Notes: generated by a model not told the origin, from the sequence alone. 61,840 nt of DNA from Bacilli bacterium (GCA_024408095.1 JAKSVI010000006.1:1-61840); one strand, 5' to 3'. Positions 1 to 61,840 are shown, counted from the stretch's first letter. Made by a program: numbers and translations.

Positions 1-1
1 T

Positions 2-211
2 GTTATTTATTTTATTCCAATTACATTTGTTTTATTTATTGGAAATCCGATTATCAAATACAGTGCTATTGTTCTTTATTTAACTTTAATTTATCCACTT
101 GTAATGCTTTTTACTGTGATATTAATGAACTATATTTTTGATAAAGGAATAAATGAAAAAAATTATCCTGAAATAGCAAATAAAGGAATTTATACAGAAA
201 AAAGAAAATAA
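2..211 (+). CDS. 3' end of a membrane protein, possibly YesL/DUF624-like (partial, runs off the window edge)
   Basis: Open frame VIYFIPITFVLFIGNPIIKYSAIVLYLTLIYPLVMLFTVILMNYIFDKGINEKNYPEIANKGIYTEKRK ends at TAA 209-211. It has hydrophobic helices and an FDKxINxxxYPE tail, and lies next to sugar genes. Confidence 0.55.
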   Translation, partial: VIYFIPITFVLFIGNPIIKYSAIVLYLTLIYPLVMLFTVILMNYIFDKGINEKNYPEIANKGIYTEKRK

Positions 212-213
212 AA

Positions 214-1590
214 TTATTGATTATAAGGAATGGCGAACACGCCATCACCTGGATTGAGATTTAAAGTTAATTTACCGTTATTAAGAGGCATGGTATTCTT
301 TGTTGTACCATGATAGATTAACACATGATCGGCGCCAGTAAATGTTAACTCAACGTTATCTGTGATATCTAATGCCGGATCTTCAAAGTTTGTAATCATA
401 TATCCCCGATAATTATCAACTTTACTATTAAAACAACCGACTAGTGTATTGTAATCTGACTTGACTGTATAAAGTGCATCATGAGAAGTTATTGAATGTT
501 TACAATAATCAAACGCTGGGATTCCAACATCTGGTTCATATAAGTCGCCTTTTTTAGTAATTGTTCCGACCCATTGGAATGACATGAAGGCTTCGTCCAT
601 ATACAAACACATGTTGTTAATATTTTTTGCATAGTTATAAAAGATTGTTGGCTTGCCATCTTCATCAAATAAAGCGTTTTTGAAATCGCCTTCTATTACT
701 GGGAAAACGCAGAAATACTGTATACCAGATGTGCCATAAGCTAAATCACACATTACTTGCCATCTTAAATCTGCCTCTTGCATCATTCTTCTCTTTTCAG
801 CGGATGAAGAACTTACTAATGTGAAATTCATGTATGGGATTTGTTTTTGAGATGCTAAATAGGCTACGGTTTCCCTATTATATAAAGCATCCGGTTTGCA
901 ATTAGGAAGCCCACCAACATTTGATAGCGAATAATGATCAAAGGAAAGAACTCTTGGATTAATAATATTGATATATTGATTAATATATTCTTCGTAAGTT
1001 GAGACACCAAGCTGATCTTTGCTTGCGTAAGAGGGCAAAAGGTTTATATAAAATTCTTTGCCAGGAAATTCTGTTTCATAAAAATCTTTTCTTGCTTTGA
1101 GTGAATTAAAATATTTAACATTTGGTTCGTCACATACTAAATGGCCCGCAAAAGCGTCATGATTTTTATATTTTTTCATTAAAGAGTCAGTATTAAAATA
1201 TCCAGGTGTAAAAGTAGAAACCGTTTCTTCCCAGGCAAATATTTTTGCACTTTTTGCATAATATTTTATATTAGAATTTTTAGCATATTCTAATGAATCT
1301 AAGATTGCCTTTTCATGAGAATATGAAAACTCATACATGGTGTATATTGCGTTAAATCCACAATCATGCAGATAATTATATGACTCTTGTGAAATTAAAT
1401 TTTTATTACCCGAATCATCAATATTTTCATGATATGGAGCAATCCATCCAGATATTCTCATTTGATTTGTCTCAGAAAATCTAGAATAATTAGGGACGCC
1501 CTTAGGAGCAACATAGGTTTGATTAGTTTTGCCGCAAGAGCAAAGTAACATTGAAAAAATAATTATGAATAATGATTTATCTTTTATCAT
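214..1590 (-). CDS. Lipoprotein with a glycoside hydrolase-like TIM barrel
   Basis: Start reassigned to ATG 1590, which overlaps the upstream stop (ATGA) and has a GGGAG RBS. Lipobox LLCSC. TIM-barrel-like motifs CGFNAIY, HLVCDEP, LSFDHY and GIQYF, followed by a C-terminal beta-sandwich. Confidence 0.65.
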   Translation of the reverse strand: MIKDKSLFIIIFSMLLCSCGKTNQTYVAPKGVPNYSRFSETNQMRISGWIAPYHENIDDSGNKNLISQESYNYLHDCGFNAIYTMYEFSYSHEKAILDSLEYAKNSNIKYYAKSAKIFAWEETVSTFTPGYFNTDSLMKKYKNHDAFAGHLVCDEPNVKYFNSLKARKDFYETEFPGKEFYINLLPSYASKDQLGVSTYEEYINQYINIINPRVLSFDHYSLSNVGGLPNCKPDALYNRETVAYLASQKQIPYMNFTLVSSSSAEKRRMMQEADLRWQVMCDLAYGTSGIQYFCVFPVIEGDFKNALFDEDGKPTIFYNYAKNINNMCLYMDEAFMSFQWVGTITKKGDLYEPDVGIPAFDYCKHSITSHDALYTVKSDYNTLVGCFNSKVDNYRGYMITNFEDPALDITDNVELTFTGADHVLIYHGTTKNTMPLNNGKLTLNLNPGDGVFAIPYNQ

Positions 1591-3056
1591 TTTATTCTCC
1601 CTTTTTGTTCTAAAAGGAAAGAGATTGGCCCACAACTCCAACCATGGCACAAAGAATGCCTATAGCCTTTATAACAATAATCACCATAATCACCATGTAA
1701 ATCTTTTAAATTAGTTGGAGTTATTTCATCAATTCTTCCTGAGCCGTCAAGCCAAGATAGAGAAAAGTTTTCCCAAAACGAGGTTGCCCCCCTATCAAGC
1801 ATGCCGCCATAATATTCCTTTAATATCTGTATAGCTTTATAAATATCTCTATCAGCGATAGCAGTAAGTATATAATAGCTCATAAAAGTTGTCATTCCAT
1901 TGCTTCCGTTGTTGATTAAAACATTAAATGACTCATCATCTTTATTAACTAAGTAGTGTAAGGCAGCAAATTGAGATAATTTAGGAATATTAGTTGGCCT
2001 TAATTCTAATCTAGCTAATATCTGCTTGCCTATATTGCACTCAATATCAAATTTATTCAGTATATTGATACATTGCCTTAGTATATAGATTAGTAAATTT
2101 TTATTAGCATTAATTTTATCTTCTTCACTTGCATCACAACTTGGCCAGTCTATGAAATATGAATTACTAGGTGCATCTTTTATTGTGGAAAAATCTAGAA
2201 CCCCATTTTTACTAACACCCTTATTTATCAAATCTAAAATGCTATTAAAATATTGCTCGTGTCTTCTATAAAATTTAACATCTTTTGAATAGTACAAAAC
2301 TTCGCAGACTATTAATAAATACCACATTGAATATGAAGGAATTCCGTTCATCCAACAAGGCATAGGATTATGCTTTTCTGATATTGATATAGATTTCTCA
2401 ACTGCTTCAATTTGGCCAAATAAGTGGAGAATTGCATGGATTTCTGGTTCCATATCCCCAACCCAAACTAATCTATCTCTTTTGATGCCATCCCAAATGT
2501 AATTTTGGATGCATAATTCTAAGGTGTGTTTTGAAACATCAAAAATTTTATTAAGTTTTGCATCTGAGGAATCAAAATTCTTCAAAAGTTTAAAATTGTT
2601 ACGCCAACATTTTGCAAGAATAGATTTTATGCGAATTGTTTTATCTTTATCTAGAAAATCAATTCTTACAAATCTAAATCCGGTGTCACCATATGACTGG
2701 TCACTTAATGTTGGGATTGTCACTAGCATATCTCTTATTGAATGATTATTAGTGCTGCCTTTTTCTCCAATGTCTGAATAACATTCTGACACAGATTCAC
2801 CAAATCGAATTCTTAAGTTATATACATCAGTTTCCTTTTCGGCCATATTAGTTAGAAGGCGGATTCCGCCAGCTTGTTCTTGACCAAAATCGATTACTAT
2901 AAATCCTTCGCCATTTAATTCAAAACAATCTGGTTCATATATTGAGATTTGCGAGTCTGATTCGTGTAATAAATACTCGAGATTTTTAATGTCACCTTTA
3001 GACTCAATAATCTTGAAAGGACAAATATATTGAATGTTTCTATTTTCTTTATTCAT
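1587..3056 (-). CDS. Alpha-L-rhamnosidase (GH78 family)
   Basis: Motifs IDFGQE, GFRFV, DGIKRDRLVWVGD, GATSFWE and SLCHGWS. Confidence 0.85.
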   Translation of the reverse strand: MNKENRNIQYICPFKIIESKGDIKNLEYLLHESDSQISIYEPDCFELNGEGFIVIDFGQEQAGGIRLLTNMAEKETDVYNLRIRFGESVSECYSDIGEKGSTNNHSIRDMLVTIPTLSDQSYGDTGFRFVRIDFLDKDKTIRIKSILAKCWRNNFKLLKNFDSSDAKLNKIFDVSKHTLELCIQNYIWDGIKRDRLVWVGDMEPEIHAILHLFGQIEAVEKSISISEKHNPMPCWMNGIPSYSMWYLLIVCEVLYYSKDVKFYRRHEQYFNSILDLINKGVSKNGVLDFSTIKDAPSNSYFIDWPSCDASEEDKINANKNLLIYILRQCINILNKFDIECNIGKQILARLELRPTNIPKLSQFAALHYLVNKDDESFNVLINNGSNGMTTFMSYYILTAIADRDIYKAIQILKEYYGGMLDRGATSFWENFSLSWLDGSGRIDEITPTNLKDLHGDYGDYCYKGYRHSLCHGWSCGPISFLLEQKGRIK

Positions 3057-3068
3057 AATGTTTTTTAA

Positions 3069-3971
3069 TTAAATTGTCGTTGTTATTATCTCAAATTTGC
3101 CATCAAGATTGGCGACTTTTTTTGCGGGTACAAAAAATGTGTCTCCGGCACAAGCCACAATATTATCAATTTTTCCATTGCCCGAGATAATAGTTAGTGC
3201 AAGAAAAGAGTCGTTAGGAGCTGAGACTTTCGATACATTGAGACATCTTTTCACAGTAAAATACTCGCAATTTGCAAGGTTTTCACTAGAAATATTATTA
3301 GGAATGTATTTCTTTTTATTCAAAACCTTAAGTGCTTTTTCTATATGTAATTCTCGTTTTTTGCCATCTTTCCCAACCCTATCATAATCATAGACTCGAT
3401 AAGTTAAATTGCTATTTTCTTGTATTTCGTAGATGAAGCAACCTTTACCGATGGCGTGTATTGTACCAGAAGGAATAAAATAGCAATCGCCTTTTCTAAC
3501 CTCAATTTTATTCATTATATTTATTAAGGTATTATTTTTAATTCTTTCACGAATTTCCGCGTCAGAAACATCTTTATTAAATCCTATATATAAGTAAGAA
3601 TTTTCTAATGCATCAACAACATACCACATTTCTGTTTTTCCATAAGAATTTTCATATTTCAATGCATATTCATCGCATGGATGCACTTGAATTGACAGAT
3701 CATCTTTAGCATCTATAAATTTGTTTAATACTGGAAAAAAATTAAATTTTTTACATTTTTCTCCAAGGTCTTGTTCAGTGCATACATCTTTTAGTAATTT
3801 CCCATTTGAGAGTTTACAGGGACCATCATCGTGAAATGATAATTCCCAAGATTCAGCAATAATGTCGTTGGTGGATGTTTTCCCATATTGAAATAGGCGT
3901 TTTCCACCCCATAAATAGTTTTTAGTTGCAGGTATTAATTTTTCAATATTCACACTCTCATTATTAAGCAA
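3069..3971 (-). CDS. manA: Mannose-6-phosphate isomerase, class I (true start uncertain, see findings)
   Basis: Motifs YLWGG, AESWELS, LSIQVHP, GKTEMWY, GTIHAIG, EIQENSNLTYRVYDY and RELH. Confidence 0.9.
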   Translation of the reverse strand: MLNNESVNIEKLIPATKNYLWGGKRLFQYGKTSTNDIIAESWELSFHDDGPCKLSNGKLLKDVCTEQDLGEKCKKFNFFPVLNKFIDAKDDLSIQVHPCDEYALKYENSYGKTEMWYVVDALENSYLYIGFNKDVSDAEIRERIKNNTLINIMNKIEVRKGDCYFIPSGTIHAIGKGCFIYEIQENSNLTYRVYDYDRVGKDGKKRELHIEKALKVLNKKKYIPNNISSENLANCEYFTVKRCLNVSKVSAPNDSFLALTIISGNGKIDNIVACAGDTFFVPAKKVANLDGKFEIITTTI

Positions 3972-4166
3972 TTTTCTATTTTTTTCTATAAGAATAAACT
4001 TTTTTTCATTAAGTTTATCCTCTGCGTATTAGGTGTTACAGACTATTTCACTTTTTTGAGATATTTCGAATATACTATTTTTTTTGATGTTAACATGATG
4101 AAATATCCTATAATATCTTAGATATTTGTTGCAAATTACGCGTATAATAGAATAGAAAATATATTT

Positions 4167-5903
4167 ATGTTTAAAAGATTTATTGCTTATTATAAACCAC
4201 ATAAAAAAATATTTATTCTCGATATGAGTGCTAGTTTTCTTATTGCTGCAATAGGCATGGGATATCCAGTGCTTACTCAATATATGCTTAATGATTGGAT
4301 ACCTAATAAGAATCTAAGTTTAGTTATTATTGGTTCCGTATCGTTATTGCTTGTTTATATAATCAGAGCGTTGTTGCGTTATTTTGTTCAGTATTATGGC
4401 CACGTTATGGGTCATCAAATGCAAGCAACGATGCGAACTGACCTCTTTAATAAATTACAAAAATTGCCATATTCATATTATGACACTCACGAAACAGGCG
4501 TTATCAACTCAACTATGGTTAATGATTTATTTGATATAAGTGAGTTAGCACATCATGGTCCAGAGAATATTTTAGTGGCTGGTTTAACTGTTATTGGTTC
4601 GTTAATTTATTTATATACTATTAACTGGATTTTGGGCTTAATTTTAACTGCAGTAGTGCCAATATTATTTTATGTAACATGGTATTTCAGAAAACAGTTT
4701 GCAATATCTTGGAGAAAGAGTAGAAAAGCAACTGCGAAAATCAACGCTAGAATGGAAAGTTCTATTACCGGAATTAGGGTTACAAAAGCGTTTACAAATG
4801 AGAAATTAGAACAAGAAAAATTCGAAGTTTGCAATAACGAATATTTAGATGTAAGAAGTCAAATTCTCGGCAGTATGGGCAGATTTTTCTCGATTTCGCA
4901 ATTTTTAACTGATTTATTTAACGTCATTGTTTTGCTTGTTGGCGGTCTATTTATTTACTTTGAAATGCCTCATTTTGAGGTAGCTGAATATAGTGTATTT
5001 GTCATTTCAATCTCATTATTTATTACCCCAATAAATCAATTATTAAATTTCATTGAAATGTTAGAAACTGCCAGCAGTGGATTTGAAAGATTTATTAATA
5101 TTTTGGATGAAGAAGAAGAAACAAAATTTAATGGTCCAAATGAGTTAACAAATGTTTATGGAGATTTGGTTTTTGATGATGTTTGTTTTTCTTACGACAA
5201 TAAAGAAGATGGCGTATTAAACCATGTTTCATTTTCTCTAGAAAAAGGTAAAACATTAGCATTAGTTGGTGCTAGTGGTGGAGGCAAAACAACAATATGT
5301 CATCTTATTCCAAGATTTTACTTTTTAGATAAAGGCAAGATATTGCTTGATAATGTAGATATAAGTGAATATACCTTATCATCTTTACGAAGTAAGATTG
5401 GCATAGTTCAACAAGATGTTTTCTTGTTTGGAGGCTCTATAAGAGATAATGTTTTATATGGTAATCCAACCGCCTCAGAAGAAGAATTGTTAGAAGCTTG
5501 TAAAAAAGCCAAAATAATGGACTTTATTAACTCTTTACCAAACGGTCTTGATACAGATATTGGCGAAAGAGGTGTGAGATTAAGCGGTGGTCAAAAACAA
5601 AGAATTTCAATCGCTAGAATTTTTCTTAAAAATCCTCCTATATTAATTTTGGATGAAGCGACAAGCGCATTAGATAATACGACTGAATTACTGATACAAA
5701 ATTCATTGAACGAATTAAGCAAAGGAAGAACCTGTATTATTGTGGCACATAGGTTATCAACTATAAAAAATGCAGATGTAATCGCAGTTGTTGAAGAAGG
5801 CCAAATAAAAGAAATGGGAACGCATAATGAATTAATAAATAAGCATCAAAGATACGAAACTTTATATAATCTTCAATTCAGAACGGAGGAAGAAAGAAGC
5901 TAA
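4167..5903 (+). CDS. ABC exporter, fused permease and ATPase (type IV)
   Basis: Six N-terminal TM segments, Walker A GASGGGKT, signature LSGGQKQR, LDEATSALD and AHRLST. Confidence 0.93.
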   Translation: MFKRFIAYYKPHKKIFILDMSASFLIAAIGMGYPVLTQYMLNDWIPNKNLSLVIIGSVSLLLVYIIRALLRYFVQYYGHVMGHQMQATMRTDLFNKLQKLPYSYYDTHETGVINSTMVNDLFDISELAHHGPENILVAGLTVIGSLIYLYTINWILGLILTAVVPILFYVTWYFRKQFAISWRKSRKATAKINARMESSITGIRVTKAFTNEKLEQEKFEVCNNEYLDVRSQILGSMGRFFSISQFLTDLFNVIVLLVGGLFIYFEMPHFEVAEYSVFVISISLFITPINQLLNFIEMLETASSGFERFINILDEEEETKFNGPNELTNVYGDLVFDDVCFSYDNKEDGVLNHVSFSLEKGKTLALVGASGGGKTTICHLIPRFYFLDKGKILLDNVDISEYTLSSLRSKIGIVQQDVFLFGGSIRDNVLYGNPTASEEELLEACKKAKIMDFINSLPNGLDTDIGERGVRLSGGQKQRISIARIFLKNPPILILDEATSALDNTTELLIQNSLNELSKGRTCIIVAHRLSTIKNADVIAVVEEGQIKEMGTHNELINKHQRYETLYNLQFRTEEERS

Positions 5904-5904
5904 T

Positions 5905-6885
5905 ATGTCTCAAAACAAAATTACTAAAGATGATCGTTTTATTATTATTCAAAATCCCTTAGGATTTAAAGTCACTTTGTGCCCACTTGGTGCATCAATC
6001 TATAGTATTTTTATCGGTGAAGATGTAATGACATTAACACCTAAAAAATATGAAGATTTCGCTAATAAGAAATTTTATTATGGCAGCACCATTGGTCCAA
6101 TGTGTGCTCGTGCTTTAGATGGGAAATATGTCATTAATGGTAAAGAATATTTCTTAAAACCTAACAATGGAAACATTTGCCTACATAGTGGTGATGATGG
6201 TTTTTCTAATCAAATTTTTAAATATGAAATTAATGATTTACAAGAATCTACTGAAGTTATCTTTACATTGTTGGTTCCTGATATGAGTATTGGTTTTCCA
6301 GGAGACTGCAAATTATTAGTTAAATATATTATTAGTGACAATTCATATGATTTAAATCATATAGTTAGTTATTCCTCTTCAAAAGATACGTCGGTGTCAT
6401 TAACAAACCATACATTCTTTAGCTTATCTTCAAAGCATAATAAAGATCTAGATTTATTCATTAATTCCAGCAACCATGTTCCGCTTAATGGTGAGACCCT
6501 ATTGCCTGAAGAGAAGATGGTTCCTGTTGATGACGTAACGAATTTTAAAAAACCAAAACCTGTTTTTAAAGATCTTCAGGATCCTTCAATTTTTAACGAT
6601 AAAAGATATGGCTATGATCATAATTTTGTTTTAGATAGTGTTAATTTTGATATTCCTTCTGTAGTTTTATCTAACAATAAATACAAATTAGAAATTTTCA
6701 CAGATTATAGCAGTATTCATATTTATTCTTGCAATTATAACGATAATATTGAATTTATTAATTCAGACCCAGGACAGTATAGAGGCTTAGCTATTGAACC
6801 TCAGGTTGCTTTAACAAAGGTTCGTGTATTAAAGGCAAATCAATCGTTAACTCACAAGAGCTTATATAAATTTACAAAAAAATAG
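5905..6885 (+). CDS. galM: Aldose 1-epimerase (galactose mutarotase)
   Basis: Motifs LHSG, GFPG, LTNHTFF, GYDHNF and LAIEPQ. Confidence 0.85.
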   Translation: MSQNKITKDDRFIIIQNPLGFKVTLCPLGASIYSIFIGEDVMTLTPKKYEDFANKKFYYGSTIGPMCARALDGKYVINGKEYFLKPNNGNICLHSGDDGFSNQIFKYEINDLQESTEVIFTLLVPDMSIGFPGDCKLLVKYIISDNSYDLNHIVSYSSSKDTSVSLTNHTFFSLSSKHNKDLDLFINSSNHVPLNGETLLPEEKMVPVDDVTNFKKPKPVFKDLQDPSIFNDKRYGYDHNFVLDSVNFDIPSVVLSNNKYKLEIFTDYSSIHIYSCNYNDNIEFINSDPGQYRGLAIEPQVALTKVRVLKANQSLTHKSLYKFTKK

Positions 6886-7025
6886 TGTTTCTCTATTCAA
6901 GAAAGTCTTCAACTTAATAAAGTTCGTATAGTTTAACAAACAGTGTTATTCTGCTAAAGCAGTTTCACTATGTTATTTATTACTATGTTTTATATAAAAT
7001 ATATTTTTTATGTTATACTTTTCTC

Positions 7026-8306
7026 ATGGACGACAATAAAGATATTCAAAACCAAGATATAGTCGATGAAAACAAGAAAAAAAAGAAAAATGTTATTAAA
7101 TATGTTTTAAACATATCTTTGGTATTGGTCGTTACTGTTGTAGCGTTAATAATTTCGCTATATGGAAAATTTGATAACGTTGTAGGCATTTTGCAAACAT
7201 GTGATTATCGTTGGATTCTTGCTATTGTTGGCATACTAATAGGGTGTATTTTAGTGAGATCTTTGGTTTTATTTTGTTTCGCTAGATTGTTTACTAGAAA
7301 ATATCATTACCATAGATCGCTCGCTATTGATCAAGTCGGTCAATTTTATAATGCTGTTACCCCTGGCGCAAGCGGTGGACAGATAATGCAAGCTTATACC
7401 TTGAACAAACAAGGGCTAAAGATGTCTTCTGCAATCTCAATCTTAGCAATGTATTCAATTATCTACCAAGCTGTATTATGCATTTATGGTTTAATATCTT
7501 TCATCGTAAAATATGATTTTATTAATGCGATTGGAGTGATTCCTTTCAACCTTGCTGGTTGGTCATTTGAAATCCCTGTTTGGCCATTAACTATTATTGG
7601 TTTTATTGTTAATATTTCGGTAATATTGGTTATCTTTTTAATGGCGTATTGGAATGGGTTTCATCGATTCATTATGGGACCATGTATTACGTTGTTAAAT
7701 AAGATTAAAATTATCAAAAACCCTGCAAAATCCAGGGAAGATTTACGAATTTCTGTTGAGAATTTTAAAATTGAGTTCAAACGTTTGCTTACAAACATAC
7801 CATTTACTTTATTAATTGCAGCATTCTTTTTCATCTATTTAACACTTAAATTTTCTGTGCCATATTTTGTTGGTTTAGCTCTTGGAAACCAAAGTACAAC
7901 CGCCACCCTTTGGGACAGTGTATTTTTATCCAATTATCACCAAATGGTAACAGGGTTAATTCCTATTCCTGGCAGTGCTGGAGTTAGTGAATATTTCTTT
8001 ACAAAACTATTTACTAATTTCTATTATATCAATGGCGTTGATAGTCAGACATTGTGCTCAACAGCGTTATTAATTTGGAGAAGTTTAACATTTACTATTC
8101 CTCTTATTATCGCTGGTATCACCACAGCCTTTTACCACACTAACAATAAGCGTAAATGTATTCCTAATGAAGAGTTTCCAGGAAAGAACTCTCAGACATT
8201 CCTCGATCTTTCTAAAGAGACAATTTCGTTACGTTTACAAGAAGTAGAAGAAGCGGAGAAAAAATCGCGTCTTAAAAAGCTTAATAAGAAGGAGAAAAAT
8301 AAATAA
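7026..8306 (+). CDS. Lysylphosphatidylglycerol-synthase-TM / flippase-like membrane protein (UPF0104)
   Basis: Multiple TM helices with motifs FYNAVTPGASGGQ, PIPGSAGVSE and LIWRSLTF. Confidence 0.85.
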   Translation: MDDNKDIQNQDIVDENKKKKKNVIKYVLNISLVLVVTVVALIISLYGKFDNVVGILQTCDYRWILAIVGILIGCILVRSLVLFCFARLFTRKYHYHRSLAIDQVGQFYNAVTPGASGGQIMQAYTLNKQGLKMSSAISILAMYSIIYQAVLCIYGLISFIVKYDFINAIGVIPFNLAGWSFEIPVWPLTIIGFIVNISVILVIFLMAYWNGFHRFIMGPCITLLNKIKIIKNPAKSREDLRISVENFKIEFKRLLTNIPFTLLIAAFFFIYLTLKFSVPYFVGLALGNQSTTATLWDSVFLSNYHQMVTGLIPIPGSAGVSEYFFTKLFTNFYYINGVDSQTLCSTALLIWRSLTFTIPLIIAGITTAFYHTNNKRKCIPNEEFPGKNSQTFLDLSKETISLRLQEVEEAEKKSRLKKLNKKEKNK

Positions 8307-9493
8307 TGGTAATTGCCATATTTACTGATACATATCCTCCACAAATCAATGGTGTTGCTACTTCAACATACAATTTAGTTCGCGCATTTAAAAATAACGG
8401 ACATCGTGTAATAGTGGTTACAACCCGTTTTGATAAAGGAAAATTAAGCATTAAAGATGACGTTATAAGAATTCCTGGAATTGTATTAAAAAAATTGTAT
8501 GGATTAACTATAACAAGATTTTACAATAGACATGTCATTAAATATTTAAAAGATGCAGGAGCTGAACTTATTCATTACCATAGCGATGCTTCAATGGGCG
8601 TTTTTGCACGAAGGGCTTCTAAAATATTAAATATACCAGTGGTTTATACTTATCACACGATGTATGAAGAATATACTCATTATTTTTCTAAGGGTAAATT
8701 TTTCGATTCTACGATGAAAAAATTAGTGAGAAATTATTCTAGATCGGTTTCTAAACATCTAAATACAATCATTACTCCTACTGAAAAATCAAAAGAATAT
8801 TTATTAAAAGCTGGTGTTAAACAAAATATTTTTGTTATTCCAACAGGTATGAATGTGGACCGCTTTTATATATATAAAGATACTCAGAAATTTATGACAT
8901 CTTTTAAAAATAGACATAACTATAAAACTAACACTAAAACGATTTTATCTTTATCGCGTTTAGGAAAAGAAAAAAGTATTGATGTAACAATAAAATATTT
9001 TGCTAGTTATATTCAAAGTCATCCTAACGATGATGTGAGACTTATAATAGCGGGAGAAGGGCCAGACAAAAAGGAATTTGTCAATTTGGTGAACAAACTG
9101 CACATAAATAAAAAAGTCATTTTTGTGGGTAAAATACCGAACAAAAAAGTAGTTAATTATTATTTAATATCTGATTGCTTTGTTTCCTCGTCACTAACAG
9201 AGACACAAGGCCTTACTTTATTAGAGGCAATGGCCTCAAGAATTCCTGTTTTAGCAAGAAAAGATAAAACAACACTTTTATTAATAAACGACAGCAAAAA
9301 TGGCTTTATTTTTGAGAATTTAGAAGAATTTAATGAAAAATTAGAAATCATATTAACAATGAATATAAAGCAAAAAAATGAGCTCAAAAGCAACATTGAA
9401 TCTTCTTTAAAAAAATATTCATTAGAAACTTTTTATGAGAAGATATTAGAAGCTTATAATTATGCTATTGAGAATCACAATAAGAAAAACTAA
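8306..9493 (+). CDS. GT4 glycosyltransferase, probably 1,2-diacylglycerol 3-alpha-glucosyltransferase-like
   Basis: Motifs FTDTYPPQINGVATS, TYHTMYEEY, SRLGKEK and ETQGLTLLEAMA. Translationally coupled to the flippase-like gene. Confidence 0.85.
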   Translation: MVIAIFTDTYPPQINGVATSTYNLVRAFKNNGHRVIVVTTRFDKGKLSIKDDVIRIPGIVLKKLYGLTITRFYNRHVIKYLKDAGAELIHYHSDASMGVFARRASKILNIPVVYTYHTMYEEYTHYFSKGKFFDSTMKKLVRNYSRSVSKHLNTIITPTEKSKEYLLKAGVKQNIFVIPTGMNVDRFYIYKDTQKFMTSFKNRHNYKTNTKTILSLSRLGKEKSIDVTIKYFASYIQSHPNDDVRLIIAGEGPDKKEFVNLVNKLHINKKVIFVGKIPNKKVVNYYLISDCFVSSSLTETQGLTLLEAMASRIPVLARKDKTTLLLINDSKNGFIFENLEEFNEKLEIILTMNIKQKNELKSNIESSLKKYSLETFYEKILEAYNYAIENHNKKN

Positions 9494-9531
9494 CTATTAT
9501 AATATATAAAGGATATAAGGAGACCAGATCA

Positions 9532-10470
9532 ATGAAACTAGTAAGTGAATTTAAAGAAAATGACCAATTAACGGAGCAACTATTAGTTAATAACGTTACT
9601 AAAGGAGTTTCTGGACCAAGAGCATATTTATCTTTGGAATTAAGGGACTCAAGTGGATCAATTGGTGGAAAAAAATGGGACGCCAGTGAAGAAGATGATA
9701 ATATCTTTGTTATCGGTAATGTAGTAGAAGTAACTTTTACTGTCATTTTATATAACGGAAATCTCCAACTTAAAGTTTTAAGTGGAAAAGTTATCGACCG
9801 CAACAACATTGACCTCGATAAATTCGTACAGCATCCTCCAATTTCAACAGAAGAATTGACTAAACAATATAATGAATTAGTTAAATCTATTAAAAATGAA
9901 ACATGTACGAAATTATTAAATTATTTCACTAATAAATTTATTGATAAATTATTTATACATCCTGCTGCCGCCTCTATTCATCATGAATACAAAAGTGGAT
10001 TAGTTATGCACAGCGTTACAATGGCAAAAATAGCCGACTATTTATGTACCATTTATAAAGATGTTGATAGAGAGTTGCTTGTTACTGGCGCCTTACTTCA
10101 CGATATGGGCAAAATAATAGAATTAGAAGGCGAAGTAGTTTATAAATATTCATTAGAGGGTAAATTATTAGGGCATATCTCAATTATGACCAGCGAAATA
10201 CGTTCTGCCGCAAAAGAATTAAAATTAGATGATGAAATAGTAATATTATTAGAACATATGGTGCTTTCTCACCATGGACAATTAGAATTCGGTTCCCCCG
10301 TTATGCCATTAACAAAAGAAGCTCTTCTATTATCTATGATTGATAATCTTGATAGCAAAATGGTGATTGTTTCCAAGGCATTAGATACAGTAAAGCCTGG
10401 AGAGATGACTCAAAAAGTCTATCCGTTAGATGGAAGATTGTTCTATAAACCAAAAAAAATCGGCGAATAA
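9532..10470 (+). CDS. yhaM: 3'-5' exoribonuclease YhaM (OB fold plus HD domain)
   Basis: N-terminal OB fold, with motifs PAAASIHH, LLHDMGK, LLGHI and SHHGQLEFGSP. Confidence 0.9.
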   Translation: MKLVSEFKENDQLTEQLLVNNVTKGVSGPRAYLSLELRDSSGSIGGKKWDASEEDDNIFVIGNVVEVTFTVILYNGNLQLKVLSGKVIDRNNIDLDKFVQHPPISTEELTKQYNELVKSIKNETCTKLLNYFTNKFIDKLFIHPAAASIHHEYKSGLVMHSVTMAKIADYLCTIYKDVDRELLVTGALLHDMGKIIELEGEVVYKYSLEGKLLGHISIMTSEIRSAAKELKLDDEIVILLEHMVLSHHGQLEFGSPVMPLTKEALLLSMIDNLDSKMVIVSKALDTVKPGEMTQKVYPLDGRLFYKPKKIGE

Positions 10471-10484
10471 TCGTCGATTTTTTT
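10452..10484. terminator. Bidirectional intrinsic terminator between yhaM and hit
   Basis: AAAAAAATCGGCGA-ATAA-TCGTCGATTTTTTT, between convergent genes. Confidence 0.75.
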
Positions 10485-10890
10485 ATAATTTGATTTGTTC
10501 TTGTATACTGGGAAGATTTAAGTCTTTATTATTTTCTTTCATTTCCAAGACAAATCCTTCTTGCTTCTCATATCTAGGAATGACATGAACATGGAAATGA
10601 TTGACTGTTTGTCCAGCTGCTTCGTAGCAGTTAGATAAGATATTAACACCTTTAGCACCAAGCATCTTTATTTGCACTTGTCCAATTCTTTGCGCAACAT
10701 CCATAACTTTATGCATTGTTTCTTGTGGTGTTGCTAAGAAATTAGGATAGTGCTTTTTGCAAATTACAAGAGCATGTCCTTTTGTAACTTGAGAGATATC
10801 TAAAAATGCTAGAACGTCTTCATCTTCATATAGTTTATAACAAGGTATTTCCCCATCTACAATTTTGCAAAATACATCTTTTGTTTCCAT
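10483..10890 (-). CDS. hit: HIT family protein
   Basis: Motifs FCKIV, GHALVI and AGQTVNHFHVHVIPR. Confidence 0.93.
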   Translation of the reverse strand: METKDVFCKIVDGEIPCYKLYEDEDVLAFLDISQVTKGHALVICKKHYPNFLATPQETMHKVMDVAQRIGQVQIKMLGAKGVNILSNCYEAAGQTVNHFHVHVIPRYEKQEGFVLEMKENNKDLNLPSIQEQIKL

Positions 10891-10903
10891 ATTTCTCCTA
10901 TTA

Positions 10904-10930
10904 AAAAGGAGAGCAAACTGCTCTCCTTTT
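10904..10930 (-). terminator. Intrinsic terminator after the lipoprotein pair
   Basis: AAAAGGAGAGCA-AAC-TGCTCTCCTTTT, a perfect 12-bp stem. Confidence 0.75.
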
Positions 10931-10940
10931 GTTTATGTGT

Positions 10941-12809
10941 CTATTTGAATAAATCAGGATATGTTTCAGCAAAGTAGTTGAATACAACAGTATCGTGATA
11001 TTCTAATGACATTTTCTTTAACCAGTAATCTTTGGCTAAGTCTTGATAAGTTGAACCAGCAGCGATAATCTTGGCGACCTCGTTAGTGATATCTTGAATA
11101 TCCTCAGCAGTTCTGCCTAATGAGCTATAGTTTGTATCGCTTGAGCCCATCTTTGTGGAGTTAACGGCTTCTTCAACTTGAACAACATAATATGTGCTAC
11201 CATCTTTGAAGATAATATCTTGATCTTCAGAACCTGGTAATAAATCATTGTTTCTCAAGAAATAGTTTCCAGCAATTCTAGCAAGATATGAACCATAGTC
11301 ATTGTCTTTGCTATATTCATATTCTGCGGATTTTCTTAATCCTGAATTTTCTTGAACTTTTTGCCAACGATCATAAGCAGGAGCGTATTCTGGTTTTGAT
11401 GGATCAGTTTCATTTTCCTTTTTGGAATCACTGACAGTAACGTTGAATAAACGATTTGAGATTGAGGATGGTAATGTACCAGCGCCATCAGAAGCAATGT
11501 ACCAACCAGAAGATGTGTAATCTTTTAATTTGTCTGCTCTTTCTTTTAATTCAATACCGTGTTCAACTGTATAAGTGTTGTTTCCAGTAAATTCAGATTC
11601 AACTGAAGTATCTGTTTTCTTTGGATCAGCATCGATTTTATCAACATCAGTCATCCATAATCCACGATCAGTAGATTTGTAATAACTTTGTGATTCTTTG
11701 CCTTCTTCTGTCTCTTCAACATATTTGAAAACTGGATCTTCAGCTTCGGCTTGTTTCGCTAAAATGTCTTCTAAAACAGTATTTTTATATTTGGTTGTTC
11801 CATCTCCATCTTTTATTGGTTCAACGTTTCCGACCCAAGCATTTGAGAAATCAGTAAACACTTTAGAGACATCAAGTTTAGAACCACCTTCAACTAACCA
11901 TTCTGTATGGTTTTTCCAAATTGCTGATTTTGGAGCAGAAGTTAGAACTTCAAATAAATAGTTCATTAAATATTCGGCAGCTTTGCCATCTTCCATACCT
12001 GAACGAGCAGTGATGGAGAAGACATTTATTTTTCTAGCACGTGAACGTCCAATAGTGCTCTTAGCTTCTTCTAAGAGATATTGTTCATTTAATAATTCCT
12101 TATATATTTCAGGAGTTATTTTATCGTCGATGTAAGTGTTGGTTAAGCTTTGATAATTTTCTCTATGTAAAAGAGAATCTCCACCTAATTCTTCTTGAGT
12201 TTCAAAGACTTCTTCAGGCTCAACTGATGGAAGGACTAAACCTTTATAAGTTGTAGCCTCTTTTGGATGAGAAACGGATTGACTATCATTTAATAAAGAT
12301 TTAAGCATTTCTGCTTCATCAAAGATTGAATCTTCGGTGTATGATCCGCCTGAAACAAGTTTGTACATTCTTTGTGCAATACGTTTTTCAATAGCGGCAA
12401 ATTTACCTGAAACTAAAGCAAATTCGTCTTTTTCCACACGTGGCGATGTTTGATACACTTTGTGATTGTTAATAAAGGTTCTAACAGTATCTAAATCCTC
12501 TTTATTTTTAATCTTTTCAGCAATTGATTTCAAATCATCATATTTTCCAAAGGCACTATAAGAGTATTCAATGATAATCTTTTCTGCAACGTTAGAAGGA
12601 ATATTGCCTTCTCTCCATGCATCATAGACTTCCTCCATTGTTTTGTAACCATTTACAACAGTAGAATCCTTTTCAAAACTTACTGATGAATCAGAATAGT
12701 TGTCTGGCTTAGCATAGACATCTGAGGCTGTTGTAGTGTTACATGCGGTTAAGCCTAAAAGGCCTAACAAGGATAAGCACGCTAATTTCTTAATACTATT
12801 TCGCTTCAT
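10941..12809 (-). CDS. Large lipoprotein, possibly a degenerate PrsA/parvulin-like paralogue
   Basis: ATG 12809 has an AGGAGG RBS. Lipobox LTAC. Remnant parvulin-like segments RARKINVFSI, GWY...LPSSISNRLF and YYVVQVEE. Confidence 0.5.
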   Translation of the reverse strand: MKRNSIKKLACLSLLGLLGLTACNTTTASDVYAKPDNYSDSSVSFEKDSTVVNGYKTMEEVYDAWREGNIPSNVAEKIIIEYSYSAFGKYDDLKSIAEKIKNKEDLDTVRTFINNHKVYQTSPRVEKDEFALVSGKFAAIEKRIAQRMYKLVSGGSYTEDSIFDEAEMLKSLLNDSQSVSHPKEATTYKGLVLPSVEPEEVFETQEELGGDSLLHRENYQSLTNTYIDDKITPEIYKELLNEQYLLEEAKSTIGRSRARKINVFSITARSGMEDGKAAEYLMNYLFEVLTSAPKSAIWKNHTEWLVEGGSKLDVSKVFTDFSNAWVGNVEPIKDGDGTTKYKNTVLEDILAKQAEAEDPVFKYVEETEEGKESQSYYKSTDRGLWMTDVDKIDADPKKTDTSVESEFTGNNTYTVEHGIELKERADKLKDYTSSGWYIASDGAGTLPSSISNRLFNVTVSDSKKENETDPSKPEYAPAYDRWQKVQENSGLRKSAEYEYSKDNDYGSYLARIAGNYFLRNNDLLPGSEDQDIIFKDGSTYYVVQVEEAVNSTKMGSSDTNYSSLGRTAEDIQDITNEVAKIIAAGSTYQDLAKDYWLKKMSLEYHDTVVFNYFAETYPDLFK

Positions 12810-14709
12810 AGCAAACTCCTCCTTTTTCATAGTTCTTTGAGCTGGCAGCTTTTTTGAAGCTTACAGCACAAACTGTGTTGACTCTTCTACTGTTCTGACT
12901 TGTTTCAAAAGATACATTATCAGTATCGTAGATGTTCATCGCGCTACCAAATTTAATACCATGAGTATAAAGTTCTAATTCAAGTAAGTTGAGATATGTT
13001 TTCCATGCATCTTTCAATGAATCAGCACGATCCCATTTATTCTTTTGTCTTAGGGTTGAGATATAACCATCAATGGTCTCATCAATACCTTTAGAGAATG
13101 TAACGGTAACACTCTTAGTGCTTAAGTAATTTAATAAGTTTTCATAAATGCGGTATGAGTAGGCATTATCAAATCCGCTAATTTCACCTTCAACTTCACT
13201 GGCTCTTGTTTTCAAATCTGTTGATTCGAGGCCTGGTAAATAGTTGACATATGTTGTATATGGTTTCTTTTCACCATCTTGGTCGAAGGTTGGATAATAT
13301 TTATTATCTGGTGTATATGTTGTGTAATAATCTTTAAGTGAAACTTGTTTTGCTTTTTCAGTGTATGTAGTTTCATCATTGAAGATTGATTTTTGCATAA
13401 TCATCAAGTGAATGCCGTGTTCTGAACGGACACCGATAATTACACGACCTTCTTCATCTGTTAAATAACGTAATTTTTCACTTGCAACGTAACCAAATCT
13501 AGAACTATCTTTAATAGTTTCTTCGGAAACTCTACCTGTTTTTGGATCGAGTTTTTGGTTTGTTATAACAAATGGTCTATGTAAGTTCAAATAGTTATTA
13601 TAGTATACATTACGTGGATAATATGCTTCGTTATTATCGTTAACTGTATCTTTGTTTTCATCGGTTGTAACATCTTTGTTTAAACCAATTTGGATAAAGG
13701 CATCATATGGCACTTCTTCAAGGCCAAATGTCTTAAGTGTGTTTTCAACTTCTGATGTAATTCCTAATCCTTCTTTAACTTTCTTAACAGTTTCAGCACT
13801 ACGAGTTGAAACATTATTAAAGACAGTATCATAAGCATAAATACCTAATTTGAATTCATTGACGAAAGATGTGGTTGTTGACATAATTCCGACATCTCCA
13901 CCTTTTGCGGCACTGCCTGAATCACCTTTATCAGCGTGTTCACGCGCGATTTTAGCAAAAGTATAAAGATAAGAATTAGAACCGCCAACTTTTGTAGAGT
14001 CAATGAGTTCGCTCATAACACTTCCTAATGTATCAGCTTCATCTTCAGAGATTGTTCCTTTAACAAAATCTGATGAACCATTGCTTAAACTAATTAAGAT
14101 ATGACGAATATGATATGGGAATTTGGCATCAGCCTTAACACTTGAATCTGTAATGTATTCATTTGTTAAAGAAGACATGTTTGTTTTTAAATACCAGTTC
14201 TCATATTCTTCTTTCTCATACTGATATATGTATTTTTCTCTAAGCTCTTCTTCGTTTTCGACGTTATTCTCTTTTAGAATCTTGTCCCATTCAGTTTGGA
14301 AACTTGTTCCTGAAGATTTTGCGTTCGCTTGAGCTTTTTCTTTGGCTTTTCTTACTGCTAAGTCAGCATCACTTTTTATACCGTTATAGGTTTTGAGTGT
14401 TACTTTGACTTTGCCAGGTTCTTCTGGTTGGCTATTGTTGTCGCTTACAAAAGTAGTCTTTTCGTATGTGTAACGAATTAAGTTTTCTTCTACTGTTGAA
14501 TAGAAAGAACTAATTTTGTTTGGATCTTTTAGATATTCGCCGTAAAGATCGTTTGCCTTAATTTCAATCTTTTCGCCGCCATATCCTGTGATTGTAACAA
14601 TTGCACCTTTGCCATCAGTGACAGCACTTGATGTTGTGTTACAAGCAGATAATCCGAGCGCAGCAATGAATGTAGTAACTAAGCCAATTGATAGTTTACT
14701 TTTTTTCAT
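12796..14709 (-). CDS. prsA: Large PrsA-like peptidyl-prolyl isomerase (foldase) lipoprotein
   Basis: Lipobox LSAC. Parvulin motifs YHIRHILI, FAKIAREH, SAAKGGDVG, FVNEF and VRSEHGIHL. Located next to yhaM and hit, as prsA is in Bacillus. Confidence 0.75.
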   Translation of the reverse strand: MKKSKLSIGLVTTFIAALGLSACNTTSSAVTDGKGAIVTITGYGGEKIEIKANDLYGEYLKDPNKISSFYSTVEENLIRYTYEKTTFVSDNNSQPEEPGKVKVTLKTYNGIKSDADLAVRKAKEKAQANAKSSGTSFQTEWDKILKENNVENEEELREKYIYQYEKEEYENWYLKTNMSSLTNEYITDSSVKADAKFPYHIRHILISLSNGSSDFVKGTISEDEADTLGSVMSELIDSTKVGGSNSYLYTFAKIAREHADKGDSGSAAKGGDVGIMSTTTSFVNEFKLGIYAYDTVFNNVSTRSAETVKKVKEGLGITSEVENTLKTFGLEEVPYDAFIQIGLNKDVTTDENKDTVNDNNEAYYPRNVYYNNYLNLHRPFVITNQKLDPKTGRVSEETIKDSSRFGYVASEKLRYLTDEEGRVIIGVRSEHGIHLMIMQKSIFNDETTYTEKAKQVSLKDYYTTYTPDNKYYPTFDQDGEKKPYTTYVNYLPGLESTDLKTRASEVEGEISGFDNAYSYRIYENLLNYLSTKSVTVTFSKGIDETIDGYISTLRQKNKWDRADSLKDAWKTYLNLLELELYTHGIKFGSAMNIYDTDNVSFETSQNSRRVNTVCAVSFKKAASSKNYEKGGVCYEAK

Positions 14710-14889
14710 TTTCTACTCTCCTTTGCCTAAATATGTAGCGTTAATATTTTATATATTAGTGATTTTTAGTGCAAGAATTATTTAAAGAATATACTTTAAA
14801 GCAGTAAATGTTATGTATTCAATCCGACTTTTTCTTACATATATTTTTGCTTATTTTTTGTCCTACATTTAAAAAAATTATTGTATTGA

Positions 14890-14918
14890 TTGAATACATT
14901 TCATCTATTTTCTATAAT
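14890..14918 (+). promoter_or_regulatory. SigA-type promoter of the suf operon
   Basis: TTGAAT-N17-TATAAT. Confidence 0.7.
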
Positions 14919-14943
14919 ATAGTTCGTTTTGAGGTTGAAGAGT

Positions 14944-15765
14944 ATGTCGACACTAAGAATTAAAAATCTTCATGCTGAAGTTGAAGGAAAAGAAATATTA
15001 AAAGGCATTAATTTAGAAATAAATAATAATGAAACCGTAGCAATTTTAGGTCCTAATGGACATGGAAAGTCTACTTTGTTTAATGTAATAATGGGGCATC
15101 CTCGTTACAAAGTAACAAAAGGTTCAATTTTCTTTGATGATGTTGATGTTCTTGCATTATCTACTGATCAAAGATCAAAACTTGGATTATTTCTTGGATT
15201 GCAAAATCCATCTGAAGTTCCAGGAGTTATAAATTCTGACTTTTTAAGGGCGGCAGTCAATGCTCACAATGACAACCCGATTTCTACATATAACTTTTAT
15301 AAGGTTTTAGATAACGCCGTAAAAGAAGTACAAATGCCATTTGATTTAGCAACACGTTCTTTGAACGAAGGATTTTCTGGTGGAGAAAAGAAGAGAAACG
15401 AGATTTTACAAATGTTGTTATTAGAACCAAAAATTTCTATGTTAGATGAAATTGACTCGGGTTTAGATGTAGATGCCATACAAATTGTGGCTGATGTCAT
15501 AAAAAAACAACAGCAAAAAGGGCAAGGTTTTTTAATCATTTCTCATTATGCTAGATTATTTGACTTAATCCAACCTACAAGAGCAATTGTGATTATTAAT
15601 GGAAAAGTGGTTTTGGATGGTGGAAAAGATATTATTCAACGAATTGATAAAACAGGATATGAGTTTATAAAAACTGAACTTGGAATTGAAATACAAAAAG
15701 AAGAAGCAAAAATGAACACTGTATCAATAGGCAGTTGTGCAGTTAAAGAGGCTATTAAAAAATAA
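14944..15765 (+). CDS. sufC: Fe-S assembly ATPase SufC
   Basis: Motifs GPNGHGKST, GFSGGEKKRNE and LDEIDSGLDVD. ATG 14944 follows a GAGG RBS. Confidence 0.95.
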   Translation: MSTLRIKNLHAEVEGKEILKGINLEINNNETVAILGPNGHGKSTLFNVIMGHPRYKVTKGSIFFDDVDVLALSTDQRSKLGLFLGLQNPSEVPGVINSDFLRAAVNAHNDNPISTYNFYKVLDNAVKEVQMPFDLATRSLNEGFSGGEKKRNEILQMLLLEPKISMLDEIDSGLDVDAIQIVADVIKKQQQKGQGFLIISHYARLFDLIQPTRAIVIINGKVVLDGGKDIIQRIDKTGYEFIKTELGIEIQKEEAKMNTVSIGSCAVKEAIKK

Positions 15766-16535
15766 TGATTTGCCAAGATTTTCGAATTGTAAATTTAAAT
15801 GAATTTTCTGATAAAAAATCAGCCTCTTTTGATATAAAAAATAATGAAAAACTTTTATTCATAGGATGCAAAGATTTTAATCTAACAATAAATGTTCTAG
15901 AAAATGTCTCAGCTTTAATTTCAATGTTATTTTTGAACGACGATTCATCTTTTAAATTAACGATAAATTTAGCAAAAGATACGCAAATCGAGGCTTTTTG
16001 TGCTGATTTTGCGTTTGAGACATTTAAAAACAATGTATCGATAAATCTATTAGGCGAAGGTGCTATTTGCAATTGGCATCTTGCTAGTTTATCTCAAAAA
16101 GCCGACAACAAATCGCATTCAATTTCAGCTACACACTATGCAGCAAAAACAACTGCTCGTATTGATAACTATGGCGTAGCGAAAGATGACTCACATTTAA
16201 CATTCCTGGGTGTGAGCCATATAAAAGATGGATCTGCCAAATCTAAGACATCACAAAATGCAAAAATTATGGTGTTTGATGAGGAAAGTATTGGAACCGC
16301 TAAGCCTATACTAAAAATTGATGATAACGATGTTGTTGCTAACCACGCAGCAGTAGTTGGAAAAATAAATGAAGAACATTTATTCTATTTAACCTCACGT
16401 GGGCTCTGCGAAGATAGTGCAAAAGCACTAATTACATTAGGATATTTGAAACCAATACTTGCAGGTTTTGATGACAACCATCAGAAACAAATCATGGATC
16501 TTATAGAAGGGAGAATGAATAATGTACGATATTAA
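15765..16535 (+). CDS. sufD: Fe-S assembly protein SufD (short form)
   Basis: Motifs PILKIDDNDVVANHAAVVG and LFYLTSRGL, in the expected operon position. Confidence 0.88.
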   Translation: MICQDFRIVNLNEFSDKKSASFDIKNNEKLLFIGCKDFNLTINVLENVSALISMLFLNDDSSFKLTINLAKDTQIEAFCADFAFETFKNNVSINLLGEGAICNWHLASLSQKADNKSHSISATHYAAKTTARIDNYGVAKDDSHLTFLGVSHIKDGSAKSKTSQNAKIMVFDEESIGTAKPILKIDDNDVVANHAAVVGKINEEHLFYLTSRGLCEDSAKALITLGYLKPILAGFDDNHQKQIMDLIEGRMNNVRY

Positions 16536-17751
16536 AAATATTCGTAGTTTATTTCCAATGCTGAAGAACAAAAAAATGCAGGGAAAAAATCTTGTATTTT
16601 TAGATAATGCTTCCACAACATTTAAGCCACAATCAGTTATTGATGCAGTTGTTAATTACTATTCAAATGAAACAAGCAACTCCCATCGAGGAGATTATGA
16701 TCTTTGTTACAACATGGATGTAAAGATTAATGATGTCAGGAATAATGTTGCTAATTTTGTTAAATGTAATCCAAATGAGGTTGTTTTTACAAGTGGTGAC
16801 ACGATGTCATTAAATACGATTGCTTATGGTTATGGTTTGAAATTCTTAAAACCTGGCGATGAAATAATTTTAACAGAAGCTGAACATGCATCTAATATGT
16901 TGCCTTGGTTTAAGGTAGCTAAAATAACTGGTGCAAAAATTGTTTATATTGAGCTTGATGAGAATTTAAAAATAACGGTAGAAAACTTTAAAAAAGTTAT
17001 CTCAAAAAATACGAAAATTGTCTCAATTGCACATATTGGAAACATATTAGGATATATCAATCCAATTGAAGAAATCGCTGCAATTTGCCACTCTTTTGGC
17101 GCAATTTTAGTTCTTGATGGTGCACAATCAGTCCCTCATATTGAGACAAATTTTAAAAAGTGGGACGTCGATTTCTTAACATTTTCAGGTCATAAAATGT
17201 GTGGCCCAACTGGTATCGGATGTCTAATAGGAAAATATGAATTATTGATTAAAATGGATAGTTTTATTACTGGTGGTGGAATGAATGTTACATTTGATAA
17301 AAATGGTCATGTTGAGGAATTACTACCACCTGCAAAGTTTGAAGCAGGAACTCTAGATTTAGCAGGAATCTCAGGTCTAAACGAAGCCATCAACTTATTA
17401 ACATCAATTGGAATGGATGAAATTTCAAAGCACGATAAAGAACTTCATGACTATGCAGTTAAAAAATTAGAAAATAATCCAAACATTATTATATATAATA
17501 AAGATACAGATACAGGAATTTTAACTTTTAATGTAAAAGGTGTTTTTCCACAAGATGAAGCCACTTTACTTAATAGTAAAGGAATAGCCGTAAGAAGCGG
17601 CCAGCATTGCGCAAAAGCTTTTACTAAATTATGTGAAAATAACGCAACAGTTAGAATGTCAACATATCTTTATACATCTATAGAAGACATTGATGCATTT
17701 GTTGATGCATTAATTAATGGAGGTGACATTTTAGATGCCTATTTCGCTTGA
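16522..17751 (+). CDS. sufS: Cysteine desulfurase SufS
   Basis: Motifs LDNASTT, DGAQ, FSGHKMCGPTG and RSGQHCA. Confidence 0.95.
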   Translation: MYDIKNIRSLFPMLKNKKMQGKNLVFLDNASTTFKPQSVIDAVVNYYSNETSNSHRGDYDLCYNMDVKINDVRNNVANFVKCNPNEVVFTSGDTMSLNTIAYGYGLKFLKPGDEIILTEAEHASNMLPWFKVAKITGAKIVYIELDENLKITVENFKKVISKNTKIVSIAHIGNILGYINPIEEIAAICHSFGAILVLDGAQSVPHIETNFKKWDVDFLTFSGHKMCGPTGIGCLIGKYELLIKMDSFITGGGMNVTFDKNGHVEELLPPAKFEAGTLDLAGISGLNEAINLLTSIGMDEISKHDKELHDYAVKKLENNPNIIIYNKDTDTGILTFNVKGVFPQDEATLLNSKGIAVRSGQHCAKAFTKLCENNATVRMSTYLYTSIEDIDAFVDALINGGDILDAYFA

Positions 17752-18169
17752 TAATAACATGATGAGACAAATCATCATGGATCATTACTCTAATCCAATA
17801 AATAAACATCAACCAAAAGATGATGGTTTTGCAAAAGTACATATGCATAGCGATAATTGCATTGATGATTTAGATATTTTTCTAAAAGTTAATAATGACG
17901 TTGTTGTTGATGCGTGCTTTGATGGTGTTGCGTGTACAATTTCAACCGCTTCCACAGATATTATGTGCGATTTATTAAAAGGAAAAACAAAAAACGAAGC
18001 TTTATATATGATTGAACAATACCATCACATGATGCATGAAGAAAATTTTGATGCGGATGTTCTTGAAGAAGCTATTGTTTTTATTAATACAAGCAAACAA
18101 GCTGCAAGAATACGATGCGCAACGATAGGTTGGAATGCAGCCGATAATATTTTGAAGGAAAAGAAATAA
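17735..18169 (+). CDS. sufU: SUF system scaffold / sulfur transfer protein SufU
   Basis: IMDHY motif and three Cys motifs: NCIDD, ACTIS and RIRCA. Confidence 0.92.
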
Positions 18170-18170
18170 A

Positions 18171-19568
18171 ATGCCAAAAGATATCAAATTTCAAGATGGT
18201 TATAAATATGGTTTTAAAGATGAGGATGTCTCGATAGTCAATACCGGGAAAGGCTTATCTGAAGATGTTGTTAAAGCAATATCTCATTTTAAGAATGAAC
18301 CTGAATGGATGCTTGAATTTAGATTAAAAGCTTTGAAAGCATTTAATAATATGAGACTGCCAAACTTTGGACCTGATTTATCTAATTTAGATTTTTCAAC
18401 TTTCACTTATTTTATTAGGCCAAGTGAAAAAGAGGTCAAAAAGTGGGATGAGGTTCCTGAGACTATAAAAAATACATTTACAAAACTCGGCATTCCAGAA
18501 GCTGAACAAAAATACTTAGCAGGCGTTTCAACACAATATGAATCAGAAGTTGTTTATCATAATATGCTTAAAGAAATCGAGGACAAAGGTGTTATCTTTT
18601 TATCAACCGATATGGCACTCAAACTTTATCCAGATTTATTTAAAAAATATTTTGGTACTGTAGTGCCGATGGCGGATAATAAATTCTCTGCTTTAAATGG
18701 AGCAGTTTGGTCTGGCGGTTCATTTATTTATGTTCCAAAAAACGTACATTTGGATAAACCTTTGCAGAGTTATTTCAGAATTAACAATGAAAAATCAGGA
18801 CAATTTGAAAGAACTTTAATCATTGTTGATGAAGGCGCTGATGTACATTATGTTGAGGGTTGCACAGCACCTACATATAGTAAAGAATCATTACACGCTG
18901 CAGTTGTTGAAATCATTGTTCTTAAAGGTGGAAAATGTCGATATTCTACTGTTCAAAATTGGTCTACAAACATTGTAAACTTAGTGACTAAAAGAGCTGT
19001 ATGTTATGAAGATGCCAGTATGGAATGGATTGATGGTAATATTGGATCTCAGGTAAACATGAAGTATCCAGCATGTGTTCTTAAAGGTCGTGGTGCAAAA
19101 GGAACTTGTATTTCAATAGCAGTTGCGGGTAAAGGACAATTTCAGGACGCTGGAGCAAGAATGATCCATGAAGCTAGCGATACCACCTCAACAATTATAT
19201 CTAAATCCGTAGTTAAGAATGGTGGAGTAGCTAATTATAGAGGCACAGTACGACATCTACCTACCGCAAAAAATTGTAGAAGTCACGTAGAATGCGACAC
19301 TTTAATATTAGATGAACTTTCAAAAAGTGATACCATTCCAACTAACGAAGTTAAAAACAATCAATCATATATTGAACACGAAGCAACCGTCTCTAAGATA
19401 AATGAAGATCAATTATTTTATCTTATGAGTAGAGGATTAAGCGAAAAAGAAGCAACTCAAATGATTATTATGGGTTTTATTGAACCATTCTCAAGAGAGT
19501 TACCTATGGAATATGCAGTTGAACTTAATCAACTTATTAAAATGGATATGGATGGGAGTATAGGATAA
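18171..19568 (+). CDS. sufB: Fe-S assembly protein SufB
   Basis: Motifs [33 protein letters not shown] and LPMEYAVE. Confidence 0.97.
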
Positions 19569-21442
19569 TGGACTACAACGTTATTGTTGTTGGTGGCGGG
19601 CATGCAGGATTAGAAGCTGCTTTTGCCTGCGCTCATATGGGCCAAAAAACTTTATTAATCTCCTTAAATATAAAGAAGATGGGCAATATGCCATGTAATC
19701 CATCGATAGGTGGATCCGCTAAAGGCATCGTCGTAAGAGAAATTGATGCTCTTGGTGGGATGATGGGCAAAGCTGCTGATCACCATTATCTCCAAATGAA
19801 AATGTTGAATACCGGGAAAGGCCCTGGAGTTCAATGTTTGAGAGCACAACAAGATAAGTTAGAATATCCTGAATATTTGCAAAATCTGGCGCAAAACTGC
19901 CCTAATTTAACAGTTTTTGAAGGACACGTTATAGATTTATTACATGATGATAATAAAGTTTTTGGTGTAGTTTTAGAAGATGGAAAGTCCTTCAGTTCAG
20001 ATGCAGTAATTTTGACAACTGGCACATATATGGATAGTTATATTTTTAGAGGCCACGTTAAAGAGTCTGCTGGTCCGGATGGCGAAAAGTCTTCAATTGG
20101 ATTAAGCGAAAAATTAAGAGAAATGGGAATTGAAACTTATAGATTAAAAACAGGTACTCCTCCTCGTATTGCAAAAGAATCAATCGATTTTTCAAAAGCA
20201 ACCGTTCAACCAGGTACACCTGGTAATCTTGCATTTTCTTATGACACGAATGAATTTATACCTGTTGAGCAACAAGAACTTTGCTATTTAATTTATACAA
20301 CTCAAGAAACTCATAAAATTATTAAAGAACATTTAGATGATACAGCATTATTTTCTGGTCTTGTAACAGGAGTAGGCCCTCGTTATTGTCCGTCAATTGA
20401 ATCCAAAATAATGACATTTAAAGATAAAGAAAGGCATCAATTATTCCTAGAACCTGAATCAAGATATACAAATTCTATTTATCTCCAAGGTTTTTCAACT
20501 TCAATGTCAACCGAAGTACAAGAACTCATGGTTAGAAGTTTACCTGGCTTTGAAAACGCAAAATTTCTCAAATATGCATACGCCATCGAATATGATGCGA
20601 TTAAAACCACTGAATATAAATCTACTTTAGAACTCAAAAAATATGAGGGATTATATATTGCTGGACAAATATGTGGGACATCTGGTTATGAAGAAGCTGC
20701 AGGATTAGGTTTAATGGCTGGCATAAATGCCACTTTAAAAATTCAAGGCAAAGATCCACTCATATTAAAGAGAGATGAATCATATATTGGTGTTATGATA
20801 GATGATTTAATTACAAAAGGTACTGAAGAGCCATATAGGTTGTTATCTTCACGTGCAGAATTCAGGTTATTATTAAGACATGACAATGCTGATTTAAGAC
20901 TAACTGAAATAGGGCATACCATTGGTTTAATTTCTGATGAACGATATAAAAAATTTATCGAGAAGAAAGCCAACATAAAGACTGTGTGCGACATTTTAGA
21001 ATCTCATTATTTAGGTAAAACAAAAGAAGTTGAATCTTACTTAATGGGATTAGGTTTTAACGAATTAAAAGGCGGAATACTTGCAAGTGAGATTTTGAAA
21101 AGACCAGGCGTAACTTATTCAAAAATCGCATCTTTTATCAAGGATTTGCGTGATTTTTCACTTGATGAATCAACAATTAATGAAATTGAAATTATTGAAA
21201 AATACGAAGGATATATAATCAAACAAAAGCATGAAGCTGAAAATTTAAGAAAGCTTGAAGAACTAAAAATTCCTCAAAATTTTGACTTCTTAAATATGGA
21301 TGGAATAAGGCTCGAAGCTCGTCAAAAATTAGACAAGGTTAGGCCTCTCACTATTGGGCAAGCCTCTCGTGTTAGCGGAGTTAATCCTAGTGATGTGTCG
21401 ATGCTTATTTTAAAAGTTAAAAAAGGTAAAAGAAATGAATAA
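19568..21442 (+). CDS. mnmG: tRNA uridine-5-carboxymethylaminomethyl synthesis enzyme MnmG (GidA)
   Basis: Motifs GGGHAGLEAA, MPCNPSIGG, RLKTGTPPR, GPRYCPSIE and GTSGYEEAA. Confidence 0.97.
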   Translation: MDYNVIVVGGGHAGLEAAFACAHMGQKTLLISLNIKKMGNMPCNPSIGGSAKGIVVREIDALGGMMGKAADHHYLQMKMLNTGKGPGVQCLRAQQDKLEYPEYLQNLAQNCPNLTVFEGHVIDLLHDDNKVFGVVLEDGKSFSSDAVILTTGTYMDSYIFRGHVKESAGPDGEKSSIGLSEKLREMGIETYRLKTGTPPRIAKESIDFSKATVQPGTPGNLAFSYDTNEFIPVEQQELCYLIYTTQETHKIIKEHLDDTALFSGLVTGVGPRYCPSIESKIMTFKDKERHQLFLEPESRYTNSIYLQGFSTSMSTEVQELMVRSLPGFENAKFLKYAYAIEYDAIKTTEYKSTLELKKYEGLYIAGQICGTSGYEEAAGLGLMAGINATLKIQGKDPLILKRDESYIGVMIDDLITKGTEEPYRLLSSRAEFRLLLRHDNADLRLTEIGHTIGLISDERYKKFIEKKANIKTVCDILESHYLGKTKEVESYLMGLGFNELKGGILASEILKRPGVTYSKIASFIKDLRDFSLDESTINEIEIIEKYEGYIIKQKHEAENLRKLEELKIPQNFDFLNMDGIRLEARQKLDKVRPLTIGQASRVSGVNPSDVSMLILKVKKGKRNE

Positions 21443-22121
21443 AGAATGTTTGCAAAAAACCTTAAGTTTGAGCGATTCAAAAATTAACCTTCTTGAATCT
21501 TTTATGGATGATGTTTTACTAGCGAATGAAAAATTCAATTTAACCGCAATTACTGATAAAGAAGATTTTAGAGAAAAAATGATTTATGATAGCGCAATTA
21601 TTTTGAATGATTTCGATTTTACAAATAGAAAAATTATAGATATTGGTACTGGTGCTGGTTTTCCTGGCATGGTTATTAGAATGTTAGTTGATAATGTTGA
21701 CATTTCATTACTTGATTCTACAAGCAAAAAGATTAATTTTTTGAAAGAAATTGGCGCAAAATACGATTTAAATTGCAAATTTTATATTTCTAGAGCTGAA
21801 GAATTATCGAGAAATAATCGTGAAGTGTTTGATGTTGTTACAGCGCGTGCAGTCTCATCATTAAATACTCTATTAGAATTATCGATGCCGTTATTGAAAG
21901 TAGGTGGATGTTTATTAGCTTTTAAAGGTCCTTCTGTTCAAGCAGAAATTAATGATTGTAAAGAAGCTTTTAAAAAACTAAATTGTGAAGTAGAAAAATG
22001 TTTTAACTATACCCTACCTAACAGCAAAGAAATTAGAAACATTCTTTTAATTAGAAAAAATGATATAACAAATAAAAAATATCCAAGAGATTATGCAGAA
22101 ATATTAAGGAAGCCATTATGA
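21435..22121 (+). CDS. rsmG: 16S rRNA m7G527 methyltransferase
   Basis: Motifs FNLTAI, DIGTGAGFPG and VTARAV. Follows mnmG. Confidence 0.95.
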   Translation: MNKECLQKTLSLSDSKINLLESFMDDVLLANEKFNLTAITDKEDFREKMIYDSAIILNDFDFTNRKIIDIGTGAGFPGMVIRMLVDNVDISLLDSTSKKINFLKEIGAKYDLNCKFYISRAEELSRNNREVFDVVTARAVSSLNTLLELSMPLLKVGGCLLAFKGPSVQAEINDCKEAFKKLNCEVEKCFNYTLPNSKEIRNILLIRKNDITNKKYPRDYAEILRKPL

Positions 22122-22888
22122 CAAAGATTATTTCAATTTCAAATCTAAAAGGTGGAGTTGGAAAAACTGCTACCGCAATAAATTTAGCAAGTGCTCTAGC
22201 TTTTTATCATAGAAAAGTTTTATTGGTTGACCTTGATCCACAAGGAAACACATCAAAAGGCTTAGGATTTGATGTTTCATTAATATCAAATAGTGTTCAA
22301 GATATTTTTGATAAAGCAAGCGCACCAACACGATTAATCAAAAAAACATCGGTTAATAACTTAGATATTATCGTTAGTAAATTAACACTTTCTAATTTAG
22401 ATTTTCCTTCAAAAAATATTAGCAAAGTTAAATCTAACATTTTAAAAAAGTATTTAAGAACAATTTCAGAAAAATATGACTATATAGTTATTGATTGTGC
22501 GCCAAGCATAGGATTTTTAACTTTTAATGCCTATGTAGCATCAGATTCTATCTTGATTCCTGTACAATGCGAGTGTTTTGCATTAGATAGTGCTACAAAT
22601 ATGTTGGCAGCAATTGCAAATGTTCAAACACAGTATAATCCTAACCTCGGTATTGAAGGATTTTTATTGACTATGTTTGATTCAAAAGAACAACTTCATA
22701 ACGAAATATCTAACGACGTTAGATCATTGTTTAAAGAAAATACATTCCTTTCTATAATTCCAAGAAGTATATCGATTTCTGAGAGTTTATATCGCGGAAT
22801 ACCAGTAACAGAATATAGAAGCACTGGAGCTGCCTCGTTAGCATATTTGTCATTAGCAAAAGAAATTATTGATAAAAATGAACGATAG
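22118..22888 (+). CDS. soj: ParA/Soj family ATPase
   Basis: Motifs KGGVGKT, DLDPQGN, IDCAPS and IPVQCE. Confidence 0.9.
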   Translation: MTKIISISNLKGGVGKTATAINLASALAFYHRKVLLVDLDPQGNTSKGLGFDVSLISNSVQDIFDKASAPTRLIKKTSVNNLDIIVSKLTLSNLDFPSKNISKVKSNILKKYLRTISEKYDYIVIDCAPSIGFLTFNAYVASDSILIPVQCECFALDSATNMLAAIANVQTQYNPNLGIEGFLLTMFDSKEQLHNEISNDVRSLFKENTFLSIIPRSISISESLYRGIPVTEYRSTGAASLAYLSLAKEIIDKNER

Positions 22889-22891
22889 ATA

Positions 22892-22919
22892 TTGAAAAAA
22901 TTGACTTTAAGATTATAAT
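22892..22919 (+). promoter_or_regulatory. SigA-type promoter of the FMN riboswitch/ribU transcript
   Basis: TTGAAA-N16-TATAAT immediately upstream of the aptamer. Confidence 0.6.
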
Positions 22920-22923
22920 GAAA

Positions 22924-23030
22924 ATTACTTCAGGGCAGCGTAAAACGCGACCGGCGGTAAACCCCGCAAGCTTAGGCACGAACTTGTGAAATTCAAGTGG
23001 CGACAGTAAAGTCTGGATGAAAGAAGAAAT
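22924..23030 (+). ncRNA. FMN riboswitch (RFN element), variant
   Basis: CTTCAGGGCAG...GACCGGCGGTAAA...GTGAAATTC...CGACAGTAAAGTCTGGATGAAAGAAG, upstream of an ECF S-component gene. Confidence 0.9.
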
Positions 23031-23042
23031 GTGAATTTTTTT

Positions 23043-23066
23043 AAGCCCTGAACTAGGGGCTTTTTT
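23043..23066 (+). terminator. Riboswitch expression platform (terminator / RBS-sequestering hairpin)
   Basis: AAGCCC-TGAACTAG-GGGCTT-TTTT directly abuts the ATG at 23067. Confidence 0.7.
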
Positions 23067-23774
23067 ATGAATCCGTTTGATTTAACTAGAATGATAATAG
23101 CTGCCGTAATCGCTATGATTGTAGGTGTTTTTTCTATAGTTAAATTATTCTTTAAAAAAAATCCAATAACTACGAAATTCATCACTAGAACTGCGGTATT
23201 TGCAGCGATTTCAATAGTTTTATATATCACACCATATTTGAAATTCCCTATCCCAGTTTTGTTTCCATCCTTTTTAGAAATACACTTTGATGAGGTGCCT
23301 GCTTTTATTGCTGGATTTGCATATGGACCACTTTCTGGTTTCTTTGTTATTTTGATCAAAACGATAGTAAAATTCCCAATGTCCACAACTGGATGCGTTG
23401 GTGAATTGGCCGACCTACTTTATAGTGTTGTATTTGTAATCCCTGCCGCAATTATATATAAACACCATCGTAATATAAAAGGTGCGATAATTGGGTTAGG
23501 TGTCGGAACAATTTGTCAGTTAATCGTTTCTAGCTTCTTTACCTCTTTTGTGATGCTTGATTTCTATATGGTGGTGCAGAAAATTCCAGAAGAAGCACTC
23601 CTAGAAATGTGTCAAGCTGTAAATCCTAATGTCACATCATTGTCATGGCCATTCTTGTTTATGGTAGCGTTGCCATTTAACGCTTTTAAGGATGCATTAG
23701 TTATTGTGCTAACGTTACTTCTCTATAAGAGGCTTGCAAAACTAATTAATAAAATTGGGCAAGAAAAAAACTAG
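23067..23774 (+). CDS. ribU: ECF transporter S component, riboflavin (RibU-like)
   Basis: Motifs FPSFLEIHFDEVPA, GPLSG, VGELAD and LPFNAFK. Downstream of the FMN riboswitch. Confidence 0.85.
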   Translation: MNPFDLTRMIIAAVIAMIVGVFSIVKLFFKKNPITTKFITRTAVFAAISIVLYITPYLKFPIPVLFPSFLEIHFDEVPAFIAGFAYGPLSGFFVILIKTIVKFPMSTTGCVGELADLLYSVVFVIPAAIIYKHHRNIKGAIIGLGVGTICQLIVSSFFTSFVMLDFYMVVQKIPEEALLEMCQAVNPNVTSLSWPFLFMVALPFNAFKDALVIVLTLLLYKRLAKLINKIGQEKN

Positions 23775-23793
23775 GCGTCAACCTAGTTTTTCT
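23763..23793. terminator. Bidirectional terminator between ribU and the ferredoxin gene
   Basis: AAAAACTAGG-CGTCAA-CCTAGTTTTT. Confidence 0.75.
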
Positions 23794-23799
23794 ATATCT

Positions 23800-23979
23800 T
23801 TACTCTTCAACAGAGATTGCACCGACTGGGCAGACACTAACGGCTTCTTCTTCAGCTTCACCAGTTACTGGCTCTGCTAAACCGTCGTCGCCAAATTTCA
23901 TGTCGTCTGGATATGTGCCAACACATGCTCCACAACCGATGCAAGCAGATTTGTCAACTCTGACTTTCTTTTTTGCCAT
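23800..23979 (-). CDS. fer: Monocluster [4Fe-4S] ferredoxin, 59 aa (not in the ORF track)
   Basis: Hand translation gives MAKKKVRVDKSACIGCGACVGTYPDDMKFGDDGLAEPVTGEAEEEAVSVCPVGAISVEE, with CxxCxxC and a distal CP. AGGAGG RBS. Confidence 0.93.
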   Translation of the reverse strand: MAKKKVRVDKSACIGCGACVGTYPDDMKFGDDGLAEPVTGEAEEEAVSVCPVGAISVEE

Positions 23980-24076
23980 TGAATATTTACCTCCTCAGGT
24001 ATACAAAAATTATAATTTTTTTTATAATGTAAAGCAAGTTGATTGTATATAACTTTTATTATGTTATTATATTCGC

Positions 24077-24874
24077 ATGGAAAAATTTTTAAGTAAGAAA
24101 CATCATGTCATTTCTACAATATGTTTAATTACTGGATTATTAGCAATTTGTACATTCATTTATGCTCTTGCAAGCTGGTCTTTTCCCAAGGAATTTTATT
24201 TAGAACATCCAGGAATTGAAATATATTCTGGAGAAAATGTTGTCTCAAGATGGGCTAATCTTGTTTATTTAACATATATTGCTTTAGTCTTAGCAGCGGT
24301 ATGGATGATTTTAATTTCAATATCATTATTTTTTAATTTCAGAAAATTATTTAATGTTTTGACTTATAAAGCCCTCATGGTTTTTGTTGTCGCTATGTGT
24401 GGTTATATTATGTTACTTTATGACACCTATCAAATTTTTAGTGGTCAATTATTTGGAGCATTTGATCAGTATCATAACAATATCGTATTTTGTGTTATTT
24501 TAAATATTTTTAATCATTTTGCTGTGCCATTAATTTCAATGATTATGTTCTTTCAAATTCCATCTCATGGAGAAATAAAAATTTATCACCATCTTTTATA
24601 TGCTGGCTTTGCTATTTTGTATATGGCTTCTGTTAAATTGGTGGGATTATTTGCCTTCCCAATTGAATGGTATCCATATCCAATTTTTGATATGAAAACA
24701 TTTGCAGAGTCCTTTCATTTAACGGGCACTAAATTTGAATTTCAAGTATTCATGCTTGAAGTTGTACATTTATGTTTAGTAATTATATTTAGCGGTCTTT
24801 GCATTTTATTCTCTTTACTAAAGAGAATTCAAACTAAATCAAAGCTTAAAAAATTAAACACTCTAGAAAATTAG
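24077..24874 (+). CDS. Integral membrane protein, Pr6Pr-like family
   Basis: About 7 TM helices with motifs NHFAVP and WYPYPIFD. Confidence 0.55.
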   Translation: MEKFLSKKHHVISTICLITGLLAICTFIYALASWSFPKEFYLEHPGIEIYSGENVVSRWANLVYLTYIALVLAAVWMILISISLFFNFRKLFNVLTYKALMVFVVAMCGYIMLLYDTYQIFSGQLFGAFDQYHNNIVFCVILNIFNHFAVPLISMIMFFQIPSHGEIKIYHHLLYAGFAILYMASVKLVGLFAFPIEWYPYPIFDMKTFAESFHLTGTKFEFQVFMLEVVHLCLVIIFSGLCILFSLLKRIQTKSKLKKLNTLEN

Positions 24875-24912
24875 TATAGTTAAATTTATATAATTTAATT
24901 AAAATAATACAG

Positions 24913-25209
24913 ATGAGTAAATATGAAACACGTGTCTTGAAGTACAAACAGTACCGCAACTCTTTTCTTAAGGAAGGCGCACCGGTTGTCGAAAATCCAG
25001 AAAATGTCGCAAGAGATTTATCTTTTGCAACCACAACAGCCTTACCAATTAACGAAGTGATAAAATCCGCTAGTGTCGTAAATGAAGAGACTCTTTACTA
25101 CAAGAAAAGAAAAAGACAAGACACATTTTTATTTATTTCATTAATCACTATTTCACTTTTAATAATAGTTGGATTAATAATTTTTGGAATTTTTGCATTT
25201 AGGAGTTAA
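24913..25209 (+). CDS. Hypothetical protein with a C-terminal membrane anchor
   Basis: 98-aa ORF with one C-terminal TM helix, 5 nt upstream of cmk. Confidence 0.6.
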   Translation: MSKYETRVLKYKQYRNSFLKEGAPVVENPENVARDLSFATTTALPINEVIKSASVVNEETLYYKKRKRQDTFLFISLITISLLIIVGLIIFGIFAFRS

Positions 25210-25214
25210 TTTTT

Positions 25215-25892
25215 ATGAAGTTTGCAGTCGCAATTGATGGCCCCGCCGCCGCAGGAAAAAGTACGATCGCTAAAAAAGTAGCGGAAATATTGAATTTCAC
25301 ATATATAGATACAGGAGCGATGTATCGTGCTTTTACTTGGTATTGTTTGGAAAAAGGATTAGACTGCCAAAATCATGATGAATGTGTAAAAGTGATTCCT
25401 GAAGTTACAATTAAACTTAGACCAAATCACGTTGTTTTGTGTAATGGAATAGATGTTACTAAACAAATTAGAGAGACTCGAGTTTCAGGAAATGTATCTT
25501 ATATTGCTTCCTATAAAGAAATTAGGCTTGCATTAGTTGAACAACAACGTGCAATGGCATCAAAGCATTCTGTTATCATGGATGGAAGAGACATTGGAAC
25601 CTATGTTTTACCTAATGCAGAAGTGAAAATATTTCAAATTGCATCAGTTGAGACTCGCGCTATTAGAAGATATAAAGAAAATATGGAAAAAGGTATTCCT
25701 TGCACTCTTGAAGAAATTAAAGAAGATGTTAAAAAAAGAGATTATATTGACTCCCATAGAGATTTTGCCCCATTGAAAGCGGCTGAAGATTCTATTGAAT
25801 TGGACACCTCAAATATGAGTATCGATGAAGTAGTGGATGCTGTTGTTTCCATAATTAAAAAAACTGCAAAAGAAAAAGGAATAGATTTATAA
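25215..25892 (+). CDS. cmk: Cytidylate kinase
   Basis: Motifs AIDGPAAAGKST, DTGAMYR, MDGRDIGT and RDYIDSHR. Confidence 0.97.
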   Translation: MKFAVAIDGPAAAGKSTIAKKVAEILNFTYIDTGAMYRAFTWYCLEKGLDCQNHDECVKVIPEVTIKLRPNHVVLCNGIDVTKQIRETRVSGNVSYIASYKEIRLALVEQQRAMASKHSVIMDGRDIGTYVLPNAEVKIFQIASVETRAIRRYKENMEKGIPCTLEEIKEDVKKRDYIDSHRDFAPLKAAEDSIELDTSNMSIDEVVDAVVSIIKKTAKEKGIDL

Positions 25893-25894
25893 AT

Positions 25895-27223
25895 ATGCCT
25901 AAAAATACAGTAGCAATTGTTGGAAGTCCTAATGTCGGAAAATCGACAATTTTTAATCGTATAGTTGGTGAACGACACGCAATTGTCAATGATGAGGCAG
26001 GTATTACCAGAGATCGCTTATATGCCACAGCAAGTTGGTTAAATTATAAATTTAATGTAATTGATACTGGTGGTATTGAAATTGCTAACAGGCCTTTTCA
26101 AGAACAAATAAGGGTTCAAGCTGAGATTGCTATTGATGAAGCCGATGTTGTTGTTTTTGTTGTAGATGGTCAAGTTGGAATAACAAGTGATGATCAAATG
26201 GTATCACGCATTTTAAGAAAAGCTAAAAAGCCAATTGTTCTTGCTGTTAATAAAATTGATGATTCTATTCACATGTCCAATACAAGTGAATTTTATGCAT
26301 TGGGATTAGGAGATCCTATTCCTGTCTCTGGAAGTCATGGTATTGGTATTGGTGATTTATTAAATGAAATTATCAAACATTTAGATAATGAAGATAATTC
26401 CATTGATGAAGAAAAAATTGTATTCTCTCTTGTCGGCCGACCAAATGTTGGAAAATCATCTTTAGTTAATGCTTTACTCAATGAAGATAGAGTTATTGTT
26501 TCTGATATTTCTGGAACAACTAGGGATTCAATCGACACCCCATTTAAAAAGGATGATAAAAATTATATTGTTATCGACACTGCGGGATTACGTAAAAAAG
26601 GAAAAATCTACGAATCTATTGATAAATACTCTGCAATTCGCGCATTAAAAGCTATTGAACGAAGTGAAATTGTGCTTTTAGTTTTAGATGGAAAATCTGG
26701 TATTACTGATCAAGATAAGCATGTCATTCAATATGCGACGGATTTACATAAAGCCATCATAATTGTAGTTAATAAATGGGACATTGTTGATAAGCAAACT
26801 AATACAATGAGCGACTACACTAATTTAATTAGACAGGAATATAAATTTTTAGATTATGCTCCTATTGTTTATGTTTCCGCTTTGAGAAAACAAAGGTTAA
26901 ATACTTTATTTGATGCATTATCTCTTGTTCATGAAGCATACCACACCAGAATAAAAACTAGTGTATTAAATGATGTGCTACAAGATGCTCAAGTTATGAA
27001 TCAAGCACCAGATTTTAATGGTGGCCGTGTTAAGATTTATTTCGGCAGTCAAGTAGCAACAAATCCTCCCACAATCGTACTTTTTGTGAACAATCCTGAG
27101 TGGATGCATTTTTCATATTTAAGATATATTGAGAATAGGTTAAGAGACTGTTTTAATTTCGAAGGTACACCAATAAAAATTAATTTGAAATTTCGTAAAA
27201 ATGTTACACCTGAAACAAATTAA
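25895..27223 (+). CDS. der: Ribosome biogenesis GTPase Der (EngA)
   Basis: Two G domains (GSPNVGKS/DTGG/NKID and GRPNVGKS/DTAG/NKWD) and a KH-like C-terminus. Confidence 0.97.
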   Translation: MPKNTVAIVGSPNVGKSTIFNRIVGERHAIVNDEAGITRDRLYATASWLNYKFNVIDTGGIEIANRPFQEQIRVQAEIAIDEADVVVFVVDGQVGITSDDQMVSRILRKAKKPIVLAVNKIDDSIHMSNTSEFYALGLGDPIPVSGSHGIGIGDLLNEIIKHLDNEDNSIDEEKIVFSLVGRPNVGKSSLVNALLNEDRVIVSDISGTTRDSIDTPFKKDDKNYIVIDTAGLRKKGKIYESIDKYSAIRALKAIERSEIVLLVLDGKSGITDQDKHVIQYATDLHKAIIIVVNKWDIVDKQTNTMSDYTNLIRQEYKFLDYAPIVYVSALRKQRLNTLFDALSLVHEAYHTRIKTSVLNDVLQDAQVMNQAPDFNGGRVKIYFGSQVATNPPTIVLFVNNPEWMHFSYLRYIENRLRDCFNFEGTPIKINLKFRKNVTPETN

Positions 27224-27278
27224 TGCAATAATTAGGAATTATGTTATATAATGAACATAGTTACGGAGGAAATACATA

Positions 27279-27563
27279 ATGGAAAAATTAAATAAGAGAG
27301 ATCTTGTTGAGTTAGTCGCCGAAAAAGCTCACCTTTCAAAAAAAGATGCAGAAGAAGCAATTGATGTTACATTCTCACTTATGGAAAAAGCTTTACTCTC
27401 TGGGAAAGAAGTCAATATTACAAATTTTGGCGTTTTGGTTCCAAAGATGAAGGGTGAAAGAATTGGCACCGATCCAAAAACTCATGAACACATTACTATA
27501 AAAGCCAAAAATTCTGTTATATTTAGACTTTCAAAAACTTTAAAATCAAAAATGAACAAATAA
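27279..27563 (+). CDS. hup: HU family DNA-binding protein
   Basis: Motifs NKRDLV, ITNFG and RIGTDPKT. Confidence 0.9.
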   Translation: MEKLNKRDLVELVAEKAHLSKKDAEEAIDVTFSLMEKALLSGKEVNITNFGVLVPKMKGERIGTDPKTHEHITIKAKNSVIFRLSKTLKSKMNK

Positions 27564-27582
27564 GAACCATATAATCATAATT

Positions 27583-27609
27583 GGGACAACACAAAGTTGT
27601 CCTTTTTTT
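27583..27609 (+). terminator. Intrinsic terminator after hup
   Basis: GGGACAAC-ACAAA-GTTGTCCT-TTTTTT. Confidence 0.8.
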
Positions 27610-27631
27610 GTAAAAGAATTAATATTTTATC

Positions 27632-28324
27632 ATGGATTGTAAATTGATTTCTTTTCAAAAACTAGCGGACAAGTTTAAGCGATATGGTTTCTCCTTATAT
27701 CTTGTTGGTGGTGCTGTAAGAGATTATCTTCTGGGCAAACCACTAACAGATTTAGATGCTGTCACCGATGCTACACCTGATGATATTAAACAATATTTTG
27801 AAGGTGACTATTCATTCAAAAAATTTGGATTTGTAAGGCTTAATGAAGATGGAATGATTTTTGAGGTTACAACCTTACGAAAGGAATCAGAATATTTAGA
27901 CAGTAGGCATCCATCAAAAATAGTGTTTGTTAAAGAACTAGAAATAGATGTTGAAAGACGAGATTTCACAATTAATTCGATGTATCTTGATAGTAATTTA
28001 GATGTAATAGATTATGTTGGTGGGTTAGAAGATTTGAATAAGAAAATTATTAAAATAGTTGGCAATCCAAAAAAGAAATTTTCTGAAGATCCATTAAGAA
28101 TATTGCGCGCAATAAGATTTTCTATTGATCTTGAATTTTCAATCGAAAACCATACTAAAACCTCCATATTTGAGACGATTTCTCTTTTAGACAAATTAAA
28201 TCCTGAAAAAATAAAAGAAGAAATTTCTAAAATTAAAAGCAGCGACACCCAGCTCATTTATAAAACATTTGAATATTTTAATATTCTTAAGTTATTAAAA
28301 AGTGATAAAGTATTAGCACAATGA
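27632..28324 (+). CDS. cca: CCA tRNA nucleotidyltransferase (class II, unusually short)
   Basis: Motifs VGGAVRD, DLD, RRDFTINSM and EDPLRILRAIRF. Confidence 0.85.
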   Translation: MDCKLISFQKLADKFKRYGFSLYLVGGAVRDYLLGKPLTDLDAVTDATPDDIKQYFEGDYSFKKFGFVRLNEDGMIFEVTTLRKESEYLDSRHPSKIVFVKELEIDVERRDFTINSMYLDSNLDVIDYVGGLEDLNKKIIKIVGNPKKKFSEDPLRILRAIRFSIDLEFSIENHTKTSIFETISLLDKLNPEKIKEEISKIKSSDTQLIYKTFEYFNILKLLKSDKVLAQ

Positions 28325-28974
28325 TTAACGAAGCCCTCGATTTTACATACTTACTATTAGAGAACTACAAGAAATTAAAAATTAACGAAAATGAAGTAGC
28401 TACTATTTTAATGGTGGAGCATTTAATTGAAGATGAGAATTCATTTGTTAATGCTGATCTCCTTTCTTTAAAGATGTCTCTTCCAGTTGCGGAGATAGAT
28501 AAAATTTTGTCTATGCTGTTGACCAAAGGATACATTGAATATTTGACTAAAGGCAAAAAAACAGTAACCACTTTAAATCCCTTGAAGGAAAAATTATTTA
28601 GTGAATTTACTTATACAGCCACAAAAGAAAGAGAAACTAATAAATCTGAAAAAGCGACATCTCAAATTAAGAAAGTTAATTCTACATTTGAAGTTTTGCT
28701 CGAAAGAGGTTTGTCTCCTATTGAACTTTCAAAAATTAGGGAATGGATAGAAGCTGGCTATAATGATGTGACTATTATTAACGCTTTAAAAGAAGCATTG
28801 TCTAAAGGCAAAAGAAGTTTAAGAAGTGTTGATAAAATCTTAGTGGCGTGGTCCCAAAGAGATGACTTAGAAACAGAAGGGCATACTTCTATTGATGAAA
28901 GTTGGGATAAAAATTTAGAAGAAACTATTAGAATTGCAAAGACACCATGGATAAATGGCAATGAAGATAAATAA
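28321..28974 (+). CDS. dnaD: Replication initiation protein DnaD
   Basis: LLENYKKLKINENE winged-helix start and ERGLSPIE DnaD C-domain motif. Upstream of nth. Confidence 0.85.
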   Translation: MINEALDFTYLLLENYKKLKINENEVATILMVEHLIEDENSFVNADLLSLKMSLPVAEIDKILSMLLTKGYIEYLTKGKKTVTTLNPLKEKLFSEFTYTATKERETNKSEKATSQIKKVNSTFEVLLERGLSPIELSKIREWIEAGYNDVTIINALKEALSKGKRSLRSVDKILVAWSQRDDLETEGHTSIDESWDKNLEETIRIAKTPWINGNEDK

Positions 28975-29584
28975 TAAAATAGACTTAATACAAGATTATA
29001 TGAATGAGCTCCTTCCAAACGTTGGTTGTGAGCTATTTTATTCAAAGGATTACGAACTAGTTATTGCTGTTATGTTGAGCGCTCAGACGACTGATAAGTC
29101 TGTTAATAATGTGACAACAAAACTTTTTAAAGATTATAAAACACTAGAATCCCTACAGAAAGCAAGTATTGAGACAATCGAATCATATTTAAAACCGCTT
29201 GGATTATACAAAAACAAAGCTCGATATTTAAAAGAAATTGTTGACGTCCTTATTAATAAATTTTCATCAACTGTTCCAAGCGATAAAAAACTATTGATGG
29301 AATTGCCTGGTGTAGGCAATAAAACTGCCGGCGTTATTCGCGCTGAAATATTTAAAATACCTGATTTCCCTGTTGATACACATATAAAAAGAATATCTTC
29401 ATTATTAAAATTATCTAATGAAACAGATCCAACAAAAATTGAAAATGATTTGAAAAGAACATTTCCAAAATCAAATTGGATAAAACTACATCATCAATTT
29501 ATTCATTTCGGAAGGTATTATTGTAAGGCAATTAATCCTTTTTGTAAAAATTGCAAATTGCGTGAAATTTGCTGCAAAAACTAG
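28955..29584 (+). CDS. nth: Endonuclease III
   Basis: Motifs LSAQTTD, LPGVGNKTA, PVDTH and a C-terminal 4-Cys Fe-S motif. Confidence 0.95.
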   Translation: MAMKINNKIDLIQDYMNELLPNVGCELFYSKDYELVIAVMLSAQTTDKSVNNVTTKLFKDYKTLESLQKASIETIESYLKPLGLYKNKARYLKEIVDVLINKFSSTVPSDKKLLMELPGVGNKTAGVIRAEIFKIPDFPVDTHIKRISSLLKLSNETDPTKIENDLKRTFPKSNWIKLHHQFIHFGRYYCKAINPFCKNCKLREICCKN

Positions 29585-29591
29585 ATATTTT

Positions 29592-30188
29592 TTACAATTT
29601 AAAGTATTTTTCTATAACTGCATCAATATAAAAAAGTCTAGGTGAATATCCTTGTTTTATAATGATTCCTTCTTTTTCAAATGTTTCTAATGGAATAGAT
29701 TTTCGTGGATTATGTTCAAAGTAGTCAATTACAAATTTTGCATCTAATAAAAATACTTTTGAGAGTGTTTGAAATTCGACAATAAAAAATGCAATCCCAT
29801 CATGTTTTAAAACATTCTTAAGGTGTTCTATTTGATGTGAGGAGATGTTGCTCAATGGAAAAGAAGTTTTGCTTTTTGTATTCTTAGCTTCGAAATCTAT
29901 ATATTTACCCCTGTACACGCCGTTATAGTCTGTTGTTGATTGCTTTTCAAAATATGCGTTTGTAATGATTGCACCTCTTGAGTAATCTACCTTAACAACA
30001 TTTATAGGCGTAGGCCTTTTTGTTATTAAACAAATACCGTGCTCCTTGTACCATTCGTTTGATGCATTTATATCATCCTCCAAATTCATTCCTCTGTTGC
30101 CAGAAGAAACTATCCTTTTTGGAGAGTTGCTTGATATAGCCCTCTTTTTAGTATCGACAAATGGTTGGCCAGATGGGTATTTAATCAT
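29592..30188 (-). CDS. recU: Holliday junction resolvase RecU
   Basis: Motifs NRGMNLE, KRPTP, STTDYNGVY, IDFEAK and HQIEHL. Confidence 0.96.
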   Translation of the reverse strand: MIKYPSGQPFVDTKKRAISSNSPKRIVSSGNRGMNLEDDINASNEWYKEHGICLITKRPTPINVVKVDYSRGAIITNAYFEKQSTTDYNGVYRGKYIDFEAKNTKSKTSFPLSNISSHQIEHLKNVLKHDGIAFFIVEFQTLSKVFLLDAKFVIDYFEHNPRKSIPLETFEKEGIIIKQGYSPRLFYIDAVIEKYFKL

Positions 30189-30916
30189 TATTCTAGATAT
30201 TTCCTAGCTTCATCTTTAAATTCTTCTGCAGAAACATTTTGTCCAGCAGCAAGTTTTGCAATGACATTTTTAACAGGAACAGGAAGATTGTTACCTCTTT
30301 TGAGAACTTTTAAATATTCATCAAGAGTTAGACTTTTTCTTTTAAGAAATTCAACATACAAATAGGCAAGAGAGATAGCATCAAATTCTGGATCATGCGG
30401 GTTGCCTTCTACCTTAACTCCATATAGTTCACAATAGTGGACTAGACTCATTGGATTATATTTGTCATCTCTCACAAATTCTGAAATTAATGTTGAAAAA
30501 TCTATGTAATTCTTCATTATTATTGAGCAAATTTCACGTGGAGCGTCTAAATTATACATAACTGATTGGCTTAAAATTCTCATGTCGTGATTGCCAAATG
30601 TTACGAACGACATATTTTTAGAAAAATGAATCCCACAATATTTTTTAAAGAGTTCCATTGCTTTTCTAAAACAAACGCCATTTTCTTTTAAAACTGTATC
30701 ATTGATGCCTGTTAAATTAGTTACATATGTGCCGATTTTATTTTTTGCTTTTACATAGCATTTGAACGGTTTCTTGAATGCTTTTACAGTTCCATTTTTA
30801 TTTACTTTCGCAATTATGGCGCCCATCGCAATCATTTCGTGGCTAAATTGAGTTCCTTCAAAGTCCATAAATGCGATATATTGATGTTTTTTTAGAAGTT
30901 TTTCTATTTTTTTCAT
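30188..30916 (-). CDS. DEDDh 3'-5' exonuclease (KapD-like)
   Basis: Motifs DFEGT, FGNHD and HDPEFDA. Start reassigned to ATG 30916. Confidence 0.75.
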   Translation of the reverse strand: MKKIEKLLKKHQYIAFMDFEGTQFSHEMIAMGAIIAKVNKNGTVKAFKKPFKCYVKAKNKIGTYVTNLTGINDTVLKENGVCFRKAMELFKKYCGIHFSKNMSFVTFGNHDMRILSQSVMYNLDAPREICSIIMKNYIDFSTLISEFVRDDKYNPMSLVHYCELYGVKVEGNPHDPEFDAISLAYLYVEFLKRKSLTLDEYLKVLKRGNNLPVPVKNVIAKLAAGQNVSAEEFKDEARKYLE

Positions 30917-31012
30917 AGTTTCTATTATTATAAGGAAATATTTCTCTTTTTTCAATGAAAAAAGATTGAATAACTATGCTTATTATTATATTATAATAAC
31001 GAGGCAGTAATA

Positions 31013-31372
31013 GTGATTAAACTTAATTTAACATCTGAAAAAGTTTTAAATGAAGAATTTAAGCCAGTACCACACGGATATGATCCATTAATGGTTGATC
31101 GTTTCTTCGATAAGATGTTAGAGGATTACCGAATTGTTGAAGAAAATATTCTGTTGTCAAAACAAGAATATATCGATCTTCTGAAAAAAATTGAAAATCT
31201 TACCAAGCAGAGTAAAGATTTAGAAATTCAAAATTCACGTTTAAATTCTAGACTGTCAAATATTAAACCAACAGATTTGGTCACTTCTGACAATGTTGAT
31301 TTAATCAAAAAGGTGAATGCCTATGAAAGATATATTTATTTTCTAGGACATGACCCAAAAGAAGCTTTATAA
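31013..31372 (+). CDS. gpsB: DivIVA-domain protein (GpsB-like)
   Basis: Motifs EEFK..HGYDPLMVDRFFD, a coiled coil and DNVDLIKKVNAYE. Directly precedes rnpB, as in Bacilli. Confidence 0.8.
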   Translation: MIKLNLTSEKVLNEEFKPVPHGYDPLMVDRFFDKMLEDYRIVEENILLSKQEYIDLLKKIENLTKQSKDLEIQNSRLNSRLSNIKPTDLVTSDNVDLIKKVNAYERYIYFLGHDPKEAL

Positions 31373-31378
31373 AATTAC

Positions 31379-31709
31379 TTCGATCTGGATAATTGCTGGC
31401 TTCGGCTAGAGGAAAGTCCATGCTCACACAATCTGCGACGATTGTAGTGATTACGCTAGCGGAAAAAATAACGCTAGGCACGTAGGAGTACGTGACGGCG
31501 GTAGATGACCTAAAGGAAACCATGGTCAAAAACCTGAAAGTGCCACAGTGACGGAGCTTAATAGAAATATTAAGGTGGAACGCGGTAAACCCCATAAGTG
31601 AGAAACCCAAATTTGGTAGGGGAAATTCTTGAGGAGAATTGAATCTAAAAGAATAAGCATTGCTTAGATAAATAATTATCCTAGACAAAACATGGCTTAC
31701 AGGATCGAA
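31379..31709 (+). ncRNA. rnpB: RNase P RNA, type B
   Basis: GAGGAAAGTCCATGCT, AAAGTGCCACAGTGACG, GGTAAACCCC and ACAAAACATGGCTTA. P1 pairs TTCGATC with GATCGAA. Confidence 0.97.
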
Positions 31710-31731
31710 CACTCAATTAAAAGGAGCAAAT

Positions 31732-32391
31732 ATGAACCTTCCAACAAAAATTACATTTAGTAGAATTATTGCAATTGTTGTCTTAATATTGACACTATTT
31801 GTTTTATTTATTGTCAAACAATTTAATCCTGGTTTTATATCCCCAGATTTAGGAAATAGTGGTATAAATGCTGTATTTTTAGCGGTATTTGTTTTCTTTT
31901 TAATCGCTAGTTACACTGACCATTTAGATGGTAAATTGGCAAGAAAAAATAATCAAGTAACTGCATTAGGCAAATTCCTAGATCCTGTTGCAGATAAGTT
32001 ATTAATAAATTCAATGGTTATATTTTTGATTGCGCCTCAAATCTTTGCAAGTTATGCACCAAATCAAATGGGTTTTTGCATGTGGTGTGCAATCTTACTT
32101 GTAGCCAGAGATATTGTTGTTGATGCATTAAGGTTTATCGCTGCTGAAAAAGGAGTAGTTATTGCTGCCAATATTTTTGGAAAACTAAAGACAGTTTTAG
32201 AAATGGTTGCTATTTGTTTTGTTTTGCTTAATGACTGGCCATTTGCCCTCATATATGGAACTAACTGTCCAAAAGGATTAACCGTGACAGACTTCCTTGT
32301 TTATTTAGCTACATTAGCTTCTGTTGTGTCAGGAATTATTTATGTTGTTCAGAATAGAAAAGTTTTTATAGGAGACAAATCTCATGACTAA
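31732..32391 (+). CDS. pgsA: CDP-diacylglycerol--glycerol-3-phosphate 3-phosphatidyltransferase
   Basis: Motifs MNLPTKIT, DHLDGKLARK and GKFLDPVADK. Confidence 0.93.
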   Translation: MNLPTKITFSRIIAIVVLILTLFVLFIVKQFNPGFISPDLGNSGINAVFLAVFVFFLIASYTDHLDGKLARKNNQVTALGKFLDPVADKLLINSMVIFLIAPQIFASYAPNQMGFCMWCAILLVARDIVVDALRFIAAEKGVVIAANIFGKLKTVLEMVAICFVLLNDWPFALIYGTNCPKGLTVTDFLVYLATLASVVSGIIYVVQNRKVFIGDKSHD

Positions 32392-32854
32392 AGAAGAAAT
32401 TGCAAAAATATTTAGAGAAAAAGGCAAAACATTAGGTTGTGCCGAATCTTTTACTGGAGGTTTATTTGCTTCTGAAATTGTTTCTATACCAGGAGCGAGT
32501 CACTTTTTTAAAGGTGGTTTTGTTACATATGCTACCGAAGAAAAGAAAAGAGTTTTGGGTATTGGATATGCTGATTTAGATAAATATGGTGTCGTATCTC
32601 AAGAAACAGCAGGAGCTATGGCTTCTCATGCAAAATCTTTGTTAGGTGTTGATTATTGTGTTGCTTTTACAGGCAACGCTGGTCCAGATGTTATGGAAAA
32701 TAAACCAGTTGGAGAAGTCTATATAGCAGTAGCTTTTGATAGGTGCGTGCGCGTGTATCAATATAATTTTAATGGCACCAGATCAGAGATAAGAAATCAG
32801 GCTGTTGAGACTGCTTACGAAATACTTTTTTCAACAATTTCACAATTTAATTAA
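32384..32854 (+). CDS. cinA: CinA C-terminal domain protein (NMN deamidase-like)
   Basis: Motifs AESFTGG, GAS and TGNAGP. Lies between pgsA and recA and lacks the N-terminal MocF domain. Confidence 0.88.
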   Translation: MTKEEIAKIFREKGKTLGCAESFTGGLFASEIVSIPGASHFFKGGFVTYATEEKKRVLGIGYADLDKYGVVSQETAGAMASHAKSLLGVDYCVAFTGNAGPDVMENKPVGEVYIAVAFDRCVRVYQYNFNGTRSEIRNQAVETAYEILFSTISQFN

Positions 32855-32886
32855 TAAAATTTAACATTTTCCTCGAACTATATATA
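32849..32886 (+). promoter_or_regulatory. Bipartite motif upstream of recA (candidate alternative-sigma promoter or operator)
   Basis: AATTAATAAAA-N14-CGAACTATATATA, repeated with identical spacing at 43159-43196. Confidence 0.5.
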
Positions 32887-32903
32887 GTAAGAGGTACACT
32901 TTT

Positions 32904-33905
32904 ATGGAAAAAGACGAAAACAAAAACTTAGAAGAGACACTAAAAGAAATCCAAAAGATTTTTGGAAAAGGTAGTGTCATGAAGCTTGGCGAACGCGAAG
33001 CTGTTGATGTGGATGTTATCCCATCAGGATCACTGCTTTTAAATGAAGCTTTAGGAGTGGGCGGATATCCAAAAGGGCGAATTATTGAAATATTTGGTCC
33101 TGAAAGTAGTGGAAAAACTACACTTGCTCTTCACGCAATTGCGGAGTGTCAAAAGCAAGGAGGACGTGCGGCATTTATTGATGCAGAGCACGCAATTGAT
33201 CCAGTTTATGCAAAGAACTTGGACGTTAACGTTGATGAATTGATTCTTTCTCAACCAGATTGTGGAGAACAAGGATTAGAAATCGTTCAGATGTTGGCAA
33301 ACTCTGGCGCAATTAATTTAATTGTTGTTGACAGCGTTGCTGCTTTAGTTCCTCAAGCCGAACTTGATGGAGAAATGGGCGATAATTCTGTTGGCTTACA
33401 AGCTAGATTAATGAGCAAAGCAATGAGAAAACTTGCTGGTGTGTTAAACAAGAAAGAATGTGCAGTTATTTTCATTAATCAATTAAGAGAAAAAGTCGGA
33501 GTTATGTATGGCAACCCCGAAACCACTTCTGGAGGAAGAGCTCTAAAATTCTATGCATCAATTCGAATCGACATTAGAAGAACAGAAGCCTTAAAGGATT
33601 CAGATGGAATTTTTGGTAACACATGCCGAATTAAAGTTGTTAAAAATAAGGTCGCACCGCCATTTAGAACTTGCGATATTGACATTATTTATGGGCAAGG
33701 AATTTCCAAAACAGGTGAAGTTTTAAATCTTGCCACTGATCTAGGAATTATTAAAAGAAGTGGCGCTTGGTTCGAATATCAAGGAAATAAAATTGCACAA
33801 GGAAAAGATGCGGCGAAAAACTATCTAAAATCTAACCCAGAAGTTAATGAGGAGATTTTGGAAAAGATCAAAGAAATTAAAAAGCAACAAGAAGAACAGC
33901 AATAA
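32904..33905 (+). CDS. recA: Recombinase RecA
   Basis: Motifs [33 protein letters not shown] and KNKVAPPF. Confidence 0.99.
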
Positions 33906-33913
33906 TCCCCCCT

Positions 33914-33952
33914 ATAGAAAATTGGGCCATTAAAATTGGCTCAATTTTCTAT
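33914..33952 (+). terminator. Long hairpin (terminator) after recA
   Basis: ATAGAAAATTGGGCCA-N7-TGGCTCAATTTTCTAT, a 16-bp stem. Confidence 0.7.
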
Positions 33953-33986
33953 TCTAAAAATGTTGCATTTATTATATAATAAAGAC

Positions 33987-34119
33987 GTACCTGCGGAAGG
34001 TACTTACCTATAGATTCTCTTTTGAGAAATTTAATTTTCAGGATTAGTCCTGTTATATATAAAATAGACTTCAAAAATTTTTTTGGGGTGTTTTAGGTAA
34101 ATTAATAGCTAAGCTATTA
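33987..34119 (+). ncRNA. Candidate structured RNA leader of rny
   Basis: Five local hairpins plus a long-range helix (34004-34013 with 34091-34100), starting just after TATAAT at 33975-33980. Confidence 0.45.
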
Positions 34120-34141
34120 CATATATAGAAAGGAAAACCTT

Positions 34142-35707
34142 ATGTCAGCAGAATTTGCTACTGTCGGACTTCCAATTATTACAGCTGTAGTTGGCCTTTT
34201 AGTTGGCGCTCTTCTTGTTTTCTTTATTCCTTTATTTAAGAAACAAAGAGATTCAGCAAAAGGATCAAAAATTATTAGAGAAGCCGAAATCAAGGCTGAG
34301 CACCTTGTGAAAAATGCTCAATTAGACGGAAAACAAGTTGTTAATGAAATGAAACTTGAAGCCGAAAAAGAAATCAGAGAGAAAAAAAGTGAATTCGCCT
34401 CTCTTGAAAACAAATTAATTCAAAGAGAGGCCAACATCGATCGTCGTGATGGAGCTTTGATTCAAAAAGAAAATGCACTTGATGAAAAGAATGAGACATT
34501 AAATCGCAGATTAAAAGACGTTGATAAAAAAGAAGCTCAATTACAAGCGAAAATCGATAGTATTATTGTCGAACTTGAAAAAGTCGCCCAAATGTCTACT
34601 CAAGAAGCTAAAGATGAACTCTTTGCTCGTGTTGAAAGTAAAGTTTCAACTGAATTAGCAGTCTTTATCAAAAACAAAGAAGAAGAAGCTCGTGAAACAA
34701 GCGCTCAAAAAGCTCAAGAATTATTGGGACTTGCTATTTCTAAATATGCTCAAGAAGTGACAACAGAAAAAACAGTTAATGTTGTTGCCTTGCCTAGTGA
34801 TGAGATGAAAGGCAGAATCATTGGACGTGAAGGTAGAAACATTCGTTCATTAGAACAATTATTAGGTGTTGATTTAATTATTGATGATACACCAGAAGTT
34901 ATCACTGTTAGTTGTTTCAACCCAATCAGAAGAGAAATTGCTACAAAATCTCTTGAAGCATTAATTAAAGATGGACGTATTCAGCCAGGCAGAATTGAAG
35001 AAATTGTTGAAAAATGTAAACAAGAAGTTGAAGAAACCATCCATAAAACTGGACAAGATGTTGCATTTAAACTTGGATTACCAAGAATTAACAAAGAACT
35101 TTTAGACTATATTGGAAGGTTACGTTATCGTACTTCATTTGGTCAAAATGCTTTAGACCATTCAATTGAAGTTGCATATTTGACAGGTGCAATGGCAGCC
35201 GAATTAGGCTTGGATGTCAATTTAGCTAAACGTGCTGGATTATTACACGATGTTGGCAAAGCTGTTGATTTTGAAACAGAAGGAAGCCATGTTGATTTAG
35301 GAAGCAAACTCGCTAAAAAATATGGCGAACCAGAGGTCGTTATCAATTCTATTGAATCGCATCATGGAGATACAGAAGCAAAATTTGTTATCTCTCATTT
35401 AGTTCAAGCCGCAGATACTTTATCAGCCGCTAGACCTGGTGCTAGAAGTGAAATGTTAGAAAATTACATTCAAAGAATTGAAAAACTTGAAGAAATTTGC
35501 AAATCATATGATGGTGTATATCAAAGCTACGCCATGCAATCCGGTCGTGAATTAAGAGTTATGGTTATTCCTGATAAAATCGATGACATTGGAGCATTTA
35601 AATTAGCACGTGAAATACGCGAAAGAATTGAAAATGAAATGACTTATCCAGGTCAAATTAAAGTTTCTGTTATTCGTGAATATCGCGCTATTGAAACAGC
35701 AAAATAA
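34142..35707 (+). CDS. rny: Ribonuclease Y
   Basis: N-terminal TM, coiled coil, KH motif [15 protein letters not shown] motif LLHDVGK and [13 protein letters not shown]. Confidence 0.98.
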
Positions 35708-35735
35708 CTTTATTGCATAGAAAGCACAATATATT

Positions 35736-36518
35736 TTGAAAATCTTATTTGTTGGCGATATAGTCGGAAAAATTGGACGACGAATGCTTAAAACATATTT
35801 GCCAAATTACGTAAAAAAATATGGCATTGATTTTGTTATTGCTAACGGAGAGAACGCCACTCATGGTAAAGGATTGATTGAACATCATTATCATGAAATT
35901 ATTGATAGTGGTGTCGATGTTATTACATTAGGAAATCATTATCAGTCGAAAAATGAAATTCGAAAATATATTGATCGCGTAGATAATTTAATAAGACCGC
36001 TAAATCTTATTAATGATTTTCCTGGAGTTGGAACTGCAGTCTACGATGTAGATGGCGTCTCTATAAGGGTTACAAATATTCTTGGCAGCGCCTTTATGGA
36101 AGAAAATGTTAATAATCCTTATTATGAAGTTTTAAATTTACTCGCCGATGAAGATCCAACAAATATTCACATTATTGATTTTCATGCAGAGGCTAACGGA
36201 GAAAAACTTTGCTTCGCTTTTGCCCTTGATGGGAAAGTTAGTGCAATTCTTGGCACCCACACTCATATTCAAACCAAGGATGCAAAGGTATTAGAAAACG
36301 GTACGGGTTATATCTCGGATGTCGGTATGACAGGTTATGCTGATGGATCCCTTGGATTGGATAAAGTTAGCGCTGTTAAAAAATATATTTACAACAGCGA
36401 GAGAAAGATAGATCCACCAGAAGAAGGCAGAGGAATTTTTTCCGCTGTTGTGCTTGATATTGACGAAAATACCAGCAAAACTCGCTCCATTTTCCCAATT
36501 TATTTTATTGAAGAATGA
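35736..36518 (+). CDS. ymdB: YmdB metallophosphoesterase
   Basis: Motifs GDIVG, NGEN, TLGNH, DFHAE, GTHTH and SDVGMTG. Follows rny. Confidence 0.93.
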   Translation: MKILFVGDIVGKIGRRMLKTYLPNYVKKYGIDFVIANGENATHGKGLIEHHYHEIIDSGVDVITLGNHYQSKNEIRKYIDRVDNLIRPLNLINDFPGVGTAVYDVDGVSIRVTNILGSAFMEENVNNPYYEVLNLLADEDPTNIHIIDFHAEANGEKLCFAFALDGKVSAILGTHTHIQTKDAKVLENGTGYISDVGMTGYADGSLGLDKVSAVKKYIYNSERKIDPPEEGRGIFSAVVLDIDENTSKTRSIFPIYFIEE

Positions 36519-36520
36519 TT

Positions 36521-37960
36521 ATGAAGACTAAAATATTACATTATCCTGATTTACAAAAAGCAAAATTACGTGATTCGAAATCAAGCAATATTTTAAGTAT
36601 AAAAAATGAACATTTTGATGATTTAAAGAAATTAGCTAATGGCAAAAAATTTTATATAAAAACTTATGGATGCCAGGCCAATGTGAGAGATGAAGAAACC
36701 ATAAAAGGTATGCTTACTCAAGTTGGTTATGAAGAAACTAATGATATAAAAAATGTAGACCTCATCATTATCAATACTTGTGCTGTAAGAGAAAACGCTG
36801 AAGATAAAGTTTATGGTGAAATAGGAAACCTTAAAAAAATTAGAAAAGAAAATCCCGATATGGTTTTAGCAATCTGTGGATGTATGGTTGAACAACCTGA
36901 AATTCTTGACTTTTTGATTAAAACATTTCCCGAAGTAAATTTATATTTTGGAACTCATGAAATTTCTTATTTATACGATTTAATTTATCTCGCTTTAACA
37001 ACTCGCGAACGTATAGTGAATATTGAATCAAAACAAGGTGATGTATTTGAAGGCCTTCCAAGTAAAAGAAATAATAATTACAAAGCGTTTGTAAACATTA
37101 TTTACGGATGCAATAAATTTTGTACTTACTGCATAGTTCCTTATACAAGGGGTAAAGAAAGAAGCAGAAGGTTTAATGATATTCTCGATGAAGTAAGAGA
37201 ATTAAAAAAACAAGGATATAAAGAAATTACTTTCCTTGGACAAAATGTTAATGCATATGGCAAGGATTTAAATGAAAATCATGATTTTGCTGACTTGCTC
37301 GAAGAAGCTGCAAAAATGGGAATTCCTAGAATTAGATTTACAACTTCTCATCCCTGGGATTTTTCTAGCAAAATGATTGATGTAATCGCGAAATATGACA
37401 ATATTATGAAATGTATTCACTTACCCGTTCAATCTGGAAATAATCAGATTCTTAAGCTAATGGGGCGAAGATATGATCGAGAACATTATTTAAATTTGGT
37501 AAAGGAAATGCGTGCAAAAATTCCTGGATTAGCATTGTCTACAGATATCATTGTTGGATTTCCAAACGAAACTGAAGAAGAATTCAACGATACCTTAACA
37601 TTAGTTGATGAAGTCAAATACGAATCTGCATTTACCTTTATTTATTCTCCTAGACGTGGAACTCCGGCTGCAAAAATGGAAGACAATATCTCATATAAAA
37701 CTAAATCCGAACGATTCCAAAAATTAGTTGATCGACTAGAAATATACATCAGCAAAGATGCCGAGACATATGTTGGCACGATTCAAAATGTCCTAGTTGA
37801 CTGTATTAGTAAAACGGATAATAAGATGGTGAGTGGTTATACTGAAAAGAATAAACTAGTGCATTTCCCGGGCGATGAGACATTTATTGGTCAAATCGTT
37901 AAAGTAAAAATAACCGAATCTCACACATATTCTTTAATAGGGGAAATTGTTCATGAATAA
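36521..37960 (+). CDS. miaB: tRNA-2-methylthio-N6-isopentenyladenosine synthase MiaB
   Basis: Motifs TYGCQAN and NTCAVRE, radical SAM motif GCNKFCTYC, and a C-terminal TRAM domain. Confidence 0.96.
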   Translation: MKTKILHYPDLQKAKLRDSKSSNILSIKNEHFDDLKKLANGKKFYIKTYGCQANVRDEETIKGMLTQVGYEETNDIKNVDLIIINTCAVRENAEDKVYGEIGNLKKIRKENPDMVLAICGCMVEQPEILDFLIKTFPEVNLYFGTHEISYLYDLIYLALTTRERIVNIESKQGDVFEGLPSKRNNNYKAFVNIIYGCNKFCTYCIVPYTRGKERSRRFNDILDEVRELKKQGYKEITFLGQNVNAYGKDLNENHDFADLLEEAAKMGIPRIRFTTSHPWDFSSKMIDVIAKYDNIMKCIHLPVQSGNNQILKLMGRRYDREHYLNLVKEMRAKIPGLALSTDIIVGFPNETEEEFNDTLTLVDEVKYESAFTFIYSPRRGTPAAKMEDNISYKTKSERFQKLVDRLEIYISKDAETYVGTIQNVLVDCISKTDNKMVSGYTEKNKLVHFPGDETFIGQIVKVKITESHTYSLIGEIVHE

Positions 37961-38231
37961 AACTATAGAAACACTCGCTAGAGAAATTAATGAAGAACTA
38001 TTAAATACAGAAGAAATAAAAAACTATTTAAAATATAAACAATTAGTTGAAACAGATGATAACCTTAAGAATTTAAAAAAACTTATTGTTAGATATAAAA
38101 ATGAAAATCGTTTAGAAGATTACGAAAAAGCATTAAAAGAATATAACGAAAATCCGATTGTTATAAATTACAATTTGTATAATGAAGAAGCTTATTCATT
38201 GCTGCTGGAGATAAAAGATATTATTAAATAG
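37953..38231 (+). CDS. YlbF/YmcA (RicA-like) family protein
   Basis: Helical pattern LAREINEELLNTEEIKNY...NPIVINY. Directly follows miaB, as ymcA does in Bacillus. Confidence 0.65.
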   Translation: MNKTIETLAREINEELLNTEEIKNYLKYKQLVETDDNLKNLKKLIVRYKNENRLEDYEKALKEYNENPIVINYNLYNEEAYSLLLEIKDIIK

Positions 38232-38251
38232 GAAGTGATTTCACTTCCTTT
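38230..38251 (+). terminator. Intrinsic terminator
   Basis: AGGAAGTG-ATTT-CACTTCCT-TT. Confidence 0.7.
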
Positions 38252-38278
38252 ATTGTATAACTATGTTAATATATGCGT

Positions 38279-39157
38279 ATGATATACGTGATTTTTGGAC
38301 CAACTTGTTCAGGAAAAACATCATTAGCAGTAGACCTAGCTAATAATTTAAAAGCCCCCATAGTTAACGCTGATGCTTTTCAAATTTATAAAGACATGAA
38401 CATTGGAACAGCAAAAATTTCTAAATCTAATCCAGCTTATAAATTTCATTATTTAATTGATATCATCACACCTGATAAGTCTTTTTCTGTTAAGGAATAT
38501 CAGTCTTTATTTAGGGATACAATTAATGAATTAAATAAAACCAATAAAGATATTATCGTTGTTGGAGGAACAGGCCTATATATTAGAGCGAGCCTTTATG
38601 ATTATGAGTTTGGTGAAGAAATTGAAACAAACTATGAAGATTTATTAAATATGGATAACAAATCTTTAAAAACCTTACTTGATTCTTTAGATATGGAAGC
38701 TTCAAATAAAATCCATGTTAATAATAGAAAGCGTTTAATACGAGCAATATCTTTAATAAGAAATCAGAACAAAACTAAAAGCGACATTATAAATTCTCAA
38801 GAGCATAAAGTGATCTATCCAAATGTAAAATTTTATTTTCTCAACCCTGATAGAAATTTACTATATGAAAACATCAACAAAAGAGTTGATGACATGTTTG
38901 ACAATGGGTTGGTCGATGAAGTAAAAAATCTGATGGAAAAGTATCCCATTTCGATGACTGCTCTACAGGGCATTGGATATAAAGAAACAGTCCAATTTTT
39001 GAATGGAGAATTATCATTAAATGAATGCAAGGAATTGATTAAAAAGAGAACAAGAAATTACGCTAAAAGACAAGTCACATTTTTCAAAAATCAATTTAAA
39101 TATGAGGAATTTGCTGATAAAAACGATATTTATGAGGTGATTATGAATGAAAAATAA
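38279..39157 (+). CDS. miaA: tRNA dimethylallyltransferase
   Basis: Motifs GPTCSGKT, DAFQIYKDMNIGTAK, VGGTGLY, IGYKE and YAKRQ. The start could alternatively be 38273. Confidence 0.95.
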   Translation: MIYVIFGPTCSGKTSLAVDLANNLKAPIVNADAFQIYKDMNIGTAKISKSNPAYKFHYLIDIITPDKSFSVKEYQSLFRDTINELNKTNKDIIVVGGTGLYIRASLYDYEFGEEIETNYEDLLNMDNKSLKTLLDSLDMEASNKIHVNNRKRLIRAISLIRNQNKTKSDIINSQEHKVIYPNVKFYFLNPDRNLLYENINKRVDDMFDNGLVDEVKNLMEKYPISMTALQGIGYKETVQFLNGELSLNECKELIKKRTRNYAKRQVTFFKNQFKYEEFADKNDIYEVIMNEK

Positions 39158-39836
39158 TATGAATGAAAGAACTATCGGCTTATTAGGAAAACTTCCATTT
39201 CAGTCTTTAAAAAATTCTACTGTATGTGTTATTGGGCTTGGTGGTGTTGGTGGCACATGTTTCGAGTCGCTTGTTAGAAGTGGTGTTCAGCATATTGTTG
39301 CGGTTGATTACGATAGTGTAGACGTTTCCAATCTTAATAGGCAGATTTTATATACAAATAATGATTTAAATCGCAAAAAAGTTAATATTGCTAAAAATAG
39401 AGCGTATTCAATTAATCCCAATATTGATTTTGAAGGTTTAAATTTAAAAATTTCTGAAAGCAATATTTCTAAACTTAATAATTACAAAATTGATTTTATT
39501 GTAGATGCGATTGATGATGTAAATGGAAAAATTTCTATTGCGAAATATGCGTTAGAGAGAAACATACCTTTATTGGTTTCGTTAGGAATGGCTAATAAAT
39601 TAGACCCAACTCAAGTCAGCATTATAAGGCTAGATAAAACTACAAATGATCCACTCGCAAAAAAATTAAGACATGAATACAAGAAAAGCGGAATTGATAC
39701 GAAAAAAATAATTTGTGCTTTTTCCAACGAAAAACCTATATCTGATGGTAAAAAATTAAATTCAATGATTATGGTTCCATCAAGTGCTGGCTTGTCTATT
39801 GCTTATTATGTTATTCACTTTTTAAGTGAAAAGTGA
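39147..39836 (+). CDS. tcdA: ThiF-family tRNA threonylcarbamoyladenosine dehydratase (TcdA-like)
   Basis: Motifs GLGGVG, SNLNRQ, DAID and DPLAKKLR. Confidence 0.8.
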   Translation: MKNNMNERTIGLLGKLPFQSLKNSTVCVIGLGGVGGTCFESLVRSGVQHIVAVDYDSVDVSNLNRQILYTNNDLNRKKVNIAKNRAYSINPNIDFEGLNLKISESNISKLNNYKIDFIVDAIDDVNGKISIAKYALERNIPLLVSLGMANKLDPTQVSIIRLDKTTNDPLAKKLRHEYKKSGIDTKKIICAFSNEKPISDGKKLNSMIMVPSSAGLSIAYYVIHFLSEK

Positions 39837-39872
39837 TAAATTAAATCCAAATATTATTAGGGGGCTTGATGT

Positions 39873-41480
39873 ATGAAAAATATCTATGAAATTGCAAAAA
39901 AAGCGAATATATCCGAGGAATTCGTAATTCCTTATGGACTTGATAAATGTAAAATAGATTTATCCATTGAAAAATCATTGTCATCAAAATCAAACGGAAA
40001 ACTAGTTTTAGTGACCGCAATTACCCCTACAAAAGCTGGCGAAGGAAAAACAACAACTTCTATTGCTTTAGCTGATGGATTAAATAAAATTGGAATTCCC
40101 GCTTTATTGTGTTTAAGAGAACCATCGCTTGGCCCTGTATTTGGAATCAAAGGTGGTGCGACTGGAGGTGGAAAAGCCTCTGTTGTTCCAATTGATGATA
40201 TAAATTTGCATTTTACTGGTGATATGCACGCTCTAACAAGCTCGATAAATTTAATTTCTGCTATTATCGATAATCATATTTATCAAGGTAATGAACTAAG
40301 AATCGATTCTAATCGAATTGTATGGAAGAGAGCACTTGATATGAATGATCGGGCATTAAGAAGCGTTACTGTTTCTCAAAACGATAAAAAAGCAACTCCA
40401 AGAAATGACGAATTCGTTATTACTGTTGCTTCAGAATTAATGGCAATTTTATGTCTTTCTACAAGCAAAGAAGATTTTAAAAATCGTATAAATGAGATAG
40501 TAATTGCGTATGATTTTGACGGCAAACCTGTGAGATTGAGACAATTAAGAATCTCTAATGCAATCATGAAATTGATGAATGCAGCCTTTAATCCTAATCT
40601 TGTTCAAACTATGGAAGGAAATCCTTGCTTGATGCATGGTGGACCATTTGCAAATATTGCACATGGTTGCAATTCTTTAATAGCAACACGATTAGCTTTA
40701 AAACTTTCACCAATTGTTGTAACTGAGGCAGGCTTCGGTGCTGATTTAGGTGCTGAAAAATTCTTAGATATTGCATGCCGTGTTGGTGAAGTGGTCCCTG
40801 ATGCTGTTGTGATGGTTGCAACTATTAGAGCTTTAAAAATGCATGGCGGACAAGCCTTTGAAGATTTAACAAATGAAAATGTAGAAGCTTTAAAATTAGG
40901 CGTATCAAATTTAAAACAACATATGGATAATATGGCTAAATATCATGTTCCAGCGGTTGTTTGTATCAATCACTTTTCTAGTGATACAGAAAAAGAAACT
41001 GAATTCTTAAAAAAATGGTGCACTGAACAAGGATTTAAAGTGTGCTTCTGTGATGCTTTTGAAAAAGGTGCAGAAGGAGCGGTTGAACTTGCTCATACTG
41101 TTGATGATTTATTAAAAACAACAAAGACTAACTATTCTCCGATATATAAACTTGATGATTCAATAAAAAATAAGATTGAAACAATTTGTAAGGAAATTTA
41201 TAGAGCTGGTAAAGTCGAATATAGTGACTTAGCTTTAAAACAAATTGTTGAATATGAAAAACTTGGTTTCTCCAGCAGTTATATTTGTATTGCAAAAACG
41301 CCACAATCATTTACTGACGATGCAAAAGTATTGGGAGCTCCTCAGGGTTTTACAATTACTATTAGAGAAGTTCGTTTATCTGCCGGAGCAAAGTTTATTG
41401 TGCCATTAACGGGTTCGATAATGACAATGCCAGGCCTCCCAAAAATACCTGCAGCGGTAAAAATGGAGGATGCCGATTAA
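39873..41480 (+). CDS. fhs: Formate--tetrahydrofolate ligase
   Basis: Motifs TPTKAGEGKTT, KGGATGGG, HGGPFANIAHG, TEAGFGADLG and MTMPGLP. Confidence 0.97.
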   Translation: MKNIYEIAKKANISEEFVIPYGLDKCKIDLSIEKSLSSKSNGKLVLVTAITPTKAGEGKTTTSIALADGLNKIGIPALLCLREPSLGPVFGIKGGATGGGKASVVPIDDINLHFTGDMHALTSSINLISAIIDNHIYQGNELRIDSNRIVWKRALDMNDRALRSVTVSQNDKKATPRNDEFVITVASELMAILCLSTSKEDFKNRINEIVIAYDFDGKPVRLRQLRISNAIMKLMNAAFNPNLVQTMEGNPCLMHGGPFANIAHGCNSLIATRLALKLSPIVVTEAGFGADLGAEKFLDIACRVGEVVPDAVVMVATIRALKMHGGQAFEDLTNENVEALKLGVSNLKQHMDNMAKYHVPAVVCINHFSSDTEKETEFLKKWCTEQGFKVCFCDAFEKGAEGAVELAHTVDDLLKTTKTNYSPIYKLDDSIKNKIETICKEIYRAGKVEYSDLALKQIVEYEKLGFSSSYICIAKTPQSFTDDAKVLGAPQGFTITIREVRLSAGAKFIVPLTGSIMTMPGLPKIPAAVKMEDAD

Positions 41481-43159
41481 TGGGATATAAAGAAGAATAT
41501 AATCGATGGCTCAAAAATGTGAGCCGAGATAATGATTTGAGTATCGAATTAAACAAGATAAAAGATGATAACGATGCCATCTTTGACGCCTTTTATCGTG
41601 ATTTAGAATTTGGCACTGCTGGATTACGAGGAATTATCGGTGTTGGAACTAACCGCATTAATATTTATACGGTTGGAAAAGCAACCCAAGGTTTAGCAAA
41701 TTATATTAACAAAACAGTCTCTCCAGAAAATAGGATTGTAGCAATAGGATATGATTCAAGAATTAAATCAGATCTTTTTGCAAAGATTACTGCCGGAATT
41801 CTTGCTGCAAATAATATAAAAGTTGTAATTTACAAGGAACTGATGCCTGTTCCATGTCTTGCTTTTGCAACTCGTGAATTAGGATGTGCATATGGCGTTA
41901 TGATTACAGCGAGCCATAATCCTAGTAAATATAATGGTTACAAAGTATTTGGTCCAGATGGATGCCAAATTATATCTGAAGTTGCTGCAGGCGTCTTTAA
42001 TGAAATTTGTTCATTAGATATTTTTAAAGATGTTAAATGGATGGAATTTGATAAAGGCGTACAACAGCAACTAATTAGTTATATTCAAGATGAAGTGGTG
42101 GATAAATTTATAGATGTTATTAGACACGAATCCCTCATTTCTAATGAAAAAGTTAATAAAGATGTAAAGATAATTTATAGTCCTCTCCACGGAACTGGAT
42201 TGAAACCAGTTTTAAAAACATTAAAACTTGAAGGATACAAAAATATTATTGTTGTTAAAGAGCAAGAAAATCCCGATGGTAATTTCTTAACTTGCCCATA
42301 TCCAAATCCGGAAATTAAAGAAGCGATGGAACTTGGCATTGAATATGCAAGAAGAGAAAATGCAGATTTATTATTTGCTACTGATCCTGATTGTGATCGA
42401 ATTGGAATCGCCGTTAAGGATAAAAACAATGAATATGTATTGATTACTGGCAATCAAGTCGGAGCTTTATTATTAAACTATATTTGCGAATTAAGAATCA
42501 AGAATATGATTATGCCTAAAAATGCAGTGGCAGTTAAAACAATTGTTACTACAGATATAGCTGATGATATAGCTAATGAGTATGGCATTACACTCAAAAG
42601 CGTTTTAACTGGATTTAAATATATAGGTGAGCAAATAGGAATATTAGAATCACAAAATAGGGTGCAAGATTTTATTTTAGGATTTGAAGAAAGCTATGGA
42701 TATTTAACAGGTCCGCATGTTAGAGACAAAGACGCTGTTAATGGTTCATTAATGATTGTCGATATGTTCGCTTATTATAAAACTCAAGGAATATCACTGC
42801 TAGATAAACTGGAAGAATTTTATAAAAAGTTTGGATATTATAAAAACACCCAAAAATCATATTCTTTCGAAGGTTCAAGCGGATTTAATAAAATGAAAGA
42901 ATTAATGGTAAATTCGAGAAAAATATCCACGATCTGCGGTAGAAATGTTAATAAAATCATCGATTATGCACTTGGTGTAGATGGCTTACCAGCCTCAAAT
43001 GTTATTAAGTTTTTATGTGATGATTTTTCTGTGATTTTGCGTCCATCCGGAACAGAACCAAAGCTCAAAGTTTATTTATCTGTGAAGTCAGATACAATGG
43101 AAAAATCTAATAAAATCACTGAAGAGCTTATTCAATTTTTTGATAAATTTTTAAAATAA
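41480..43159 (+). CDS. pgm: Phosphoglucomutase/phosphomannomutase
   Basis: Motifs FGTAGLRG, TASHNP, DPDCDR, FEESYG and RPSGTEPK. Confidence 0.93.
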   Translation: MGYKEEYNRWLKNVSRDNDLSIELNKIKDDNDAIFDAFYRDLEFGTAGLRGIIGVGTNRINIYTVGKATQGLANYINKTVSPENRIVAIGYDSRIKSDLFAKITAGILAANNIKVVIYKELMPVPCLAFATRELGCAYGVMITASHNPSKYNGYKVFGPDGCQIISEVAAGVFNEICSLDIFKDVKWMEFDKGVQQQLISYIQDEVVDKFIDVIRHESLISNEKVNKDVKIIYSPLHGTGLKPVLKTLKLEGYKNIIVVKEQENPDGNFLTCPYPNPEIKEAMELGIEYARRENADLLFATDPDCDRIGIAVKDKNNEYVLITGNQVGALLLNYICELRIKNMIMPKNAVAVKTIVTTDIADDIANEYGITLKSVLTGFKYIGEQIGILESQNRVQDFILGFEESYGYLTGPHVRDKDAVNGSLMIVDMFAYYKTQGISLLDKLEEFYKKFGYYKNTQKSYSFEGSSGFNKMKELMVNSRKISTICGRNVNKIIDYALGVDGLPASNVIKFLCDDFSVILRPSGTEPKLKVYLSVKSDTMEKSNKITEELIQFFDKFLK

Positions 43160-43196
43160 ATTAATAAAAATCCATTTTTCTTCCGAACTATATATA
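43159..43196 (+). promoter_or_regulatory. Second copy of the recA-type bipartite motif, upstream of the ABC pair
   Basis: AATTAATAAAA-N14-CGAACTATATATA followed by AGGAGG and ATG 43208. Confidence 0.5.
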
Positions 43197-43207
43197 TAGG
43201 AGGTTAA

Positions 43208-45316
43208 ATGGATCTTTTTGTTTTATCTCATGTTAATAAAATTTATAAAATAGACAAAAAAAGAACTTTCTATGCGTTAAGGAATGTAACTTTTAGTCTC
43301 CCTTATACAGGTTTTGTTTCTATTGTTGGAAAATCAGGTTGCGGCAAATCCACTTGTTTAAATATGCTTTCGTTAATTGATGCACCAAGTAGTGGAAATG
43401 TATATTTTCAAAATAAAGATATAAATAAGTTTAATGACAATAAAAAAAGTGCTTATCTTTTAAATGAAATTGGGATTATATTTCAAAATTTTCATTTAAT
43501 TGAAGATGAAGACGTTATTTATAACATCATGCTTCCTTATTTAATCTCTGGTCATAATAAGAAAGAAGCTCATCATGCAGCCGAAGAATTATTAAAAAAA
43601 TTTCAAATTAAAAAAGATTTATATAAACAAAAATGTGATTCTTTATCTGGAGGGGAAAAACAACGAATTGCAATTCTTAGGTCGCTAATAAATAACCCTT
43701 TAGTTTTAGTGTGCGACGAGCCTACCGGAGCTCTAGATAAAACTAACTCAAAAATTGTCATGGATTTATTAAAAAATATAAGCAAAGAAAAGCTTGTGGT
43801 AATGGTGTCACATAATAAAAAGTTAGTTGATGAATATTCAGACAGAATTATAGAAATGTGCGATGGAAAAATTATAAGAGATAACTATAAAATAACGACT
43901 GATATAAAATATGTAAAAAATGAAAAAAAGCATGCAAAACGTGCATCAAATTGGTTAAATCACATATCTTTTAAAAATATAAAAAGAAGATTTAAGAGAA
44001 ATATTTTTACAATTTTATCAATCGTTTTTGGCCTTGTTTCTACATATATTGTTATTGGCTTTTCATTGGGCAAAGATAAAAGTGTAATTAATGAGTCATA
44101 TAAGCAATTTGATTATGGTTCTGCAACCTTATCAAAAGAAACAAGCAAACCAATTTCAAACTCCGTCATAAGCATCTCTCAAACCTTCAAACCTTCGCTT
44201 GTTGAAAAAGAAGAATTAATGGAAAAGTTCGATCAATTTTTTTATGTTGATAACTTAGACGCTTTTATTTCACCTGTTAGCACAATTTTGATAGGTGAAA
44301 ATATAATAGAAAATATTACTTGTTATCCGATATATTCATTTGAGGATCAATCCATAGATAAACAGTTATTGATTCGAGGAAAATTTCCATTCAGTAATAA
44401 TTTTGCGCACGTGGTAATAAACAAGTCAGCGTATGAATTAATTTTGAACCAATATAAAATAAACCCTTTAAACTTGTCTGTTAGAATCAAGAATCAATTC
44501 GAAACGATATATTATCCATCTGATGAATTAGAAGGAATAAAAGATACATTTATTTTAGACACAAATCTAACTATTGATGGTGTAGTTGATGAGTTTAGTT
44601 TTTTAGATACTCCAAAAATTTTTTATTCATATATTGGTGCAGCTGATTATTTGAACAGCATAACTTTAAATAATCTCTCAAATTTTGTTCATCGTGATAT
44701 AAGTTGGTTATCCAGAATTGAAATGATTTCGGCAAACGACCCATTATCTTCTTACTCATATCGTTTATTTTTAAAAGATTCTAATAATAAGGATTATCTA
44801 AAAAAAGTTATCTCAACAATCAACGCGCCATTTGTATTAACTAGTGGAGCTTTTATTAGGGAATCTTCCTTAATTGAATTGGTTAATGCAGCAGATTCTA
44901 CAATGAAGTTGTTTTTAGTTGTTATTTTATTAGGAACAATCTTTATAATCGGAATACTTTCTTTCTTTTGTTATAACGAAGACAAGAAGAGGAGTGCAAT
45001 TTTATCTGCTATTGGCGCTAGAAAAGGTGATATTTTTTCAATCTATATTAATGAATCATTATTTTATGTTTTAATTGGTTATTTAATTTCATTATTAATT
45101 ACGATTCCAATAACAAATCTCGCCAATTCTATAATTTCAAAACATTATTATTTTCATTCAATTATAAATTTGAGTTGGGACAAATTTTTAGAAGTACCAT
45201 TTTTTATACCAATAATAGTATTTATAACATGTATTTTTGTTGCACTCATTGCTACATTGTTTCCTATGGTTTTCTCTAAAAAAATATCAATAAAGGATGA
45301 GCTTCAAAACATATGA
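43208..45316 (+). CDS. MacB-like ABC transporter (ATPase plus FtsX permease fusion)
   Basis: Motifs GKSGCGKS, LSGGEKQR, DEPTGALD and SH switch. One TM, a large extracellular loop, then three C-terminal TMs (LSAIGA motif). Confidence 0.88.
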   Translation: MDLFVLSHVNKIYKIDKKRTFYALRNVTFSLPYTGFVSIVGKSGCGKSTCLNMLSLIDAPSSGNVYFQNKDINKFNDNKKSAYLLNEIGIIFQNFHLIEDEDVIYNIMLPYLISGHNKKEAHHAAEELLKKFQIKKDLYKQKCDSLSGGEKQRIAILRSLINNPLVLVCDEPTGALDKTNSKIVMDLLKNISKEKLVVMVSHNKKLVDEYSDRIIEMCDGKIIRDNYKITTDIKYVKNEKKHAKRASNWLNHISFKNIKRRFKRNIFTILSIVFGLVSTYIVIGFSLGKDKSVINESYKQFDYGSATLSKETSKPISNSVISISQTFKPSLVEKEELMEKFDQFFYVDNLDAFISPVSTILIGENIIENITCYPIYSFEDQSIDKQLLIRGKFPFSNNFAHVVINKSAYELILNQYKINPLNLSVRIKNQFETIYYPSDELEGIKDTFILDTNLTIDGVVDEFSFLDTPKIFYSYIGAADYLNSITLNNLSNFVHRDISWLSRIEMISANDPLSSYSYRLFLKDSNNKDYLKKVISTINAPFVLTSGAFIRESSLIELVNAADSTMKLFLVVILLGTIFIIGILSFFCYNEDKKRSAILSAIGARKGDIFSIYINESLFYVLIGYLISLLITIPITNLANSIISKHYYFHSIINLSWDKFLEVPFFIPIIVFITCIFVALIATLFPMVFSKKISIKDELQNI

Positions 45317-48105
45317 TAATTATTAAACATTTAAACAAAAAATATGGAAATCGAAAAATTCTAAATGATATCAATATTGAATTACCTCGGTATGGTTTGG
45401 TATCTATTCTTGGAGAGTCAGGTTGTGGCAAAACAACATTTTTATCATGCTTAGCGGGATTAACAAATTATCAAGGAGATATACTTATTGATGGCCTTTC
45501 AATTTCCAATTATTCTGATGCCCAAAAAGATGCATATCGCATAAAGAATATAGGCATAATTTTTCAAGATTTCAAGCTGTATGAAACAGAAACAATTGAA
45601 AGAAATATATTGCTTCCATTAGAAGCTGTTTCGGGGCTAAAAACAGATAAAAAAGCAAGGAAATGCAGTGATTTATTAAAAATTGTTGATTTAAAAGTAA
45701 ATCCAAAGTCAAATGTATTTTGTCTCTCTGGTGGCGAAAAACAAAGGGTTGCAATAGCGCGAAGTTTAGCCAACGATCCATGTTTAATTTTGGCTGATGA
45801 ACCGACAGGTAATTTAGATGAAAAAAATAGCGAAAATATAATGGCGATTCTCACTAAAATTGCAACAACATCACTCGTAGTTTTAGTAACACACGATGAA
45901 GAGCTTGCTAAAAAATATTCAGATCAAATTATTAATTTAGAAGATGGAAGAATTACCAAAATTGAAAGTTACAGAAAAAATGTCCACAAGGAATATTTGC
46001 CTATATTAAAAAATAAACATTCAATTAGAAAAATCAAACTACCTTTATTGTTTCTATCATCTCATTCGTTTCATACGATATTTACCAAAAAGTGGAGAAC
46101 GCTTTTATGTAACTTTATTACATCTCTTGGTTTAATCGGGATTGGTCTCTCCTCCATACTGACTAACTCTATTTCGTCAACAATGACTAAGGCTTATTCA
46201 AGCTTTATAGATGATGACAAAATAATTATTACAAAAAATGATTCTGGCGAGTTTAATTTATCGAGATTTGCCTCAAGCTATTATGAGATTATGGATTTAA
46301 AAACCAAATATCCAAATTTAATATTGGATGTTGGTGCATTATATTTTGCGAATTTTGAGGAAAATTTTAAAGATGAAAATCTGTTAACTTTAGCATCCAC
46401 AACTTACAGAACTATAATTGATGATTTTTCTGCAAGGTATATCAATGAATATACTTGGCTAGATAATATGAATGCAAAAATATATCCTCAAAATCAGGAA
46501 CACCTAAATAATGATGAGATTGTTTTGGGTTTAACAATCAAAATGATAGAAGATATTTGTTTTAATTTAAAAATAAAAAGAACTGTCGAATCCTTATCAG
46601 ACTATTTATTAAACAATGTTGTAACGGTACGTTTTTCTTTTGCAAATGATTCTTGGGCTTATTCAGACGAACATTTATTTACATTAAAAGGATTTATATT
46701 AGATATGTCACCTAATATTTATCACACAAATCATCTTTGGAACGAATATGTATTTGAAGAACTTATGAGAATGCCAACCAATGATGCACTTGATAAAAAA
46801 GATAATTTTCCATGGGTTTTAAAAAAGGCATATTATATTGTTTCTAGTGATGTTGACAATCTTTTAATAACAAGCAAGAAAGAAAAGATGTTCGAACCAT
46901 TTATTTTCGAATTTGCAGGCAAAGAATATCTTCCATTACTTAGCAAATATAAACATTCTGATCGGTTGATTTGTCTGTCTAACACAAATGCAACCATACA
47001 GCCTTCATATAGCAAATATTTTTTAGATGCCAATGACAATTTATCTTCTCCAACTTTTGGTTCGAATAGTGGAATAGCAATCTTTCCAGAATCATTGATG
47101 ATGGGGTTTGCAAATGACACATATTTCTCGGCAAGTTTAACAGATATAGAAGAATGCATTAATGTTAACTCAATAGTTAATCTTGATATTGCAGAATCAA
47201 TTAATTTACCTGCAGGCGTGTTATCTGGCCATTATTCTACAAGTATTACTGAAGGTGTTAGATTTAGAAGTGATATTCAAAATTATGTCTTTGGTAGCAA
47301 GCCATGCTATCTAAACGAAATCGGAATCTCTAAAACTTTAGCGATGTCGCTATTTTCGACATCGGATGTTCTTTATAAAACATTATATATTGCAAATAAT
47401 TATTCATCTGTCATATCAGCCACAGGTAGAATGTATAAAAATTTCGAAATAGTTCCTTTACAAATAACAGCTGTATTTGACTCGCCAAGAAAAGAGATTA
47501 CTCAAGATCCAGCATGGTCATTAGTTTTTTTCCAAAAATATTTTGATATTTCTGCTTTTTCTTTAATAGCAAACGCAATCTCTTTTTGCGTCAAAAATAA
47601 GAGTAAAATTAACGAAACAGTTCTAGATCTTAAACAGCAGTTTCCTCAGTTTGAAATTGTGAATCCAATGTCAGATATTAATTCCAATATTTCTGAATTA
47701 TGTTCGAGATTTGAAGGGATTTTGCTAATTTTCTCAATTATTTCATCGATTATTGCAGTCCTTGTAATTTCTCTTTCAACGTTCCTATTTGCACTCGATA
47801 ATAAGAAAGATATTTTGCTCGCTAGACAAATTGGAATAAGCAAAAATGAATCAAATAAATTTATATATTCAAACACCCTGTCAATTTGTTTTATTTCATT
47901 TTTATTTTCTGTAATCGAATTACTTATTCTTACGTTCTTAATTGAATTTATTGTGTCTAAAACATTGTATGTAGATTTTACATATACATTAACCTTTAAA
48001 CCATTCATATTGATGTTTGTCTTAATATTTGGAATTGGATTATTGTCATCGTTATTTATCGCTTTTGTTGTGGGCAAAGAGCAACAAAAAACGAAAGATA
48101 TCTAA
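45313..48105 (+). CDS. Second, larger MacB-like ABC transporter (ATPase plus FtsX permease fusion)
   Basis: Motifs GESGCGKT, LSGGEKQR, DEPTGNLD and TH switch. Extracellular region of about 500 aa and C-terminal TMs. ATGA overlap with the previous gene. Confidence 0.88.
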   Translation: MIIIKHLNKKYGNRKILNDINIELPRYGLVSILGESGCGKTTFLSCLAGLTNYQGDILIDGLSISNYSDAQKDAYRIKNIGIIFQDFKLYETETIERNILLPLEAVSGLKTDKKARKCSDLLKIVDLKVNPKSNVFCLSGGEKQRVAIARSLANDPCLILADEPTGNLDEKNSENIMAILTKIATTSLVVLVTHDEELAKKYSDQIINLEDGRITKIESYRKNVHKEYLPILKNKHSIRKIKLPLLFLSSHSFHTIFTKKWRTLLCNFITSLGLIGIGLSSILTNSISSTMTKAYSSFIDDDKIIITKNDSGEFNLSRFASSYYEIMDLKTKYPNLILDVGALYFANFEENFKDENLLTLASTTYRTIIDDFSARYINEYTWLDNMNAKIYPQNQEHLNNDEIVLGLTIKMIEDICFNLKIKRTVESLSDYLLNNVVTVRFSFANDSWAYSDEHLFTLKGFILDMSPNIYHTNHLWNEYVFEELMRMPTNDALDKKDNFPWVLKKAYYIVSSDVDNLLITSKKEKMFEPFIFEFAGKEYLPLLSKYKHSDRLICLSNTNATIQPSYSKYFLDANDNLSSPTFGSNSGIAIFPESLMMGFANDTYFSASLTDIEECINVNSIVNLDIAESINLPAGVLSGHYSTSITEGVRFRSDIQNYVFGSKPCYLNEIGISKTLAMSLFSTSDVLYKTLYIANNYSSVISATGRMYKNFEIVPLQITAVFDSPRKEITQDPAWSLVFFQKYFDISAFSLIANAISFCVKNKSKINETVLDLKQQFPQFEIVNPMSDINSNISELCSRFEGILLIFSIISSIIAVLVISLSTFLFALDNKKDILLARQIGISKNESNKFIYSNTLSICFISFLFSVIELLILTFLIEFIVSKTLYVDFTYTLTFKPFILMFVLIFGIGLLSSLFIAFVVGKEQQKTKDI

Positions 48106-48185
48106 ACTTTTAAATCTTTCATTTGGTATTTATTACTATTTCTCATATAATATTCAATGAATATTCAAGAGGAATAATTACTAAT

Positions 48186-49298
48186 ATGGGTCTAAAAGCA
48201 GGAATTGTAGGATTGCCAAATGTTGGAAAATCAACCTTATTTAATGCGATTACAAATTCGCATGTTGAAGCAGCGAACTATCCATTCGCAACCATAAATC
48301 CAAATACTGGTGTTGTTAATGTGCCAGATGATCGATTGGATTTTTTGTCAGGTATATTTAAACCTGAAAGGAAAATTCCTGCAACCGTGGAATTCTACGA
48401 TATTGCTGGATTAGTGAGAGGAGCCTCAAAAGGTGAAGGACTCGGAAACCAATTCCTTTCTCATATAAGAGAATGCGATGCGATTGTTGAAGTGGTTAGA
48501 TGCTTTGAGAATGCCGATATTATTCATGTTGAAGGTAGTGTTGATCCAATTCGCGACATTGAAGTCATTAATTTAGAATTGGTTATGGCAGATTTAGATA
48601 CCGTTATTAAGCGCATCGAAAAAATAGAAAATAAAGCAAGAATTTTAAAGGACAAAGAATCAGTTACCGAAATGAGCATGCTCACTCCAATTAAAGAAGC
48701 CTTAGAAAATGGGAAGCCCGCTAGAACAGTGTCGTTAACTCAAGAACAAGAAATTATTTGTAAAAATTATCACTTGTTAACTAAAAAGCCAATAATTTAT
48801 GTTGCTAATGTTTCGGATGCTGATTTATCTAACATTGATGAATGTTTATTGTATAAACAAGTTAAGGAATATGCAAAAAATGAAGGATCTTCTGTTATTC
48901 CAGTCTCTTGTGAGATTGAAAGCCAACTATCCGAACTACCAGTCGATGAAAGAAAATTATTCTTGTCTGATTTAGGAGTTAATGAATCCGGCCTTACAAA
49001 AGTAATAAAAGCAACATATTCATTATTAAATCTCTCTACATTTTTTACTGTTGGTGCAGATGAGTGCAGAGCTTGGACATTTGTTAACGGAATGAGCGCT
49101 CCAGAATGTGCTGGTGTTATTCATACAGATTTTCAAAGAGGTTTTATTTGTGCTGAAGTATATCCTTATGAAGCAATTCATGAATTTGGGACAGAAGCAG
49201 CTGTTAAAGAGAAAGGAAAACTTAGGACAGAAGGAAAATCATATTATCCTAAAGATGGGGATATTATGTTCTTTAAGTTCAATGTGAGTGGTAAATAA
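48186..49298 (+). CDS. ychF: Redox-regulated ATPase YchF
   Basis: Motifs GIVGLPNVGKST, ANYPFATI, DIAGLV, GEGLGNQFL and IHTDF. Start reassigned to ATG 48186. Confidence 0.97.
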   Translation: MGLKAGIVGLPNVGKSTLFNAITNSHVEAANYPFATINPNTGVVNVPDDRLDFLSGIFKPERKIPATVEFYDIAGLVRGASKGEGLGNQFLSHIRECDAIVEVVRCFENADIIHVEGSVDPIRDIEVINLELVMADLDTVIKRIEKIENKARILKDKESVTEMSMLTPIKEALENGKPARTVSLTQEQEIICKNYHLLTKKPIIYVANVSDADLSNIDECLLYKQVKEYAKNEGSSVIPVSCEIESQLSELPVDERKLFLSDLGVNESGLTKVIKATYSLLNLSTFFTVGADECRAWTFVNGMSAPECAGVIHTDFQRGFICAEVYPYEAIHEFGTEAAVKEKGKLRTEGKSYYPKDGDIMFFKFNVSGK

Positions 49299-49300
49299 AA

Positions 49301-49783
49301 ATGGATTATAGAATCGGATTTAGCAAAGATATTCATCGTTTGGTGTTTGGCAAAAAATTAATTATTGGTGGGGTTATTGTTCCATCCCAATTAGGAGAAG
49401 AAGCTCATAGCGATGGTGACGTATTATATCACGCTTTAGCGGAGTCAATGTTAGGAGCTTTAACTTTAGGTGATTTAGGCACCCATTTTCCAGATAATTC
49501 AAATGAAACGTTAGGTATGAATTCGGCAATTATTGTTTCTAAAGTTTATCGAATGATCAAAGAAAAAGGTTATGTTGTGAATAATGTTGATTTATCCATT
49601 TCTTTAGAAACACCTAAATTAAAACCGTATATTTCTTGCATGATTACTAATGTTGCAAATTTGTTAAATATTGATGAGAATTGCGTTTCAATTAAAGCTG
49701 GGACAAATGAAAATATGGGACCAGTCGGCACCAGAGAAGCTGTTGAAGCATACAGCGTTATTTTATTAAGAAAAGACGATTAA
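49301..49783 (+). CDS. ispF: 2-C-methyl-D-erythritol 2,4-cyclodiphosphate synthase
   Basis: Motifs RIGFSKDIH, AHSDGDVLYHA and GDLGTHFP. Confidence 0.92.
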   Translation: MDYRIGFSKDIHRLVFGKKLIIGGVIVPSQLGEEAHSDGDVLYHALAESMLGALTLGDLGTHFPDNSNETLGMNSAIIVSKVYRMIKEKGYVVNNVDLSISLETPKLKPYISCMITNVANLLNIDENCVSIKAGTNENMGPVGTREAVEAYSVILLRKDD

Positions 49784-49829
49784 TCTTGTCGCAAATTTTT
49801 TATCGTTTATAATATAAGGTCGGAAAATT

Positions 49830-51449
49830 ATGGATATCGTTATTGAATTAAAAACAAAATTACTAGAAGCGCTTAAAAAAATGGGCGTTAATTTAACTGT
49901 TGACGATATTGTAATTGAGAATAGTAAAGATTCATCTCATGGTGACTACGCGACTAATGTCGCAATGAAATATTGTAAAGAATTTCAAAAGCCACCTAGA
50001 GAAGTTGCAAATTTAATATTATCAAATTTAGATATGTCCGGAATTGATAAGGTTGAAATTGCTGGACCTGGATTCATTAACTTATTTCTTAAAAAAGATT
50101 CACTTCAAAGCATTGTAAAGACTGTCATAGAACTCGATAATAACTATGGAGCATTACCTAAGAACGGAAAGAAAATAAACGTTGAATTTGTTTCTGCTAA
50201 TCCAACCGGTGATTTACACGTTGGGCACGCAAGAGGTGCTGCTATTGGTGATTCGCTTTGTAGAATATTATCATTTGCTGGATATGAGGTTACACGCGAA
50301 TATTACATTAACGATGCTGGCAGTCAAATTAAGCATTTAGGTGAAAGTGTTTATGCCAGATATCGTGAACTTTTTGGATTAGATTTTAATCTTCCTGAAG
50401 ATGGTTATCATGGTCAAGATATTATTGATATAGCAAAAATTATTAAAGATGAAATTGGCGATGAAGCTCTCAAAATGGAAGACCCAGTTTCCTATTTTAT
50501 GAGACGCGGTCAAGATTTGGAACTTGAGAAAATTAATCGAGATTTGCAGGTTTTTCGCGTCAAATTTGACATATTTTCTTCAGAATTGAAAATCAGAAGT
50601 AACAAAGCTGTTGAGAAAGAATTGGAATATTTGAGCAACCATTTATATAGAGAAGAAGGCGCCCTTGTTTTAAAGACCACTGACTTCTTAGATGATAAAG
50701 ATAGAGTAGTTGTTAAGAGTAATGGAGAATATACATACTTCCTCCCGGATATTGTTTATCATTGTAATAAATTGAGTCGAGGATTTGATCAACTAATCGA
50801 TGTTTTGGGAGCAGATCATCATGGATATATTAATCGTATGAAGAGCGCATTAATGATGCATGGATATGACAAAGATGTTCTTGACGTTTCATTAATTCAA
50901 ATGGTTAGGATTATGAAAGATGGAGAAGAAATGAAAGCTAGTAAAAGAACTGGTAACGCATATACCTTACGTGAACTTTGCGAAGATGTTGGAGTTGACG
51001 CTGCCAGATATTTCTTTGCTATGCGAGCCTCAACTAGCCATCTTGATTTTGATATGAACCTTGCTGTTGAACAAAGCTCAACAAATCCTGTGTATTATGC
51101 TCAATACGCACATGCTAGATTATGCTCAGTTTTAGATAATTCAAGCGATATTGAAATTGATATTAGTGCGAAAAACCTAAAAGAGAAAAGTGAAATTAAT
51201 TTATTAAAATTTATACAAAATTGGCCAAATGTTGTGAAAGAGGCCAGTGATGAAAAAGCACCATATAAGATTACAAACTACATTCATTCTTTAGCGGAAT
51301 TGGTTCATGTTTTTTATACCGAATGTAGAGTAATAGATCGTGACAATTTATCCGTCACATCATCTCGTCTTGCACTTTGCAAAGCGAGCAAAATTGTTTT
51401 AGAAAATGCCTTAAATCTTGTCGGCGTTAGTGCCCCAAGCCATATGTAG
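49830..51449 (+). CDS. argS: Arginine--tRNA ligase
   Basis: Motifs HGDYATN, EFVSANPTGDLHVGH, GADHHGY and NPVYYAQYAHAR. Confidence 0.97.
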   Translation: MDIVIELKTKLLEALKKMGVNLTVDDIVIENSKDSSHGDYATNVAMKYCKEFQKPPREVANLILSNLDMSGIDKVEIAGPGFINLFLKKDSLQSIVKTVIELDNNYGALPKNGKKINVEFVSANPTGDLHVGHARGAAIGDSLCRILSFAGYEVTREYYINDAGSQIKHLGESVYARYRELFGLDFNLPEDGYHGQDIIDIAKIIKDEIGDEALKMEDPVSYFMRRGQDLELEKINRDLQVFRVKFDIFSSELKIRSNKAVEKELEYLSNHLYREEGALVLKTTDFLDDKDRVVVKSNGEYTYFLPDIVYHCNKLSRGFDQLIDVLGADHHGYINRMKSALMMHGYDKDVLDVSLIQMVRIMKDGEEMKASKRTGNAYTLRELCEDVGVDAARYFFAMRASTSHLDFDMNLAVEQSSTNPVYYAQYAHARLCSVLDNSSDIEIDISAKNLKEKSEINLLKFIQNWPNVVKEASDEKAPYKITNYIHSLAELVHVFYTECRVIDRDNLSVTSSRLALCKASKIVLENALNLVGVSAPSHM

Positions 51450-51468
51450 GTAAGAAGGAGAATTGACT

Positions 51469-51885
51469 ATGTCAAAATCATTAATTGAATTTGCTTATGA
51501 TTTCTTATCAAAAAGCAAAAAAGAAGTCACATTTGAAGCATTATGGGCTTATGTGAAGAAAGAAAGCGGACTCTCAGATGAAGAAGCTATGCAAAGAGTT
51601 GGTCGTTTCTATTCTAATCTTATGTTAGATGGAAGATTTGTTACTCTCGGAGAAAATATTTGGGATCTTAGAGTAAGACATACATTTGATAAAGTTCATA
51701 TCGACATGAGAGATGTGTACTCAGATGTTGAAGAAGGCGATGGCGACGAAGAAGAGGATGCAGAAGAAAAAGAATACAACGATGCATTCAAAGAGCCTGA
51801 AGAAAAATCTGATGATGCTGAAGAAGAAACAGAGCTCGAAGAGGATGAAAACAAAGATAATGACTCATCTAATGGTGTCTATTAA
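51469..51885 (+). CDS. rpoE: RNA polymerase delta subunit
   Basis: Motif FYSNLMLDGRFVTLGENIWDLR and an acidic C-terminal tail. Follows argS. The start could alternatively be TTG 51463. Confidence 0.92.
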   Translation: MSKSLIEFAYDFLSKSKKEVTFEALWAYVKKESGLSDEEAMQRVGRFYSNLMLDGRFVTLGENIWDLRVRHTFDKVHIDMRDVYSDVEEGDGDEEEDAEEKEYNDAFKEPEEKSDDAEEETELEEDENKDNDSSNGVY

Positions 51886-52814
51886 TGTTTGAAAAAATTC
51901 TTGAACAAATTGAAAAATATGATGTCATAACAATTCATGGACATGTTTTTCCTGATGGCGATTGTTTTGGCTCTCAAATAGGTTTAAGAAATTGTTTAAG
52001 AAAAAAATATCCTTATAAAAAGATATTTGCAGTCGGTAGTGGACTACCAGCATATTTTGATTTACTAGGACGGATAGATGCTGTTAGTGATGAAATTATC
52101 GAATCATCACTAGGCATTTTATTAGATGGTAATGATATTGGTAGAATGGAACTTTCTTCAAAATTAAGTAAGGCTAAAGCGTTTGCAAAGATTGACCATC
52201 ATATTGACGCTCATACATTTACAGAAGGTCCACAAGTAGTTGATACAACATGTAATTCTTGTTGCGAATTAATCACACATTTTATTCAAGAAAATAATCT
52301 TCCGATTGATAAAAGTGTATCAAATCCCTTGTTTTTTGGTACATTAACAGATTCTGATAGGTTCAGATTTTCAAGCGATTTTGCAATGTCATTTAGGGAT
52401 GCAGCCTATCTCTGCGATAATGGAGCAGAGCCATCTAAGTTAATCGCTTCATTGAGTCAAGTTAACGAAAGCAGCCTTAAAGTTAAAGCATATATTTTGT
52501 CTCATTACCAAATAAGCAAGAAAGGTATTCTATATTACATTTTGGCTCAAGAAGAAATCACACAACTTGGTTCTTCGATGAAAGAATGTAGCAATTCTAT
52601 TAATCTTTTAAGCAATGTAAAAGGTCATCCAATAATTGCCTCATTCGTAGAAGATCAAAATGGCTTATTTAAATTAGAAATAAGAAGTTCAAATATTGAG
52701 ATTCACGATGTTGCTTGCAAATATAATGGCGGTGGACACGCCCTTGCAGCAGGATCTACTGTAACAAAGGATTTAATTCAAAACGTATTAAGTGACTTGG
52801 AGGAACTTTTATAA
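51885..52814 (+). CDS. nrnA: DHH/DHHA1 oligoribonuclease / pAp phosphatase (NrnA-like)
   Basis: Motifs HVFPDGDCFGS, IDHH, TDSDRF and GGGHALAAG. Confidence 0.88.
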   Translation: MFEKILEQIEKYDVITIHGHVFPDGDCFGSQIGLRNCLRKKYPYKKIFAVGSGLPAYFDLLGRIDAVSDEIIESSLGILLDGNDIGRMELSSKLSKAKAFAKIDHHIDAHTFTEGPQVVDTTCNSCCELITHFIQENNLPIDKSVSNPLFFGTLTDSDRFRFSSDFAMSFRDAAYLCDNGAEPSKLIASLSQVNESSLKVKAYILSHYQISKKGILYYILAQEEITQLGSSMKECSNSINLLSNVKGHPIIASFVEDQNGLFKLEIRSSNIEIHDVACKYNGGGHALAAGSTVTKDLIQNVLSDLEELL

Positions 52815-52816
52815 AT

Positions 52817-53596
52817 ATGTGGGAAAAAGAACTTAAGGCGGCAATTGAAGCTGCTGAATTAGCAAAAAAGAAAATAATGGAGATTTACCAATCTGGATTT
52901 GACGTTGAAATTAAAGATGATAATTCGCCTGTCACTAATGCTGATAAAACAGCTGATAAAATTATAAGAGAATATTTACAAGAAAGATTCCCAACATATG
53001 CTTTTTTAACTGAAGAGAGCGATGATAATTTAGATAGACTTAACAATGATTTGGTTTGGATTATTGATCCAGTTGATGGAACAAAAGATTTTGTTGCTAA
53101 AGATGATGAATTTACAACAAACATTGCTCTAGCATACAAACATGAATTGGTAGTTGGAGTGGTAATGGCCCCTGCACTAAATGTGATATATTTTGCAAGT
53201 AAAGGAAACGGAAGTTTTGTGCAATATTTAGGTAAAAACCCTGCAAAACTCAAGGTAAATAACAAAATTTCAGATTTAACAGTGCTCACCAGTGTATTCC
53301 ATTCTAATGAAAAAGAAATGGCGTTAATCGAGAAACATAAAGATAAAATTAAGCATGTAGAAAAGATAGGTTCGTCTTTAAAACCATGTCGTATAGCAGA
53401 AGGTATGGCTGAGATAACTTATCGTATGTCTCCTAATACAAAAGAATGGGATACAGCGGCTTGTCAAATAATCGTTGAAGAAGCCGGTGGACTGTTTCTT
53501 AAGCCTGATGGAACTCCCATCAAATATAATAGGAAAGATGTTTATAATAGAGACGGATATTTAGTAATAAATCGTATGGAAAACTTCTTATTATAA
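52817..53596 (+). CDS. cysQ: 3'(2'),5'-bisphosphate nucleotidase CysQ / inositol monophosphatase family
   Basis: Motifs SPVTNAD, TEE, IDPVDGTKDF, GSSLK and EWDTAA. Confidence 0.85.
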   Translation: MWEKELKAAIEAAELAKKKIMEIYQSGFDVEIKDDNSPVTNADKTADKIIREYLQERFPTYAFLTEESDDNLDRLNNDLVWIIDPVDGTKDFVAKDDEFTTNIALAYKHELVVGVVMAPALNVIYFASKGNGSFVQYLGKNPAKLKVNNKISDLTVLTSVFHSNEKEMALIEKHKDKIKHVEKIGSSLKPCRIAEGMAEITYRMSPNTKEWDTAACQIIVEEAGGLFLKPDGTPIKYNRKDVYNRDGYLVINRMENFLL

Positions 53597-53603
53597 TAAA
53601 AAA

Positions 53604-53629
53604 ATAAAAGAGCTAGGCTCTTTTTTTAT
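53604..53629. terminator. Bidirectional terminator between cysQ and the tRNA
   Basis: AAAAGAGC-TAG-GCTCTTTT flanked by A and T runs. Confidence 0.7.
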
Positions 53630-53704
53630 TGGCTGGGGTACCTGGGCTCGAACCAGGGAATGTCGACTTCAGAGGTCGATGCCTTACCACTTGGCTATAC
53701 CCCA
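53630..53704 (-). tRNA. tRNA-Gln (anticodon CTG), CCA encoded
   Basis: Reverse complement TGGGGTATAGCCAAGTGGTAAGGCATCGACCTCTGAAGTCGACATTCCCTGGTTCGAGCCCAGGTACCCCAGCCA folds as a cloverleaf with a U1-A72 pair. Confidence 0.96.
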
Positions 53705-53708
53705 AGAA

Positions 53709-53939
53709 TTAATCTGCCAAACGGACTTCTATAACACCTGGAACTTCCTCTTGTAATATAACTTCTACTAATTCCTTAATGTCAGCATTTGCGTATGCAC
53801 AGTCCTGACAAGCGCCTCTCATTTTGACATACACAACGCCATCTTTAAAGGAGACAAATTCACAATCTCCTCCATCTTTTTGTAAAAAATGTCTTATTTT
53901 ATCCAGTGTTTGAATAATCAAAGTTTCTGTACTGTCCAT
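53709..53939 (-). CDS. NifU/Nfu-type Fe-S carrier
   Basis: Motifs IRHFLQKDGGD and RGACQDC (CxxC). Confidence 0.9.
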   Translation of the reverse strand: MDSTETLIIQTLDKIRHFLQKDGGDCEFVSFKDGVVYVKMRGACQDCAYANADIKELVEVILQEEVPGVIEVRLAD

Positions 53940-54159
53940 AATTCTTGCGACTTTGATATTAGCACAAGTTTATAGAAATGTTTAGAAAAACGAAAAATAA
54001 ATTGATATTATCCTTATTTTTAAATTAACAAATATTTTTTACAAAAAAGAGTCAGAACTATATTTTGTAATTATTTTCTTTTATTTATAAAAAAATTTAT
54101 ATAGAATAATCTAAAATAAAGAAAGGATAAGTTATCTTAATTAGATAACAGGCAAAATT

Positions 54160-56514
54160 ATGAAAAAAAGTTTTCTTAAATTAGTTTGCTTAGCTATGTT
54201 AACATTGCCTCTTGCCTCTTGTGGTCAAGCCCCAGTCCATACACATACTGCTGATGGAAAATGGCATAATGACTTAAGTTCACATTGGCATGTTTGTACT
54301 GGTAATGATAATTACATCATGGACAAAGAAGAACATACTTTCGGCGATCCAGTAATAGTTCAAGCAACATGTACTGAAGCAGGCTCAATTACTTATGAAT
54401 GTGAAGTTTGTGGAAAACGAATCGTTAATGTAATTGAACCAAAAGGACATGATTACAGTGATATTGGAGTTGATAACGACAATCACTGGGTTGAATGTTC
54501 AGTATGTGGAGATGTTGATTCAACAACATTATCTGCTCATTCTTGGTTTCCATACTTAGTTGTTACAGAAGCGACATGTACAACTCCAGGATCTGCAATA
54601 TATGTGTGTTTAGCTTGTGGTGCTTATAAGCTCGTTACAATACCTGCAACAGGTCACACTTGGAGCGAAGATTATGTACATGATGCACAAGGACATCATA
54701 TGCATTTCTGTGAAGATTGTTTAGTTTTGGCTACTGAAGATGATGGCGTAGAAGGTGGCTATGGTGATTGCTCTTTCGTAAATGGTTATGATGATCATAA
54801 TCACTGGGAAGAATGTGAAGTTTGTGGAACTATCAAAGATGGTACAATCGGACATCACACTATTTTTGTGAATAAGACTGAAGATGGACACTGGGTTTCT
54901 TGTAACGATCAATGTGGATTTGAAACAGAATTAGAACCACATAATTTCGTAGATGGTGTCTGTGATGTTTGCGGATATGAAAAAGAAATCACCTCTATTG
55001 AAAGTTTTATTAAAGAGTTAAGTGTTGGAGATAACGCAACAGTCGTAGGACAAGTTGTTTCATTGTTTAAAGAGAATCCATATCAAGGTATTTTCATTGC
55101 TAGTGGCGAATACGCTATTCAGGTATATAAATATGAAGACAAAGATGTAAAAATCGGCGATTATATTGAAGTAACTGGTTCAAAATCATTCTATAGTTCA
55201 AATAGAACAACAGAAATTGATGTTAGCAATGGTGAACTTAACATTTATTCTAAAAAGCCAGCATCATTTGTAGACCCTGTTCCTTACATCTTTAATAAAG
55301 ACACATGGGATTCACTTACAACTGGCACTACAAGTGAGACAAATTTATTCACAAATAGACCAATTCAAGTTGAAGGTATATTTAAATCTATAACAGGTCA
55401 ACCTGGATCAAATTCCACCGCAATTGTTGAAGTTGATGGTAAAGAGATTGAAGTTTATATTAAAAATTGTGTTGATGCACAAGTTGTTAATGCTTTCTTT
55501 GAACTAGAAGCAGGTGATCCAATTATGCTTGTGGGCGTTATTGCCTCCTATAATGGAAAAACTCAAATTGGTTCCCCATGTTATTTAGAGAAATTAACAG
55601 CAAACAAATTAGAGATTACAAATAAAACTGAACTTGAATCAATGAAATTCTATACAACTAATACTTTTGAAGAAGTTATGGCTTGTGTTACAGCCAATGT
55701 AACTTTCGGTAATAGTATTGTTAAAGCTTGTGATTTAGCTGATTTAACTGTACTTAGCGATGGCGGTGCCGGAGCTATGGAAGCTGGCACATATACTGTT
55801 CAACTTGGTTATAAATCATCAACATCAATTACAGATTCTTTTGTTTTTACTGTTGAAGAGGATGCTAGAGGACCTTTAACTGCTGTAAAATTAGACTTAA
55901 CAGTATTTAACGAAAAAGAATGGTTTGTTGGCGATGTGTTCACAACAGAAAGTATCGTGGTTACTGCTGAATATGAAAATGGAGATACCGCCGTTGTGCC
56001 TTATGGTTCTTATGTTGTTTCAGATGAGTTAGAAGGTTCTGTTCTCGCAGTTGCTGGTAAATTAGATTTCACCATCTCTTATACTGCTGGTGAGGTTACA
56101 AAATCCGCCTCAGCTAGTATTAATGTTAAAGAAAAACAAGAACCAGAAACAATTAGTTTTGTTGCTTCTGAACAAGGATGGACTAATGGAGATGCCGTTA
56201 ATTCCTGGACTAGTTCTGATGGTAAGGTCGAGTTATCCTTTATCAAAAATAAAGGCACCCAACCTGCTTACTATACCTCTGGTGGAGGATCCGTTAGATT
56301 ATATAATGTTAATACTTTAAAGATTACTTGTGAGGGTCTAACAAAGGTTGAATTTGTTTTTGATAGTGACAAAGATGGCACATTTAAGGATATAACAGCA
56401 GGAACTTATGTAGGCGATAAAGCTTCAGGTACTTGGACTGGTGAAGCTAACGAAGTTTCTTTTACTGTAGGTTCTGGCCAAAGAAGAATTATTTCAATGG
56501 TTTTTTATAGATAG
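54160..56514 (+). CDS. Multidomain surface lipoprotein (Cys/His repeats, OB-like and Ig-like domains)
   Basis: Lipobox LASC, repeated HW.xC..CG and ATCT..G..Y.C..CG units, and a beta-rich C-terminal half. Confidence 0.75.
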   Translation: MKKSFLKLVCLAMLTLPLASCGQAPVHTHTADGKWHNDLSSHWHVCTGNDNYIMDKEEHTFGDPVIVQATCTEAGSITYECEVCGKRIVNVIEPKGHDYSDIGVDNDNHWVECSVCGDVDSTTLSAHSWFPYLVVTEATCTTPGSAIYVCLACGAYKLVTIPATGHTWSEDYVHDAQGHHMHFCEDCLVLATEDDGVEGGYGDCSFVNGYDDHNHWEECEVCGTIKDGTIGHHTIFVNKTEDGHWVSCNDQCGFETELEPHNFVDGVCDVCGYEKEITSIESFIKELSVGDNATVVGQVVSLFKENPYQGIFIASGEYAIQVYKYEDKDVKIGDYIEVTGSKSFYSSNRTTEIDVSNGELNIYSKKPASFVDPVPYIFNKDTWDSLTTGTTSETNLFTNRPIQVEGIFKSITGQPGSNSTAIVEVDGKEIEVYIKNCVDAQVVNAFFELEAGDPIMLVGVIASYNGKTQIGSPCYLEKLTANKLEITNKTELESMKFYTTNTFEEVMACVTANVTFGNSIVKACDLADLTVLSDGGAGAMEAGTYTVQLGYKSSTSITDSFVFTVEEDARGPLTAVKLDLTVFNEKEWFVGDVFTTESIVVTAEYENGDTAVVPYGSYVVSDELEGSVLAVAGKLDFTISYTAGEVTKSASASINVKEKQEPETISFVASEQGWTNGDAVNSWTSSDGKVELSFIKNKGTQPAYYTSGGGSVRLYNVNTLKITCEGLTKVEFVFDSDKDGTFKDITAGTYVGDKASGTWTGEANEVSFTVGSGQRRIISMVFYR

Positions 56515-56533
56515 TATCTATAAATTAATTAAT

Positions 56534-56561
56534 AAGGTTGAGACATTGTCTCAACCTTTTT
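56534..56561 (+). terminator. Intrinsic terminator
   Basis: AAGGTTGAGAC-ATT-GTCTCAACCTT-TTT. Confidence 0.8.
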
Positions 56562-56611
56562 TATACAATAAATTTTATTTTAATAAAAAAATATATGATA
56601 TAATAAGCAGC

Positions 56612-57724
56612 ATGATAGAGATTACAAATTTATTTCTTAATAAAGAAAAACATCAATATAACAACACGTTCAATAAAGGACTAAATTTAGTTGATTATAA
56701 CGATAAAATCATTTTTGATTTATTATCTTTAAAGGAATTAGCAATTAAAGATGGCAAAATTGATATTGATGGTTATTCATTCTTTCCTACTACGGATGAT
56801 GAGCAGTCGTCGATATTTTCTTTAACTATTAATTCTTCTAGTGCCGTCATTGCATCTATATTTGTAGTAAAGAGTGATGAAAAGAAACAAAAGGTTGAAT
56901 CACTTAAAACTAAATTGCTTATCTTAAAAGATATTGTCCCATCAAATAACGAAGAACACGCTTCTAAGATTGATAAAATTCTTAGTATTTTAATTGAAGA
57001 GTCCGCAAACTATGTTTTAATTGATAAAAATAATAAGGTAAATATTCAGAACGATGATGTGATATTTAAATCAGAGAAGCTTGGAAATTTAGTTTGCATT
57101 GTTTTAGATAAAGAGGCGGTTATTGAAAAGCCAGTTGCTGAAAAATTTAGTTCTGAAAAATCAAATGCTGAAGCACCTAGTGGTGAATTAAATTATTATG
57201 ATGATGGTTTCATTGAATTTAAAGAGTTTGATAATCACAAAATGGCACTCAAATCTTATTTTAAATTAAATATCAAAACATTCGCCGTATTATTAATCCC
57301 AATTTTAGGTGTTATTGCATTCGTTTTGAGTACTCCATATTATTTTGCATTTGCTAATTATACTGTTGGTGGGTTTTTTATTGCAGGATTAGTTATATGT
57401 TCTGTAATACTTTATATTTTTGAAATTAATATGTTTGATTTCTTTAAACATAAAGATGACAAAAATCTTAAAAGAAAATGGATTTATGCCTCCATTAGCC
57501 ACGTTGTCACATTAATTGTCGGTACTGGAGCTGGTATTGGATTATTTTTCTTAATTACTCTTCTAGATAAAAAATTTGATATTGCTAATTATTCAATAAG
57601 TATGATTCTCCCAACTATTATTATGTTTATTGTTATATTTTTAATTCCTTTATATGTTAAATATTTACGATTAGTTGTAGATAAAATTACCTCATTATTT
57701 AAAAAGAAAAAGAAGAACGATTAA
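56612..57724 (+). CDS. Hypothetical membrane protein (soluble N-terminal domain, 4 C-terminal TMs)
   Basis: Start reassigned to ATG 56612 because the ORF-track start lies inside the terminator. Four hydrophobic helices at the C-terminus. Confidence 0.6.
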   Translation: MIEITNLFLNKEKHQYNNTFNKGLNLVDYNDKIIFDLLSLKELAIKDGKIDIDGYSFFPTTDDEQSSIFSLTINSSSAVIASIFVVKSDEKKQKVESLKTKLLILKDIVPSNNEEHASKIDKILSILIEESANYVLIDKNNKVNIQNDDVIFKSEKLGNLVCIVLDKEAVIEKPVAEKFSSEKSNAEAPSGELNYYDDGFIEFKEFDNHKMALKSYFKLNIKTFAVLLIPILGVIAFVLSTPYYFAFANYTVGGFFIAGLVICSVILYIFEINMFDFFKHKDDKNLKRKWIYASISHVVTLIVGTGAGIGLFFLITLLDKKFDIANYSISMILPTIIMFIVIFLIPLYVKYLRLVVDKITSLFKKKKKND

Positions 57725-58473
57725 TTCTTCTTTTTTAATTCTTCATTTGCCTCATGAACTGAAGCTATTAATTTATGTTCGCTTTTAACTTTGTCCATTA
57801 GTTTAATTAAGGCTTTTACATCTTTAGGAAAACAGCTTCCTCCATAACCTCGATTATTTTCGTATACATCTACATGGCTCTTGCCAATTCGATTATCTAA
57901 CATAAATAGATTTTTAACATTATCGTAATTAATATCTAATTTTTCACAAAGATCAAAAATTTCATTGCAGAATGTGACCTTAGTAGCTAAGAACGAATTA
58001 CACATGTATTTTGCCATTTCAGCTTCTTTTGAAGTGCTCTCATATATTTCGCCCTTAAAATCTTTGTAAACTTTTCGAGCTTTAGAGACACTTTCTTTTG
58101 TTCCACCTAAAGTTATCCAGGACATCTTACTCTCATCAGCGTATGGATGATTTTTGGTTTCTCCATAATATTCAGGTTGGAATACTATGTTTTTATGATA
58201 TTTTTTGACCATTTCATCAGTGAATCCAACAATTACAGTGCTTCGAATTATAAATAAATCAGAATCAAATTCGCGTATTACACTTTCAACAATAGAGGTA
58301 TCGCAGCTACCATCTGGTAAACTAGGAGTGGGGACCGAAATAAATAAAGCATCAAGATTTTTTAAATCTGATTTTTTGCCTATATTTAAATAAGGATCAT
58401 AAATAATAGCATCAGGGAACAATTTATGAACGCTCTTACCAACGTGTCCGTATCCAACAATTGCAATTTTCAT
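57721..58473 (-). CDS. UDP-glucose/GDP-mannose dehydrogenase family protein (short)
   Basis: Motifs VGYGHVG, SVPTP, RSTV, AEMAKYMCNSFLA and catalytic GYGGSCFPKD. Confidence 0.85.
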   Translation of the reverse strand: MKIAIVGYGHVGKSVHKLFPDAIIYDPYLNIGKKSDLKNLDALFISVPTPSLPDGSCDTSIVESVIREFDSDLFIIRSTVIVGFTDEMVKKYHKNIVFQPEYYGETKNHPYADESKMSWITLGGTKESVSKARKVYKDFKGEIYESTSKEAEMAKYMCNSFLATKVTFCNEIFDLCEKLDINYDNVKNLFMLDNRIGKSHVDVYENNRGYGGSCFPKDVKALIKLMDKVKSEHKLIASVHEANEELKKKN

Positions 58474-58474
58474 A

Positions 58475-59344
58475 TTATAACTTTATCACTTTTTCGTAAG
58501 CTTCGAGAGCGTTATTTAAAAAGAATGTAGCAACATCCATGAAATTATATCCATGAATTTTACCTTCGCCTCTATAATGTTTTGTTAATGCAACGTTATA
58601 CCACTGTAAAGAAATGAATATTCTCCACAAGTAATAAACTCTAATTTGTTCATTAGATGGCTTATTATCAAAATATGCATCTAGAAGTTTTCTGCCTTCT
58701 TCAACACTTGTATTACCGAAACAAGCAATATCATAAATTTCATCATTGTTACCCATGAATTCAAAGTCAATTAAATGATAGGAATTTTCGCCTTTTATGA
58801 TATTACTTCTTTGTGCATCGTTATGCGAGAAAACTAATGCCCTTTTTTCAAGATATTCTTTATGAGAAAAAAGATAATTTCTTAAATTTAAATAGGGATT
58901 TGCATGGTTTTTCACATAAATTAATGCATTTTTCTCATATTCTAAAACAAATCTTTTGAATGGTTGATAGTCCGAATTTGAGACTTTTTTAGATGAATGA
59001 AGAGTATGAAATATTTTTGCAACTTCACTATAATTCCATGAATCAACTTTATCTAAGGATTGGCCCTCAATATATTCATTTGCTTTTATACCTGTATTAG
59101 GATCAAAATAGACATTATTAGATGTTATGCCTAATTCTATAACAATTCGCTGGTTATCTCTTTCCAAAAATCTATCTACCATCTCGTTAGCTTGTTCGGT
59201 TGGAATATATAATACAAATTTCTTTTTGTTTTTATCTTGTACAACAAAAGATGAATTCATCATTCCACCCATTAAAGGAGAGATGATTGAAGAGCCTTCG
59301 CCTAGTATCATGTTTAGCAGATTGTGTATTTCATCATTTGACAT
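58475..59344 (-). CDS. Choline/ethanolamine kinase family phosphotransferase (LicA-like)
   Basis: GGMMN, Brenner-type SHNDAQRSN and LIDFEF motifs. Confidence 0.8.
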   Translation of the reverse strand: MSNDEIHNLLNMILGEGSSIISPLMGGMMNSSFVVQDKNKKKFVLYIPTEQANEMVDRFLERDNQRIVIELGITSNNVYFDPNTGIKANEYIEGQSLDKVDSWNYSEVAKIFHTLHSSKKVSNSDYQPFKRFVLEYEKNALIYVKNHANPYLNLRNYLFSHKEYLEKRALVFSHNDAQRSNIIKGENSYHLIDFEFMGNNDEIYDIACFGNTSVEEGRKLLDAYFDNKPSNEQIRVYYLWRIFISLQWYNVALTKHYRGEGKIHGYNFMDVATFFLNNALEAYEKVIKL

Positions 59345-59392
59345 ATGAAATAGTATAGCACTTTAAAAAATATTTATTTACAATAGAGTTGT

Positions 59393-59907
59393 ATGAATAA
59401 GAAAAATTTTGTTATTGGTTTATTGTTTGGAATATTTGCTTTAGCGACTAATATCTTTATATTAGTTGAGGCCGGAACTCCTGGTGGTGCTAGTGGAATG
59501 CAATCAACTGGTGTTAGTCAAGCAATTGGGGATGCTATTAATACAATGGTTCCATCTCATCCAATAGATACAAGTGATCCAAATTATTTATCATTTATGA
59601 GAAAATTTATTGGCCATTTCTCTTTATTTGGGGTTTCAGGAATATTTACCATTCTTTCACTTATTTTCTTTTTAAAAGATAAATTTAAAAGCAATTGGTT
59701 TGTTTTTTAATAAGTTCTGGAAGTGGATTTTTCTTTGCTGGTTTATCTGAAATAATTCAACTATTTACTGATGGACGAGCAGGAACATTTACAGATGTGT
59801 TAATTGATTTTGCTGGTTATTTATTATATTCGATTATAGTTTTCCTTATCTTCTTATTAATAAATTACGCGTACAAGAAAAAGAGATTAAAAGAAAGCAT
59901 CTCCTAG
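59393..59907 (+). pseudogene. VanZ-family membrane protein split by a 1-nt frameshift
   Basis: The first ORF has MRKFIGHFSLFG and the second has SEIIQLFTDGRAGTFTDVLID. One extra T in the T6 run at 59703-59708 joins them. Confidence 0.75.
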
Positions 59908-59914
59908 AGATGCT
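59896..59914. terminator. Hairpin between the convergent vanZ and plsC genes
   Basis: AGCATCTC-CTA-GAGATGCT. Confidence 0.55.
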
Positions 59915-59915
59915 C

Positions 59916-60728
59916 TTATTGTGCTAAGTTTTCTAACATTAAGCCTCTAACTTTATCGCTTAATGCTTTTGCTGTCATTCCATCATATTCTTCAAACGGA
60001 ATGACCTTTACAATTTCTAATTTTGTTAGTGTTCTACGAGGAGCTCTTTTTGCAATTTTATTACTGTTTTTTATAGTGGTGACAACAACAGGAGCCTTAC
60101 TTTTTATAGCGATGTTGAATACGCCTTCATGAAATTCACCAAGTTGACCATCATGATGCCTTGTTCCTTCTGGGTATACCGCAACACTGGCATAGTCGTT
60201 TTCAATTAATTTAATGCATTTATTCATGACTCCAAGAGATTGAATTGGATCATCTCTATTAATAGTGCAATAACAGCTTGGAAGCATAAGTTTGCCTCCA
60301 ATTGGAATTTTAAGATTTTCTGGTTTGGTAATATAAACCAATTCCCTTTTAGCTAATTTTTCAGTTAAAAGCATTGGATCAAAGTTACTGACATGATTGC
60401 AAACTAATAAAAATCTTTCATTTTTTGGAAGCATATTTTTGCCAATAACCTTGCATAAAGCACCACATATATGATTACTTACAATAATACCTTCTCTTAA
60501 CCAAAATAAGGCGTTTTTGCTGGGTTTTTCACGTTCTTTTGTTTGGCTATAGCAGTGACCTATTAAGGCTACAACCCACCACCAAATAAATAAAATTACT
60601 ACTAATCCAGCAATAAATAAAACAAGTGGTTTATAAAAATCATATCCATGTTGAACAGGCCAAAATGTTAGACTGCCAACAACAGCTAAAACGATACTAG
60701 CTAAAACTGTGCTTAGTGTAATAATCAT
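59916..60728 (-). CDS. plsC: 1-acyl-sn-glycerol-3-phosphate acyltransferase
   Basis: Motifs NHVSNFD and YPEGTR, with N-terminal TMs. Confidence 0.88.
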   Translation of the reverse strand: MIITLSTVLASIVLAVVGSLTFWPVQHGYDFYKPLVLFIAGLVVILFIWWWVVALIGHCYSQTKEREKPSKNALFWLREGIIVSNHICGALCKVIGKNMLPKNERFLLVCNHVSNFDPMLLTEKLAKRELVYITKPENLKIPIGGKLMLPSCYCTINRDDPIQSLGVMNKCIKLIENDYASVAVYPEGTRHHDGQLGEFHEGVFNIAIKSKAPVVVTTIKNSNKIAKRAPRRTLTKLEIVKVIPFEEYDGMTAKALSDKVRGLMLENLAQ

Positions 60729-60731
60729 ATA

Positions 60732-61637
60732 TTATTCAGGAATAACTAATTTGATAGCTTTTGGAACAACACTAACTGTGAATGTTTTACCTTTAATCAT
60801 TTCTCCATCAATACAAATATCTATATCTTTTGGAGCAAGAATTTTTACTTGTTTAGCTTGTGCATAACTAACATATGGATGTGGTTTATCTAATAATCTA
60901 CCTTCGGTATATGTATTTACAATCATTCCAAAGTGTGGGAATGACATACATTTAATTAAACAAACATCCATTAAGCCATCTGTATTAGAACTTTTTGGTG
61001 CGCATTTAAATCTAGCACCAACATATTGCCCTTGGCTGATAGTGCATAAGAGCATGTGCCTATGATTTAAAGGCATGTCATCAGCAAAAACCTTGATTTT
61101 GTTATATCTTCCTTTTAGGACTGCGACTTTAAATGCTTTATCGTATGGTTTATCTTTTCCCATCTTTTTATATTTATTGCCTACAGCGCCGACAATAGCA
61201 TCGAATCCAAAGTTAATAACATTAATGCTGTACCAAGGTTCTATTAATTTTTCTCCTTCAATTTTACTTAAATCAATTAATTGAGTTTTTCCATTGATTA
61301 AGGTCTTGAAATTTTGGAATTTATTTTCTCCGCCATAGATTTTGACAAAGTCATTGCCAGTTCCAACTGCTAAGATTGCAAGTTCAGCATTTGGTATGCC
61401 GACCAATCCATTAACAACCTCATGAACTGTGCCATCTCCTCCACATGCGTAAACCCTAACGGTTTCTTTTGTTTCTTTTTTAAAATAATTTCTTAAATAA
61501 GGAATAACTTCTCTGGGACCAGTAGTTAGATAAACCTCATAATCAAGTCCTTTAAAGTTTGCAAGAATTTCTTCAGAAAGATTAGCTTTCGTGTTTTCTC
61601 CTCCTGAAGAACGATTAATTATTATTAAATGCTTCAT
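60732..61637 (-). CDS. Diacylglycerol kinase family lipid kinase (YegS/DgkB-like)
   Basis: Motifs GGDGTVHEVVNG, GTGNDF, GFDA and IDGE. Start reassigned to ATG 61637 (GAGGGA RBS). Confidence 0.9.
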   Translation of the reverse strand: MKHLIIINRSSGGENTKANLSEEILANFKGLDYEVYLTTGPREVIPYLRNYFKKETKETVRVYACGGDGTVHEVVNGLVGIPNAELAILAVGTGNDFVKIYGGENKFQNFKTLINGKTQLIDLSKIEGEKLIEPWYSINVINFGFDAIVGAVGNKYKKMGKDKPYDKAFKVAVLKGRYNKIKVFADDMPLNHRHMLLCTISQGQYVGARFKCAPKSSNTDGLMDVCLIKCMSFPHFGMIVNTYTEGRLLDKPHPYVSYAQAKQVKILAPKDIDICIDGEMIKGKTFTVSVVPKAIKLVIPE

Positions 61638-61840
61638 AAAAAATCCCTCTGCATAAATAATAACCCATATTATAAATATGAAAAGCATTTTTTTATTTAC
61701 AAAAATAACAAAATGTTATGAATATAGATAGAATCAATTTTATTTATGTGTGGAAATGTAAAAAAATACGAGTAAATTATATTTGTAAAGGAGAATTTAA
61801 CTATTAATAAATCAAGAGAAAAATGATTTATACGACAAAA

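Follow-up and report, generated by a model that had tools for sequence, protein, structure and literature searches.

The locus and its neighbours

The window analysed here is the whole stretch of 61,840 nt, and all coordinates are positions in it. Two genes on its (-) strand, A (12796..14709) and B (10941..12809), encode lipoproteins of 637 and 622 amino acids (aa), respectively. Judged by the comparisons described below, A is a PrsA orthologue of increased size whose parvulin catalytic set is complete, and B is very probably a PrsA paralogue that lacks the catalytic histidines and carries three insertions. The genes overlap by 14 nt (12796..12809, (-)), the stop codon of A (12796-12798) lying 14 nt inside B, and the ribosome binding site (RBS) of B, AAGGAGG, sits inside the 3' end of A. 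The ATG at 12809, located behind this AAGGAGG, is the most plausible start of B and yields the 622 aa product; the reading frame is open back to 12830, which would give 629 aa at the longest. A and B are translationally coupled.

The stop codon of B is followed by a 12 bp hairpin (10904..10930, (-); dG -16.8 kcal/mol, z -4.3), whose stability was reached by none of 200 shuffled sequences. The hairpin has only a short U-run, and both start signals of the hit gene (RBS and ATG) come within approximately 15 nt. It might therefore serve as a leaky terminator or else mark a processing site, with hit possibly belonging to the same transcript. The hit (hinT) gene (10483..10890, (-)) is the third member of a conserved A-B-hit array and matched the Mycoplasma-type HinT model (E 5.5e-28). 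The convergent gene yhaM (9532..10470, (+)), a synteny marker of the prsA locus, matched its model with E 6.7e-92; both matches were under the curated cut-offs of the models. An earlier interpretation made from the sequence alone (the sequence-only reading) had described two overlapping, co-oriented lipoprotein genes of 637 and about 622 aa, adjoining hit and yhaM and ending in a shared terminator. The gene sizes, the overlap and the neighbours agree with that description; of the terminator, the stable hairpin was found, but the short U-run and the nearby hit start signals weaken its assignment.

Domain structure of A and B

The signal peptide and lipobox of A (14641..14709, (-); LSAC, Cys23 invariant in 41 aligned homologues) are followed by a PrsA/SurA-type N-terminal chaperone domain (aa 24-195; 14125..14640, (-)) recognized by hhalign. 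The first part of the parvulin domain (aa 196-287; 13849..14124, (-)) contains YHIRHILI (H200, H203), SAAKGGDVG and FVNEF (282-286), whereas the last parvulin strand, RSEHGIHLMIMQ (13390..13428, (-)), is separated from it by an insertion (aa 288-427; 13429..13848, (-)). This strand includes SEHGIHL (429-435) with the catalytic His434, and its residues R428, G432 and H434 are invariant. With FAKIAREH, which is also present, A has every parvulin motif that had been listed for it (RHILI, FAKIAREH, SAAKGGDVG, FVNEF, SEHGIHL). The gap noticed between FVNEF and SEHGIHL is indeed wide, but it measures 142 aa, not about 130. In the catalytic columns H200, H203 and H434 occur in 41/41 sequences and D263 in 40/41.

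The family evidence for A points in the same direction. Many of its 596 homologues carry PF13616/PF00639, and searching the PDB returned PrsA/SurA parvulin matches (E 7e-6). The Pfam model Rotamase_3 matched aa 198-287 with 23.4 bits in the genome scan (over the cut-off) and 19 bits in hmmscan (under it), and in the Pfam scan A was the sole parvulin match in its own genome. The insertion has a conserved YYPRNxxxNxYLNxH motif (P365, R366, N367, N375 and H377 invariant) and gave no significant match in the PDB (best E 0.0095). The C-terminal extension (aa 441-637; 12799..13389, (-)) has a conserved Cys614/Cys633 pair, present in 41/41 sequences of alignment A2 and in 22/28 of alignment A5; its profile (A8) had no PDB match below E 0.098. 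As to the C-terminal helices by which the PrsA N/C domain is completed, no profile aligned A past residue ~288. By motifs and profiles A is a PrsA orthologue of about twice the usual size, and it would be a prolyl isomerase.

Gene B also starts with a signal peptide and lipobox (12741..12809, (-); LTAC), with Cys23 conserved in every sequence of alignments A1 and A3. The region of aa 215-300 (11910..12164, (-)) corresponds to the last N-domain helix and to parvulin beta1/alpha1; it contains ARKINVFSI, with Lys260 at the position of the first catalytic His. It is followed by an insertion (aa 301-424; 11538..11909, (-)) with the conserved pattern ES.YTGS..Y..E.G, in which T408 is found in 169/178 and G418 in 177/178 aligned residues. 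The GWY..LP..RLF segment (aa 425-470; 11400..11537, (-)) occupies the position of the PrsA GG-L-G/substrate pocket, and the last parvulin strand, with TYYVVQVEEA and Tyr541 at the second His position, precedes PrsA-type C-terminal helices (10944..11222, (-)). The sequence-only reading had credited B with a lipobox and with eroded look-alikes of the parvulin motifs. All of these are present, i.e. RARKINVFSI (257-266), GWY..LPSSISNRLF (435-455) and YYVVQVEE (540-547), and the PrsA positions guessed for them (strand beta1, GG-L-G/pocket segment and last strand) were found to be right by hhalign.

The absence of the two parvulin histidines from B likewise holds, for B itself and as a pair throughout the family. 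Among 185 sequences position 260 is K in 116 and H in 26, position 541 is Y in 163 and H in two, and no member has His at both. At the same time F455 is conserved in 172/179 aligned residues, and R259 (173/173), E165 (171/171) and W436 (179/179) are invariant in the aligned sequences; together with G418 (177/178), these three indicate purifying selection on B. B thus possesses invariant residues of its own. With regard to the catalytic histidines the term pseudo-enzyme, as used in the sequence-only reading, suits B. It should be used with caution because of these invariant residues and because client folding persists in the pneumococcal PrsA, which has similar substitutions: according to the work on that protein it has Ile and Tyr at the catalytic His positions and no PPIase activity, yet its parvulin domain is needed to fold pneumolysin (PMC11853100).

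About half of B (~300 aa) consists of the insertions at aa 96-214, 301-424 and 471-529, which matched nothing; for aa 301-424 this covers the PDB and the short-B family described below. The B family comprises 324 clusters in the representative library. Comparison of B with Pfam, NCBIfam and the PDB gave no match, and with an E limit of 1 the Rotamase, Rotamase_2, Rotamase_3 and SurA_N models matched neither B nor any of the 26 members of its family that were scanned.

Relationship to PrsA and age of the pair

The link between B and PrsA was provided by a tandem pair of normal PrsA size in family f11 of the same class. In f11 a TM-anchored PrsA of ~330 aa (short-A) is followed by a degenerate PrsA lipoprotein of ~285 aa (short-B), an arrangement orthologous to A-B. 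The gaps between the two genes were -13 to +19 nt in 29/29 loci, and hit is directly downstream in several genomes, as in the A-B-hit array. In contrast to A and B, the f11 proteins are not enlarged, short-A has a TM anchor instead of the lipobox of A, and 6/29 upstream members lack one or both histidines. A further difference is that penicillin-binding proteins were found in 41/41 f11 genomes sampled.

The B and short-B families aligned over 292 collinear columns (hhalign 99.2%, E 6.2e-20), and short-B in turn matched the solved PrsA structures 7l75, 9ibn, 6vj4, 4wo7 and 5htf over its full length (E 1.4e-20 to 7e-12), 7l75 being the best (E 1.4e-20). Two parts of B were significant when tested alone: aa 215-300 against short-B 80-148 (93%, E 3.4e-7) and the last strand with the C-terminal helices against short-B 194-266 (98%, E 1.7e-13). 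The middle segment, aa 425-470, was collinear in the full alignment but not significant alone (E 0.052); since, in addition, ~300 aa were unmatched, a complete parvulin fold in B can only be presumed. Of three short-B proteins compared with Pfam, two had sub-threshold Rotamase_2 matches (E 0.04 and 0.08), one of them together with a SurA_N_3 match (0.0026), and the third had none. The language-model look-alikes of B can serve as a lead only, in which sense it may be mentioned that, among named clusters, 10/10 set-representative rows listed were Rotamase/Rotamase_2/Rotamase_3/SurA_N_3 clusters (PrsA/PpiC-type; 0.93-0.95) and that the ten best family-bearing matches all share one family or clan.

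On the other side of the pair, the A family matched the short-A family (hhalign 99.7%, E 1.9e-25) and, over A 1-282, alignment A2 matched the PrsA-matching short-B family A4 (98.3%, E 1.4e-14); short-A and short-B matched each other with 99.8% (E 1.7e-27). The direct comparison of A and B gave a whole-profile match of 87-92%, but after removal of the signal peptides E was 0.022 (N region) and the parvulin regions remained below 1%; no A-to-B alignment past the signal peptide was significant. The kinship of A and B is therefore only transitive. Via the short-B family and the solved structures, the proposal that B is a diverged PrsA paralogue is borne out, and we have little doubt that B is homologous to PrsA and devoid of the catalytic histidines.

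Searching related genomes, as the sequence-only reading had suggested, showed that the two genes are co-conserved. In a profile search of 201 genomes of the order, the A profile was found in 197 and the B profile in 168. Best matches to both profiles were listed for 125 genomes, and in 120 of these A immediately preceded B on one contig and in the same orientation. An A ORF followed by a B ORF was seen in 31/31 relatives' loci examined and in 4/4 loci of families f4, f5 and f8, which the first profile search had missed. Where the profile matches extend to the ends of both genes, as in 22 relatives, the A/B junctions ranged from -7 to +8 nt. Longer A proteins go with longer B proteins (Spearman 0.64, n = 19; the genomes are related and not independent). 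Directly downstream of B, hit was present in 18/20 related loci, and yhaM was found in 7/20. The genome of origin has one copy each of A and B, and a weak search for a fused A-B protein found none. In one horse metatranscriptome short contigs matched both genes at ≥99% (four pieces on B and three on A); none of them bridges the A/B junction, and they could stem from library DNA. The pair is kept across an uncultured group of small-genome gut bacteria.

These data also bear on the suggestion that duplication and doubling in size had produced the pair. Both proteins are enlarged versions of a tandem pair of ~330 and ~285 aa, but the doubling in size came long after the tandem duplication of prsA.

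Possible function of the pair and its mollicute counterparts

The Bacillota PrsA proteins (B. subtilis 4WO7, L. monocytogenes PrsA1 5HTF, B. anthracis 6VJ4) resemble A and B in the lipid anchor and in the order of N/C chaperone domain and parvulin domain, and their His/Asp/His catalytic set is kept in A. Their locus adjoins yhaM, as here; in B. subtilis yhaM, yhaL and prsA are reported to be adjacent (PMC2731908). The differences are that A and B have about double the length, that A has the conserved 140 aa insertion within the parvulin domain and a 200 aa C-terminal extension with a Cys pair, and that here the genes form a fixed, translationally coupled pair. The streptococcal PrsA proteins (S. 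pneumoniae 5TVL, S. mutans 7L75) are described as having both histidines replaced, as in B, the second one by Tyr, as Y541 in B and Y223 in short-B, and as remaining folding helpers while PPIase-inactive (PMC11853100). Unlike B, the streptococcal protein is, by this account, the only PrsA of the cell and a homodimer, whereas B adjoins a paralogue of the active type and contains ~300 aa of insertions.

We favour, as reasonably probable, the interpretation that prsA, the gene of the extracytoplasmic foldase, was anciently duplicated in tandem and that A and B derive from the two copies and work together. In A the lipid anchor is preserved along with the chaperone domain at the N-terminus and the parvulin domain, whose catalytic set is complete; A would act as the prolyl isomerase. 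B preserves the lipid anchor, the helix that precedes the parvulin domain, three elements of this domain (its first strand, first helix and last strand) and the C-terminal helices of PrsA, and may serve, by analogy with pneumococcal PrsA, as a PPIase-inactive chaperone or holdase subunit. The two would cooperate on the outer side of the membrane on proteins leaving the Sec channel. Their likeliest form may be a mixed oligomer held together by the PrsA-type N/C domains, as suggested by the dimers reported for PrsA (PMC11853100), by the proposed Mdp heterotrimer and by the P60/P80 complex of Mycoplasma hominis (see below). The sequence-only reading had put forward a putative active/inactive heterodimer, with the large surface lipoproteins of this lineage as possible clients.

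For action in one pathway or complex the arguments are evenly balanced, and tight operon linkage also fits two chaperones acting separately, as Listeria PrsA1 and PrsA2 do. A rather unlikely explanation is that B acts independently of A as a PPIase-inactive chaperone of the PrsA type, serves clients of its own and is placed in the operon for co-regulation only, forming no complex with A. The invariant residues specific to B agree with this, as do reports that the catalytically dead streptococcal PrsA acts alone as a homodimer (PMC11853100) and that bacteria with two paralogues, such as Listeria, employ each separately; however, co-regulation alone would call neither for so strict an A-B order nor for the coupling and the joint increase in size throughout the order, and comparable mollicute pairs were reported as complexes (P60/P80, PMC1173108; Mdps, bioRxiv 10.1101/2025.04.25.650208).

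We regard it as quite improbable that B is a PrsA-derived surface protein with a non-folding role, e.g. an adhesin or a membrane partner of cytoplasmic HinT. The half of B that matches nothing known, the position of hit after B in 18/20 loci and the M. hominis reports that HinT binds P80 and that P80 is released as an antigen (PMC1173108; PMC539234) would fit such a role, but the PrsA N- and C-terminal chaperone segments are retained and strongly conserved in B, and this lipoprotein has no predicted cytoplasmic part with which to reach HinT. The view that B is unrelated to PrsA, its motifs having arisen by chance in a Lys/Asn-rich, low-GC proteome, could appeal to the missing Pfam and PDB matches and to the insignificant A-B comparison. 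It is close to refuted by the collinear match to short-B with its two independently significant segments, by the match of short-B to solved PrsA and by the genomic position that B and short-B share downstream of a PrsA orthologue.

The foldase-pair interpretation has parallels in mollicutes. The Mycoplasma pneumoniae proteins Mdp436/444/489 (MPN436/444/489; DUF3713) are described as oversized lipoproteins, distantly homologous to PrsA, whose parvulin domain is split by insertions, as here. As in A and B, one catalytically intact paralogue is accompanied by degenerate ones: a heterotrimer has been proposed in which only Mdp444 has the catalytic residues (bioRxiv 10.1101/2025.04.25.650208; 10.1101/2024.09.05.611430), a mixed oligomer over the Sec channel. 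The hosts are also alike in being wall-less or wall-poor. In contrast to the single ~630 aa units of A and B, each Mdp is reported to have ~1,300 aa with an internal SurA+PPIC duplication, and the three paralogues are apparently not in tandem. No PF12506 (DUF3713) match was found in A, B or B-family members, and no Mdp chain appeared in the PDB searches. A search of 301 genomes of the class likewise gave no PF12506 match, although its control gave none either.

The second parallel is the mollicute hitABL operon (P80, P60, HinT; M. hominis and relatives), in which a large membrane-anchored protein, a lipoprotein and hinT have the layout of A-B-hit. P60 and P80 were reported to form a surface complex in M. 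hominis, HinT binding the P80 part of this complex, which is encoded in an operon of this kind (PMC1173108; PMC539234). A layout of the P80-P60-hinT type was present in 10/10 f28 and 5/5 f18 genomes. The P80-like N-domain matched the N-domain of A with 84% (E 7e-6; controls at most 0.4%), and of the five f18 loci, two had a gene 1 that the A HMM matched (E 3.5e-8 and 6.8e-7; the database was tiny, and the match takes in the signal peptide). Unlike A, the P80-like proteins have no parvulin motifs, a 'GLHF' strand occurring only in f18 forms (4/5), and no likeness between P60-like proteins and B was detectable (sub-regions E 0.4 or worse). Tentatively, and with the balance somewhat against it, the A-B-hit array might be an unreduced, still recognizable form of the hitABL operon, P80/P60 thus being a far-diverged foldase pair of the PrsA type.

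If this were true, P80 would be the active-lineage subunit and P60 the degenerate lipoprotein subunit of the long-unexplained surface complex of M. hominis and its relatives, and the cytoplasmic nucleotide hydrolase HinT would be tied functionally to protein export and folding. On this view extracellular folding in the whole Erysipelotrichia/Mollicutes-like branch of Bacilli would go back to the tandem pair as its ancestral machine, rather than to a lone PrsA, and the doubled Mdp dome proteins may have been built from this pair.

Genes A and B and their surroundings

Gene A (12796-14709, minus strand) is an ORF preceded by a GGAGAG site, and it encodes an enlarged PrsA orthologue of 637 amino acids, whose signal peptide is of the lipoprotein type and ends in LSAC. 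For gene B, which codes for a degenerate PrsA-like lipoprotein downstream of A on the same strand, the most plausible start is the ATG at 12809; it has AAGGAGG ahead of it and yields a product of 622 amino acids with a signal peptide ending in LTAC. The stop codon of A sits 14 nt within B. The window has a G+C content of about 31% and reads well with table 11; the assembly to which it belongs is 1.11 Mb long and 83% complete. The stop codon of B is followed by a 12-bp hairpin (10904-10930; dG -16.8 kcal/mol, z -4.3). Since the ribosome binding site and the start of hit are only about 15 nt beyond this hairpin, read-through from B into hit may occur. A bidirectional terminator beyond hit is common to the convergent yhaM gene. 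The sole match in an Rfam scan of 9000-16000, a sub-threshold Leu_leader (10453-10559, minus strand; 28.6 bits vs the gathering score of 50), falls on this terminator and is most likely a terminator look-alike. Divergent from gene A runs a suf operon (14929-18169) composed of sufC, a short sufD/sufB-like gene, a cysteine desulfurase-like ORF and a sufU-like ORF; the sufC and sufD names were checked by NCBIfam, the other two were taken from the ORF list alone. The window also encodes a flippase-like protein (7026-8306) and an MGlcDAG synthase-like glycosyltransferase (8306-9493).

Short contigs of one horse metatranscriptome matched both genes with at least 99% identity, on B at 11066-11418, 11450-11660, 11923-12185 and 12437-12620, and on A at 13408-13610, 13824-13973 and 14431-14630. 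No contig of that metatranscriptome bridged the A/B junction, and the contigs may stem from DNA carry-over. None covered hit, which carries no weight either way.

All motifs that the sequence-only reading had quoted for the two proteins were found in the sequence; the distance between FVNEF and SEHGIHL of A, which it had put at about 130 amino acids, is 142. In an alignment of 41 sequences H200, H203 and H434 of A were invariant and D263 was present in 40, which indicates that the catalytic set of A is complete. S266, G271, G274, M276 and F286 were likewise invariant. Because the parvulin domain of A is split, the score with Rotamase_3 was marginal (19 bits with hmmscan, 23.4 bits in the genome scan, where the cut-off is 22.5). 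The A family profile matched solved PrsA/SurA parvulin domains with an E-value of 7e-6, over the first half only. No other parvulin match was obtained in the own genome. Homologues of A numbered 596 at E ≤ 0.001 among 8,000 candidates scored; they are mostly 580-690 amino acids long, many carry Pfam Rotamase/Rotamase_3, and the few names given by the sources are 'peptidylprolyl isomerase', from uncultured Bacilli. In its lipoprotein signal peptide, N-terminal chaperone domain, parvulin domain and yhaM neighbourhood A behaved as a PrsA protein; as to the C-terminal helices, no profile aligned A beyond about residue 288.

The insertion of about 140 amino acids in A (288-427) is itself conserved (YYPRN..N.YLN.H), and the protein has a C-terminal extension of about 200 amino acids. 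Profiles of neither region gave a significant match in the PDB. With the e(P4) lipoprotein of H. influenzae, a class C acid phosphatase (3ocu), borderline matches were obtained repeatedly (E 0.0018 with the full A-family profile, 0.0095 with the insertion, 13429-13848, alone); they are probably due to chance. The extension contains a Cys614/Cys633 pair (window 12799-12870), present in 41 of 41 close relatives and in 22 of 28 sequences of a wider set. The pair points to a disulfide, here in an anaerobe's extracellular protein, yet a search of the own genome (83% complete) for a DsbA-like Thioredoxin_4 protein returned none.

Relationship of B to PrsA

B and 26 of its relatives alike gave nothing relevant in Pfam and NCBIfam searches. 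A word-indexed search yielded no more than 37 homologues; when 1.84 billion representatives were searched in full with an HMM, 324 clusters scored E ≤ 0.001, 204 of them E ≤ 1e-30. Direct comparison did not link A with B: BLASTP found no match, and in profile-profile comparison of the two families the first approximately 84 N-terminal columns alone aligned (87-92%), driven mostly by the signal peptide, without which the alignment fell to E 0.022. Probabilities for the parvulin and C-terminal sub-regions were below 1%. PDB searches with profiles from two B alignments (A1 and A3) returned nothing but a SusD signal-peptide match (E 0.33), the B insertion profile had no significant match in the PDB, and a weak search turned up no fused or longer B protein.

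The connection was provided by a class-wide genome search with a broadened B profile (alignment A3). Strong matches were confined to the window's own order, and weak matches (E about 6e-5) were obtained to ORFs of about 289 codons in another family of the class, f11. These ORFs encode lipoproteins of about 285 amino acids ('short-B'), each located directly downstream of an ordinary PrsA of about 330 amino acids ('short-A') that matches Rotamase_3 with E-values of 1e-15 to 1e-22. Short-B is present in 78 of 81 f11 genomes, and in all 29 extracted loci short-A precedes it, at a distance of -13 to +19 nt. In the f11 loci (L089-L118) short-A has an N-terminal transmembrane helix as its anchor, not a lipobox, and in six of 29 genomes it has lost one or both catalytic histidines.

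Profile comparison linked the A family to short-A (99.7%, E 1.9e-25), short-A to short-B (99.8%, E 1.7e-27) and short-B to the B family (99.2%, E 6.2e-20, with 292 collinear columns spanning residues 1-622 of B). Short-B also matched solved full-length PrsA structures (7l75, 9ibn, 6vj4, 4wo7 and 5htf; E 1.4e-20 to 7e-12). The cross comparisons gave 1.6% (E 0.031) for the B family with short-A, and 98% (E about 1e-13 to 1e-14) for the A family with short-B. Judged by these scores, the counterpart of A is short-A and that of B is short-B, and the duplication predates the split between f11 and the window's order.

When B was cut into pieces, each compared with mature short-B, the best scores were obtained for residues 530-622, the last strand and C-terminal helices (98%, E 1.7e-13), and for residues 215-300, comprising the last N-domain helix and parvulin beta1/alpha1 (93%, E 3.4e-7). 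The N region (24-95) gave E 0.0036 and the GWY..LP..RLF segment (425-470) E 0.052; the insertions (301-424 and 471-529) had no match. The pieces follow one another as they do in PrsA. B is very probably a PrsA homologue devoid of the catalytic histidines; a complete parvulin fold in it is putative. In a protein-language-model look-up of B among named clusters, all set-representative rows shown were Rotamase, Rotamase_2, Rotamase_3 or SurA_N_3 (PrsA/PpiC-type; 0.93-0.95), and the ten best family-bearing matches all shared family or clan. Shared-feature counts were low and a third of shuffled proteins also gave ten concordant matches; the agreement with PrsA kinship is taken as a lead.

The strands of PrsA that carry the first and second catalytic histidine align with ARKINVFSI and TYYVVQVEEA of B, respectively. 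Among 185 B-family sequences, lysine predominates at position 260 (116), with histidine in 26 and asparagine in 12; at position 541 tyrosine occurs in 163 and histidine in two, and no member has histidine at both. Tyrosine also occupies the second position in 28 of 29 short-B sequences. B has neither the catalytic residues nor a match to the Pfam models. It is not a decaying gene: other positions are fixed among the aligned residues (R259 in 173 of 173, E165 in 171 of 171, W436 in 179 of 179, G418 in 177 of 178). The closest working likeness of B appears to be streptococcal PrsA, which is inactive as a PPIase. Pneumococcal PrsA is described as having Ile150 and Tyr235 at the two catalytic positions and no PPIase activity, its parvulin domain still being required to bind and fold pneumolysin (PMC11853100). 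The solved structure that short-B matched best, 7L75, is that of the S. mutans protein (PMC11853100).

Conservation of the gene pair

In a sample of 201 genomes from the window's order the A profile matched 197 and the first B profile 168. The B matches were distributed over the families of the order as follows: f1 64/65, f3 63/66, f7 31/31, f6 1/1, f2 6/11, f8 2/12, f4 0/2 and f5 0/12. With the best place per genome taken from the best 150 matches of each profile, both genes were listed for 125 genomes. Among the matches listed, 120 of these genomes had A upstream of B, the two sharing contig and strand, with the matched stretches at most 2.24 kb apart; where the matches extended to the gene ends (22 genomes), the distance was -7 to +8 nt. 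In the other five of the 125 the two matches were on different contigs. All 31 loci fetched from relatives contained the A ORF followed by the B ORF, with a lipobox in every B, and in all four loci taken from families in which the first profile had failed (two from f8, one each from f4 and f5) a broader profile revealed a B-like ORF directly behind an A-like ORF. These data bear out the co-conservation on which the idea of a functional pair had been made to depend.

In 18 of 20 loci the gene after B is hit; one of the exceptions ends 123 nt past B, the other is on a 4.9-kb contig, with hit on another contig. A convergent yhaM was found downstream in seven of the 20. The yhaM, yhaL and prsA genes of B. 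subtilis lie side by side (PMC2731908). A longer A tends to go with a longer B (Spearman 0.64, 19 loci; the starts are approximate and the related genomes are not independent).

Apparent cell wall loss, mollicute operons and a proposed joint action

Many genomes of the window's order are without detectable penicillin-binding proteins. The own genome (83% complete) gave no match to PF00905, the penicillin-binding transpeptidase domain; this domain was found in one of 26 genomes of f1, in eight of eight each of f2 and f8, in 16 of 24 of f7 and in 41 of 41 of f11. The cell wall seems to have been lost inside the order. Wall loss was considered as a simple driver of the enlargement of A and B and was rejected, since f7 has large A/B pairs, yet penicillin-binding proteins in 16 of 24 genomes.

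In all sampled mollicute-type genomes using code 4, hinT comes after two large membrane protein or lipoprotein genes. In family f28 this holds for ten of ten genomes with a true Mycoplasma-type HinT (L123-L132), the first gene encoding a protein of 700-790 amino acids with an N-terminal membrane anchor and the second a lipoprotein of 400-590 amino acids. The arrangement matches the published layout of the hitABL operon, whose products are P80, P60 and HinT; P60 and P80 are reported to form a surface complex, and HinT to bind P80 (PMC1173108). The N-domain of the f28 P80-like protein (after the anchor) aligned with that of A (after the lipobox) over 121 columns (84%, E 7e-6), against at most 0.4% in six controls that compared other regions. 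The P60-like protein was not accepted as support, because the full-length comparison with the B family gave 24% (E 9e-4) but the sub-regions were empty. In family f18 two tandem lipoprotein genes precede hinT in five of five code-4 genomes (L133-L137); in L136 two further genes intervene. A genome search of the five with the A profile found no match. A local unfiltered hmmsearch of the fetched loci with the A HMM matched the first lipoprotein in two of five (E 3.5e-8 and 6.8e-7, values that refer to a tiny database and to a match including the signal peptide). Four of the five first-gene products contain a DGLHF(V/M) strand resembling SEHGIHL of A. Taken together, the f28 and f18 data are suggestive of kinship between A-B and the mollicute P80/P60/HinT system.

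In Gram-positive bacteria PrsA is the principal catalyst of folding after translocation, and it is generally viewed as a single homodimeric lipoprotein of about 300 amino acids. By their sequences, A and B are two descendants of PrsA, one catalytically complete and the other not; both sit outside the membrane on a lipid anchor, and their genes are coupled in translation and inherited together. A would isomerise prolyl bonds, B would supply a non-catalytic, substrate-binding parvulin-like module together with a chaperone domain, and the two, probably joined in a mixed oligomer, would act together on proteins as these emerge from the Sec channel. The proposal of joint action draws on two precedents. 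PrsA is reported to function as a dimer (PMC11853100), and M. pneumoniae has three oversized, insertion-rich PrsA homologues, the dome proteins (Mdp), for which a heterotrimeric dome over the Sec translocon was proposed from crosslinks and in-cell maps, Mdp444 alone keeping the catalytic residues (bioRxiv 10.1101/2025.04.25.650208; 10.1101/2024.09.05.611430). We give about even chances to A and B acting as one complex. By the tests run, neither A nor B belongs to the Mdp (DUF3713) family; Pfam DUF3713 had no match across 301 genomes of the class, but the controls matched nowhere either. A word search of the open-access literature, which cannot show absence, found no paper on a PrsA heterodimer or on a tandem active/inactive PrsA pair.

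The A-B pair is a real and conserved feature that lacks annotation, in keeping with the emerging picture of multi-subunit PrsA-type foldases, the mechanism itself being a proposal. The label PrsA-like can now be given to at least 324 sequence clusters, a family unannotated in Pfam and NCBIfam. An entire order of uncultured gut and rumen Bacilli with small genomes keeps, instead of one PrsA, a fixed pair of a catalytic and a non-catalytic PrsA descendant, both about twice the normal size, and a walled sister family has a normal-sized version of the pair. This would place the pair in an evolutionary series from ordinary PrsA towards the very large PrsA-like 'dome' foldases recently reported from Mycoplasma pneumoniae, and it makes the pair a concrete, testable candidate for the origin of the P80/P60/HinT complex of other mycoplasmas.
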